A stretch of DNA of 62,445 nt, counting the filler, from Globobulimina sp. (Eukaryota), in NCBI GenBank assembly GCA_003354225.1. It is 35 parts of 35 records of this genome, joined end to end, with 100 filler letters (N's around TTAATTAATTAA, not from the genome) between each part and the next. Parts side by side here need not be neighbours in the genome. Positions count along the whole stretch, not along the records: positions 50,044 to 51,729 come from PIVH01013129.1; 34 more parts are not named here. One strand, written 5' to 3'. This document shows positions 1-62,445 of this stretch, piece after piece (within the stretch, counting starts at the first letter, position 1; each line of letters opens with the position of its first letter). The notes below the pieces were generated by a model, which worked only from the letters and a program-made list of their open reading frames with translations, did not search any database and was not told the DNA's origin. The translations under genes were made by a program, and so were the position numbers.

Positions 1-106
1 TTATTGCCATAATTATATTTTCCTGATGTTCTACAATCTTAAAATTAACTGAATGTGCAGAATTAATTATTGTAAAGTTTTGAATCGTAAAAATCACTGT
101 TTAAAC

Positions 107-943
107 ATGTCAACACAAGAATCGAAAGAAAAAGAACATATTAAATCCATTTTATTTTGTTTAATTTGCTTCAAAAACACAGATCAAAACTTGATCAAAT
201 GTCAAGAATGCAGTATTATTTTTTGTCATCAGTGTGTTCATTATTGTAATGGTTCATTACTAATAAAAACCAATCCGTTACTTGCAAAATTATTTGCTCA
301 TAGAGATGACCAAAAAGAATTTAATATAATCTATGTAGGCTGTAAATCATTTTTTATTTGTGGTAATGGCGCAAAATATAATATTTTTGATGACATTGTG
401 CAAATAATTACCATGTATGCAACTGGCAAAATTAAAAATTGTAATTACTGTCAAACTGAAATATTAATGTTAAATAAATGCTGCAAAACCGATGAGTTCC
501 AGGGATGTGGTGTGGAAGAAGTTGGCTGTATTTTGGGCAATGTCATTTGTAAAGATTGCAATGATAAATATGTAGATGGGCCTGGTTGCTATGGTTGTTC
601 TGATTCATTTTGTAAACAATGCATTGATGGTTTTAGTTGGAAATGTCATATTTGTCAAGATAAATATAAATGGGGAAATATATGTGATAACTGCCAAATA
701 TATGGGCATGAATGTGAAAGATGTTTTGAATATGCCTGTGACGAATGTATGGCTGAATGTGAGCAATGTTCATTGGATGTTTGCCTGCAATGTTTACAGA
801 ATTGTCAACAATGTGATGGTACAATATGCGAATATTGTATGTCTCTGTTAGAAGCAAACCATATTTGTCAAAGCAATCATGATCAATGTTTAAAGATTTG
901 TCAAAGTTGCAGATCAACAACATATATAAAACGTTTCTGGTGA
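107..943 (+). CDS. Cys-rich (CxxC repeat) putative zinc-binding protein
   Basis: Open frame with dense CxxC/CxxCxxC pairs; likely start MSTQ at 107 (ORF track starts at 53); contains IFDDIVQIITMY box-like motif. Confidence 0.65.
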   Translation: MSTQESKEKEHIKSILFCLICFKNTDQNLIKCQECSIIFCHQCVHYCNGSLLIKTNPLLAKLFAHRDDQKEFNIIYVGCKSFFICGNGAKYNIFDDIVQIITMYATGKIKNCNYCQTEILMLNKCCKTDEFQGCGVEEVGCILGNVICKDCNDKYVDGPGCYGCSDSFCKQCIDGFSWKCHICQDKYKWGNICDNCQIYGHECERCFEYACDECMAECEQCSLDVCLQCLQNCQQCDGTICEYCMSLLEANHICQSNHDQCLKICQSCRSTTYIKRFW

Positions 944-992
944 TCCGATTTTCTGGTTCAGACTAAAAGCTTCAAATTAATTTCTTCACGTC

Positions 993-1688
993 ATGTGCAC
1001 TTGCTTTGCTACCAGACACAATGTCACATCCAGCATCGAATCAAATGGGATATTTGAAACAGTTGGCAAAACGAGCAGACTCCTGCTCACCACAATGGAT
1101 AAAAATCTAACACCAAACACATCCCTTAATTACAACAATGACACGAATAATTTAACCAATATAGCATCTGGATACAACCATACTGTTTACTGCAATCATA
1201 ACACTCAGCAATATTATGTTTCTAACCAATCTATGACTATTACTGCATTTACATTCTTTGAACTTATTAATAAAGCAAGGCTCCAAAAAGTATTCGCAAA
1301 TGTTTGCAGTAAATGTACATTTTGGATGACTTATGACAACAAAGTATATGCGAATGGCGAAAACGATAAAAACAAATTAGGTTTGGGAGAGATCCAAATC
1401 CAGCACGAACCAGTATTGATTTTACAGAATGTAATTGACATAAAATCGAATGATAATTTCACAGTTGCTTTGTATAGAAAAAATATCAATGTTTTAGTGG
1501 TTGGATACTTGAAAGAAAATGGCTTGGATCTGTATATACCAACGGATGTTATGAGTGTTATATTAAAGTGTTATGGGACCACAGCGCATTGTAAAATATA
1601 TAGAACTGTGAATAATAAGCAATTATTTGGCCGTGATGCTTGGAAACGAGTCACTGAGTTTGATGATAAAGATATAGTTAAAATTGAT
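993..1688 (+). CDS. RCC1/BLIP-II-like beta-propeller protein, 3' partial
   Basis: Blade motifs IASGYNHTVY, VYANGENDKNKLGLG, VIDIKSNDNFTVAL; start may be 1095. Confidence 0.7.
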
Positions 1689-1788
1689 NNNNNNNNNNNN
1701 NNNNNNNNNNNNNNNNNNNNNNNNNNNNNNNNTTAATTAATTAANNNNNNNNNNNNNNNNNNNNNNNNNNNNNNNNNNNNNNNNNNNN
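1689..1788. other. Artificial contig-joining spacer (first of 34)
   Basis: 44 N + TTAATTAATTAA (stops in all six frames) + 44 N, recurring every 1786-1788 bp (3477, 5265, 7053 ... 60660). Contig and spacer lengths sum exactly to 62445. Confidence 0.99.
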
Positions 1789-2330
1789 CATTTTCTGTGT
1801 GTTTGTTTCTGTTTTCTGTGTGTTTATGTTATTGTTTTCCATTTGTACGGATGTAAAATATAGTCAGACGTATACAAATGGAAAGTAATGATCTGCCTTC
1901 TCAGCTGCCGCGAAAATGTGATAGAATTGTTTAAATACTTATATTCAACAAATATATAATATAAAATTGGATTTCTAGATTTTTTTATCATTATGAACGC
2001 CTTGTTACTATGTTCAAATATGATTCCCAAAATATGCGGTTTTTCACAACTGTGGACTCTAATCTTTGCTTACAGCGCTCGGCTTAACAATGCTTAGACT
2101 TAGACTGTAAGCTAAGCAAACACCAAGCAAGCCAGGCTTAACATTCATAAGCTAAGCAGAGTTCTACCTTGAAAAAGTCAAAAGTTTTACAAAATTTCAT
2201 ATCCCAACATATGTTCTGCAGCGCCAGCAAAGTGAATCAAACTGTACATTTGCAATTGGTTATTGATCGATATGTATACAAATGGTTTTCGCACAAAACA
2301 AAAGATCTAGACGATAATTAATATTTTATT

Positions 2331-3476
2331 TTATGGTACAAGCAAAGTCCAAACATTGTTATTCTGATAGTCTTTAAATATTTGTTTATAAAAAACCATA
2401 GAAACACATAATAATATGAATGAGACGGGTAACGGTCGAATCTGTTTGCTAAAAAATGGCATCACAAACACAGCAATCACAAATCCGGATAGCACCGTAA
2501 TTAATAATAAAATGACTTGTGTGTAATTCATAAATGTATTGTTTTCAGTCGAATCAATTAGACCTAACATTAATCCATAAAACATAAACTCCGGCGCTCT
2601 TACTCTCAAACCATACACTTGATAAAAAATCCGCGGCGTTGTATTGGGTATTTGTATTTGTGTCGGCACCAAAAACGGAGAAAACATTCTGCCAAATGAC
2701 GGTTTAAACATAGCGATGCAGTCCGCTGTAATCAATATCAATAACAAAAAAACCACATACCACGAAATAGCATAAGTTATCATTATCGCCATGATGCAGT
2801 TCAATATCACCAAAAATAAGCGATGCGCGCCGGGCGAGACATGGCAATAAAATGTCATCACTCCAATTAAGCCAAAATTATATACAAACACGCAAAACGT
2901 TACAATATCCACAGAGAAATTATAATTTACACTCAAAACGACAAATAAAATGGCAAATCCTACAGATAATATTACGAAAATGTCAGCCACTAAAAATAAG
3001 CGGAAAACCTGTTCACATTTACGCTGAAATCTGTACGCAATGAAAGCACCGCAGATCAGCACCACAAAGGCGCCCAACGCATAAAATAAATACATGGACG
3101 ATGACGTAGAGGCGGTGGGCGCGTCGGGCAATGATATCGCATTCTCGCTGTCCAACGCTGCGGCTCTGTCATTATTCAACGCAGTGTAATTATATAACTG
3201 CAGCTCGTACAAAAAATACAATGTACTCAAAATGGACAGCAATATCGGGAAGAATATGGAATAAAATTGTGTCCAGGCACTGACGGTTAGAAATATATAA
3301 TCCACACCATCCAAACCATCAAATAACACGCCGGGATCTGCTAATATCTCTATATACGAATCTGAACCGGTCACTTCTTCATCCTTCTCCTCCTCAAAAT
3401 GCTCATTTCCATTCTCGCCCTCTTTGCGTTCCACTCCATCCACCTTACCCTCATTGTTCCCGTCGTCTTCTTTGCT
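2331..3476 (-). CDS. Divergent presenilin-family (peptidase A22A-like) membrane protein, 5' partial
   Basis: Collinear with presenilin TM4-TM9: YNFGLIGVM, LITADCIAMFKP, PRIFY, GLRVRAPEFMFYGLMLG, IRPLPVS; frame open to the contig edge. Confidence 0.75.
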   Translation of the reverse strand, partial: SKEDDGNNEGKVDGVERKEGENGNEHFEEEKDEEVTGSDSYIEILADPGVLFDGLDGVDYIFLTVSAWTQFYSIFFPILLSILSTLYFLYELQLYNYTALNNDRAAALDSENAISLPDAPTASTSSSMYLFYALGAFVVLICGAFIAYRFQRKCEQVFRLFLVADIFVILSVGFAILFVVLSVNYNFSVDIVTFCVFVYNFGLIGVMTFYCHVSPGAHRLFLVILNCIMAIMITYAISWYVVFLLLILITADCIAMFKPSFGRMFSPFLVPTQIQIPNTTPRIFYQVYGLRVRAPEFMFYGLMLGLIDSTENNTFMNYTQVILLLITVLSGFVIAVFVMPFFSKQIRPLPVSFILLCVSMVFYKQIFKDYQNNNVWTLLVP

Positions 3477-3576
3477 NNNNNNNNNNNNNNNNNNNNNNNN
3501 NNNNNNNNNNNNNNNNNNNNTTAATTAATTAANNNNNNNNNNNNNNNNNNNNNNNNNNNNNNNNNNNNNNNNNNNN

Positions 3577-5264
3577 TTCCGCTTTCAACATACCATTCTG
3601 CTCACATCCATCCACTGTGGTGCTGGTCACAGGGTTACGCGTTGGTGGCTCAGTCACGCCCTCACACGCACATATTCGCTCAACTATATTCCTTCCGCGT
3701 GCTGTATGGTCAGTAACCACGGTGTCGCCTCCTGTCGCTGATATAATGCCAATAGAACTAGCACCGCACTGCATAAATGACGTAAAATCATATGTATTGT
3801 CAACCTGCCAAGCGCGTATCATTTGAACTCTTCTCATGCCACTTTCTTCAGTCAGCTCCAAATCTAAATAGCTTTCTGGGCTAACAACCGAGCCAATGTC
3901 CCAATTACCTAATATGCGTTCAACCACTTCACTCATTGCGTTGCCTCCCACCGTCACAGCATACGTATCTTGCATTTGTAGGGCATTTGCATCCGATACG
4001 GCGTCATCGAAACCAAATCCAAACCATTTATCCAACGGTCCAAACATGTCAATGATCATTATTTGTTGAGTTGCATTCAAGTTCCGTCCGATTGAAATCC
4101 CAATGGTTGCAGCACCACTCGCCACTGACAATGTTTCTGTACAAGCTTCAAATCGTGGATCTGGCACACGAGCAGCAGTTGGAATATTTGTTGGATTCGT
4201 TGTTGAGCTCTTTGTTGGAGTATGGGTTGGAATATTTGTTGGTTGCGATGTTGGATTAAATGTAGGATTAGTTGTGGGTGGGTTTGTATATCCAGTTTGC
4301 GTCGGTGCAGATGTAACAGGCGGATTTGTCGGGTTTTTAGATGGATTTTGTGTCGGTGTTTCGGTGGTTGTCGGTTCTGGAGTGCCGAGAACAGAAAATG
4401 TTCCCTTTGCTCTCTTTGTACTCGCATGTTTCCGTATATTGTTTAATGAGTTACATGGATTAACACAAAGGCCATAGCCCCATAAAAACGGAAAGTCGCC
4501 AGAAACAGTAGGGAATGAGTAAAAGCCATCAGTTTGTTGTTGAGAGGTTGCAGCTCGATTTCTGGTCATTTGGATGGTGCGCGTAGACGTTGCAGCGTTT
4601 GTTGTATCACTGTTAACTGTAATCATTCCGGGACTTAATGCTGTGCCAGAACCACTTGCGAGTAATTTATGTTCGGTCACTATATCTGTAGCATAGGCGA
4701 GTATTGCATAGCTGTCAATCATTGAATTTGTTTTGCTGAGATCCGAACCAAACCCAACGCCAAACCATTTATCTGTGTATATACATTAATTTTATAACTA
4801 TACGATTTTGGAATATCCAAATGGTGCTTGGAGACAGCACACTGTATTATATTAAGGGACTATTTGTAGCGTGATAAAAAAAAAGAATAAATGCCAGTAA
4901 AGCTAGCTATAACAAGCTATAGTGCAGTTTCTGTATATTTACAAAATGTCAGAATTTAACTTGTACATTAAATGGATTGTACGGTTCAACATCATCTGGA
5001 AATGTATAGAACAAACGAAGAAAAATATACTATAAAACGCATATTCGCTGATTTGATTTATGTGTAAGGATGAAAAATTAATGTTTTCCGAGACGGGAAT
5101 TAATATTCCTAAAACTTAACCTGATGGACCAATTATTTCAATATCAACCGTGTCTGTGGAAGTATCAATAGCGACAGTTACATCAATCAATGACCCAAGA
5201 TTGCTTTGTGATCCAGATAGTATTTCGGCCGAAATGTATGTCCAAATAAACATGAAAAATACTA
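3577..5264 (-). CDS. Secreted tandem DOMON-domain protein with Pro/Thr-rich linker, partial; intron 4773-5120
   Basis: Splicing gttaag...acag yields GPSDKWFGVGFG, mirroring GPLDKWFGFGF in domain 2; PTxxPT repeats lie between the domains; hydrophobic N-terminus. Confidence 0.75.
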
Positions 5265-5364
5265 NNNNNNNNNNNNNNNNNNNNNNNNNNNNNNNNNNNN
5301 NNNNNNNNTTAATTAATTAANNNNNNNNNNNNNNNNNNNNNNNNNNNNNNNNNNNNNNNNNNNN

Positions 5365-6030
5365 TTGAAACGAGTATTTAGTGAGTTGAGTCACGATAGT
5401 GAGGGGGGCACACGGGCAGGCTTGACGAACATTGTTTTGGCATACGGCCAGCGATTTCAATTTATTGTAAATAAGCCAACGCGTATTTCTGCTGAAGTTG
5501 TTGAAGCGATTCAAGGAATTGAGGTCGACAATAGTGGTGTTGAAAAGACATTCACGGCGATTCGTGCTGCCGCAGATCGCCTGAATGCCATCCGTCGGGT
5601 CGGTCGTTCAAATGGAATGATTGTTGTCTTTACGGATGAGGTTGGTGATGATCAGTCTCTTGCCGATCAGGTTGCGACAGTTTGTCGTCGATTGGGTGTT
5701 TCTGTATGTGTTGTTGGTGTGCCGGCTCCTTTTGGGCAGCGGTTTATTGAAATGAAGTATGTTGAGTTCGATCCAACATATGCGTCGGTGGAAGATTGGG
5801 CAGTTGTTGAGCAAGGGCCAGAAACGCTGTTTCCAGAAGCAATCCACATCAGCGACAATTTGCTTTCGAATGAGGCAATCGATTCAGGATTTGGTCCTTT
5901 TAGTTTGTCGAAACTTTGTTACCAAACGGGTGGTGTGTATATCGCTGTCCATGCGAATCGTAACTTGCAGGGCCGTGTGCCTGATCGAGCGACGGCACCA
6001 ATGTCTTCGCGTATCCGTTACTTTTTTGAC
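5365..6030 (+). CDS. Bacterial (Planctomycetota-like) vWA-domain protein fragment
   Basis: IVVFTDEVGDD, VVGVPAPFG, QGPETLFPE, IDSGFGPFSLSKLCYQTGGVY; higher GC than the rest of the contig; breaks after RYFFD. Confidence 0.7.
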
Positions 6031-7018
6031 CTTTGCACAGTTTGCATATTGTCGATGTAGATGTTGTTCTGTTACGTTATCGGAATTGTTGCATACGGTT
6101 TTGCAGCGATTGTCGTGTTGTTTTATTGCCATTTATGGAATTTTATATTCATATTCACAGAGCTATGCTGACGATATATTCGATATATTCATGTATCCAT
6201 CGTTTTGGTTATCGATTATTTTAATTTTTGATTTTATATTTTATTCAATTTATATTTGTATTTTACAGCAGCATAATACGAAAATCAATGCAGTTAATAT
6301 CAATGTACGTGTCATATCGCAGGAATTGTGTGAATTGCAGTTCCCGTTTAAAATTAAACCATTTTCCTATATTTGGCTGTCCGATGATAGAGCGACGTGG
6401 ATAAAATTACCCATTCTATTAACCACAGACAATAATAATTTGACCAGTAACAATAATCAGAATAATAAGCGAAATGTAGAAGAAAACCCGTATCATCATC
6501 AAGAAAATAGCAGTAATGAGGCAATTGAACAGACCATAACCGATATGTACAAATTGAAACATGCGTTGTATGGCACAAAGAATCAGTATGAAGCAGTGGC
6601 GCAAGGCTTATATGCTAAGAATGAGAATATTGATTATAATCTGTGCAGCGTTGTCATTCATTCTCGGAATAGAATGGGACAAAGAATCATTCACAAAGCA
6701 TCCCATTGCTTTGAACAAGCGAACTTCAATTTATTTATGAAAAAATATAATTTTCCATTGACTATAATGTGTTTTGCATTCGTTAAGAAGCAAATTGGTA
6801 TCATCGCTACCGACGATCGCATTATTCCGGCAATTTCATATATTTTTAATAAACAACAGCCCAATCAATATATTGAGATATTATGGATTGTGAATTCACC
6901 AAAAAAACAATATCTTAATTTGTATCAATTATTAAATTTATTTAAAAATCAAACCAAAGCAAAAAGTAATATAAAAATTGTGGATATGACGAAAAAAAAA
7001 TCATCGAAAGAAAAATAA
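6031..7018 (+). CDS. Hypothetical eukaryotic membrane protein, 5' partial
   Basis: AT-rich open frame with two hydrophobic segments and an Asn-rich stretch; the ORF-track N-terminus (5759-6030) is an off-frame read of the bacterial piece. Confidence 0.5.
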
Positions 7019-7581
7019 ATTTCTATTTTTTTAAATAGTACATCGGCACAAGNNNNNNNNNNNNNNNNNNNNNNNNNNNNNNNNNNNNNNNNNNNNTTAA
7101 TTAATTAANNNNNNNNNNNNNNNNNNNNNNNNNNNNNNNNNNNNNNNNNNNNTGGTGAACATTTGTTCTTGACCTTTTGTTCTTGTTGTGTGTAACATTA
7201 ATAATGACCACATCAACAATGCAATACCACAATATTGAAAACCTAATTCTGAATAATCATTATACATATGTATCTCTTCTGCTTTAATGATTAAATCTCT
7301 TAATCTGATTGTTGCAAATATCATTCCAATCAGTGTTTCAGTTATTAATTTTTTCTTGACAGCCTGAGGCGGTCTGTCATTTTTTCTCACCGCCTGGTAT
7401 TTTTTTCTGACCGCCATAACGCCAGTCTCTAATTTTTTTCCTCGCAGCCAGTCTCTAATTTTTTTTCCTCGCAGCCAAATCAAATACAAGCAACCGTAGT
7501 GAGAATTCAGAAAACTAGGATAAGTTCTAAAAGCATACCAAATTACAATGTCATGGGACGAAAAGTTCAGAAATACTATCA

Positions 7582-7683
<102 letters not shown>

Positions 7684-8225
7684 TCATAGTAGCATCAAAA
7701 TATTACGGTGCACTGTTACAAAAAATAACAAAAAACCACTGTTACACACCTGACATAAGTGACATCTGGCCAATGCATATTCTTTTCGTTGTTTGTTTGT
7801 GTGCGGTCGCATCGATCAGGATTTGAACCTTAATCTTCTGGATCCATCCATCCATCCAGGGCTCTTCTTGAGCTAAGCGATAATAATATGTTGTTTCCTT
7901 TTCTTCTGGACATGGTGGGACCTTTTGAAACTGAACGGATCTGTTCGAAAAGTTTTTTAAAAACTCTCTTGTTGGCACAGATTTCACCACCAGATTATTT
8001 TGATTCTGAAGCAAACCTACGACATGAGGAACCTACTTTCTTGTCAAAAAAAAACTGGGACTCTAAAAAACTCGGGAGGGGGGGCTCACCTTGGCGTGAA
8101 AAACTGTGTTTTCAGAAACACGTTACCAGACTCGATTTTACTGACTTCTGATAAAATACTATTATAATGGAGTATGTTCATAATTCCTGGAATAATACGT
8201 ACTTATATACAAACAAAAAACATCC

Positions 8226-8840
8226 ATGTTTCTGCTTTTATTGTCTATCGTATTAACCCAAACCAATGCATCTCACCGAAAAATATTACAAGGAGGAGGT
8301 GGAGGAGGCGGTGGAGGCGGAGGAGGAGGAGGAGGAGGGAGTGGTGGCGGAGGAACGAGCAGCAGTGAACCGGAAATAATCACGCATACTTTTCAAATGA
8401 CATTTGAGATGGAATATTATTGGAAAGATGGTGCGCTACTCAGCGAAATCAGTCATTCTGCCATATTTTCAACATTCCAATCATATCTCGAGTCCCATTA
8501 TCCTGACGGTATATCACCAACTGATATTACAGATACTTCCATCGATACACTAGATTTTGACAAATCAGACTCTTCCATCAATATTTGGAATCAACAATGT
8601 GTAAAACGTTCGTTGATAAAAAGAATATTAATCAACGCTGATTATACCGATGAAGAATTGCCTCCATCCATTATTACAGATTATTATTTGAGTGATGCTG
8701 CCGATACAACTGCGCTTAGCACTTATTTATTAGATCAAAGTTTGATTGCCGATAACATCGGAATTATACGGTTGGAATTTAATATCACTTTAATATCCGA
8801 TCAAAGCGACAGTTTGTGGCTCATTGTCAGTATTGTTTTT
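8226..8840 (+). CDS. Secreted or single-pass protein with poly-Gly tract, 3' partial
   Basis: Signal-like MFLLLLSIVLTQTNA, HRKILQ, GGA/GGC repeat, hydrophobic segment at the contig end. Confidence 0.6.
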
Positions 8841-10801
8841 NNNNNNNNNNNNNNNNNNNNNNNNNNNNNNNNNNNNNNNNNNNNTTAATTAATTAANNNN
8901 NNNNNNNNNNNNNNNNNNNNNNNNNNNNNNNNNNNNNNNNAACTATTCATCGCAGAGTCTTCATCGTTTGTATCTATTATAAGTTGTGTTGCAGTGTCAT
9001 CCGTTTTTATCTGATCACGATTACTGTCATCTGTTTTTATCTGCACAGTGCACAAACAACAAAATTGATTCAATTGCAAACCCAGTTTAACTGATCGAAT
9101 ATGGAACAAATATAAGAGATACGGATACCTCATTCCGTTTCATTTCCAATGATTGCAATGTATTTTGTAAAATAGATATTTTATGTTTTGATTGTATATT
9201 ATCGTTGTTTATTTTTTCAATGACATACATCATTTTTGTGAATGCTTTTATATCGATATAAACTTTATTTATATTTGGCGCAATGTGTGGAACATTCCCA
9301 TCCAATATTTCAGTCATCATTTCATTATCAATATGGATATATTTTATTTCCTGATCAACATTCATTGTTCTATTCGAATTGAGTTTAACTTGAATGAAAC
9401 GAACGGTTCTTTCAAATTGTTTCTGTGCATTTGTTTTTATATTTTGATTATATTTGGATTACAGATTACAAACAGTTAATTTACAATTGATTATATTTAA
9501 TTTGTGCGTACCTGAAAATAATCTGTGGCCTGGCGTCTATGAGTTGGAAATGATGAATTCGAGTTTGGAATATTCGTAATGTTTTCTTGTAATATAGCTC
9601 TGGTTTTTGTCTTTCTTACAATTGCACGCTCATAGATTAAATATGATTTTCTTGATGATTTGTCCAACAATACATGTTCTGAGCACATTGCAGCTAAATA
9701 TGCACTTACTAAAGCTTTATAATACAACGCAGTTAAATCTTGGTTGTATGCCGGTTTGATCGCTACTATTTTCGCAAACTGTTTGTATATAATCCAAAAA
9801 TATATATAATTACCGGAGATAACAATATTAATATATCAGATCAGATATCGATGTATATATGACATGCCTCCATTGATTGTTGTATCATATCAAAAAATAG
9901 TGATTGACCATACATCTTCGATCTACGCCCATTTAACCAATTTCTTGCTTTTTTGTTGTATTCTTTCTTTGTTTTGGGTAAATTTTGACACTGTCTCAAT
10001 CCTTTCCATTCATAAATATAAAGCAAGTATTGTCTAATCTTATTGTCATTTATATTATATTTAAATTTGACACGGTCGACGTCGTTATTTAAATCATTCA
10101 TGTTTCCGAATATTTCTTTCTTTACTTTTGTTGTCTCTTTATTTATCAACAGATCAAAAGTGCACAATCTAATTTCAATATTCCTTTCTTCACTGATCTG
10201 TATACGATAACCTTGTTTTGTCTTTGTGTGTTACTAAACCGGTCGTACTTCGGCACTTAACAATTAACTGCGATCGTACTTCTTGTAACCATTCACGGAA
10301 ATATATTTCATTTGTTTTGTTGCGATGTTTCTTGTTGGGTCGTTGCATGTTGCCAGATGTTTTGTGATGTTTTGGCAGTTTTGCTTAAACAATTCAAACT
10401 TTAAAACTTTCAATGACACATATAAGTATCCGCAGTTATAGGGAACAACCAATTAGAATTAGTGCATTTAACTGAATTGAAAGCAAAGTCGATAATTCAG
10501 TTTATTTTATCCGTCTACAGTCTATATTTATTAGAACTGAGCGACAATGATTTTGAAGATAAGTATAGACTAACAGAATAAATGTTTAATTATATCGATC
10601 ATATGTATGTTGAAAAGGATATACTTTANNNNNNNNNNNNNNNNNNNNNNNNNNNNNNNNNNNNNNNNNNNNTTAATTAATTAANNNNNNNNNNNNNNNN
10701 NNNNNNNNNNNNNNNNNNNNNNNNNNNNGTGCCGTGCGGCGCCGTGCGATTTCTGTGCGATGTCTGCTCATTAGCTGGTTCTTTCGTTATGCCGTGCTTT
10801 T

Positions 10802-10936
10802 GCTGATATTTACGATGCCTTAACGGCATCAGACCGGCCTTACAAAAAAGCTATTTCCTACGAAAAAGCCCTCGACATCATTCATGCGGAGGTGAAGCTT
10901 GGTAAGCTCGACAGCAGCGTTTTTGAAGTATTTGTC
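10802..10936 (+). other. Bacterial HD-GYP phosphodiesterase C-terminal fragment (not in ORF track)
   Basis: Manual translation [45 protein letters not shown] matches the HD-GYP 'AD.YDALT..RPYK' signature. Confidence 0.75.
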
Positions 10937-12069
10937 GCGGATTTGCGGAATGGACAAAACCGACTGTAACACGCTATTCATATAACAGGAATTGCCCAAA
11001 TTGACCAAGCCAATCAACTGCGGGGCGCACACATGTTGCAATTGCGTGCCACTCTCAATGATGGCGCCAAAGACATAGTTCTTATTGGCGTCAATTTCCA
11101 TCTCTTCTAAGGACTTGTCATACTTTTCCTGTTTCATAATATCAATGCCAAAATGCGCCAAATGAGTGGCTAAGTTCTTGTTTAATACCATATTATCCTC
11201 GCTATAGCTCCATACATCGCCGCCAGAAGGCGTGATTGTGCCCAATTTGACGGCTAAGTGGTATTTGCGACCGCAGTCTTTGTAATGTTGTGCTGCGGCG
11301 CCACAACCGCCGGTACCGTCCCAGTGTCTGCGGCCACAACCTATGTAACCGTCGGATAAGTTGAACCATAGATTCTCGGTTTTGCCGCAGTTTGGAGCCA
11401 AACATTTCCAGTCTTGGCGGTTGGGGGAAGGCCGCATAGACTGCGTCAAATCCAATTGGATCAAAGTCTCGCTGTGTTTGGACTCCTTGGTCTCGTCCAT
11501 TTGCCACGATTTTATCTCTTCGTGGGCCGAGATGCCCTTACAGGCAATTATGGAGTTGATGCAGTGCGAGATTTGCAGAGGAATGTCAGTCTCGGAGAGG
11601 TCTATTAATGTGAAGGAGGGCAATATACACAACATATTCTCGGATTTGATGGTATAATCACTCTCAAAGCCGGTGAATCCACCGTCGACACCGATTGCTA
11701 ATTTCGTTGGGTTTGATTGCTGTTGTTTTTCTTGTTCTAATTCGGTTTCATCTTTTTTTGGTTTGATGAGCTGTTATGTTTTGGGTTTGTGTGTTTGTGC
11801 GTTGTGTGCAAGGATGTAAGCGGTGGCTTAACATTGTATTTCTTTTGGTAGAGATAGAGTTTTTGTCCCGTTTTGTTGGAATCAATTGTTACATAGTCGC
11901 GTCCGTATGATTTCCATGATGAGATGTTTGTGTATAGGCCTTGAGGGGAAAAGGCTGTGTCGAATGATAACATGCATTCATCTTTTTCAACCATGGAATT
12001 TTCATTTGGGACACTGCATTTTGAGACTTCTGCTTGTAGTATTTTTAGTGTCTCGTCTTGTAAAGGCAT
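10913..12069 (-). CDS. USP5: Ubiquitin C-terminal hydrolase USP5/USP13/Ubp14, 3' truncated; intron 11771-11832
   Basis: [20 protein letters not shown], zf-UBP ([33 protein letters not shown]) and Cys box [16 protein letters not shown]. Confidence 0.92.
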
Positions 12070-12516
12070 TCGATTGCGACAGTTTGTGGTTTACCGCTTG
12101 TGAAGCATTAACACAAATATGTGAAGGGGTTGTTTTTCTTTTACAGCTTACTTACTTCGTGAAAATCTTAAAATCACTGTTAATATAATAAAAAATGATG
12201 CAATGCAAAATGCAATCATAAATGCCAAAATGAAAACATTCTTAGAATTGCCATGGTCGAAAGCAAAAGAAATCAATTTACATTTAGTCATCCTCTAATT
12301 CAGCTAATTCCTCTTCGATGGAAAGTTGAACTGTGAAACATGATAAGTTCCAGAAATATGGCATATATTTTTTGCAAATGTAATGAAATTCATTGAGCTC
12401 AACAAAAATCCAAAAANNNNNNNNNNNNNNNNNNNNNNNNNNNNNNNNNNNNNNNNNNNNTTAATTAATTAANNNNNNNNNNNNNNNNNNNNNNNNNNNN
12501 NNNNNNNNNNNNNNNN

Positions 12517-12635
12517 ACAAAATATGTACGTCTCTCTCACCTAATTTCATAGGCTCTTTTTTTTTGATAAAATCCCTTTTCGTTCTGCTGCAGCTCAAAG
12601 TTATTAACAATGCTGAAAACAAAGAGGTTAAAAAA
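12517..12635. repeat. 119-bp terminal direct repeat, copy 1
   Basis: Identical by eye to 14086-14204 at the other end of the same contig. Confidence 0.93.
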
Positions 12636-12727
12636 TATCTTTGCTGCCACTCGCAACAATGGTGATAATTATGAGAAGCCATATCGCATAAATCATATTT
12701 TTCATAAATTAAATATTTACAAATCAT
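12517..12727 (-). CDS. 5' part of the circularly permuted PHTF-like gene
   Basis: MICKY...RDVHIL overlaps the N-terminus of ORF 13547-14191 through the terminal repeat. Confidence 0.6.
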
Positions 12728-13002
12728 GTTGATAAAATTAGATAGAAATAGCCAAATTACATAAAATTATTTTTATCTTTGCATTCCACTCGCAGATCCT
12801 TTAATATTGTGGGATTTTCAAAAATTAGATGAATTTTGGATCGGATAGCAAGCAGTGTATTTTGAAAAAAAAATAGTTCAAGAATCGATGCTAGTATACG
12901 ATGATCAGCATTCTGCGAATCAAGGAAATTATTACTTAAAATAAATATATAGGTACAGATGTTATAGACTTGAATTGAGATTTAAAACATGATAATGAAA
13001 TA

Positions 13003-14204
13003 TCATTTGAATGTGTCATAAACCAATTTCCCAATCACTGCAATTAATATTGACATACCATATCCTCGAAAAATATTTACTGTCTTTACTGTTATTTGTA
13101 TCCCCAAGAATGTTGGACCTGGCTGTTCTTCAATCAATTTATCAACCAATATTTCACATAATTCAATCATATTCAATTTCAATGCAATTACATCCCCATC
13201 ACCTTTGTTGGTGATTAACATTTTCGTTTCAATTTGTAATCGAATCATCTCCTTTTTCATCACATTTTTATGTTCCATCTGCTCTGTATATGGCAAAATA
13301 GAATATCCCAACACCTGAACAGCAGATATTATTATAAAAATACTCCAATAAAACAACAACAGCGTCCACTCTAAATATCCAAACATATCCTTCATTGACG
13401 TCCATAATGCATCGAAGGCATTTCCATTATCTGCATCAAACTGTGATGGTGGATCATAACCAACCAATAACAATATATCCATGATTGCTATTTATATATA
13501 CATGTATATACACACAACATACATGCAAATATAGTGAAAGAGTATGTTACATACTGCAAAGCACCAATAACAACAACATTGATTTTGTGAATCTATTGCA
13601 ATATTCATAGTATGAGGGCACTTCATATGTAATGATATATTTTCTTCTCTTCCACCATTGTTTAATATCTTCAATGGATAGAAATTCTAATCCATCTGAT
13701 AACGTTTTCATTGCCGTATATGCCGTATAATAGATTTTACAAACTTTAGAAATGGAGCTGCAGCATAATACAAACCACACAGCGCCGCAAATACCGTATA
13801 TAATCATAAACGGATAATCAATAGACGTAGTAATAAATGGTATTCTAGTTTGAGTGTTTCCCTCTGTCTCCAAATGACTGTAATAAATCCTCATAAAATA
13901 TTCTTGTAACAACGTAACACCTGAAATACAAATAGAAAATAAATATATCAATATAAAATTCAATCGCTGCCGCATGAATCCCTCCGCTAAGTATGAACCC
14001 CTCCATCGGTATAAACAAAACACTTTCGTCAATCTACTAAACCCAAAACCAGATTCCTTAATCACTTCTTTATTGGTAAGTGCACACAAAATATGTACGT
14101 CTCTCTCACCTAATTTCATAGGCTCTTTTTTTTTGATAAAATCCCTTTTCGTTCTGCTGCAGCTCAAAGTTATTAACAATGCTGAAAACAAAGAGGTTAA
14201 AAAA
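13003..14204 (-). CDS. Multi-pass membrane protein, PHTF/7TM-ion-channel-like; intron 13488-13554
   Basis: gtatgt...atag intron joins two ORFs in frame; EDIKQWWKRRKY and PTFLGIQITVKTVNIFRGYGMSILIAVIGKL resemble the PHTF C-terminal region. Confidence 0.6.
14086..14204. repeat. 119-bp terminal direct repeat, copy 2
   Basis: Identical by eye to 12517-12635. Confidence 0.93.
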
Positions 14205-14304
14205 NNNNNNNNNNNNNNNNNNNNNNNNNNNNNNNNNNNNNNNNNNNNTTAATTAATTAANNNNNNNNNNNNNNNNNNNNNNNNNNNNNNNNNNNNNNNN
14301 NNNN

Positions 14305-15655
14305 ATAAAATAAAATGACCAAATAAATATCCTGCCAACCATCCTACTCTGTCACTGTCAGATAAAGTGGTTCCTGCCGCCACCCCCCACATCCAAACCA
14401 TTGCAAAATTAAAAATTACTTTAAAAACAAAACCAATCCACCATTTCCAACCTGATGCACCAAATTTAATTATTGGTTTTTTCGTCGGTGGTTTAGCATT
14501 AATTTTTTTCCAAATATCATTGATTTCGGCTCTCAAATCAGAAACAGTTGTTTCTAATTGTGATATTTTATCATCTTTTAATGTATTTTTAGATTCCAAC
14601 TCAAAAATACGGATCTGACTTTCTGAGCTGCTGCTTTTTAATTCATTTAACAATAATTGATAAGAATTATCCATATCATATACAATATTAACGGGTTCGG
14701 TTTGAATCGGAATATAAAATTTGTCAAATAATACAAAAACAATCATCGATAACAATAACACCAAAATACCCACAGTAACTCGATTAAATTGGGTCGAAAC
14801 TGAATCTTTTGCTTCTTTCTTAACTTTATATGATTGAATATTTATTTTATTAATCTGTTCATTAATATCATTGATGCGATTTTTACTTTCATTCAAAGCA
14901 GTAATTATTTCTTCTTTATTTGACTGACATTCTTCACTAAAAACTTGTTGTTCATTATCTAATGATTTAACTGTTTTGTTCATAACATCCAAATGATGCA
15001 CCAAATGGTTTTCTTTATGTTTAACGTAACGCATTTTAATTAATTTGGCCATACACCCAATATACTCACATTTCACTGGTCTGTACACACATTCATTCAC
15101 ATGCTTTTCTAATTTTTTATATTTATTTCGCCAATTACAATATTTATTGTCTTCATCATCATCCTTGGAGTTATGTGCAGCTTTTGCAATATTACAATTT
15201 GTAATTAATATTTGTCCTGCTCCATCACCTTCTTTTTCTTCAAATCGTTTCTCTTCGACACGGCCACCATTTACTGAGTCACAATTCAGAAATATGCAAA
15301 TTGTAAAATATATAATTATATTTTTTTAACTGTTGAGCAATCTCTGTTGAAATTTGAGTGAATATGGACATATTGCTCTTAATTGAGGGATGTCAAATTG
15401 TTCATTGTCTTGAAATATTGGTGATTTATGATGCGTTATTGGACATTCATTCTTTTGCTGCCACCATACGGCACAATTTGAACAAAATAATTTTTTTATT
15501 TTCTTGTGATATGATGTATCACAATTTAACATCTGAGCTGATTCTACGATATTAATACATCCTGAATTACTACATGCATATGTCCTGTGTTTGGACTCGT
15601 CATCAATTAAGCGATAATCAGTTAAGACAGGCTCTGAAATTACTGAAAGTGACAT
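14305..15655 (-). CDS. RING-like + TRAF-type zinc finger, coiled-coil and TM protein, 3' partial; intron 15274-15330
   Basis: FCSNC..CPITHH, LRAICPYS, CNWRNKYKKLEKHVNECVYRPVKCEYIGC; the intron joins the frames. Confidence 0.7.
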
Positions 15656-15708
15656 TGTAACCAACAAAACCGACTTTCAAAGTTATTACAAACAAGCGTT
15701 TGTAAGGA

Positions 15709-15992
15709 ATGGCGGAAGCTGAAGGTGTATTTCAACCACAATCAAAAGTGAAAATACATACAGCAGTAACGGCACTCACTAACCGTCGATGTATTGCATT
15801 CAATTTTATATTTTCAATAGTTGTATCATTGCCAATTTGCTTTGCTGTAAAGATGAATGAATTAAGCATTCATTACCGCCGTGAAGACAGTGACAGCTCT
15901 AACTATTTTACATGCGGTTGGAATGAATTTTATACAGATTGTACTGATACTGATACTTTCTACGGATCGCCGGATGTTATTTCATCAAAAAA
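15709..15992 (+). CDS. Hypothetical membrane protein, 3' partial
   Basis: ATG-initiated frame with one TM segment followed by a CGW/C extracellular loop. Confidence 0.45.
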
Positions 15993-16092
15993 NNNNNNNN
16001 NNNNNNNNNNNNNNNNNNNNNNNNNNNNNNNNNNNNTTAATTAATTAANNNNNNNNNNNNNNNNNNNNNNNNNNNNNNNNNNNNNNNNNNNN

Positions 16093-17587
16093 ATATCAAC
16101 ATATTTACTACACACTGCACCCCAATAATGCTTAACATTTTTCTTTTGACTCAACCAATAATTATTTAGGTGATTTCCGCTGTGATCAAAGCCAATTTCT
16201 GTCAATTTTAAAAAATAATTAATTTTTCGACTTTTTATTGTTGAATAAGGATTTGTATGTATTAGAAATGGTATTTTTCCATTATGTTTCACCAAAAACA
16301 ATTCCTTCTCAAAATCTTTAATTTTATATCTTTTAAAATAGCCAATTCCATGCTTCGTACTGGTATAAACTGTATTAATTTTCACAATTTCCATTTCATC
16401 GTAACCCAAATATTTAAATAAAATGCAGGTTATAATATCTGTTGAAGGCAAAAATAGTAACAAACAATCAAAAATGTATTGTTTCTCAGCTGGACAGCGC
16501 AAATTTTTATTTTCAGGATAAACAAATTGCCATTCTGGACATTCTATATTTTGTAAATATGGATACTGTGATTTCCATATAAATTCTCCAATGCATTTTA
16601 ATGGATTGTTATTGCAAAAACCTCCAAATTCGCCAAAACGATTTCGATATTTATATTTTATCGGAATGATAACTGTATCATCATACGCAGTAAAACTGTC
16701 ATCTCTGTTTTTCATGGCTGGAATATACGAATATGATTTAATTAATTTATTATTTGTTGGTTCAAGAATTTCTAATTCTGCCTCCAACAATGTATGTATT
16801 ACAACCTCTTCATTAAACAAGTTACGTTGAACTGATTCATTTTGATATAGTACGTTTGTAATCAATTTCATTGTAACTGATATCTTAACTTTATTAGTAT
16901 TGTTATTCTCTAATTTTGCATGCTTTTGACTGTTTGGTTTGGTTGAAATGATATTTTGCTTGTTTTCATTATAAAATTCATCTATTTCGTCAACAAATTC
17001 TTGGTAATTTTCCGGAATATTTTCGATGTTTTCTGCAGCTGATTTTGTTTGGTTACTATAGGGATTTAAACATATTTGACATTTTGGTAATTGTTGTACA
17101 TTGCAATAGGTGCATTTTGAACAAATCCAAACTGGGATTGATAATATATCCCATATATTGCTAAAATGAGTTATTATTATATATATTTTGTGTTTTTTAT
17201 AGTTTATAATAAATGTTTTTGTGGCCGTAACTTGCAAAATTGACCTAATGTCAGGTTATGGGATGTGTTTCTATGACGATTGGAAGAAACTGTCTGTGGC
17301 ATAGTATGTTGATTGGAATACGAATATGATGTATTGCACATAGTACAATGTGATTTTCTTTGAATATTTGTGTAAGTACATATTGAACAATTCCATACAG
17401 GAATAGAGTTACAATTAATGGATGTTTCGTAATCAATCATATCAAATTCATTAATTTCATACCGTTTATTTTGCTCATCTCTTCTCCATTTCCTATCCCC
17501 TTTTAACTGATTTTTGAAATGTTTGGATATTTTTTGATTTTCCCATTTATTTTTTGTTTCTAAATGTTTATCGTAATGCAAAGCCAT
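16093..17587 (-). CDS. Protein with two RanBP2-type zinc fingers, 3' partial; intron 17161-17231
   Basis: WNCSICTYTN...CTMC and WICSKCTYCN...CQIC; gttacg...ttttag joins the two ORFs in frame. Confidence 0.75.
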
Positions 17588-18328
17588 TGATGATGTATAT
17601 TAAATTTGAAGTTAACTGGATAAACAACGTTTTGAAGTTAAATTAAATTAGAACTCGAAATCACAAACCAAAAATGTACGTACACTGTAACAAATGTCAA
17701 AGGCAAATGATTATTACAGTTAAAATGTATTTGCATTTTGATAATATTATTATATGGATTATTATTTTTTTTGCCAATGANNNNNNNNNNNNNNNNNNNN
17801 NNNNNNNNNNNNNNNNNNNNNNNNTTAATTAATTAANNNNNNNNNNNNNNNNNNNNNNNNNNNNNNNNNNNNNNNNNNNNTGGTATTAAAGAACACAAAA
17901 CAGATATCAAAAGTCAAAATCCAGCAATATGAAATTAACAGACGAAACACAAAAATTTCAATCTCACGTCGCTCCAATACCGTCTCTCAACGCAATGTGG
18001 AATGAGATATTATAGCTACCTCATCGTTTTTGGAATTATCCGATCATATACGGTCAGGTTTTTGAACCACTATAAGAAACATAAGATTTTTGTAAACGTC
18101 GGATTATGATTAACATTTTTCTGGAATTGTATACAGTACAGCACCGAGTTAGAAACACTAGAAACGTATGTTTTGGAGTAGAAAATTCTTAGATTAATTG
18201 TAAGAAACAAATGATTTTTATATGTTTATATTCATTAATTAATCAAAATTTGACATAGGAAAATGGAATAAAATATTTTATACTATTAATAAGTGAGTGA
18301 GTTACTGCAATATATAACGAATTATAGT

Positions 18329-19568
18329 CTATACAAAAATAAGTGTTGCCAGATGTTGATATTGCTGCGTCGATTTGAATCTCATATAGGTATCTTGCAT
18401 CAAACCAAATACTTCGTCACAACAGCCATTAAACATCAACAACAAATCTATGACATTTATGTTATCATTATTCATCCATTCAGAATGATTTCCCATTAAT
18501 CCATTCAATCGGTATCGTAGTCGATATGGTATATTGATCTCATATTCGCTCGCTTGCTCCACATATTTGCTATACAACGCATGCGAGATTTTCTTGGCCA
18601 CAATGATAAATTCGCACTCATCATCAGGATCAGTCACTGAATGTTGCGGTTTATGCACAATAAATGATTTAGGCACATTGTTCGGCAAAATTATCCTTTT
18701 ATGCCACAACTCATCAACGTTACATTGATATTTCTCGTTGTTGTCACCATCCGTTTTTTTCATAATATACTGATATACAAACATTTCAAACTGCACACAT
18801 TCCACCAAAACTAATAAATTTTCCAACGAAAACTCATTGGATAAATGTCGCATAAAAAGTTCAAACCCTTTGGCATGCGCCAAAATGTCAGCTAATTCCA
18901 ACTGCTTTTGACCAATATAGACCATGCTTTGCTGTATCAACGGGATGGAATGAAGCACATTGCTGCTTGACTCAATATCGTCCAATATCAACGGAGTTAT
19001 TTTGTGATTGACCCAGTATGTGGCAATCATAGTGATTGCGAATATGCACGAATTGGTTGTCATGACCTGAGTGTAGATGATACTCTGTCGAGCTACGTCA
19101 CCCACTTCCAAACAAAGTGTAGTGATGAACCAGCAAATAAAATATAAGCTTATGTAGTATGCAAAATGATAACTATGGTTCTCAGTGTTTGTGCATAATA
19201 TTCAGAAACAGTGCACGCAGAAACATAGGTATTGAGAATCATAGTTGTCATTTGTACACATTTTGGCAACCTCAAATATAAAATGACATTCCAGCAAAGT
19301 AGTCGCAATTCGTTAGAAATGAAAAAATGGTCCTCTAATTTGGGCGTTTTGAACCAGATAACAATCAAAGAAATCGTGGGCAATAAAAATAAAATGGAAT
19401 CGAATAATAATACAATATTCAAATAAGCAAAGATTTGTGGGTCGTGTTTGTATTTTATTTCGACGGAATATGTGGTTATTAACAATATAAAACAAGAAAT
19501 TGTGATTAAAGGAATAATGACGCGATATTTGATGTAATTATAATTGCCAAACGTTTTCCGTTTATTTA
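18329..19568 (-). CDS. Transmembrane RGS protein (7TM-RGS-like), 5' partial; intron 19149-19270
   Basis: TM helices with EDHFFISNELR, then RGS domain FELFMRHLSNEFSLENL, YSKYV..SEYEINIP, LMQDTYMRF. Confidence 0.85.
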
Positions 19569-20242
19569 NNNNNNNNNNNNNNNNNNNNNNNNNNNNNNNN
19601 NNNNNNNNNNNNTTAATTAATTAANNNNNNNNNNNNNNNNNNNNNNNNNNNNNNNNNNNNNNNNNNNNCTCTCCTTTAAAAAAAGAGTTTAAATTATCAC
19701 GTAAATCGTTCGAAAGCAGGTGGAGAGAGTGGTAGAAGAGAGAGCTATTAAAATTAAAACTGGGCGAAAGTACGAACCGTTCGTGTCGATGCTGTGAAGA
19801 ATGGCGCAATGTTTTTAATTTAGTTTTTATTTTATTTCATTTATCATTGTTGTGTGAAGATTTGAATTGATTGCCATTGTTTTTATTAAGTTATTTTTGT
19901 TTTTTATATTTTACTTTTTATTTAATTGGTTGATACGTTTTTTGTGTTATATATTGCTTATTCAATTTTTCACGTTTGTTTGTTTTCCTTTTTATTTGTT
20001 TTTTTGTTTTGATTGTTTGTAGTATTTTGTTTTGTGACAATTTTTTAAACAGTCTTCAATTAAACACTTTGACAATGGCTTCTTTACGTTAGCAGAAAGC
20101 TCAGTGATTTTAAATAACATAGTTTCAACTAATTCACACTATAAACTACACAGTCGATTAGTTAATTAATGGATATTTATATTGAATGGGAATGAATGTA
20201 ATGGGCACCAACCCAATAACTGGTATTATTAGTAATGAATTG

Positions 20243-20565
20243 CAAACCACCGTATGCTAACTCGGGTGAGTCGCTCGCATATGCTGTATGAATTTTTGTG
20301 GTGGTGACAGATGACCGTTGTATGGTCATATATATATATATATACATATGATCAAATTTCTATGTACGGATATATGTAATCATATAAATATGATGAAAAC
20401 TCTATGTTCGGATATATGATCATATTTATGATCAAAAAACAGTCAAAAGGTTTATGATCATATTTACACCACAAAAAATCATACAGCATATATGACCAAA
20501 ATATATTTTTACCCATGCTGATGGTTTGGTCGAGCGAGTCGTCAGAGTTAGCGTAAGGCTGTTTG
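20243..20565. repeat. Degenerate ~35-bp inverted repeat pair (MITE-like)
   Basis: caaaccaccgtatgctaactcgggtgagtcgctcg (20243-20277) versus the reverse complement of 20531-20565. Confidence 0.5.
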
Positions 20566-21455
20566 GTGGACATGGTCTGTGGTCTCTGTTTTTTTTATTT
20601 TGACGATATAATTATAATATATACACAGTAATTTTATTTATTACGGCTACAAATTGAAAAAAATAGAAATAAATAATTATGGCCATATGACCTTGGAATT
20701 GATTTAAATGTACAGTACACTGCTTGGATATTATTATGCATTTTATTAATATCATAATTCATCAATGTACGGCGTATTTTTTGCAAAGCGTTTTTCATGT
20801 CAACATGAAATGAAGCTTAATGATTAACATGAAAAACTTTACCTCTGTTATGTCCAACATGCAGTCATGTGCTCGTTCATCCCAAAGCGAACCGCAAAGT
20901 CAGTCATTGGATGATTGTGAATTGCAAATGCAATCTCAATCCAATGCACAGTCCTCAAACTCCTGCCTAGCTCAAGTAGAGCACTGGATAGATACATCCA
21001 GAAGATTCAGGTTCAAAGCCTGAGGCGGCCCCAACAAATATATTCAAATAAATGAATTGATTGAGCAAAGGAATGAAAAGAAAAGATTCTGATATCAGTG
21101 ATATTGATATGGATATTGATGATAATCACAATCATAATCATAATGATGATAACAATATAATAATAATAAAGATGAAATATTTAAGTTAGCGATGGAAATA
21201 TCTCAATGGAAGGATAAATTTAACGAATTAGAACAAAATAAAACAAATATAAGTGACCGATATAAGAAATTAGAAAAAGAATTTATAAATTTAGAAAACG
21301 AAAATAATGTAAAAATAAAACAAGTGGAATTGGAAAGAATTGCGTTTGAAGAAAANNNNNNNNNNNNNNNNNNNNNNNNNNNNNNNNNNNNNNNNNNNNT
21401 TAATTAATTAANNNNNNNNNNNNNNNNNNNNNNNNNNNNNNNNNNNNNNNNNNNN

Positions 21456-21757
21456 AAGGCGAGAGAACAACTGTTTTAGCTCAAGATATTGAGGCTGTTT
21501 TAGAGGATGATAATTTATTTATTCCTGCTATTCCGCCAAGGGATTTTTTTCGAAACATAGAAGATGAAATTGAATATTTTGATGATGAATATGATGAGTT
21601 TATGGAACGGATAAACCATAAACATAATGTAAGATATTTGGAGAGACACAAACAGGCATTGTATATACAAGAAAGTGATACATTGTTATTGGATGATGAT
21701 AATGATGATATTACGCCATTAATTGATATGAAAAAAACTACTAAATTGACTGAATAA
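21456..21757 (+). CDS. 3' end of a gene, possibly histone-fold containing
   Basis: Manual translation GERTTVLAQDIEAVL (like histone-fold R.TV...DI..AL) plus acidic tail, stop at 21757. Confidence 0.4.
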
Positions 21758-21988
21758 AAATTCTTAAACAACACGATTTGATCATTTTCATTTAGTCGGA
21801 CTTTTATTTTTTTTGCTCATCTTACCATTTTTTAGTCATCGTTGTGTTTTCAGAATACATTCAATGTTTAGAACTCAATATTCCTTTCAACCAAAAGAAA
21901 AAACAAAAGCAACTAAGAAACACTTCAGTTCAAGCAATAAAAAAAAGAAACATTGCATAAAACTACAAATTACGTAACAAATACTTTA

Positions 21989-23142
21989 TTAATGTGACAT
22001 TTTTCTAATCCATAATACATCCACAGCCTCTAACTCTTCATCTCTTACAACAGACTTTACTGTATTTAATGATATGATATAACCCTTATTTTGAAATGCT
22101 TGAATTAAAAATGTAGATTTAGCGGACCATACATCACATAACCAACTTGCTTCAAATCCATGTGCTCCCTCATCTCGTTCAGCTTTAATCTTAATTTGAG
22201 TTAAAGTTCGAGATAATCCTATCAATGATAACAATGTCATTAACGAAAATGTATATGTTTGCGCTGCAGAATATATTATAATACTTGTTAAAGCTGGAAA
22301 TAATTGAAATAAAATATCACCACGAAATAAATTTGTTTTATCATCTTTGTACATTCCAGTAAGACCATCATAGAGTTGATAATTCCATTCCATTGGATAC
22401 ATTATAATATCCCGCAATTGTTTATTACAATGAACTTGTAATGTTTCCAACGGCAATACAATTTGTATTTTATTCCTGCAAAAACAATCAAATGTTTTAT
22501 AAACATAGTCATCAAATTTATTATCATCGTCTGCACTTAATTTGGTTTTTAATTTCCAATTTATTAGTTTTTGTATAATTCTTCTATCTTTCTTTCGTAT
22601 GGTCTCTCCATCCATAACTTTTCCATTCACCATCCCATCAAAATATGTCAAGCAATGGAAAAAAACCCCAAAGTTCTGATTGGAACTTAAAATCCGAATG
22701 GACTCGATTTTGGTTCTCCAGCTGCCGCCAAAAAATAGCCTCTCATCTTCCTCTTTGTATCTTGAGATCCAGGAACAGTTAAAACCTTTTCCGAGCTCAT
22801 AGCCTCCGGTTGGATTATTTAGCTGTATCACCATACCAACAGCGCCTCCAAATTTGATTGCCACCTTAGTAGCAGTATAGAAATATATATAAATTAAATT
22901 TGAGATAGATTGCATACCTCAATTCGTGAGGACGTCGATGTTGGTGAACATAATCTTATATTAAATTGGGGCACAGCCATTACATATGATAAGCCAGTAA
23001 AAAAAGGGCCAATTAGCTTATTAATTCGATTTTTTGGCTTATATTTTGGTTCATTGATTCCATCCCAAATACCTTCACGATTTTGTCCAAATATTTCCAC
23101 AGTTTCTCTTAATATTTTGCTCATCCACCAATACTTTTTATT
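21989..23142 (-). CDS. ADP-ribosyltransferase-like domain protein, 5' partial; intron 22865-22917
   Basis: Spliced FFTG...PTSTSSRIEVAIKFGG.GMVIQL...SWISRYKEEDERLFFGG follows the R-S-E ART motif order. Confidence 0.6.
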
Positions 23143-23802
23143 NNNNNNNNNNNNNNNNNNNNNNNNNNNNNNNNNNNNNNNNNNNNTTAATTAATTAANN
23201 NNNNNNNNNNNNNNNNNNNNNNNNNNNNNNNNNNNNNNNNNNCCAACTTCATTCGTTCGCTTCGCAATACAAGAGTAATAAAAGACAGAGAAAGAGTTTT
23301 TAATTCGGTCTACTAAACTCTAAGAATTTGAAATGATGAATAATGTTTCAGATAGGTTGTATATGTTTTGCCAATAACAATTGTCAATGTTACATCCATC
23401 CAATCTGGGCAATATAATTATAATATTAGTATAATCAATAACTGCCGGTAAACCTAAATAAATACCAAATTTGAAATGGTAGTTCGAAGATGGCAAGGCA
23501 ATTCATTGCAAGATGACGCTCAGAACGAAGTTGTGATTTAAAGTTTTTGTTCACTGATTTTTGATAATTTCCTTTGGTGTTTGGTACTCTCTAGTAGGTA
23601 ATAGGACTCAAGGTCAAGATGTTACTATTTAGATTGCGGAATTCTGCAAGTAAAGTTGGAAATTGCCCAAATTTGCATAGAGTAAATTGCCCGAGGTGTT
23701 TACTGTACTGTACGCTTTATGCTACTAATTAACTGTCAGATCAAATGACTTTATCATTAAAATAAATAATATTTCCATAAATAAAACACTTTTTATTTTT
23801 TA

Positions 23803-24314
23803 TCAAGAGTGTCCTCCACCCTTTCTTCGCATGACAGATTGGAAATGTCGGGTGAATCGTTGATCATAAAGATAATCTGGGCCATCAGCGTTCTCCAATT
23901 GAGGGTAATCATTTACCGGTAAATAGCCATTGATATGGCCATCTACGTATCCGCTTGCCGGTATCGACCAGTATCTGTTGTTGAGCCAACGGTCAGTGCG
24001 TCTGTTTGGGGGATATGGTGGATATTGTGGTTCAGGGGTGAAAGGTCTTGTCCAATATAAATCGGAGGGCATACCTCGCCGACGCATGAAACAAGGTAGC
24101 AAGTCATCAATTCTTGCTAAAGTTTCGGCAGATCGTAGAGGTGAAATGACCAGTTGTGCTAAATTGGCACTGGGATGATATATGGACATATGGTAACGAA
24201 GTTCGGCTTCAGTAGAAAAGAAAATTCCTGGTGCGATGCATGTTTGACATTGGTATGACAGTAGGCCACAGTGAAATGTTGCTAAATGATCTCTGGCAGC
24301 ATCCAGTCCGGCTC
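23803..24314 (-). CDS. Exon encoding a C2H2 zinc finger
   Basis: ttttag acceptor then DHLATFH...YQCQTC...FSTEAELRYHMSIYH, continuing into ORF 23803-24189. Confidence 0.55.
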
Positions 24315-24330
24315 CTAAAATGTAATAGGT

Positions 24331-24791
24331 ATGGTGGAAACCTCAGGAATGGTGGAAACCCCATGAATGGGGGAAACCTCAGGAATGGGGGAAACCTCTG
24401 AAATGGGGGAAACCTCAGGAATGGGGGAAACCTCTGAAATGGGGGAAACTACTGTACAGAAATGGGGGAAACCTCGGGAATGGGGGGAAACATGAGGAAG
24501 GGGGGAAACGTCAGGAATTGGGGAAACCTCAGGAATGGGGTAAACCTCAGGAATTTTAGTTAAACGATTTTAGTTTGTTCGGTTTTGTTGTTGGTTTTGT
24601 GGTAATGTGATTTTCTGTACTTATAATAAAGTGTGATACTGTGATACAATTTACCTCATAAAAGATTGACTTGTTATTGGTAAACCATATAGAAATCGGC
24701 ACAGAGGGTTCCCCCATTCCTGAGGTTTCCCCATTTCTGAGGTTCCCCCATTTCTGAGGTTTCCCCCATTTCTGAGTTTTCCCCCATTTCA
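24331..24791. repeat. 18-bp tandem repeat arrays in inverted orientation (foldback-like)
   Basis: About 12 copies of AGGAATGGGGGAAACCTC at 24331-24554 and about 5 reverse-complement copies at 24704-24791. Confidence 0.85.
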
Positions 24792-25029
24792 AGGATGCGA
24801 TGCATGTTACATACATACCATAGGTGTACTGTAGTTGGTCGACTTGCTTGGGGGGGAGGGTAAGCCTGGCCCGATTGCCCTCTGAGGTGGCCCGATTGAC
24901 GAAAAAATCGATGGGGGGGGTAAAATGACNNNNNNNNNNNNNNNNNNNNNNNNNNNNNNNNNNNNNNNNNNNNTTAATTAATTAANNNNNNNNNNNNNNN
25001 NNNNNNNNNNNNNNNNNNNNNNNNNNNNN

Positions 25030-26155
25030 CAACATATTCTCATTGAATTGTTTTGGATATAATAATGGCTTATTATCACCGCCAAGAAATCCCTTGCCGC
25101 CATCACTTAACTTACTTAATATGGTTTTAATTTGTTGCTGAATATTTGTCAGTGTTTCGACTGCAGACTCCGGACATTCAACACTTAAAAAATTGCACGT
25201 ATCACCCAAATATTTAGAGATTAATTTCTCGGTGGCATTTAATTTCATTTTCTTGCTGATCGATGTATTTTTCTCTTGTTTAGGTTCCTGTGGCCCTAAA
25301 ATTTTACAACTTTGATATTCAGATAATAAGAAATTCAATAAATGAATCCGCGCCGTTTCTGAGCTATTAAATTCAGCCGCACCTTTTGGATATTTGTATG
25401 GAAACCCGCTTGATTTTAGAAATTGATACACGGATTTATAAAATAATGGAATTTTGCTTAAATCTGTGGGTATCACAGGAGATATCACACCATCCATCGA
25501 ACAAATCTCTACAATTAATGAGGCTACGATATCAAGAAAATATTGGTTCACTTTCTCGATGGCTCCACGTATTTTTTCAACGCTTTCTTCGCCGTATCTG
25601 AGTATTTTATTATTGGTTAATATGACCAGTCTGTGCTGTGCAAGGATATGTATATGTAAATGTAATGTAATATGATGTAACTAACCCAAGATCGTCCATT
25701 TTATCCTGAATTTCTTCAAACATAATATCTTCAAAATCTGCTCTGCGAATACTGTTTACATTGACGGATTTCGACGCTTTTCTGGGTGTTTTCTTTTGTG
25801 GTGCTTGTTTTTGGTGTGATTGCTTCGATTTTGATTTCGGTGAAGATTGTTGTTGATACGATTTTGATTTTGGTGAAGATTGTTGTTGATACGATTTTTG
25901 TTGTTGTTGATAGGATTTTTGTTGCTGATATTGTTGTTGTTGATATTGAGGTTGTCGATATTGCTGTTGTTGATTATAGCCACCTCCTCTTTGTTGGCCT
26001 TGGTTATAGCCTTGGTTGTAATCCTCCCGATTATAATCTTGAGATCTTCTGCCTCCGCCTCTTCTTGCACCTCTTCCTCTGCCTCCTCTGCCACCGTATT
26101 GCTGCCTATCTTGATAATTATCATCATAATAGCTGTCATAATATCGGTTACTCAT
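25030..26155 (-). CDS. FAM98: FAM98-family protein with N-terminal RGG/Gln-rich region, 3' partial; intron 25598-25685
   Basis: MDDLGY, FLKSSGFPY, RIHLLNFLLSEYQ, LGDTCNFL, IKTILSKL, KPLL collinear with FAM98. Confidence 0.65.
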
Positions 26156-26328
26156 TGTGAACTTTGACAAAAATGCAAAATGCGAAAAAAAAATAGTGTG
26201 CCAGTAAAATATAGTTAATTGTCAAATAAAGTCCCAAATCCCAATAAACCATTGTGTTATTTGTGTATTATTAAATAAGGAAAAAAACATCAAAAAAAAA
26301 CAAAAATAAAAATTATCAAAAGAAAGAG

Positions 26329-26716
26329 TCAGTTATTCACAGTTCGTTTCGCAATACCAATTTGACAGTCATTCACTTTTGCAGCAAATCGCAAACTACA
26401 CAAAGATTCATCAATTCTATCTTTCTCCGGACACACATTCACAAACATTAATGTTTTTGCATCCCCACCAAAATAATTCATCAACAAATACGTTAATTTA
26501 CTATTTCGATACGGAACATGCGACCTATTTTTCCTCGACGATAACGCAGCAATAACATCGCCTAAACAAGACAATGATTTATTAATATTTTGGGTTTCCT
26601 TCAACTGTATACCGGTCGAGTTTGATTTTTTTAGTCTTTCCGAGCCAGCCAAGTCAATCAAATTCAATACGCCAAATGTCGATTGTTTGGTAATTTCATT
26701 ATATCCATTTAAAAAC
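26329..26716 (-). CDS. C-terminal-motor kinesin (kinesin-14-like), 3' end
   Basis: [48 protein letters not shown] followed closely by the stop. Confidence 0.92.
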
Positions 26717-27193
26717 NNNNNNNNNNNNNNNNNNNNNNNNNNNNNNNNNNNNNNNNNNNNTTAATTAATTAANNNNNNNNNNNNNNNNNNNNNNNNNNNN
26801 NNNNNNNNNNNNNNNNACAGTTTTTTACAGATTATTCAAAATAAAAACATTGAAAGTCAAAATTGAATTGTTAAAGGTTGTGTTTCATCGGGAACCATTA
26901 ACATTTTATTATTAACCTATTTTCCTTCCCATTTTGTTTGTTTGGTTCATTATATTAATCTGAACATCTGATTGGTTGCTGGTTGCTGGTTGCTGGTAGT
27001 TGACTCTCCATCACGTTCTCATTGATGTTTCTTTTATTATGACTCGGTTCATTTGATTGTGACGGTGTTACTGAGTGTTGACACTCCATCACGTTCCCAT
27101 TGTTTAACTCTAAAATCTACACAAAACGATTTTCCAGAACCACACAACATGGCAAGCACCACTAAAACAAGAATAAAAATCAACTATTGACAT

Positions 27194-28503
27194 ATGAATG
27201 TTCTGAAATTAAAAAAACAAACAGCAAAACAATTGTTTAACAACAAACACTTTATTGAATGTAAACAATTATTATTGGAGGTTATTGCCGAAGGCGATGG
27301 CCATTATAAATCACTTATGCATTTAGGCGATGTTTGTACGGAATTAAAAGAATACGAAAATGCTCAAAAATATTATCAAGAATCAATCAGTGAAAATCCA
27401 ACATATCCTTTGGTTTATTGTCGATTCGGCATTTTACTGAGCGAGTATTTGAATGAAAACAATTTTGCAGAAAGAATGTTTGAAAAATCCGTCAAATTAG
27501 ATCCAAAAAATAGTGATTTATGTTGTTTTAATTTTGGAAAATTAATGTATAAATTAAGTAATTTTAAGAAAGCAAAAAAATGCTTTTCCAAATGCACCAA
27601 AGAAAGGGCGTGTGTTCATTACCATTTTGCCAAAGTATTATTGTCGAATTCTGATCAGAATTCAATACAAACTGCAAAATTAAAATTAGAAAAAGCAACG
27701 AGAATAAAACCAAACAATGCAACCTATCATCATGAATATGCATTATGTTTACAAAGATTAAAAGAATATAATTCAGCAAACGCACAATTTTTAATAGCAT
27801 TACAATTATCAAATCAAGAAAATATTCAAATACTGTATGATTATGCTGCCTTTTTATCAGTGCATTTTAATAATAACCAACAAGCAATAAAATATTTAAA
27901 AATTGCAGCAGATTTGGACAAAAACGATGATTTCCCTCTGGTTAAAAGTCTATGTTTAGAATTACAATCGAAATGTGAATCTATTACAAAAAAAGTAGAG
28001 ATTGAATATGATGAATGCATTAAATTAATAATTTATACTTTTAATGAAACCCTAACATATTGGAACATGAATGCAATTTTAATGAATGAGTTACAATCGA
28101 TGACCACATTGGATCTAATTGTAAATATATTTGGTGGAACTGACAGAATTAACAGATTACAAATGCATTTCCAACGAATATTATCTTCGCAAAATAACAT
28201 CAAATTAGCCATAATATTACTGAATAATAACAATAATAATTCTGAAATTGTTATTTATGTTTTGAAAAAAGTAAATCTTTATAAATATTTTGCAGATGCG
28301 GACATTATTGGAAGTGACAACAAATCATTCACTTTGCAACAACATATCCAATCATTATCAAACAAATATAAATTAAATATTGCAAAAGAAATATTATTCA
28401 TACAGTCTGTTGCTGAAAATATTAAATTAACAAAGAATAAATGCAAAACATACCACATCATTTCAACACAAGTTTTGAATGGTTTGTCATTACAACACAT
28501 GGA
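27194..28503 (+). CDS. TPR-repeat protein, 3' partial
   Basis: Repeated TPR consensus (LG..C..L.EY..A..YY..SI..NP; A...FEKSVKLDP). Confidence 0.85.
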
Positions 28504-28603
28504 NNNNNNNNNNNNNNNNNNNNNNNNNNNNNNNNNNNNNNNNNNNNTTAATTAATTAANNNNNNNNNNNNNNNNNNNNNNNNNNNNNNNNNNNNNNNNN
28601 NNN

Positions 28604-30290
28604 CATCACTGTTGATGATAATGTATTGACAGACTCCAAACAAAAAGCAGAAGCCATCCAGTCACATTTTGATTCTCTTTATTCTACCACTTCAGTTCAA
28701 TACCCTCATTTTGATAGTGAACCTCTACCACCTCAACATATGTGTTCATTTGCTTTTGTTGAAAAACAATTACAACAGTTGAAAGTTAGAAAATCTATAG
28801 GACCAGACCGAATACCTTCAATTTTTCTAAAATCTTGTTGTACTGTGCTTGCCGCCCCACTTGCTGCACTTTTCAATCGATCATTAACTGAAGGCATTGT
28901 ACCTACTGATTGGAAATTAGCTAATGTTATCCCAGTGCCTAAATGTCGCCCTCCAAAACAGCCTAAAGACTTCCGTCCTATTGCACTACTCAGTGTTATT
29001 TCCAAAGTGATGGAACGTTTTGTTAAAATGATTTTGCTGCAATATTTGGGTGATATTTCAAACCAACAGTATGGTTTTCGGAGTGCTCGGTCAACTGCCG
29101 ACTGTTTAGCAAATTTTGTACACAAAGTTGCCTCTGACCTGGATGAACATAAAAAAGTGGCTGGTATATTCTTGGATGTCAGGGCAGCATTCGATTCTGT
29201 ACCACATGATATTTTGATTATGAATCTCAAAAATGATTATGATTTTCCAAATTATATCTTAAATTGGCTAGCATCATATTTGCAAAATCGTAAGTATTGT
29301 GTCTGTGTAGATGGGGAAAAATCTGGAATTAAGACTGCTAGGAGTGGTGTTCCTCAAGGTAGTGTATTAGGACCTATACTCTTTATAGCTTATGTAGATC
29401 GTATAGCCAGAATTTCCTTAAGCTATGGGAGCCATGTGTATATGTATGCTGATGATGCTGCTATTGTTAAACCTGTTGGAACTCCTCAGGCTGAAACAGA
29501 GCTTCAGGAGGATATCAATAAAGTCTTGGAAGTTTCTGCTTCCCTTTCTCTCAAACTAAATTCTACAAAAACAAAATATATAATTTTTGGTTATCACCCT
29601 CAACCCCCATCCTTCAATAATGATATCTTCCTGGGTACTGAACAGCTTGAAAGAGTAGAAAGTTATAAATATCTAGGTGTTATTGTTGACCGTCGTCTGT
29701 TGTTTGCACAACATGTTGAAATGGCTGTTTCTAGGGCTAAAAAGGCCGTTGGAGTTACAAACTGGCTATTTCGGCATGCTGCGCCTGTATGTGTTCTTGA
29801 AAGAGTGTATCATGGGTGTGTACTACCACAACTGACATACGGAATGGAAATATGGTACCCAAAGGCAGTCAACTATAGAGATAGAATCGATCGGATTAAT
29901 AAGTACCATAGTCAATTGTATTGCAATAACTTTACCATGCCTTACTCTGATTTATTGGAACAATACAATAAACAAACAGGAAAAAGTCATACCCCGATTT
30001 GGATGATTGCTGCCAAGATGAAGCTAAAACTATTTTATAAATTCTATCATGGACTGAGATATTCGCCGAATGAGAACATCCCCAAAGAAAGCAATAAACG
30101 CCGAACATCACATAGCTGTCACGTTGAGTTGAACGCAAGTATGGTCACCACGGGCGCTACCTTTTTCTACTCGGTTGCAAGAATATGGAATGAGCTCCCA
30201 CCTAATGTGCCAACTCTCCCTTTTGCTAGTTTTGAACGTTTTCTAGAAACTGATAATTTTAAGAATATTGTTAGTCGACTTGGTTTTAAT
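28604..30290 (+). mobile_element. Non-LTR retrotransposon (LINE) reverse transcriptase, partial
   Basis: KSIGPDRIP, WKLANVIPVPK, FRPIALL, QYGFR, FLDVRAAFDSV, GVPQGSVLGP, YADD, YKYLGV. Confidence 0.95.
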
Positions 30291-30452
30291 NNNNNNNNNN
30301 NNNNNNNNNNNNNNNNNNNNNNNNNNNNNNNNNNTTAATTAATTAANNNNNNNNNNNNNNNNNNNNNNNNNNNNNNNNNNNNNNNNNNNNCCATTGCAGA
30401 TATCGTTAGTATCAGCAGAGATCGCAGTATCGCTAAAGCACGAAAAAAGGTT

Positions 30453-31673
30453 ATGAAGACAAAGGGTTTAAGTAAATCAGAGTTCAATCAACAACTCAAA
30501 GAAATTAATACACAATTAGATTTATGGAGAGGGACCACAGCATTAGAAAAAGATTATACGTTTTTAGATATCAATTATAACTATATTATGAAATTTGGTG
30601 TATGTAGAAATGAGGCCGATTCGTTATTAGAATTAAGATTGAAATTTAGTGACTTATTCATGGATATTGCCTTGGAATTTAAAAAAGTAATATCAAAAAC
30701 AGCGATTACATTGAATTATGACACAATATCACAATTAATACATATCAGGGTATTACAAAAAATTGCCGCCGTACACTTTATGGCAATCGAAGCAGGATTA
30801 AATAAACAGATTCCTCTCTTTGCCCCACCGCCTTATATAGATAATTTCGCAGCAAATACAAATATTTCAGGTGCAATGGCAAGCAATTTGGCCATGAGTC
30901 AGAATGCATTAAGTAACTTAGGTTTAAATGGCAACGCAAATGGAGGGAATTTTAGTGCGTTTCAGAGCAATATTATGGCGCCTTCGCTTCCGGCAAATAT
31001 GCCATCAAATTTACCTGCAAATATACCTGCAAATTTGCCTGCAAATTTACCCGCAAATTTAGCGGCAAATCAAAGGATGAATGATTCGAATCCTTTATCA
31101 AATACTGAATCGAGGAAATTATTGGCATTATTGGAGGATATGAAGAAATTAAATGTGACATCAGCGAAAAACTTGTCATCGATGCAGAAATTGCAGCATT
31201 TTGCGAATTCATTTGGTTTGGGCGGTGTGAATTCTTTTGATTACATCCCAACGGATGAAGATAGAGAAAAAGTAAAACAATTATTTGGGCCTAAACGTTC
31301 GCAGCAAATGATTGATGAAACGCTGTCGCGGAATTTAAATGCGTTACAAGATATAATTAAGAATGGTCAGCCAGTAAATTGGCCCATGGCGGTGGCCACA
31401 ATTGCAGCAAGTATGTTTATTATGTTTTTTCTCTTTCTGGCTTTTGGCACTTTTATGCGTTCCAATGTTTTGGCTGAAACATTGGGAATTTTATGTGTAC
31501 CGTATTGTGTATGGTCACACACTGTAAATCTTAATTTTTGCACAACCGAAATGCTCCGTTCTTCAAAGTTAAAATTCCTTTTATGGTTTTCGCATATTAA
31601 GGAACGAAGAACCGTATTGTTGTGTTGTTATCTGTTCATTGTAGTGGGCTTAAATAATTTCTATAGTTTTTAA
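30453..31673 (+). CDS. Hypothetical protein with PANL tetrapeptide repeats and C-terminal TM segments
   Basis: Long ORF with an LPAN repeat near 30985-31070; both ends uncertain. Confidence 0.55.
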   Translation: MKTKGLSKSEFNQQLKEINTQLDLWRGTTALEKDYTFLDINYNYIMKFGVCRNEADSLLELRLKFSDLFMDIALEFKKVISKTAITLNYDTISQLIHIRVLQKIAAVHFMAIEAGLNKQIPLFAPPPYIDNFAANTNISGAMASNLAMSQNALSNLGLNGNANGGNFSAFQSNIMAPSLPANMPSNLPANIPANLPANLPANLAANQRMNDSNPLSNTESRKLLALLEDMKKLNVTSAKNLSSMQKLQHFANSFGLGGVNSFDYIPTDEDREKVKQLFGPKRSQQMIDETLSRNLNALQDIIKNGQPVNWPMAVATIAASMFIMFFLFLAFGTFMRSNVLAETLGILCVPYCVWSHTVNLNFCTTEMLRSSKLKFLLWFSHIKERRTVLLCCYLFIVVGLNNFYSF

Positions 31674-32177
31674 TATCGCTCTCATGATATTAGTCTGGCA
31701 TACTTTTGTTATATTATTGTTGTACTAAGTGGCTCGTTTAAAGTATGTCGGGCGGATAACACACAAAGTAACATTGCATATTTTTAAATAGATCAATTAA
31801 TGCAGCATCGCAGTGCGAAATCGGATGGGATCTTAATTGAAAAGAAAGCTGTCATTGAAATGGCGCTAAAAGAGTTTCTACATTGGCTCTTGGATGGATT
31901 TGGCAATTTATTTTATATTATTAAGTTTTTATTTATTTCTCATTGGAAAGTCTATATTATTTATGGCACGACAATCAATTTAGCATTAAAAGCATTTATC
32001 AAAAAGAAGTCGAATTTTATGATATTATGGAATACGGTGACTGAGAGGGTATTGGATGTATTATTAAAATGTTCAGANNNNNNNNNNNNNNNNNNNNNNN
32101 NNNNNNNNNNNNNNNNNNNNNTTAATTAATTAANNNNNNNNNNNNNNNNNNNNNNNNNNNNNNNNNNNNNNNNNNNN

Positions 32178-33864
32178 TAACATGGCCCGAACCACGTCGG
32201 AACACAGCAGCAATGCGTCCCCATTCGGCTAACTAAGTCGCACCAAAAGCACTCCCAATGTAGGCGGTGGCGGCGGTGATATGGACTCACCGCAGAGATC
32301 GTATGGCAGCCAAACCAGTTTGCGGTTATCGCGCGTCCCCGATGACGGTGAATCGCATGAAATCACACAAATGATAATGTATATCGTACGCAAAGATATC
32401 CCGCCCCGCATGGTTCGCAATGCATTGTCAGAGCGACGGTTGCGCGCAAAACAACGAATTATGGGCTTTAGATTATTTAAATCCTTATTTGACAACACCT
32501 CCTCACACGAATTACATCAAGATTTTGCGTGGTTGTTAGCCTCCGCCATTCGGGAATGTGTATTCAAACGCATTGACGATCCCAAATTAGGGCCCACGGA
32601 AACGAAAAGCAAGCGACTGGCAAAGGAGAAGGATGCCGCTGTTGTCGAGGAGAAGAAAGGCGATGATGAGGACATCGATTATGAAGAATGGCTGCAAGAC
32701 GAAGAAGAGGACAGTGATTTGGAGGAAGAAGAGATTGAAGCTCGCCAAGAACAGCGGAGAAAGCGCATTGAAGCTCGAAAAAAACGGCGCGAAAAAGATA
32801 AAGCCAAAGCGAAGCGGCTTGAAGCACAGAAAAAATCGGAGCTGGAACCCAACATTCGGTGGAAACGCGACATTTGGGAGGACCATTTGGGCAAAAATGT
32901 ATTCGATGGCGAATCTATCATACATTATTTACGTGGCATTGAAGGTTCTGGCCCGAAATTGAGCAATTTGACGCAGAGAGCGTTTCAGAAATTATATACA
33001 AAGTTGACTGCGATTTTCCGTGCGGACAGCAATAAGGAATTAAATATGGGCGCTTTGGGCTTCTTAGAATCGTGGAGTATCCATTTTGATGTGGGAGACC
33101 ATGCGTTTTTGCACGACTCGCAAATCTTCCCTGTGATCCGATCGTTGATGAGTCGGAGCAGTCAGAACCACGACGAGAGCAAAGTGCAGGATGAATATAA
33201 AAATATTGCCGTATATTCGCCGACAAACTTGACAAAGAAAGCACAGATTAAAGTATCCACTGCGCAACATCGGGTTGAATATATGGTGGACGAATCGACG
33301 GAAACCTTTTGGCAAAGCGCAGTGAATGCGGACAATGATCAATTTAATTATAACCGGGTTCATGGCATACATTGGATCCAGTTAACATTCGCCAAAGCTG
33401 TGGCGATTAAGGAAATTGTGTGGAGCTTAGATAGTGACCGCGATCGCGAATATATACCCAAAGCATTCCAGATCTATATTGGCGAGAATGAGGCTGCCAA
33501 TGAGTTGGTGCATACTGCCAATGTGGAGAGTGGCTTTACGGGCTGGTTTAGTATAAAAATGATAGAGTGCAAGTCGGGGAAGAATGCGTTGTATAAAGCG
33601 GATGCGAATAGCTGTATCACTGCGAAGTTCATTTGGTTTAAGGTGCCGAGTATAATGGATGGCCAGTACGAGATGCGGGTGCGGCAATTAATTGTGTATG
33701 GCAGTGACGTGAAGCAAGCGGTCGTACCGGATTCGTACAGCAAAAAGTTGCAAAGAGTACAGGATGGCGCATTGGATTTATTTCGCAGATTGGTGTCGCG
33801 GACTTTTCTGCCCACTGCGATTAAGGCGGCAGCCAAAGCAGAAAAGCAAGCGCAAGAAGCAGGT
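32178..33864 (+). CDS. Internal fragment of a large DOC/APC10-domain protein (probable E3 ligase)
   Basis: VST...MVDESTETFWQS, HWIQLTF, DREYIPK, FTGW, RVRQLIVYG. Confidence 0.75.
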
Positions 33865-33964
33865 NNNNNNNNNNNNNNNNNNNNNNNNNNNNNNNNNNNN
33901 NNNNNNNNTTAATTAATTAANNNNNNNNNNNNNNNNNNNNNNNNNNNNNNNNNNNNNNNNNNNN

Positions 33965-35651
33965 TGGGAATCATTGGTACTTTGGTCATTGCTCTCAAAC
34001 AAGCGCAATATACCCAATTTGAATAAAGATCCCCTAGAAATCAAACAATATCTCACCGACATTGGATTCATCAAATTTTGCCCACCATCCATATTTACAA
34101 AATATTTCTCATGGAATTTTATCAACAAATTGGACGCAAAATTAACGAGTGCATCATATAGCGACCATTCTCAATTAAATTTTATAGTTACACGCAGTTT
34201 ACAGATATTTGATTTTTTACATTGGAGATTGTTAAACAACGCCACCACTGAACACATTCAGGGCGCGAAGGCTATGCGCAAACATGCTCAAAAATATAAA
34301 TCACAATTACAGATTGATGCGGATCACGTGATATCGGTGGAAGCTTTGAAAACATTACGATATTTAAGGATTGATTATTTATATTTATCCTTATATGATA
34401 TTGCATTGCATGACATTGGTTCCGTACCTTTGTCATATACGATATTATCAGCATGGATCGATCATGGTTTCCATTTGTTTATTGCTGCGAATCCAGGTCA
34501 TTTAAACATAAATATTGCCACAAATCCCTTGCATGAAATGTATTGCAATGCATTTTATCATATTGTTAGCGACAAACCGCGTTTTGTTGATATTAAACAA
34601 GAATATGGTAAGAAAATACCAACAGCAAATTTAAATAATACGAATTCGACATTTGTGTTTAATATGTTATTTTATCATATTTTGGAACATTTTGGAGTGG
34701 GGAATGCAACCTCAATGATAAAGAAAGTATTGCTGCGATGTATTATATTTGATAGGAATAAATATAGGAACAGTGATGGTTATGTTAAAGATTTAGGGAA
34801 AGAATTGAGTGTGTTTGAGGATAAAAAATTTGCCAAAGCATTTAGTGACATTTTTAATGTCTATGGCAAAAATTGGAAGCACTCCATCAAGGATCGGTTA
34901 TATAGCATTATCATTCGATATTTTGTCTCTGTCGGAGAGATTGACGCCGCTCAATATGTCTATAATATGGCTAGAAAATATAATTATTTTGGTGTTTTGG
35001 ACAAAGCATATAATTTAATAAAAATATGTGAAGCTTTAAATACATTCATTGAAAACGGTTTATTTCTGGCAAATAATGCGGCCGATGATAATATCGCATA
35101 TATGTATCATAGTGATCCATTAAGTGGTTATAGTGATACATATGAATATTTTACGATGCGCGTTCAACAATGTATTGACTTATTAGCTAAAATGATGATA
35201 GACAGAGACCAGATGTTATTGTCCATGGCAGCTCAGGATTTGCCGACCAATACAAAACAAAATAAAGCACATAAATTAACAGATTCTGAGCGAATAAAAT
35301 TAGAGAAATTAACAGCAAATTATGGCTTGGATATTACAACAATTACTCATCGAATATTATACTCTTTAAATCAAATACAAATCGCAATAAAACAATATGA
35401 GATTGCAACAAATAATAAGAATAAACTTAGATTTAATTATTGTGATAAATTATTAAACTCTTTGGTGTTTATTGAGAAAGTCCAGCATAAATATCCATTA
35501 TCCAATGATTGGTCATATTTAAAATTAAGTGAACAGAAACAAATGTTTTTAGATATTGCGAATGGAATAAGGAGTGGTGTGTTAATATCAATAATAGACA
35601 CTATATTACTAGATAAATTTGAAACACTTGAATTTAAACTCGCTATATCAC
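33965..35651 (+). CDS. Hypothetical helical protein, partial
   Basis: Contig-long open frame in AT-rich DNA; no family recognised. Confidence 0.6.
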
Positions 35652-35779
35652 NNNNNNNNNNNNNNNNNNNNNNNNNNNNNNNNNNNNNNNNNNNNTTAAT
35701 TAATTAANNNNNNNNNNNNNNNNNNNNNNNNNNNNNNNNNNNNNNNNNNNNGCCTGCAGTTTGGCAGATAACAGTTATC

Positions 35780-37438
35780 TTAAAGAGGGTAGTCGATATC
35801 GACTGATTTTTTGTTGTTATCTGTGGTTTGCGTTTTAGTGCTCAATGATATATTGCATCTTTGTAGTTTAACTGTGATTTGTTTTGGTAAAAATAAAATA
35901 TCAAAATCATAATAATTGATTGGTGCAAATTGTAATAGGTTAATATTACTATCGTTTGGCGATAAATAATCTGTTAAACAGAAATACTGATAACAATCAT
36001 GACAATTATATTCATTACAAACACAACTATCATTTGCTGTATTTAATATGACTGACGCATTGATAGTAGTGCCTGCTGCGTCATTCTCGTAATAAAACCC
36101 AATATGATATATACCTGCGTCATTCTGCTGATTTATATCATTTGTAAAATCATTTAAATAATATTGAATTGTGAAGCCATCAGACGGCCATATATATTCT
36201 GACGAAATTGTGTCAGTAAAGTTTATCGATATCAAATCTGTTATCGATGAATACAATGTCATGCCATAACTATGGGAGTCTATTAACTGTTCAGCGGAGC
36301 CAAATAAGACATGACGCACAAGCAACAATAATACATTATCATCAAAAATAAGCATTCTGCCTGTTCTATAATGTGAAGTTTTTGCGGGATAATCAATATC
36401 AACAGTTTCCACCTCAAACTGTTCAGTGTCTGGATCAAATATTACAGTCTTCCACGATGCAGCATAGCAGCCATGCAAATATATTTTATCATTTCTTGCG
36501 GTTACAGCATTTGCAGAATTAACACTGCATAAACATGCGATGTCCAAATACGTAAATTCTTGAGTAATTGTGTCGTATTTAATAACTCCATCGACCCATC
36601 CGGCATAAATCAGCAAGCCGAATATATAAATATTGTCATGATTATTTGTAATGGCACAGGTATATGGCATGATAGTTATATAGACATCCAAGTGTGTGGT
36701 AATCCATTCTGTTGTATGCACATCAAATGTTAACATAATACTTTCTCGGATAACATAGACTTTCCGTCCCGTAGCAACCATACAATCTCCATCTGACGGC
36801 GCGTTTGTATCTGGCACTGTGTATGATTCAATGTGTATGGTATCTAAATTAATTCGAATTAATCGATATGAGTTAGAGTCTGCAGAGCGGAGTACAAATA
36901 AATACAATGATGATCTGTACTGAGTAAATACCACTCTTTCTATATATTGTGTATGGTTAAATTGCTCAAAGGATTTATGTTTCCATGCATATTGATACGC
37001 AGATAAATTAATATTTGCGTAATGTATTCCATATGCTCCAATTATATACATCTTGGAGTCCCAATAAGCAATAACTGGCTTGAAATCAAAATATTTGTAT
37101 TGCGTGTGTTCAGTTAGAATGGAGTCATTACAACATTCCATATTATGCCAACATTTGCTCATCTCACTACAATTTGTTGTGACATAATTACCATCAATAG
37201 GCGCTGTACAAAATATGTGTTTAAAATAACAATCCAGTCATTCCAGTGTCAAATACGTGTACTGTCAATGCAACATACCATTACAAAGCCAGCCTATATT
37301 CCCCATCCAGAAGTCATATGCATCGTAGATATATGAGGTGGTATTGGTGGCATTACCAACCATAGGAATGAATAAATATCCTGCCACGAATGAAAATCTC
37401 TCAGGAAGCTGCCCTTGATTCAATATAATCGATGGCTG
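35780..37438 (-). CDS. Kelch-like beta-propeller, probably extracellular, partial; intron 37204-37278
   Basis: KMYIIGA, NIYIFG, KIYLHG blades; gtatgt...tacag extends the ORF upstream in frame. Confidence 0.6.
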
Positions 37439-37538
37439 NNNNNNNNNNNNNNNNNNNNNNNNNNNNNNNNNNNNNNNNNNNNTTAATTAATTAANNNNNN
37501 NNNNNNNNNNNNNNNNNNNNNNNNNNNNNNNNNNNNNN

Positions 37539-37805
37539 GTCGCTGTGCCTGTAATCTCTGAGAATGTGTGCTGGGAATTTAATAATATTGGTGGCTGTTC
37601 GCGCGGTGAAGAGTGTCAATGGAAGCATGTATACGTAGGCCCTCCGGTGGCAGTGTCGCAAAAAAGGCGAGGAGTGGGCGGTGAATATAATTATGGCAAG
37701 TTTGGTACGAGTGGTCGATATAACATATGTTGGGAGTTTAATACCATTGGCGGTTGTCCGCGAGGTATAAATTGCCAATGGCATCATCAATATTTAGTAC
37801 AGTAA
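37539..37805 (+). CDS. Tandem CCCH zinc finger protein, 3' end
   Basis: CWEFNNIGGCSRGEECQWKH and CWEFNTIGGCPRGINCQWHH. Confidence 0.85.
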   Translation, partial: VAVPVISENVCWEFNNIGGCSRGEECQWKHVYVGPPVAVSQKRRGVGGEYNYGKFGTSGRYNICWEFNTIGGCPRGINCQWHHQYLVQ

Positions 37806-38017
37806 CTTCTAATTACTTATTAAAGCTCTATCAGTATTATTATTTTTTTATAAAATTGGTCGTGTGTACAGATTACTTGTCTTGTAATTGTATTATTGTA
37901 ATGATTGTTAATTTAGTATTAAGTTATACGTACTTTTTCAAGTTGAATCCTTGCACTACAGTGAGGTTAGCCGACTTCAAAAAAGAAATGTAAGGTTCTT
38001 GCATGCTTTAGCCGGTT

Positions 38018-38717
38018 TTAAGCGGATTTGCTCATTTTATATTTCTGATATTGATGACATGCATTAGCAAATAGTATTTGCGCAGTCCAATACGATGCCA
38101 TATTCAGTAATCTGCTCGTTTTATAGTTTATAATTCTAAATATATTCCATTCGTTTAGTATTTTTACAATATCAGATATGAAAAATAATATCGTCCCAAT
38201 AATATACAATTTATTATGAAATAATATAGATTTTCTTTTCTTGTTAATCATATTGATTGACATAAACACACTCGTTGATAATACTAATGAATACGATACT
38301 ATTATCCCAAACAATTGCGGTGGACAATATGGCATAATAACATACATTACAACTGATGTAAATGCGTAAACTATCAATCCTCGATACACAAACCCTTTAA
38401 AACGAATAGCAAATTGTGTCATCATTAAAATATGTTGAATTAAAAAACATACAGCACCAATTTTGAACAGCATTGTTTGATTAATGAGCAGTTCTTTACC
38501 TTTACGATATATCACCAAATGAGGCAAATATAAATGATACGGCAAGTATGTAGTCATTGGCTACCATCGATAATATTGAACACATCAATACTGGCATCGC
38601 TTTGAATAACGCAATTTGCAATGCATAAACATCAAATGCAAATATCTCAAAAGACACATTCAATAAATAAACCAAACAAAAACCCAGTACAATGAAATTG
38701 AAACTTGACACCTTCAT
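38018..38717 (-). pseudogene. YhhN/TMEM86 lysoplasmalogenase-like gene, frameshifted near 38502
   Basis: FKAMPV, FASFGDI in one frame; GAVCFLIQH, GTILFFISD, SYWTAQ in the next. Confidence 0.7.
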
Positions 38718-38987
38718 TCGGCAAGCAAGTGCGTAAAACTCTTAATGCGAACAATATAGGCCCCCAAACGAGAGGGCCGAGAGTTTCCAGAAAAAATGCA
38801 CTGCAAACACAAAACAAGTACAGGTTTGGAAACATTTTTGTATACGAAATATCAAATATTATTATCATAATTATGATACGTGTGTAAAAGAAGTGTATTA
38901 TAATAAAAGAAGTAAATATTAAAATTAAATTGAACATAAATATAAAAATAAGCTCAATCGAAGCCGGTCAGCTCCGAGAGTGTAAAT

Positions 38988-39075
38988 ATTAAACAATTGA
39001 TTTAAACAATTGATTTAAATATAAAATTATTGTGTGTTTTAAACAATTGATTTAAACAATTTAAACAATTGATTC
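38988..39075. repeat. Short AT-rich tandem repeat (TTAAACAATTGAT)
   Basis: Four to five copies in two clusters. Confidence 0.7.
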
Positions 39076-40068
39076 TTGAATATGATGTACATACAATTTT
39101 AAAGAATGCGGAGCATATGCTTTAAATCTTGGATATGAATCATAAATTTCAAATTTGTCTGTTTTCTCTTGAATAAATATAAATTTTGATGAATTATTCT
39201 CTTGCGGTATAATTAAAACAACAGTNNNNNNNNNNNNNNNNNNNNNNNNNNNNNNNNNNNNNNNNNNNNTTAATTAATTAANNNNNNNNNNNNNNNNNNN
39301 NNNNNNNNNNNNNNNNNNNNNNNNNAAGGAGACTGGTTACACAAAGTTTGCAGATTAAGCAGTTTGTGTCTAAATGATATTGCCACAGCAAGCAGGCGTA
39401 TACCATTCAAATTGCGTCCATTGTTAAGAACACATGGTTCTGAAATACCACTCAACTTATTTTAAAAGGTGGTATGTGGCACAATATATTGCAAATTTTA
39501 TTAGTTATTGTTGTTTTTGTTCATCAATTAATATGGCGTCCACCACAAAAGAGTCAAAGATGGAAAGTGTTAAAGACATTTATTTCTGCTGTTGTTATGC
39601 AGTTAAATGTATATTTTCATTGAAAAAATTTGGATATCGATAAGCCAGATTGTTGCTCGTATTTAAATCGTTTATTTTGAGTTTAGATGCTTCTTCGATC
39701 TGCGCTGCTGGACATGACTTGTAACTTCAAAACACACAGTCACAGTCACACAGCAATGCACACGATCAGATGACTCTGACAATCTGCCTTCGTCAACTAA
39801 AACATTCTCAACCCGCATAACATTAAATTTATTCGCTCCCCAATATTGATTGGCAGTCTTTACCATTTCCACTGCGCTCTGGAACTCTTCTCCTACACAG
39901 AAATGGGTTGTATTAAATAGACACCATCTTCCTTGATGTTGTTCTGTATGTACGTTTGAGAGGACATATTTGTTTAGATGTTGTCACTCAATCTTCAGGT
40001 CAAGTATAAAGCAAGTTTCTTCTTCAAAATACTGTCAAATCAATCTAGAGAGAAAAAGTCTTTTTTTA

Positions 40069-41012
40069 TTATAATTTTGATTTTGCAGCTTGTTTATACA
40101 TGTCCTCGATTTCATTTTTAAATCTCTCCCTCGCCACGTTTCGTTTCAATTTCATTGTACTGGTTAAGAGTCCATTGTCAATGCTGAAATCCTCTGCAAT
40201 CAAATGTATCCTTTTTATCTTCTCAAAGCCCACCAACTGTTCCCTCGCCGCAATCCTCTCCATATCCGCGCGGATCAACTGTTTGATTTTGCTATTTTTA
40301 ATCATCTCACCCGGTTTCTCCGCAATCGCTTCCAAGCCGTTCTGCTGGCACCAACTGGCAAAGACCTCCATGTCCGGCCACACCACACCGACCAAATAAG
40401 TTTCATTGCTATTTCCATGCACAAATATATTCCCTACGAACCGACTCAATTTATACACATTTTCAATGTACTCCGGCCGGATGTATTCGCCCTGCGCCAA
40501 CTTAAAAATATTCTTCTTCCGGTCAATAATTTGCAACTTGCCATCCAACCGCCATTGGCCCACATCGCCAGTCGCAAACCAGCCATCTGCGAACAGCACC
40601 GCCTCTGTTTTCTGCTTCATTCTGTAATAACCACTGAACAGCGCCGGGCCACGGAACCAAACCTCCCCTCTCGGCAACGGCTCGTCGCTCACAGAATAAT
40701 TCATGTCCTCCACGTCCACCAACTTCATCTCCACCGCCTCCCCGACAGCGCCAACCTGACCGTACGTATTATCCATTCGCTCCGAACCGGTGCCGGACGC
40801 ACTCGTTTCCGTCAAACCGTACCCTCCGACCACCCCGTCGGCAAAGCACACCTTCAAAAAATTGGCAGTCGCCGCCGACAATGGAGCCGAGCCACTGACA
40901 CAAGCTCTGATTTTGCCGCCAAACTTTTGCTTAATTTTATCAAACACCAACTTCTCCCACAGCGCAGAGGGAGTGCTCCCATTCGCAATGGCTTCCACTT
41001 TGGCACTGTACG
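40069..41012 (-). CDS. ACSL: Long-chain acyl-CoA synthetase, 3' part
   Basis: SGSAPL, GYGLTET, GEVWFRGP, GWFATGDVG, IIDRKKNIFKLAQGEY, LLTSTMKLKR; ends in SKL (PTS1-like). Confidence 0.93.
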
Positions 41013-41175
41013 NNNNNNNNNNNNNNNNNNNNNNNNNNNNNNNNNNNNNNNNNNNNTTAATTAATTAANNNNNNNNNNNNNNNNNNNNNNNNNNNNNNNN
41101 NNNNNNNNNNNNGGTCATGGACGGCATGGATCGCGCCCAGGCCCCCGCCACGCCAGCAACCGCCGAGGCAAGCGA

Positions 41176-41685
41176 ATGAGCGCAGCCCGTCAGCTCACCT
41201 GCACGATCAACGGCGAGCAGGTCGACCTCGAGCACGAACCCCAAGACACATTGCTCACGGCCTTGCGCTATCGACTGGATCTGAAGGGCGCCAAGGAAGG
41301 CTGCGGCGAAGGCGAGTGCGGCGCCTGCACGGTGTTCGTCGACGGTCAGGCGGTCGTCTCCTGCCTCGTGCTCGCGGCCCAGTGCGAGGGCGCCGAGATC
41401 ACGACGATCGAAGGGCTCGGGAAGGGATACCCAGACGGCCTGCACCCGGTGCAGCGCGCGTTCATTGAGACGGGCGCCGTGCAGTGTGGTTTCTGCATTC
41501 CGGGGATCATCATGGGGGCAGCCGACGCGATCGCGAAGCGCCCCCAGGCAGCTCGCGAGGAGATCCGCAGGCTCGTCGCCGGGAACCTCTGCCGCTGCAC
41601 CGGCTACACCAAGATCCTCGACGCGGTCGAACTGGCCCGCGAGCGGATCCAGAGTCGCGAACCCTCCACCGTGAAGGCCCAGTAG
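41176..41685 (+). CDS. Bacterial 2Fe-2S small subunit of a xanthine/CO dehydrogenase-family molybdoenzyme (CoxS-like)
   Basis: GCGEGECGACTV, QCGFCIPG, GNLCRCTGY; GC-rich; ATGA overlap with an upstream gene; next ATG at 41688. Confidence 0.93.
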   Translation: MSAARQLTCTINGEQVDLEHEPQDTLLTALRYRLDLKGAKEGCGEGECGACTVFVDGQAVVSCLVLAAQCEGAEITTIEGLGKGYPDGLHPVQRAFIETGAVQCGFCIPGIIMGAADAIAKRPQAAREEIRRLVAGNLCRCTGYTKILDAVELARERIQSREPSTVKAQ

Positions 41686-41760
41686 CTATGGAAGGTGAAA
41701 TGACTGGCGTCGTTCTCGACGTCATTCGGATTTGAAAGAGGAGCAGTCATTGCATCATAT

Positions 41761-42219
41761 TTGAGTTACTCCTTCGATCAAATTGAGAGAATGTCAAACC
41801 TGAATAGCAATAATTTTGGTGATTTTATAGAACGAAATAGATGGAGAAACAATAAAAAATTATCAAACAAATCAGTTTATTTGGAGCCATATTTAGTGAT
41901 TGATTATGTTCAAAGAATTGAGCAAAAACACAAAGAATTTCGAATGTTTGTGATTAAAAGTGATAAATTAATCAATTATGTTTCTGTTTATTATGAACAT
42001 TTAATGGACTCAGTTTATTCGAATAATATGATTTATTTGAAAATGATTGAATCTTTTTTAGATATTGAACATCAGATTAATTCAACACAAATGTCAATAT
42101 ATAAACGGGAACATCCACTGCCATGCTACAGAAAAATACAAAATTGGGATCAAATAAGAAATGATTTACAATCCATAGGATCAGTCTCGGTTATTGCTTG
42201 CGAGAAATTCAATTCGTAG
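41761..42219 (+). CDS. Hypothetical AT-rich gene fragment
   Basis: Open frame immediately after the GC-to-AT junction. Confidence 0.4.
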   Translation: MSYSFDQIERMSNLNSNNFGDFIERNRWRNNKKLSNKSVYLEPYLVIDYVQRIEQKHKEFRMFVIKSDKLINYVSVYYEHLMDSVYSNNMIYLKMIESFLDIEHQINSTQMSIYKREHPLPCYRKIQNWDQIRNDLQSIGSVSVIACEKFNS

Positions 42220-42539
42220 TTTTATTAATAGTTTCCTTTTGAGAATATTTTGTCTCTATTTTGTAACTTTTGTGTGTCCCATAAAAGATGCAGTGAATCA
42301 AATAAATATTAATACAATATCTTTGCAGAACATTCTAACACTTTTTCCTGGAATAGTTTCTGCTTTGGATTTTATTATTTTGTTAATTTGTCTCACAATC
42401 TAAAGCCGTGTATCAACGCAAAGCATCACTGAAAGCATGGATAATGACCACTGCAGACACAACTATTGAGCTAATTTATTGTGGTGACTGTGGTGAGCAA
42501 TCAAACAATTTAAATATGGCATAACAAAATCATATATAC

Positions 42540-42697
42540 TTGACTTTTTAGGCTTAAACTTCTAAACACTTCTTTTGTGATTGGCAAGGTTTTTGGGTTA
42601 GTTAGAGTGGTTTTCAACCTAGTATTCGAAGTTGACGGTCAACTGCCTAAAGCATAAAGCATAAAAAGTGTTTAGAAGTTTAAGCATAAAGAGTCAA
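42540..42697. repeat. MITE-like element with ~32-bp terminal inverted repeats
   Basis: ttgactttttaggcttaaacttctaaacactt versus aagtgtttagaagtttaagcataaagagtcaa (2 mismatches). Confidence 0.7.
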
Positions 42698-42899
42698 TTG
42701 CCATTCTTTTAGTATATAAAAATCCATATATTACCATTTTCGATACCATCTACCCTTTTTTTTTGTTGAATTTGTAAAAATGTAAATATCTTGATTGCTN
42801 NNNNNNNNNNNNNNNNNNNNNNNNNNNNNNNNNNNNNNNNNNNTTAATTAATTAANNNNNNNNNNNNNNNNNNNNNNNNNNNNNNNNNNNNNNNNNNNN

Positions 42900-43720
42900 A
42901 AGATGTTCAAGATGAGAACACAGGAAACAATATAAATAGAAGATCAACACAACGGAGATGGTGCAGGGATGCAAGTGGAAGGTTGGTATCAATGAACAGA
43001 GCTGAATCCCACAGAAATGAAAGTAGATCAAGATCAAGATCAAGATCCAGGAGCAGAGAGACGACGTCGACGCCACAACTTAATGGCAACACTGACTCGG
43101 AGCAACATAGCATTGGTGATTCTTTGTCTTTGTTGAACTTTTTTGAAGATCAGTTGCTGAATAATAATAATAACAATAACAGCGCTAACAATATACTCAA
43201 TGATATGGTGAATGAACTGTTTGAGCAACTGCGAGATGGTGGGGATAGAGTAGCTGCACAGGAAGAAGAAGGAGAAGAACTGCTCATGGAACAACCACAA
43301 AGGTCGGCCATATCGGCATCGGCATCGTTAACGGATTTAGAGACTGTATTAAATAATATGCGGTCAATGATATATAATATGAATCGCGAGTTAAATAATA
43401 ATTCATTTACATTAAAATTAACAGTTTCGATCAATGGAGCACTCACAATCTTTGACAATGTTAATGTATCGCGAGTTGATCAAATAATGTCATTCAGTCA
43501 TCGGAAAATTACATTAAATGAAGAGAAACAAAATAGTGAATGTGGAATTTGCATTGCTAATTTTAAAAAGGATGAAAATGTCACCAAACTACAATGTAAC
43601 CACGAATTCCATGAACAATGTATTAATACATGGCTAGTGGAGAAAGGTCAATGTCCTTTTTGCCGACAAAAGGTAATAACATTTAAATGTGAAAGCCAGT
43701 TCGGTGTGGTTTATATTTAA
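42900..43720 (+). CDS. RING-H2 E3 ubiquitin ligase, 5' partial
   Basis: CGIC...CNHEFHEQCINTWL...CPFCR; RS repeat upstream. Confidence 0.9.
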
Positions 43721-43845
43721 TAGTTAATACGCACATAATTTAAAGTCACTGTTAACGTCTGTTACCAAAGAATGTGTCTCGTGACTCTCGTCTCAAGCTC
43801 ATGACATTCAAAACTACTCTCGTAAGCATCATAAATCTTATTCTT

Positions 43846-44585
43846 TCACTTTTTATTGTTAATTTTGAGTTTCTTTGTTAGCTGAATAATATTTTGGTAA
43901 TTTGCAACAATATGTTGTGTATCTGTTTTCTTATCCATTCTTCCAATGTGATCCGTTGAATTCCCTCTTTTCTCCAACCTTTGCTGAACTAATTTAATAT
44001 CTCTCTCATTTCCATGTTTAACACATTTCGTTTTCACAACCAATTGCAATCTCCTTTTGAAAACATCGTCAGTCATCTTACCATTTTTTTTCATTTCACT
44101 CAATTTATCACAAATGGCATACACATTGGAGTATTGCTCAATTATTTCATCATTGTCATAATTTAACTGAATAGCTCTTGAAATACTTAATAAACTCTGA
44201 AATGGATCACCAAAATTTAACTCTGCTCTGGATAAAGTTAACCAGTTTATTTCATTCATCTCATTCAACAAAATAGCAGATTGTGCCGCTTTTATTGCAC
44301 CAAAATCACGATCCATTTCAAGTAAAACTTGTGAATGATATTCATACATTTCACTGCCAATTTTCCTATGATATAATAATAATTTCTCCCATTCTTTAAT
44401 TTGATTTCCATATTCATCATCATCAGAGTTACTATCATCAAAATAAAGTATTTCTTCATCATTATCATCATTGTCCTTTTCTTTCTTTTCATTTTCGTTG
44501 TTTTGTGGTTGATGTTTTGGTGGTGGTTTCCATAATTTTTTTTTTGTTTTTTTCCTTGAAATATGTTTATTTTTTTTGTATAGAT
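43846..44585 (-). CDS. TTC33-like TPR protein, 5' partial
   Basis: YEYHSQVLLEM..FGAIKAAQSAI...WLTLSRAELNFGD resembles TTC33; frame extends upstream of the ORF-track start. Confidence 0.65.
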
Positions 44586-45145
44586 NNNNNNNNNNNNNNN
44601 NNNNNNNNNNNNNNNNNNNNNNNNNNNNNTTAATTAATTAANNNNNNNNNNNNNNNNNNNNNNNNNNNNNNNNNNNNNNNNNNNNACGGATCAATATTTT
44701 GGGATTGATAATGTTTGCAAATTAAAGCATAAATATTTGCTTTATTCTCCTCATTCTTCCACAAATCATAAACTTCAAAGAGTTCCTCCATTCGTTGATA
44801 CACATTCTCTTCTTTTACTTCCTCCCTTTCTTGCTTTGAATTTCTTTTTTCTTCTATAAATTCCATACATTTCTCAATATTCCCACCACATTCAATAAAA
44901 TCCTCATATGATATTTCATAGCCAGTCGATAAAAAAAATTCGTATTCTTTCAACCACTTTAAATCGCTATCCACGGTTTTACTGTTTGTATTACCCATTT
45001 TAGGCAACTATTCAAAATACGAATGTGCTGATAGTGATTTTGTTGTTTCTGATCTCGATTTTTTTTTGGTGGAACTAAACTAAGAAATCAAAAAAGTTTT
45101 TATGATCCACAGCTAAAAGATCTACAGCTAAATCACCTTCGCCGT

Positions 45146-46003
45146 TTGGGTAGAATGGCAGTGGTAGCAGGTAATGATATGGATTATTCCCCATTAAATC
45201 CATCGCCGTGTTCAACATCGGAGACATCAAATTTTACGTCAGTCCGAAATATGTCGCCATCGAAATCAACTGTATCAGCCTCAAATATTTCATCCCAATC
45301 AATATCTGAGTCTAAGCACACATCGAAACCAAATTTAAATTACGTCGCTTATCCAATCACAAAGACACAATTGTCGGTGTTATTAGTGAATGACTTGCAA
45401 CAAAGAAGAAATGTGAATAAGACCATTGATCAACGCTTAATTGACGACGAGAAAACATTTAAAGACATTGAATACAAACTTAATGAGAAAATTAAAAAAT
45501 ATCAAGAAAGGAATATTCGAAAGTTACAGCATTCTTCAAATATACAAGAAACAGAACCAATTAATATTCAACATATCAATGAGTTATTGGATCGCATCAT
45601 TAATTTGGATGGAGAAACGTTAGAAATTAAAAAAGAAATTCGAAAAAAAAAATGGTATCAAGATCGAAATGGTATGCTCATCTCCGTGTGTTCTCGTTTT
45701 TTATTTCTGCAGTTCTTTGCCTTTGCTTTGTCAGCATTGTACAGGAAAATCAGTGAAAACAATGCATTGATGACAGAAATTGACAATATGACACAGAAAA
45801 TTGATTATTGGCAACAAATGATTGTTGTCACCGGAAATAATGATATGAATAACAATAATAAAAACATTTCAATTAATCATTCCCGACATGATAATATTAC
45901 TCCATTTGTTGTTAAAGAAGCACTACGCATAAAATCGGAAAATGAGAAAATGTTAAACGATTTAAGAGCTCAATTGGATGAAATAAGAGCAAAGAGAACC
46001 TGA
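45146..46003 (+). CDS. Hypothetical coiled-coil protein
   Basis: Ser-rich N-terminus and heptad-like segments; may contain an intron near 45670-45745. Confidence 0.5.
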   Translation: MGRMAVVAGNDMDYSPLNPSPCSTSETSNFTSVRNMSPSKSTVSASNISSQSISESKHTSKPNLNYVAYPITKTQLSVLLVNDLQQRRNVNKTIDQRLIDDEKTFKDIEYKLNEKIKKYQERNIRKLQHSSNIQETEPINIQHINELLDRIINLDGETLEIKKEIRKKKWYQDRNGMLISVCSRFLFLQFFAFALSALYRKISENNALMTEIDNMTQKIDYWQQMIVVTGNNDMNNNNKNISINHSRHDNITPFVVKEALRIKSENEKMLNDLRAQLDEIRAKRT

Positions 46004-46623
46004 TCAGATTTATTATAATGTTATGTTTTGTGTTATCTTCTTTTATAATTATCTTCTGATTAAAGCGTGCTTTAATTTCTGTTCTATATATTGTCAAAAC
46101 TTTCTTTTTATGTGTTTGTTTTGTTTACATCATCAAATGAAACAATCCTCTTAATCTAATTTTTATTCCCTATATAAGAAAAAATACAATCCACAAATTC
46201 AAATTTAAACCTGGTTCACATTAATTTCTCTTTCTTTTACCATTACGGAAACTGAGTGTGCAATGTTTCCGTATGTTGTATATATCTGCACCTGTTTGTA
46301 TCCAGCATACATAGTAAAAAATGGAATGATAGAATTCTCGAGGTTTTTGTATCAAATATCTCAAAGCCATGNNNNNNNNNNNNNNNNNNNNNNNNNNNNN
46401 NNNNNNNNNNNNNNNTTAATTAATTAANNNNNNNNNNNNNNNNNNNNNNNNNNNNNNNNNNNNNNNNNNNNGCTGTAATAAGACAAAAAATATTATCTAT
46501 TAAATCACATACAGAATGTCATTAAAAGTAATTACTCATCGTTCCAACTTAGTCACTCAAGTGCAGAATTTAAACATATAAAGACTGCTTTCATATGTGC
46601 GCAAGATCATATCGCTTTACTAC

Positions 46624-48009
46624 GAGCCTTTTGCAAAATGATCAAACTAAACAGTAACTATAAACCAAGGGTATTGGATTAAGCTATCCAAATGGGTCTC
46701 GTTACCTTATTAATGCTCATTTTACTGAATTTTATCGCCACATTGGCGCACGTCTCTTGCTGTTATGCTGTTTTTATCGTTCTTTGACAATCTATTCGAG
46801 CAGTCGTAGAAGCTGATCTGCAAATAATACGACCACCCCAAACATCAGATGTTGGGTCACCTTACTGTGCCCTTTTACCATGATGTTTTTGGCTCCAAAA
46901 TCTTCTTTCAATCTACCGTTTGCTCTTTCTACAGAAGATCGAATTTTGTAACGCACTGCTTCATGAGGTACCATGGGAATCACTTCTTTTCCACGAGCAT
47001 TCTTGTCAATAATTGGCACATGCCCATACTGTCTACTTATCTCGTTAATCCGTTTAGCATCGTAGGCTGCATCCATGAGGTCGTACAGATAAACCACCTT
47101 ACTGCTGGTCTGCTTGATCAACGGGATGGCAACCTGGCTGTCATGTACCGAAGCAGAGGTGACAAGAGCACTGATTGGCAACCCCACATCGTTTATATCC
47201 AGGTGCAGCTTGTAACCATTCCAGGAAGTTTTGTAACCCTTTGCATTTTTCTTGGTCCCTCGGTCACAGCAGGTTGGCAACTCTTGGATAGCTTCTTTTG
47301 CGGACAGAACAACCTGGCGATCAAGTCGCTTCTTTACCGTTGGTTCTCTTTGTTCGCCCTTGGCAGGGCGGCCTCTTTTCCGAGGCTTCTTCGGTTCTTT
47401 CACTTTCTTGGCAGGTTTCTCTCTGCCTACGATGGCTGTGGAATCCCGACTGATATGTCCAATCAGTTCATCTGAAAGGTAGTCCTGCACCATGGAATCG
47501 TGTACACGTGAAGCAAGTTGATTATCCGAAAACTCTGCAAATGCCCGAGAGAATGTTGCTTCTGATGGTAGACCTTTGGTTCCGAAACCGCAAATGCCTC
47601 TTAAATTTTCGTTTGCCAGAAGTGCTCGAATTAAGTCACTGGTTGTAGGCAACCGGTATAAGATTTTAGCCACAAATGCACGCGCCAAGGATTGTCGATC
47701 AAGAGGCTTACGGCCTCTCCAGCAAATCGTTTTACTACTGGGAATATACTTCTCAACCTGTACAATTTCCAGGATTGACACCAATCGCTGCTCCTGTTCA
47801 GTGAGAGGAGTATCAAAGCATTCGTTTAGGTGAGAAAACAAACTTTTTTGGACACGATACAATAACCATGATATCTTGTTTTTGAGCTTCATTGGCAGTC
47901 TCTCCAGTATTATTTTGGTGGTACAAAACAATACCATGAGTTGCCATGAAGCTCAATATTTTCAATATGTTATGACCTTTTTTTCTATTTTTAATTTTGC
48001 AAGAGGCTC
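46624..48009 (-). mobile_element. Complete bacterial insertion sequence (IS5/IS1182-like DDE), 1386 bp
   Basis: 16-bp TIRs gagccttttgcaaaat / attttgcaagaggctc (15/16 match) enclosing a transposase; no clear target-site duplication. Confidence 0.85.
46792..47892 (-). CDS. DDE transposase
   Basis: PSEATFSR, RDSTAI, GYKLH, SVHDSQ, MDAAYD, YKIRSSVERANGRLK; start at 47892 or 47937. Confidence 0.92.
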   Translation of the reverse strand: MKLKNKISWLLYRVQKSLFSHLNECFDTPLTEQEQRLVSILEIVQVEKYIPSSKTICWRGRKPLDRQSLARAFVAKILYRLPTTSDLIRALLANENLRGICGFGTKGLPSEATFSRAFAEFSDNQLASRVHDSMVQDYLSDELIGHISRDSTAIVGREKPAKKVKEPKKPRKRGRPAKGEQREPTVKKRLDRQVVLSAKEAIQELPTCCDRGTKKNAKGYKTSWNGYKLHLDINDVGLPISALVTSASVHDSQVAIPLIKQTSSKVVYLYDLMDAAYDAKRINEISRQYGHVPIIDKNARGKEVIPMVPHEAVRYKIRSSVERANGRLKEDFGAKNIMVKGHSKVTQHLMFGVVVLFADQLLRLLE

Positions 48010-48257
48010 ATATCATAGAAAATTACTGGATTACGATAAAAACATAAAACGAAAAATGAAGTTATATAACTGATAATTGAATAGAGTTAAGTTTAATTTA
48101 TTAAAAATGACCCCACTAAAAAAAACAAAACAAAAGGTTTGCCTGGTAAGTGCCTGTNNNNNNNNNNNNNNNNNNNNNNNNNNNNNNNNNNNNNNNNNNN
48201 NTTAATTAATTAANNNNNNNNNNNNNNNNNNNNNNNNNNNNNNNNNNNNNNNNNNNN

Positions 48258-49856
48258 CATCGCGTGAACAAAGCCGCCAACTCCAACTCCAATGCCAATG
48301 CACATGCAAATAGCACCAAAGCGGCGCATAACAACCATCATAATCATAGTCGCAGTCAGGGCCATGCACTGTATAATGGTTCGTTTAACGGCTCTTTTGG
48401 TGCCTCGATATTGAAGAAGCAGCAGAAAGGGCACCGGAATCGGAACCGCTCGCCGACGGAACATGGCCGCTATACGCAGAACAATGTCAAGATACTGCAG
48501 AAGGAAGAGAAGGAGCAGAGCACTGCGGGCACTGTGAAAGAATACGTGTACCGGCGGAAAGGCTACAAATCGCCGGATATCATCTCTGCGCCGCCGCCCA
48601 TCCCACCCAAACCGGAGGGGACCGCCTGCATATTAACGCAAGTTAAATTGGAACCGAATGGCGCAGCGCACTCTGTGTCGCCCCAAACTGCAGAAACGAG
48701 CACAAAAACACCGGCAAAGTCACTCTCAAACGGAGCGGCCACGAAAACGAAATCGCATCGTATTGTATCACAGGAAAATTTAGAGCAACAATTGAAACAA
48801 AGACAAAAGGACGCAAAAAAAGAGAAAGAGGCCAAATTGAAAATGTCGCCTTCAAATTGTGCAAATAACAAGAAACCGCAAAATAGCACTTTCTCCGTAG
48901 CCGCGCTGTATAAAATTAATGAGCGCAATGATGAGGAATCAAAATCGAAATTAAGCGCCAAACCCAGGGCAGATACGGCATCGCCTAAAAAATTAGACTT
49001 CCTCGCCATTGCAGACGACGCTTTTTTTGAGGCAATGATCCCGAACCAAACGGACATGGACGAGTTATTCAAGCACATCGCGCCGAAAATCAATGTGTTG
49101 CATGACGACGTGGGCTCGCCTCAGACCTCGCCGTTGCCTCTCAAGAAGATCTTGAAAATGAAGAAGAACCATCACAGCCACGGCCACGGCCACGGCCACA
49201 AGCACAAGCACAGCAACACCGTGATCACGGACCAATTGCGGCTGGTATGGGACGCCTTATGTTACTGCCAAGCCGACAGCAACAACACGCCGCGGCGCAG
49301 AGAGATCTATGTGGCGATGAACAAGACGCATAGCGAGTATATGAAGCACCGCGATATGCATTTCGCCAATGAATGCATCGACGTCTGTTTGGCGTACGGC
49401 ACCGTGGAGGAAATGATCAAAGGCCGCATCTCGTCGTTGTATATCTTGCCGGTGATCTTGAACGCATTGACCAGTAACGAGTCGACTTTTTACGACGCGC
49501 AGCAAAAGCTGAAGATGAGCGATGCCGAGAATAAGAGCCATGTTTGGATCACGTTGGATGCGCTGAAACGGCATCTCGTGGCCGGATACACCAACCATTT
49601 GTCCACTTACTTCACGTTGACGTACTTATACCGAATCATCCGGAACGCGACGCGCCTCTTCGCCTTCCATAAGGACGACCGGCAGTGCCATGACAGCCTC
49701 AATGACGAGCTGAACACTACGCAATTGGCGCAGATCCGGTTCAGAGTTCGGAAAGGCGCATATAATAACAATCAGAGTCAGGCCGCGCAGTATAATGACA
49801 GTAATAAGCGGGCCTATAATCACAGTCATAATCTCACATTCAACTATTATTCGTAA
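48258..49856 (+). CDS. Hypothetical protein, disordered His-rich N-terminal region plus helical C-terminal domain, 5' partial
   Basis: 530-aa open frame with HGHGHGHKHKH; no family recognised. Confidence 0.6.
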   Translation, partial: HRVNKAANSNSNANAHANSTKAAHNNHHNHSRSQGHALYNGSFNGSFGASILKKQQKGHRNRNRSPTEHGRYTQNNVKILQKEEKEQSTAGTVKEYVYRRKGYKSPDIISAPPPIPPKPEGTACILTQVKLEPNGAAHSVSPQTAETSTKTPAKSLSNGAATKTKSHRIVSQENLEQQLKQRQKDAKKEKEAKLKMSPSNCANNKKPQNSTFSVAALYKINERNDEESKSKLSAKPRADTASPKKLDFLAIADDAFFEAMIPNQTDMDELFKHIAPKINVLHDDVGSPQTSPLPLKKILKMKKNHHSHGHGHGHKHKHSNTVITDQLRLVWDALCYCQADSNNTPRRREIYVAMNKTHSEYMKHRDMHFANECIDVCLAYGTVEEMIKGRISSLYILPVILNALTSNESTFYDAQQKLKMSDAENKSHVWITLDALKRHLVAGYTNHLSTYFTLTYLYRIIRNATRLFAFHKDDRQCHDSLNDELNTTQLAQIRFRVRKGAYNNNQSQAAQYNDSNKRAYNHSHNLTFNYYS

Positions 49857-50077
49857 AGCAGTTAAATATTATTTCATGCTCACAATGTATCAATGATTTA
49901 AAACTCAGCGAAATGCGGAGTGAATTATCGAAATTAAAAAAAANNNNNNNNNNNNNNNNNNNNNNNNNNNNNNNNNNNNNNNNNNNNTTAATTAATTAAN
50001 NNNNNNNNNNNNNNNNNNNNNNNNNNNNNNNNNNNNNNNNNNNTTACAGCTGTAAACAAAACAAAAAATGAACTTAA

Positions 50078-51729
50078 TTATGCGTATTTTTGATGTACAA
50101 TTTGTGGACCATGCTCCTCATATTCTTCCTTTGTGATCCATTTGTCCTCAAACTTAGACATTGAGCTTAAAATCGACCCGCCAATCCATTGTGAATATTT
50201 ACGTTGAGGTGATGCTATGACATTAACCGTACATTTCCTATCCGATTCCGATACTAATTCTTCAACCTCATTTTTCAATCTCTGCCCAAATCCCTCATAC
50301 ATGGTGTTGCCGCCACATAACACAATGTTTTTAAACAAATCTGTCCTTAAATCAATATCACATTTCATAATGCCGTCATACACCAAATGCTGAACTCCTT
50401 TATCACTCAATCCAATAAACTGTGGTTTAAACATAATCTCTGCTGTTTTGAATAATTCTGAATCAACTTCAATAACTTCGCCGTCCGGCAATTCATATTC
50501 AAGAAAAGTATCTGATTCCTCCTCCAGCTCCAACTCCACGTCATAATCCAATGCAACATAACATAACTTTTCTTTTATATTCTCCACTACTTTTCTTTTT
50601 TTTGAGGTTGAAAATGAATATCCTTTGTCTGCAAATAATTTAATTAAATATTCTGTGCAATCCTCCCCTGTCAAGTCAAGTCTTTGTATAGCATGTTTTA
50701 AACAGTACCCATCATATATTGGCACGCAATGTGTTGCTCCGTATCCTGAACTTAATACAATTCCGCTCGTTTTCCCAGCTGCATATAACGCCAATGTTTC
50801 CCCGACAGCAATATATAAACCATCCACATTAAAATTTTCAAACATAATTTGTGTCATTTTCTGACGATTTAATTTTGGAGCTAACACAGATTCTGTCAAC
50901 AATACACGTGCTTCTTCTGGAACTATATTCAATTCATTATAAAATGCATGATACCATAATCGTTCCTAGAATGTGACAATAAACAATTTATATAATTATA
51001 TAACAACATATATACCAGGCATATACAACATAACTACATCGTCATAATTGGTGATAATCCCACATTGTATGGGATATTTCAACTTGAAAACACCTCTCAT
51101 TCCCTTTGCTTCATCACCAATAACTATTGAATCGTAATCATCTGTATCGTGACCGCTACGTGGTCTACCAACCACCGATGGGAATTGTGATATCGGTGCC
51201 TCCTCGCCACCATAACCAGCTTTTATGTGACCGGAACCGTTATCAATTACCACCACTGCATCCACACAATAATAGAAATTGCAAATCAAATCCATGACTC
51301 CATCCGTTAGCAGCAGTGTTGCTGCCATCGCGCGAACAAAACCGAATACCAACACAGCAGGCACAATTTCATCAGGTCTCCGTGGCGTAAAGTCCATGAT
51401 ACAGTCAGCTGGCTCAATATCATTCAATTTCATATCCATTGATTGTGAATGTTGTGATGTAACAGTATCCCCAGCCGCAGCACAATACCTGTTCAATAAC
51501 TTAACAATGAGTTCATAATCTTCATTAACTGGTATCTCCGCAATGTTACCTGTCAATATATCGCCACACTGTACCGCTTTGTTGTAAAATGCTTTATTGC
51601 AGTCAGATCGAACAGAGATAACTTTGCCATCCAAAGCTAAGCCGCCATACAAGCCTTGGGCGTGCGAAAAGGAATACATTACACTGAAACCTTTAGCTCC
51701 CGCGCCTACACTGCCACTGGTAGCGCGCC
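50078..51729 (-). CDS. SYLF/Ysc84-domain-actin fusion protein, 5' partial; intron 50966-51034
   Basis: [31 protein letters not shown]...DILTG (SYLF) in frame with [52 protein letters not shown] (actin). Confidence 0.85.
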
Positions 51730-51829
51730 NNNNNNNNNNNNNNNNNNNNNNNNNNNNNNNNNNNNNNNNNNNNTTAATTAATTAANNNNNNNNNNNNNNN
51801 NNNNNNNNNNNNNNNNNNNNNNNNNNNNN

Positions 51830-53515
51830 TGTTTATCGTTTAATTTTAGCGATTTTAAGGTTATAAACAGTGCGATTTCTAGCAATTATTATCAGCGGGT
51901 ATTAGCGTCGGAGACTAGTTATGATTCATTGGGATTTGAGTTAACTTTATCGAGTGCTTCAAATGGGAGAAGGAGAAGGAGGAGATTACAAAGTGTTGTT
52001 TATGGACATATATTGTATTCGAGTATGGATTATTATTATCGCGCAATCAGTGCGGACGCATTGACTGTGTTTTATTACTCAAAGAAGACAGATAATATTC
52101 TAACAAACGAGTTATTGGCTCAAGTGCATGAAATTGAAACGGGGATAAAACAATTTGGTGGATACAGTAATCATTCATTGATTTATGAGGAAACTAATCA
52201 AAATATCAAAAAGTTATTATCTGTCAATGAAAATAAGAGATTATATTTGGAATCACCGCCGGGGTCTTTTTTAAATTATGTTTATCCACAGATTTTGCTC
52301 GGAAATTATGTGTTTAATGGGAATGGCGAGAAGTTAATGTTCCAGAATGACGATATTAGAGAAACTATTGCAAGCTATGAAGATTTAGTTGGTGACTTTT
52401 TTGATTTTTCATTCAATTTAGTCAACGTAGCGAGCAAATATTTGGCTGCGGTGTACCCATTTGGTTATAGTAACGGTGCTGAATCGTCGTCGGAATTATT
52501 TAATTGGGTCGCTTCATACAAAAGGAAGTATTTCGATAAAGTGAGTTTGAGAGATATTGGTGTTGCAGTTTCTGATTCGCGTGGATTGATACTGCAAAAT
52601 GAATTATATTTGTATTTAGAAAGAGATTTAAATTTAGCCATTGCATCGTTGGTAATTATATACATTGTGCTATATTTGTATTGCCATTCTTTTTATATTA
52701 CAACATTAGGACTATTTGGTGTGTGTTTAAGTTTTGTGCCATGTCTCGCAATATATCAAATGTTATGGGCCGAATCATTCAATTTGATGAATATGGTGTC
52801 AATATGGGTCATTTTAGGCATTGGCTTGGATGATATCGCAGTGTTTCTGTCGTCGTATCGCAGAGCTCCATTACAATTGGACGACGGCACTGCGACTCCA
52901 AATTCTTTGCGCTTAGCATTTGCGTTCAGAGAGGCTGGAACTGCCATGTTTGTGACCTCACTAACTACGGCCTGCTCGTTTTTTAGTTTATGTTTTTCTA
53001 CAATTAACCCACTGCCTCAATTTGGATGGTTTTTAGGCTCATTGGTGATTACCAATTTTATTATGGTCATGACGTGGTTTCCGTGCATATTGCAGTCGTA
53101 TGTTTATTTTGTTGAACTCGGCATAAAATATGATTATCACATAAAGAAATGCACGAAATGGTTAGCTGTCGCTATTACCAATTATGACGGCGGAGAGCAA
53201 GGAAAAGCCGTTGCAGATAATTCGAAGCAAGACAGCAAATTGAATCTGTTGAAAAAAACATTAATCAACAAACTGGATAAAAAGCATAAACATTCGTATG
53301 TTGATAACAATCATTCCTTTTTTGGTGATGGCACAATATTATATTTTATTATCATGAAATCAGGCGTTGGATTGGCATTAATTGCCGTATTATCAATATT
53401 AACTGTCATATTTGCATACAATTCGACAGCACTCAGTTTAGCACAGTAAACAGCTCAATTGTTACCGGAGAACACCAACTGGGGACAATTGAATATTGCC
53501 ATTTCCAAACTGAAC
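51830..53515 (+). CDS. Dispatched/Patched-like sterol-sensing-domain protein, partial, with in-frame TAA at 53447-53449
   Basis: ILGIGLDD, AGTAMFVTSLTTA, QFGWFLG, MTWFPCIL. Confidence 0.85.
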
Positions 53516-53615
53516 NNNNNNNNNNNNNNNNNNNNNNNNNNNNNNNNNNNNNNNNNNNNTTAATTAATTAANNNNNNNNNNNNNNNNNNNNNNNNNNNNN
53601 NNNNNNNNNNNNNNN

Positions 53616-55301
53616 ATTCACCAGCAAAACCGACAAAGGGTGATATAGAGCTGTGGTATACGTTACGTAGTACGTTCAAAGATGAATTACAAGAAATAAA
53701 AACAAAAGTCGATCAATATAAAGAGGATTTGCTAGTACAAACGTTGGATTTTACACGCGTAATAAAGAATGACGTAATCGCATGTCGAGAACAACTTGAA
53801 GGGTTACTTAATCGTACACAGAAAGTAAATGCAGATTTGTTAATGTCAGTCAAGGCAGATAAAAATAAAGAGGAGCAAATTAAAGGAAGAGAAATAGAAC
53901 GACAGATCGAAATATTGATAACGACAACTAAAAGTATTGTTCGAGAAAGAATAGTTATCGATGCTGACAATAATACAGAAACACCAATAAAGCAGGCCGA
54001 GCCTGTACAAATTGATCAAAACGCATTTATGCAATTCGTGCAAAAACAAATGCAGGAACAACAACGATTCCAACAGGAACAACAAGAAAAAAATGATCGT
54101 AGAGCAGCCGAACTACAAGAAAACAACGAACGTAGAGCTGCCGAACTACAAGAAAACAATGAACGTAGAGCTGTCGAACAACGCAAAATCAGTGAACACA
54201 ACACTGAAAAACTACTTGAAAGACAAAAACGTGCAACGGACGAACAAATACAAATTATGCGCGAACAGTTGCAAGAACAAAAAATACAATCCAATAGACA
54301 TTTAGAAGACTTGCAAGCAGAAAGACAAACTGCAAGTGAAAATAGTAGTACGAAAAGTAACAAGACAGTAAAATTACCAACACTAGCAATTGAAACGTTT
54401 TCAGGAGATATGTTACGGTGGACACCATTTTGGGATAGATTTAATGCGTCAATAAATGAAAACGAAAATATGAGCGCAGTCGATAAATTCAATTATTTAA
54501 AAAGTTATCTGCGTGGTCCAGCTTTACATATGTTAGACGGTATGCAACTAACCGAAGAAAACTATGTTGAAGCAGTAGATCGGCTTCAACGAAAATACAG
54601 TGATAAAGATCTCACCGCAGCGGCTCATATCAAAGAATTATGTAATTTGAAACCAGTAGGTGACGATATATCACATTTGGAGCGATTCTACAATGAAGTG
54701 GAAAACCATGTAAGATGCTTAAAGGTATTAGGAAAATCAGTAGAAAATGATACAACGGTACATGAAATAACAAAGAAATTGCCATCCAAATATAAAAATA
54801 AATGGCTACCAAAAATGCCACAAACGGAAAAAGTAAAATTCTTCATGGAGCAAATAGAGAAAGAAATTAAAAAATCACAAACGTTAAAAGTATTAGGAGG
54901 TGACGAAACAACGCAAAATGAAAATAATAGATATAAACCAGCACGTAGCTACAACCCACCAAATAAAGCAGGTACAGACCGCAAAAACGATTACACAACT
55001 CCAGATTCAAAGAAAGGAGAAGCATACTTCACATGTGCATACTGTCAAAAGCGACATTTCTCAGATAAATGTTTAACTTATCCAACTCCAGAAGAGCGTA
55101 AAAAACGGTTAGGAAAATCCGCTTGCTTTCGCTGTCTACGAATTGGTCATGAAGTTAAAAATTGTAGAAATACGACAGTTTGTAACGAATGTAAAAGTAT
55201 ATATCGTCATTCAAGTTTACATGAATATCGGAGACCTTAACCCGTTAACGGGGGCTTTGTAAAGAAAGAAGGTGAAGGGAATGACCAAAGACAGGCTCTC
55301 G
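53616..55301 (+). mobile_element. BEL/Pao LTR-retrotransposon gag region
   Basis: DUF1759-like KLPTLAIETFSGD..W..FWDRF, DKFNYLKSYLRGPA; three knuckles CAYC..H...C, CFRC...GH...C, CNEC...H..LH; 33-bp ERRAAELQENN repeat. Confidence 0.9.
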
Positions 55302-55496
55302 NNNNNNNNNNNNNNNNNNNNNNNNNNNNNNNNNNNNNNNNNNNNTTAATTAATTAANNNNNNNNNNNNNNNNNNNNNNNNNNNNNNNNNNNNNNNNNNN
55401 NCTATTTCTAATGTGTTTTTTGGATTTTCTTTGCCCCAGTTGCCACATTCCCTAATACGCACAAGATTTACAGCAGACATAATTATTGAGCTAATT

Positions 55497-55584
55497 TATT
55501 GTTCGGATTACAACGTTATTGTTTACAAGTATTGAAACGTTTGGTATCAATCGTTTCATATTAAACGTTGTAATCCGAACAATA
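55497..55584. repeat. 88-bp hairpin with perfect 21-bp inverted arms
   Basis: tattgttcggattacaacgtt / aacgttgtaatccgaacaata, with an inner tgaaacg/cgtttca stem. Confidence 0.8.
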
Positions 55585-55819
55585 CGCAGTTATTAAATTT
55601 GATAATACGCAGTTATTTACGATTGGAAAACAAAATGAAATTTTAATATCAATATAAGTAGTGAATAATACAAATAACAAGAAACGATTGATGAATATCT
55701 CAAGTTTTAAATTATTCTTTTAAATTTAGGACTTACACTTGTTATATTTATTATTTTTTAGTTTTGGAAAATTTAACCAAAAAATGTCAGAAAAATTAAC
55801 TCGCCGCACTTAGATCACC

Positions 55820-56634
55820 ATGTCGGTACCGAAGAAAAAAAAGAGAACGTTGGAAGATGCCGATTGGGATAAACATTTGATGGAAACGATGCAACCTCAA
55901 TCAAAACGCCAATAACCACAATCGAAATGAGGAAAAAGTAGAAGATGATGAAGATGCGGATTCAAATGCGGATTCTAATGAAGATTTATTAGTCAGTACA
56001 ATGTCTCCGAGAATGTTGTATCGGTTACAAGTTTGTGCAGAAATATCTGCCGATATTACACGCAATGATGGCGCAGATTTCGTTAACAGACAACCAGAAT
56101 ATGATTTTTTTGGCTTTTTATCTAATTATTTACCTGTCCGATTTAGGTATTCAACATATTATATTCCTTTATTTATCAATAAAAAAAAAATTTATCAGGA
56201 AGAAAATGTATAAAAGTTTCTGGATGGGATACTCTCAGTGTTTTGATGCCATCTCAAAAATATTGAAACGAAAACAAGCACCAAATGTTTCTGCAATTCA
56301 TCAAGAACTACAAAATACAAAATATGATGCAAGATATACTCGATTTTATTTAAATAAAGGAGGCATAGTGGAATATGCGATTGATGCTATCATTAAGCGA
56401 TCGGAAGAAGAAAGCTGTCCGAATCCTGTCGGAGATGAATCATTTTTTGACATTCCAGAGTTCAAACAGGAACATGATGCTTTGCCAGCAATGAAAGCTT
56501 ATGATTTTGAATATGATATGGTTTGGGAGGATTTGTGTGCCTCAACGTGTATGGTGTTTGAACTCAATTATGGTGGGCCATATAGGACTGATGATGAACC
56601 AGAGGAGGATGAGATGCGGATGATGATGATTTAA
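55820..56634 (+). pseudogene. Uncharacterised gene with frameshift near 55913; intron 56147-56198
   Basis: MSVPKKKKR...SKRQ* continues in the +1 frame; the intron joins ORFs 56001 and 56035. Confidence 0.55.
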
Positions 56635-57431
56635 ATGCATGGTATCAACGGCTCGCACCATATGTTATGCAAAAGTTGGTACGACAGTCAAGAGGTTATT
56701 GATTTTTTCTGTGCGTCAAATTTTTTTTATTTACTAGTGGTAGGTCAAAATTCGATCAGGACGTAAGTCCGATTCCAGACTGACAGATTGCTTGAACATC
56801 CTGTGATATATATCACAGTCTTAATTTAGGCGTTTAATTTTTTTGATCCTTAGGCCTGTCAAACCCAAAAGGCAAAGCCAACAAATCGGTAAATTTAAGT
56901 TTAAATAACAACAAACCGCAAAACAAAACAAAATACTCACACAACTAAAAAATACTCACACAATATATATATTATTTAAATTTGTCGATTGTAATGTTGG
57001 TATTGATTGGAATGGATTAATGGTTGCATCACAACAACAGTTGGCTTATTTGGTTGGAATGATTGTTGTAATTTGCTGTCTTTGTCTNNNNNNNNNNNNN
57101 NNNNNNNNNNNNNNNNNNNNNNNNNNNNNNNTTAATTAATTAANNNNNNNNNNNNNNNNNNNNNNNNNNNNNNNNNNNNNNNNNNNNATAATTCTCTTTA
57201 GTATGGCTATTAAGTGCATCAATCACTGGCATAACATCATCCACAGACACTATATTACCACATTCTGATCCAATGCATGGCTCTATCAATACAGTGTCGT
57301 CATCCAAACCATTTGCACAAATAAACAAAAGTATACAACGTAGTGCTAGTAGGTGGCACCAAACCATGATGAGCTGCAATATTACAAAACTTACCTCACC
57401 TTAAAAATAGTACAGTCAAACGGCGATCATA

Positions 57432-58223
57432 ATGTATTCATTACAAGCTCAGTTACGTGCACATCATCATAGTCTGGTTCAACAGTTAGAAATAAAGTAT
57501 ATCAATCGTGTAAATATATTATTAAAACAAAAAAACGAAATATTAATAAAAATGCAACAACTTTTCGATGAACAGTTGAATCGCATAAATCAAACCTTAA
57601 ATAAAAAAATACAAATAAATTTAAGCAATTTGATTTATACACCAAACCAAGCCAATATTAATCAGCATATCTCTGATATTTTAAATATAATGCCTGTATT
57701 TTCAAACAATGCATATATAAAAGATGAGACTAAGCATCATATAAAGCATGGAAACGAAAACAAAAAACGAAACATGAATGGCACAAAAACGAATTCAACA
57801 ATTACTACAAAGAAAAAAACGAAATCGCCAGTAAAAGAAAAGAAACCCCGTTTAAATAAAGCTAAAAAACGGGAGAAAAAGCCACCGCAATGTCCGTATT
57901 GTGATTATAGTACAAAGTATCGGAGCAATTTGAATACGCACATTAAGACCCATACGGGAGAGAAGCCGTATTTGTGTACACATAATAACTGTGATAAAAG
58001 GTTTATAACATCTGGGAGTTTAACGGATCATTTGCGGCGACATAAAGGTGATAAACGACATAAATGTACTTTTTGTGATAAATATTTTGTGACAAGCAGC
58101 GAATTGAAAAGCCATACTCGTATTCATACGGGCGAGAAACCATATAAATGTAAATTTTGTGCAAAGAGATTTAGCCATACTGCCGGTGTGCGATATCATA
58201 TGGCACATCATCATGATTTATGA
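57432..58223 (+). CDS. C2H2 zinc-finger protein (4 fingers)
   Basis: Four C2H2 fingers with HTGEKPY linkers. Confidence 0.93.
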   Translation: MYSLQAQLRAHHHSLVQQLEIKYINRVNILLKQKNEILIKMQQLFDEQLNRINQTLNKKIQINLSNLIYTPNQANINQHISDILNIMPVFSNNAYIKDETKHHIKHGNENKKRNMNGTKTNSTITTKKKTKSPVKEKKPRLNKAKKREKKPPQCPYCDYSTKYRSNLNTHIKTHTGEKPYLCTHNNCDKRFITSGSLTDHLRRHKGDKRHKCTFCDKYFVTSSELKSHTRIHTGEKPYKCKFCAKRFSHTAGVRYHMAHHHDL

Positions 58224-59277
58224 TTGCATGACAAAATGTGTTTATTATGTAATTAATTCATCTGTTTTCTCTACAATTCGTCGTACAGTCTTGCTCTGTC
58301 TGTGCAGAAACATAAATCATATACATTTATTCTAAAGTGTGATGAATTTGAGCCAAACTGGAGTTTTCAGTCATTTCTGTTTGGGGCAAATATTTTTGAT
58401 AAAAGAAAATTAATAATATCTTAATAAAACATTAGTTAAACAGTACAACGAATTTACATTAAAAAAAAACAGAGAAATTACCTAATCAAAAAGATTTCTT
58501 CCTTGATGCCGTTTCCATTTCCGTTTTTTGAATTTTTTATTTTGTTTCCTTTTGGTTTGCTTTTGTTTGTTGAGTGATGTCATCATATCGTATTCGCAAA
58601 CTGCTCCTCTCCGTTTTTTATTTCTACATTTATCACGAACCTCATTACGTTGATAATCCACCGATTCAATATCATAATCTTCATTATTATCTTTATTATT
58701 ATTACTATTGTTATTATTTCTATGTTAACCATTTTTTCCTTTTACCCAAAAAAACGCAGTAAAAGTGGAATTACTCCACTCCTTTTGACCCGTTTACCAC
58801 GCTTAGTGGAGAAAAAATAGAAACGGAAACCACTTTTCCGCCCCTTCGTGGAGTAAACTAGCACATAAAATCCNNNNNNNNNNNNNNNNNNNNNNNNNNN
58901 NNNNNNNNNNNNNNNNNTTAATTAATTAANNNNNNNNNNNNNNNNNNNNNNNNNNNNNNNNNNNNNNNNNNNNGAAAATCACCACAACCCGCATTATCCA
59001 GCAATCTCCATTCTAACCATGCTCCATTGGTATATAATGATGCATGAAAGGCAGATTGGTCTGGTAAATCCCTAACCACTGCTTATCCATCACGTCTTTT
59101 TTTTGCAGGAACCACGGAAAGTGTTTGGGAGTATCACAATTGAAAGTGTGAAGTTTTCTAAGTTTTCGTATGTTGACAAATTAAACTGATTCTTCACCGG
59201 CGTACGTTGCCGCCATAACCTTGCAAATCAGCAAATGTTGGATTAACTGCAACAAACTTTGTCTCAAAACGCATTGT

Positions 59278-60659
59278 TTAATAAGACACAAAAGTTATGT
59301 CAATAAATAAACAACAAAGTAATGGCAGGTATAAATTGTCAATTTGCTTTGTCATTGCTTCTAAAATGAAAGCAGCTGTAATCACTTGCAATAAATTGAA
59401 TATCATATCGAAATCAATAATACTTGGAAACAAAATAATGTACAACAGCAAACTTGATATTATCCCAGCTAGTGTACCTTCCAATGTTTTATTAGAGTTT
59501 GGCCATTTAATTTTGCCAAATGTACTTCCGATGATTGCGGCGGATGCATCACCAATTCCTAATATTATAATACCAGAGACGCCATATATTTGATCATAAA
59601 ACATCGTATATCTTCCATAATCAACATATGCATCGTATTCGTATTTAATAATAAATGAGTACCACAAAGGTATGGCACATCCAATCAGCAACCAAATATG
59701 GGTTAAAATCAATTTCCCGCCATCTCTTTCATCCAGAAATGGTCGACAATAGCCGTCAATAACATTTCTGAGAAAAAAGAAATTTGTTATTCGCATACTC
59801 TCTGCAAAAAGAAAGAAACATAATGCAATGCTAAATGCCAACGATAAATAAACCAAATTATATTTGATTATTGGCAGAAATAATGCTACACACCATCCAT
59901 GAAAGTATTTTCTGATTATTATTATTTTTGTAGTCATTATATTTGTCGCCTTCGGGATTGGTGTTATTAAAAAAAACAGATACAATAAAATCAGCCAATA
60001 CATTAATATAAAACAATTGCTTGAGCCCATTATAACATCGGTTATGACGGATAATAATGTCCAATGATTACAAATTCCAATTTGTTGCTTGATGATCAAT
60101 TTACATCGCATGTTTAGAACGTAATTAATTTGTACAATTAACACAGAAACGAAAAATAGAAAACTGAGCAAATGAATAGAAAACTTATTCAATATCGGTT
60201 TTGAGCAAATAAATGGAATAATAATAACTGATGAGAATAATACAAAACCGATTATAAGTATGGATATTATATGATATTCGTCGATTATTAGCCTATATTT
60301 AAAATAATTAATTTCAGCAACATTAAAACATGCAACAGTTAAAACCGTACATTGTTCAAATACAAAAAACACAAATCCAGAAACAAGAACAGTATCACTG
60401 AATGTAAACGTATTTCTAAAATAAATACAAATTACATTGAATATACGTTCAAATGTTATTAACGATATAAAATGATAAATAAACAACAAAAACGTAAACG
60501 CTTTGTTCATCATAAATGTATATTGCACATAGATTAGAAATATAATAATAAATAGAATTGATAAATATGCCACTCGTAACAAATATCTTTTTGTCAAATT
60601 AAATGATAAATAAATAACTAGCGATAAAATAGAAAATGACAAATAATTCAGATGCCACA
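59278..60659 (-). CDS. DOLK: Dolichol kinase, 5' partial
   Basis: RKYFH, FLDERDGG.LILTH..LLIGC, LGIGDASA..IG..FG..KW...KTLEG, QIDNLYLPL. Confidence 0.93.
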
Positions 60660-60821
60660 NNNNNNNNNNNNNNNNNNNNNNNNNNNNNNNNNNNNNNNNN
60701 NNNTTAATTAATTAANNNNNNNNNNNNNNNNNNNNNNNNNNNNNNNNNNNNNNNNNNNNGTGGATTTAATTATCGGATAAATCAAGTTGATTTTTGAGAA
60801 TACAAAACTTTTGTAATCATC

Positions 60822-62445
60822 ATGGCTGTCTGTACTAATAATCATCAGTTGAAGCAATTCAATACAGAGCATCCAAGATATTTTTGTGATGGCTGTGTGG
60901 AACAGATGGCATTAAATCAGACATTGTGGGGTTGTCGATTATGTGATTATGATTTGTGTGAGCAGTGTTATCTTGACAGATTTGTGACTCCCGTCACTCC
61001 ACAAGAAGATTCTACAACAATTACAGATTATAGTTTCCTCAATCAATTACCAACCAATTCCTCCCAACCAATTACAGATTATAGTTTATTCGCAGAGCCA
61101 TCATTCCTCAATCAATTCCCAACCAATTCTGCGAATCCATATGGATATTTGGCACAGATCGCATTTCTCAATGATACCAACACCAAGAACAATGATGATA
61201 TTCCAAACGATTATTTTGAATGTAGCAGTGCTGTATTAAATTGTCATTATGTCAAAAAATTGAATGAATTAATGCAAACATTCACTAGTGTGGGCACACA
61301 TATTACTCAAGACACAAAATCTATTGATTTATGCTTACGATACTATTTACATTGCATAGAAAGCCATGACAATGTGTTTGAAGATATGTGCTCCGCAGTA
61401 ACTGCGCAAATTGGGTGCTGTGATGGGAAAAATTGTGTTCGATTAAAAAGAAATTACAGAGATCGAGATAGAAAGCGAGATCTAACTGCAGTGTATAACT
61501 CAAATGAAACAGAACATATTACAAACCTGCAGATTATCGATAAAATACATTGTTTTTTCTTTCATAGCTATGACCTCGGACACAGGCAACAAATATCTGC
61601 AATCAATGCAGTTGATAGCAAGGAAGAAGAAGATAGTGTTGTTGATCGTGTTCAATTTCAAGAATTGTATACAAAACTATCTTCAACAAACAGATATGAA
61701 AAGTTTGTAACAGCATTTGAGTCACATAACTGCGCAGATACAGATGATAAAGATAAAGAGTTATGTGATGAGAAAGGAGAAGAAATATACAGTTATGGAT
61801 TTCATTTTGATTATAATACAGAATGGGATACCAAAAGTTGTCAAAACATCTCTGACAAACGACATGAAAATTTAAGACAAGAAATGATTGCGGATACAAA
61901 TAGGTTTTCAATGAGTAAAATGCAGTTTGACATTGCATATATGAAAGCGAAAAGACACTACGTTTCTTGGCATGGCAAACAGTATGCAACCACACATTCG
62001 TATGAGTATGATCCAAATACACACGAAGCATTTCAATTTATTACCCTTCCAAAAGAGAACAAACAATTAGAACAACACCATATGTTAACAGTGATGATGT
62101 ATTGCAATTTTGATTCAATGAGCACGCAGTTTTCAAAAACATTTCGAAAATATTCACCAACAGAAGCAAAAGAACGTGTATTCAAACGACATGCACAGTT
62201 TTATTGGTTTGGCAAATATTTAAAGGAAGCAGTGCACTATTTTGGCTCTGATGTTGATGTAAAAAAATCTTTATATCATGGAATTAATCGACAAATGTCG
62301 TTTCCTGAAGCTATGTCACCTAAATACCAACACGTTGCTATATATTGTCCATTATCAACTTCAGCATCCTGGGCAGTTGCAGTACAATTTGCTACAAATG
62401 CTGGAAATGATGGAATTATTGTTGAATTTGGTTGTAGGGATAACA
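60822..62445 (+). CDS. ZZ-like zinc finger + ADP-ribosyltransferase-like protein, 3' partial (absent from ORF track because it has no stop)
   Basis: Manual translation is open for about 541 codons: FCDGC...CRLCDYDLCEQC at the N-terminus; LYHGIN...CPLSTS...VAVQFA...GIIVEF at the end. Confidence 0.75.
   Translation, partial: MAVCTNNHQLKQFNTEHPRYFCDGCVEQMALNQTLWGCRLCDYDLCEQCYLDRFVTPVTPQEDSTTITDYSFLNQLPTNSSQPITDYSLFAEPSFLNQFPTNSANPYGYLAQIAFLNDTNTKNNDDIPNDYFECSSAVLNCHYVKKLNELMQTFTSVGTHITQDTKSIDLCLRYYLHCIESHDNVFEDMCSAVTAQIGCCDGKNCVRLKRNYRDRDRKRDLTAVYNSNETEHITNLQIIDKIHCFFFHSYDLGHRQQISAINAVDSKEEEDSVVDRVQFQELYTKLSSTNRYEKFVTAFESHNCADTDDKDKELCDEKGEEIYSYGFHFDYNTEWDTKSCQNISDKRHENLRQEMIADTNRFSMSKMQFDIAYMKAKRHYVSWHGKQYATTHSYEYDPNTHEAFQFITLPKENKQLEQHHMLTVMMYCNFDSMSTQFSKTFRKYSPTEAKERVFKRHAQFYWFGKYLKEAVHYFGSDVDVKKSLYHGINRQMSFPEAMSPKYQHVAIYCPLSTSASWAVAVQFATNAGNDGIIVEFGCRDN

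Follow-up and report, generated by a model that had tools for sequence, protein, structure and literature searches.

The locus considered here raises the question of whether a foraminiferal genome encodes a SYLF domain and an actin fold within one protein and, if so, what an actin with replaced catalytic residues could be doing in such a fusion. The stretch of Globobulimina sp. DNA analysed as a whole, referred to as the window, is 62445 bases long and is made up of 35 contigs, each 1686-1688 bp in size, which are arranged by length and placed end to end, with spacers of 100 bp between them (44 N, TTAATTAATTAA and another 44 N). The SYLF-actin gene fills the whole of one 1686-bp contig (50044-51729) on the minus strand and, for that reason, the "genes" flanking it in the window are unrelated to it. 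In the direction of transcription, its parts are the following:

51482..51729, minus strand: C-terminal half of a SYLF/Ysc84 domain (Pfam Ysc84; tblastn with Rosalina P0027), running off the contig at 51729
51260..51481, minus strand: linker of 74 residues in the same open reading frame, with no Pfam family, alignable to the linker of Bolivina P0401
51269..51391, minus strand: hydrophobic pre-actin motif within the linker, common to P0401 and present in a shorter form in P0139 and P0220
51035..51259, minus strand: exon-1 part of the actin fold, actin residues ~6-82 (Pfam Actin, 57.5 bits; PDB alignments to conventional actins)
50966..51034, minus strand: spliceosomal intron of 69 bp, GT..AG, phase 0, 23% GC (from the sequence and the contigs of runs X1, X3 and X8)
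50081..50965, minus strand: exon-2 part of the actin fold, actin residues ~83-375, with the C-terminus HQKYA (Pfam Actin, 306.1 bits; PDB 8trm_A; 61% identity to P0401)
50078..50080, minus strand: stop codon TAA (from the sequence)
50044..50077, minus strand: initial 34 bases of the 3' UTR, cut off by the contig end, 23.5% GC (covered by X1 record 1, 50044-50533)

Two stop-to-stop open reading frames (ORFs) are present on the minus strand, an upstream one at 51727-50999 (243 aa, with its end reading into the intron) and a downstream one at 50965-50081 (295 aa). The exon-1 frame is open from 51727 to 51035 and takes in, besides the SYLF C-terminal half and the linker, 75 residues from the start of the actin. 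Since the Pfam matches to Ysc84 (50.3 bits) and Actin (57.5 bits) are both located in the upstream ORF, the SYLF half, the linker and the actin N-terminus share a single stop-free and intron-free ORF, in agreement with the initial annotation, which had placed the two domains in one frame. The frame stays open across 526 codons, from the SYLF half to the actin C-terminus. There is also no composition break at the junction, as had been noted earlier: GC content is 44% in the SYLF part, the linker and the actin N-terminus alike, with lower values in exon 2 (36%) and the intron (23%). The word "complete", used for the actin in the initial annotation, is correct for the fold and does not extend to the gene, which is truncated by the contig end at its 5' side; as the gene runs off the contig there, the N-terminal half of the SYLF domain is absent from the window.

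Parts of this contig are contained in public sequencing runs (8 rows from 4 studies), four of which, X1, X3, X6 and X8, were compared. X1, X3 and X8 belong to three different studies, and X3 is deposited under another organism label than X1. The joint 50964->51034, which skips exactly the 69 bases proposed as an intron, is found in contigs of X1, X3 and X8, i.e., in three of the four runs compared, and the intron itself is covered by no contig in any of the three; X6, the remaining run, lacks coverage at 50899-51069 and so says nothing about the intron. From this we infer that the contigs of X1, X3 and X8 behave as RNA; no library type is recorded for X1 and X3, and they are taken as RNA because the intron is missing. 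Coverage across the SYLF-actin junction, named at the outset as a check, is continuous over 51034-51729 in two spliced contigs, each thus spanning 696 nt of exon 1: record 6 of X1 (1593 nt) is unbroken with 7 differing letters and continues 769 nt upstream of the contig end, and record 10 of X3 (1938 nt, from a different study) is unbroken with 11 differing letters and continues for 812 nt. In X6, which derives from a third organism and is ~95% identical, overlapping pieces cover 51126-51727, the junction included. The SYLF-actin gene is real, transcribed and spliced, and is read in a single frame.

Coding differences between the runs and the contig were inspected as a list of 40 out of 78, with site 50863 set aside owing to cross-mapped ordinary actins. 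Synonymous changes account for 26 of the 39 listed coding differences and for 16 of the 19 in exon 2, an excess which rests on a subset, as 40 of the 78 differences are listed. The sole indel among them comprises 6 nt, is in frame and is positioned in a loop inserted relative to actin. Within the final 90 bases of the contig, four places are at odds with all three covering runs, and at 51669, 51688 and 51696 the letters of these three runs restore residues conserved in SYLF proteins; because of this, the 5'-side end of the contig is suspect and it probably carries sequence errors.

In regard to the SYLF part, the match to Ysc84 (PF04366, cut-off 25.1 bits) extends over residues 5-73 of the upstream ORF (51715-51509) and profile positions 46-119 of 127, and it is partial because the contig ends. 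The Rosalina SYLF protein P0027 aligns with 51727-51482 at 68.7% identity in tblastn, and the best SYLF matches, among those listed, are all foraminiferal (Rosalina, Globobulimina, Nonionella and Bolivina, 59-72% identity). The SYLF protein of Reticulomyxa filosa, P0132, reaches 55%, compared with 64-72% for the Rosalina, Nonionella and Globobulimina proteins, and a protein encoded on a neighbouring contig has no match better than 58%. These values rule out Reticulomyxa as the origin of the DNA and point to a foraminifer that is probably closer to the rotaliids. The likeness continues faintly into the S-x-D-x-x-L-N stretch of ordinary foraminiferal SYLF proteins, which have a low-complexity tail after it; in the window product this tail is replaced by the linker motif and the actin fold. 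An SH3 domain was found by Pfam neither in the window product nor in its Bolivina homologue P0401, and the actin fold takes the SH3 position. According to passages of PMC3105542, an N-terminal amphipathic basic helix, together with the remaining domain, mediates phosphoinositide binding by SYLF, and F-actin is bound by yeast SYLF domains, but was not bound by that of human SH3YL1, so that actin binding is not general for SYLF. In the window gene, the part that would encode this helix is located beyond 51729.

The linker that follows matches no Pfam family (DUF1327 at E 0.12 is noise), and the ESM Atlas gave no usable match for it. It contains a hydrophobic motif common to the window product and P0401, FxPR[RK]PxEI[VI]PxVLVFxF[IV]R, followed by a variable stretch, which has 12 additional residues in Bolivina, and by [IV][ML][DE]LI[CL]x[FY]YY, with 4-6 residues between the motif end and the actin core. 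A second match to the motif pattern in the window, at 25423-25557, contains stop codons, the one in the linker being the only coherent match. A shorter form of the motif, LVYG[FY][IV]... I[IV]I.[FY]Y, constitutes the N-terminus of the actin-like fragments P0139 and P0220, both of which break off after DDM/DDV, where the intron of the window gene sits, a break that would reflect read-through into an intron. The region had initially been described as box-like. A conserved hydrophobic motif is indeed present, but neither an F-box family (E <= 10) nor any other Pfam family matches it in the linker of the window product, in P0139, in P0220 or in P0401. The fusion is likely to have arisen from a SYLF paralogue and an actin paralogue, the latter already bearing the N-terminal motif when the two were joined.

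The actin part corresponds to the full fold that had been proposed. The exon-1 match to PF00022 spans residues 158-234 and profile positions 6-79, exon 2 continues with 306.1 bits over positions 77-409 of 410, and the two together cover the profile at full length. Identity to the conventional actin P0304 is 55% (207/375). The best 60 of the 150 PDB matches (E <= 1e-20) are all conventional actins, with 8trm_A at the top (E 4e-111), and among the best 120 of the 7885 matches in a protein search with exon 2, again all conventional actins, identity reaches 57% at most. Residue numbers are given in the usual alpha-actin numbering, mapped via P0304, in which Gln137, Asp154 and His161 are the hydrolysis residues. 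The region around Gln137 reads AVGET instead of AIQAV (Q137G), SSGYG stands for DSGDG (D154S and D157Y) and IQCG for IEHG (H73C), and the D-loop, SGHDTDDYD, is acidic, lacks two residues in the HMMER alignment and is identical to P0304 at 4 of 15 positions. All of these deviations had been read from the sequence at the start, and they recur in the alignments to PDB entries and to P0304. Within the hydrolysis set of conventional actin, extended by His73, His161 is retained and Q137G, D154S, D157Y and H73C are replacements; the hydrophobic D-loop (residues 40-50) that makes longitudinal contacts in conventional actin is likewise absent.

On the other side of the balance, 17 of the 24 residues of the nucleotide pocket are kept relative to P0304, among them DNGSG, Lys18, Gly156, Gly158, His161, Lys213, Glu214, Gly301/302, Tyr306 and Lys336. 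The barbed-end groove is identical to P0304 at 10 of 14 positions and the W-loop at 6 of 8, and in the groove both T351 and M355 are Lys in the window product. The hydrophobic plug is identical to actin at 7 of 13 positions, and at 11 of 13 between the window product and P0401. Judged from its residues, the actin-like domain is probably a non-hydrolysing pseudo-actin.

The same architecture, for which rhizarian transcriptomes had been suggested as the place to look, is found in Bolivina argentea. The protein, P0401 (EukProt, 809 aa), sits in a sequence cluster under the 391-aa representative P0124, and Pfam assigns to it PH_3 at 6-109, Ysc84 at 233-362 (111.4 bits, profile 2-126 of 127) and Actin at 444-808 (365 bits). 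P0401 is 48% identical to exon 1 of the window gene, comprising the SYLF half, the linker and the actin N-terminus (E 1e-73), and its identity to exon 2 is 61% (E 2e-128), a value exceeding the identity of either protein to ordinary actin (55% for the window product and ~48% for P0401). Relative to P0304, 65 derived residues are common to the two, e.g., Q137G, A138E, V139T, D154S, T303N, E72Q, T351K and R372Q. In a quick tree with 28 rows, built without Arps and containing long branches, their actin domains are sisters (SH-aLRT 100, stem 0.78). P0401 carries Q137G, D154S and H73N, accompanied by the further pocket losses H161N, K336I and E214K. As the hydrolysis residues are replaced in both proteins, the designation of the actin as catalytically degenerate holds for both. 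Because the same losses occur in P0401, they are ancestral to the family and not a sign of decay, and the comparison of the two sequences supports a maintained pseudo-enzyme over decay; because Bolivina lost additional pocket residues, nucleotide binding may itself be gone. We consider it very probable that this is a real, conserved fusion gene and that it represents a foraminiferal fusion family conserved in at least two foraminifera.

The N-terminus of P0401 deserves separate consideration. Over its first 271 residues, P0401 is the same as P0124, a canonical PH-SYLF protein, and the two diverge inside the SYLF domain. In the SYLF gene P0024, an unspliced intron lies ten residues downstream of the point where P0401 and P0124 diverge, and the end of the window contig and the end of one X6 contig (no overhang) both fall only a few bases away from the site of divergence. 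Either one gene has alternative sets of 3' exons, with a separate SYLF C-terminal half in each set, or the N-terminus of P0401 is a transcript-assembly join. Since the N-terminus identical to P0124 could be such a join, PH may not belong to the fusion. Whatever the origin of this N-terminus, the segment formed by the SYLF C-terminal half, the linker and the actin is continuous in both species. An AlphaFold2 model of P0401 (106-row alignment) has a mean pLDDT of 54.5 and a pTM of 0.37, too poor for conclusions on domain packing; in this low-confidence model a helix is predicted at 154-169, before the SYLF core. A predicted complex between the P0401 SYLF domain (130-365) and its linker with the actin-like domain (385-809) scored 0.00, a value that speaks neither for nor against contact.

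Taken as a whole, the observations are best explained by a fusion gene for a non-hydrolysing, membrane-anchored actin mimic that might act as a seed or cap, and we put the probability of this reading as a whole at roughly 0.55, well above that of the seed or cap role itself. According to this model, PH and SYLF would place the protein on a phosphoinositide-rich membrane. Membrane targeting, part of the initial proposal, gains plausibility because the homologue carries PH and SYLF binds phosphoinositides, as stated in passages of PMC3105542. Without Gln137 and Asp154, the actin-like domain would not hydrolyse ATP, and without a hydrophobic D-loop it would make no normal longitudinal contact toward the pointed end and would not add onto a barbed end. 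It would thus not be a normal polymerising subunit, being unable to hydrolyse ATP and to insert its own D-loop in another subunit. Conservation is better on the barbed face, so that an arriving actin subunit could be accepted by the domain, and the retained face would receive conventional actin or barbed-groove binders. Anchored in this way to the membrane, the protein would occupy a filament's pointed end and either seed or cap the filament there, in a geometry resembling that of Arp2/3.

Arp2 and Arp3 are actin folds that remain at the pointed end, with their barbed face as the template for the new filament. They are ancient families which bind and hydrolyse ATP and work in a seven-subunit complex. 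The comparison concerns the proposed geometry: in PDB the window domain groups with conventional actins, which make up the top 60 matches. Within the preferred reading, the specific role of a seed or cap is rather unlikely, and it is derived from the actin surfaces that are kept or lost. An extended version is improbable by our estimate; in it, the protein would be a single-chain, membrane-bound nucleator that works without Arp2/3 or formin and anchors the pointed end, with the choice between it and a SYLF adaptor made by alternative 3' exons. The exon component of this idea derives from the identity of P0401 and P0124 over 271 residues, followed by divergence, and from the contig ends near that point.

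Among other explanations, the one that survives best, unlikely as it is, takes the actin fold as nothing but a scaffold, a protein-binding platform for profilin-/WH2-type or other ligands at PH/SYLF membranes, with no role at filament ends. The replaced catalytic residues and the additional pocket losses in Bolivina would fit such a platform, and so would the 65 common derived residues, if regarded as family-specific conserved surface changes. A precedent exists in plant ARP8/SUSA2, an F-box protein with an actin fold, in which, according to passages of PMC7562919, mutations of nucleotide-contact residues were without effect in the assay used and the actin fold was taken as a substrate-recognition module. 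ARP8 likewise has a short N-terminal motif directly before a divergent actin fold (PMC7562919), yet its actin domain is ~30% identical to actin, compared with 55% here, and the pre-actin motif of the foraminiferal proteins has no F-box match. What speaks against a mere scaffold is that the elements contacting neighbouring subunits in filaments are over-conserved for it (plug 7/13, and 11/13 between the homologues; W-loop 6/8; groove 10/14) and that SYLF, to which the fold is fused, is itself a domain of actin patches and actin regulation.

Less likely again is a co-polymerising tether, in which the domain would enter ordinary filaments as a subunit and staple them lengthwise to the membrane, in the manner proposed for filactin of Dictyostelium (PMC2441452). 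The overall resemblance to conventional actin, both in the best 60 of the 150 PDB matches and in the 55% identity, is compatible with this possibility. However, the acidic D-loop has kept 4 of 15 residues and lost the hydrophobic ones, and neither species has retained Gln137, Asp154 or His73. [quoted passage not shown] The N-terminal domains of filactin are also unrelated; in P0401, Pfam finds only PH and Ysc84 N-terminal of the actin.

Two remaining explanations are very improbable. A two-gene assembly chimera at the SYLF-actin junction could be suspected in a 1686-bp contig of a highly fragmented assembly whose last 90 bases disagree with all covering runs at four places, but contigs of two studies are unbroken across SYLF, linker and actin and beyond the 5' end, the identical junction occurs in three assemblies (the genomic contig, X1 and X3) with the X6 pieces overlapping across it, and both the junction and the linker motif recur in Bolivina at 48% identity, with no composition break at the junction of the window gene. 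A transcribed pseudogene, or a recent neutral fusion devoid of function, would account for the lost catalytic residues and for the lack of any annotation or paper, but hardly for 526 open codons, 16 synonymous changes among the 19 listed exon-2 differences, an in-frame indel, and the same substitutions and architecture in a homologue at 48-61% identity.

Searches for the same architecture place the fusion in a wider context. With exon 1 as the query, a word-indexed search among longer proteins (160 matches, 1905 candidates) yielded PF04366 and PF00022 together in none of the best 120, and an exhaustive HMMER search of 1.84 billion representatives with the same exon (3077 matches) revealed no fusion among the best 150. 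Six of these 150 matched in two stretches, and P0121, P0132, P0134, P0137 and P0160 proved to be tandem actins or SYLF-only proteins (P0171 was left out). P0401 is not the representative of its cluster and for this reason escaped both large searches; among the contents of 25 clusters, only that of P0124 holds more than one member. The homologue was thus invisible to two very large representative-based searches, which is a methodological lesson in itself. A scan of JGI metagenomes detected two loci matching the actin part only and no fusion, and the ESM Atlas, queried with residues 230-809 of P0401, returned only actin clusters (0.82).

In the literature, we found no description of a SYLF-actin fusion, the SYLF partners there being SH3 and FYVE, no paper among those listed pairing SYLF with actin-domain terms, and no mention of SYLF in the listed works on foraminifera or Rhizaria. 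Two actin paralogues, actin1 and actin2, have been reported for Retaria, and the main-text passages of PMC5455982, supplementary trees aside, do not mention a pseudo-actin clade. The claim that no SYLF-actin fusion was known consequently holds for the literature found and fails for the public protein set, in which P0401 is present without a name. What we describe is a new domain architecture made from known parts.

To our knowledge, natural fusions of the actin fold are rare, comprising filactin, ubiquitin-actin and plant ARP8, and none of them joins it to a lipid-binding actin-regulator domain. Ubiquitin fusions are usually cleaved, leaving a normal actin behind. Ubiquitin-actin of the chlorarachniophyte Bigelowiella, to which the initial annotation had rightly pointed, is likewise a lineage-restricted actin fusion of Rhizaria, as supported by passages of PMC6332867. 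The partner there is an N-terminal ubiquitin, whereas here a membrane and actin-regulator domain is combined with a degenerate actin. Plant CFS1, consisting of FYVE and SYLF (PMC5561093), resembles P0401 in that SYLF is accompanied by a second phosphoinositide-binding module, and differs from it in having FYVE instead of PH and no actin fold. Ysc84/Lsb3 of yeast and SH3YL1 of mammals belong to the same Pfam family (PF04366) as the window product. They possess an SH3 domain at the C-terminus, where the foraminiferal fusion has the actin fold, with an N-terminal PH in addition in the homologue P0401.

Foraminifera form very large, dynamic pseudopodial networks and build shells, aided by actin. 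The innovations in their cytoskeletal genes have so far consisted of tubulin and actin paralogues, according to passages of PMC5455982. If the preferred reading is true, a conserved dead actin tethered to PH/SYLF would represent a new way of coupling membrane and actin cytoskeleton, and the family would offer a natural experiment on which surfaces of actin survive the loss of hydrolysis and polymerisation.

The window is composed of 35 unrelated contigs, 11 of them 1688 bp long, 13 of 1687 bp and 11 of 1686 bp, and the spacers placed between them consist of 44 N, TTAATTAATTAA and another 44 N. Readings of the window that cross a spacer are meaningless. The contig holding the SYLF-actin fusion gene, its two spacers and the contigs on either side are arranged as follows.

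48258-49856, plus strand: long ORF in the previous contig
49944-50043: spacer
50044-51729: contig with the SYLF-actin fusion gene on its minus strand
51730-51829: spacer
51830-53446, plus strand: ORF of 539 residues in the next contig

The fusion gene is also present in a second version, found in the public sequencing runs X6 and X8 with about 95% identity to the window, where the changes are mostly synonymous and are accompanied by an in-frame deletion of 6 nt at 50241. Because X8 carries the same organism label as X1, another run with contigs matching the fusion contig, the second version could represent either a different allele or a paralogue of recent origin. At the SYLF side, near the contig end, there are four sites (51644-51696) where the window disagrees with every covering run (3/3), and at three of the four the letters of the runs give back residues conserved in SYLF proteins (A>D, F>V, F>Y). 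The mismatches probably stem from faulty assembly of the end of the contig; alternatively, they represent an allele.

In Bolivina argentea, the homologue of the fusion (P0401; 809 aa, with PH, SYLF, linker motif and actin) and the canonical PH-SYLF protein of 391 aa (P0124) are identical over their first 271 residues and then diverge inside the SYLF domain. This pattern points either to the use of different sets of 3′ exons, the C-terminal half of SYLF being duplicated, or to a join made during transcript assembly.

Relatives of the SYLF part were also found with different C-terminal partners. P0131, from ENA/Logan contigs, holds a PH domain C-terminal to SYLF. P0136, of the same origin, and P0212 from Nonionella stella hold a helical stretch which, judged by eye only, resembles a ubiquitin-binding module. 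The SYLF tail seems to be a hot spot for domain swapping.

Regarding the adjacent contigs, the ORF of the previous one is rich in Asn/His/Ser runs (NSNSNANAH.., HGHGHGHKHKH), a style of low complexity shared with the tails of foraminiferal SYLF proteins. Relatives of the ORF in the next contig carry Patched and sterol-sensing domain families, and its closest matches reach 58% (an ENA protein) and 43% (Bolivina argentea); the proteins of the source organism are therefore absent from the searched collection.

Other actin-type sequences were observed as well. One lies on a separate contig of the window:

7585-7668, minus strand: isolated 28 residues of conventional-type actin, 82% identical to the reference actin P0304

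This stretch is either a solitary exon or part of a fragmented gene. Two database proteins derived from contigs, P0139 (131 aa) and P0220 (133 aa), are actin-like first exons whose N-terminus is the hydrophobic motif of the fusion linker, with an apparent read-through into an intron after DDM, at the same position as the intron of the fusion gene. In P0220, moreover, DNGSG, the D-loop and His73 are degenerate. Taken together, the two proteins suggest that N-extended actin paralogues form a wider family.
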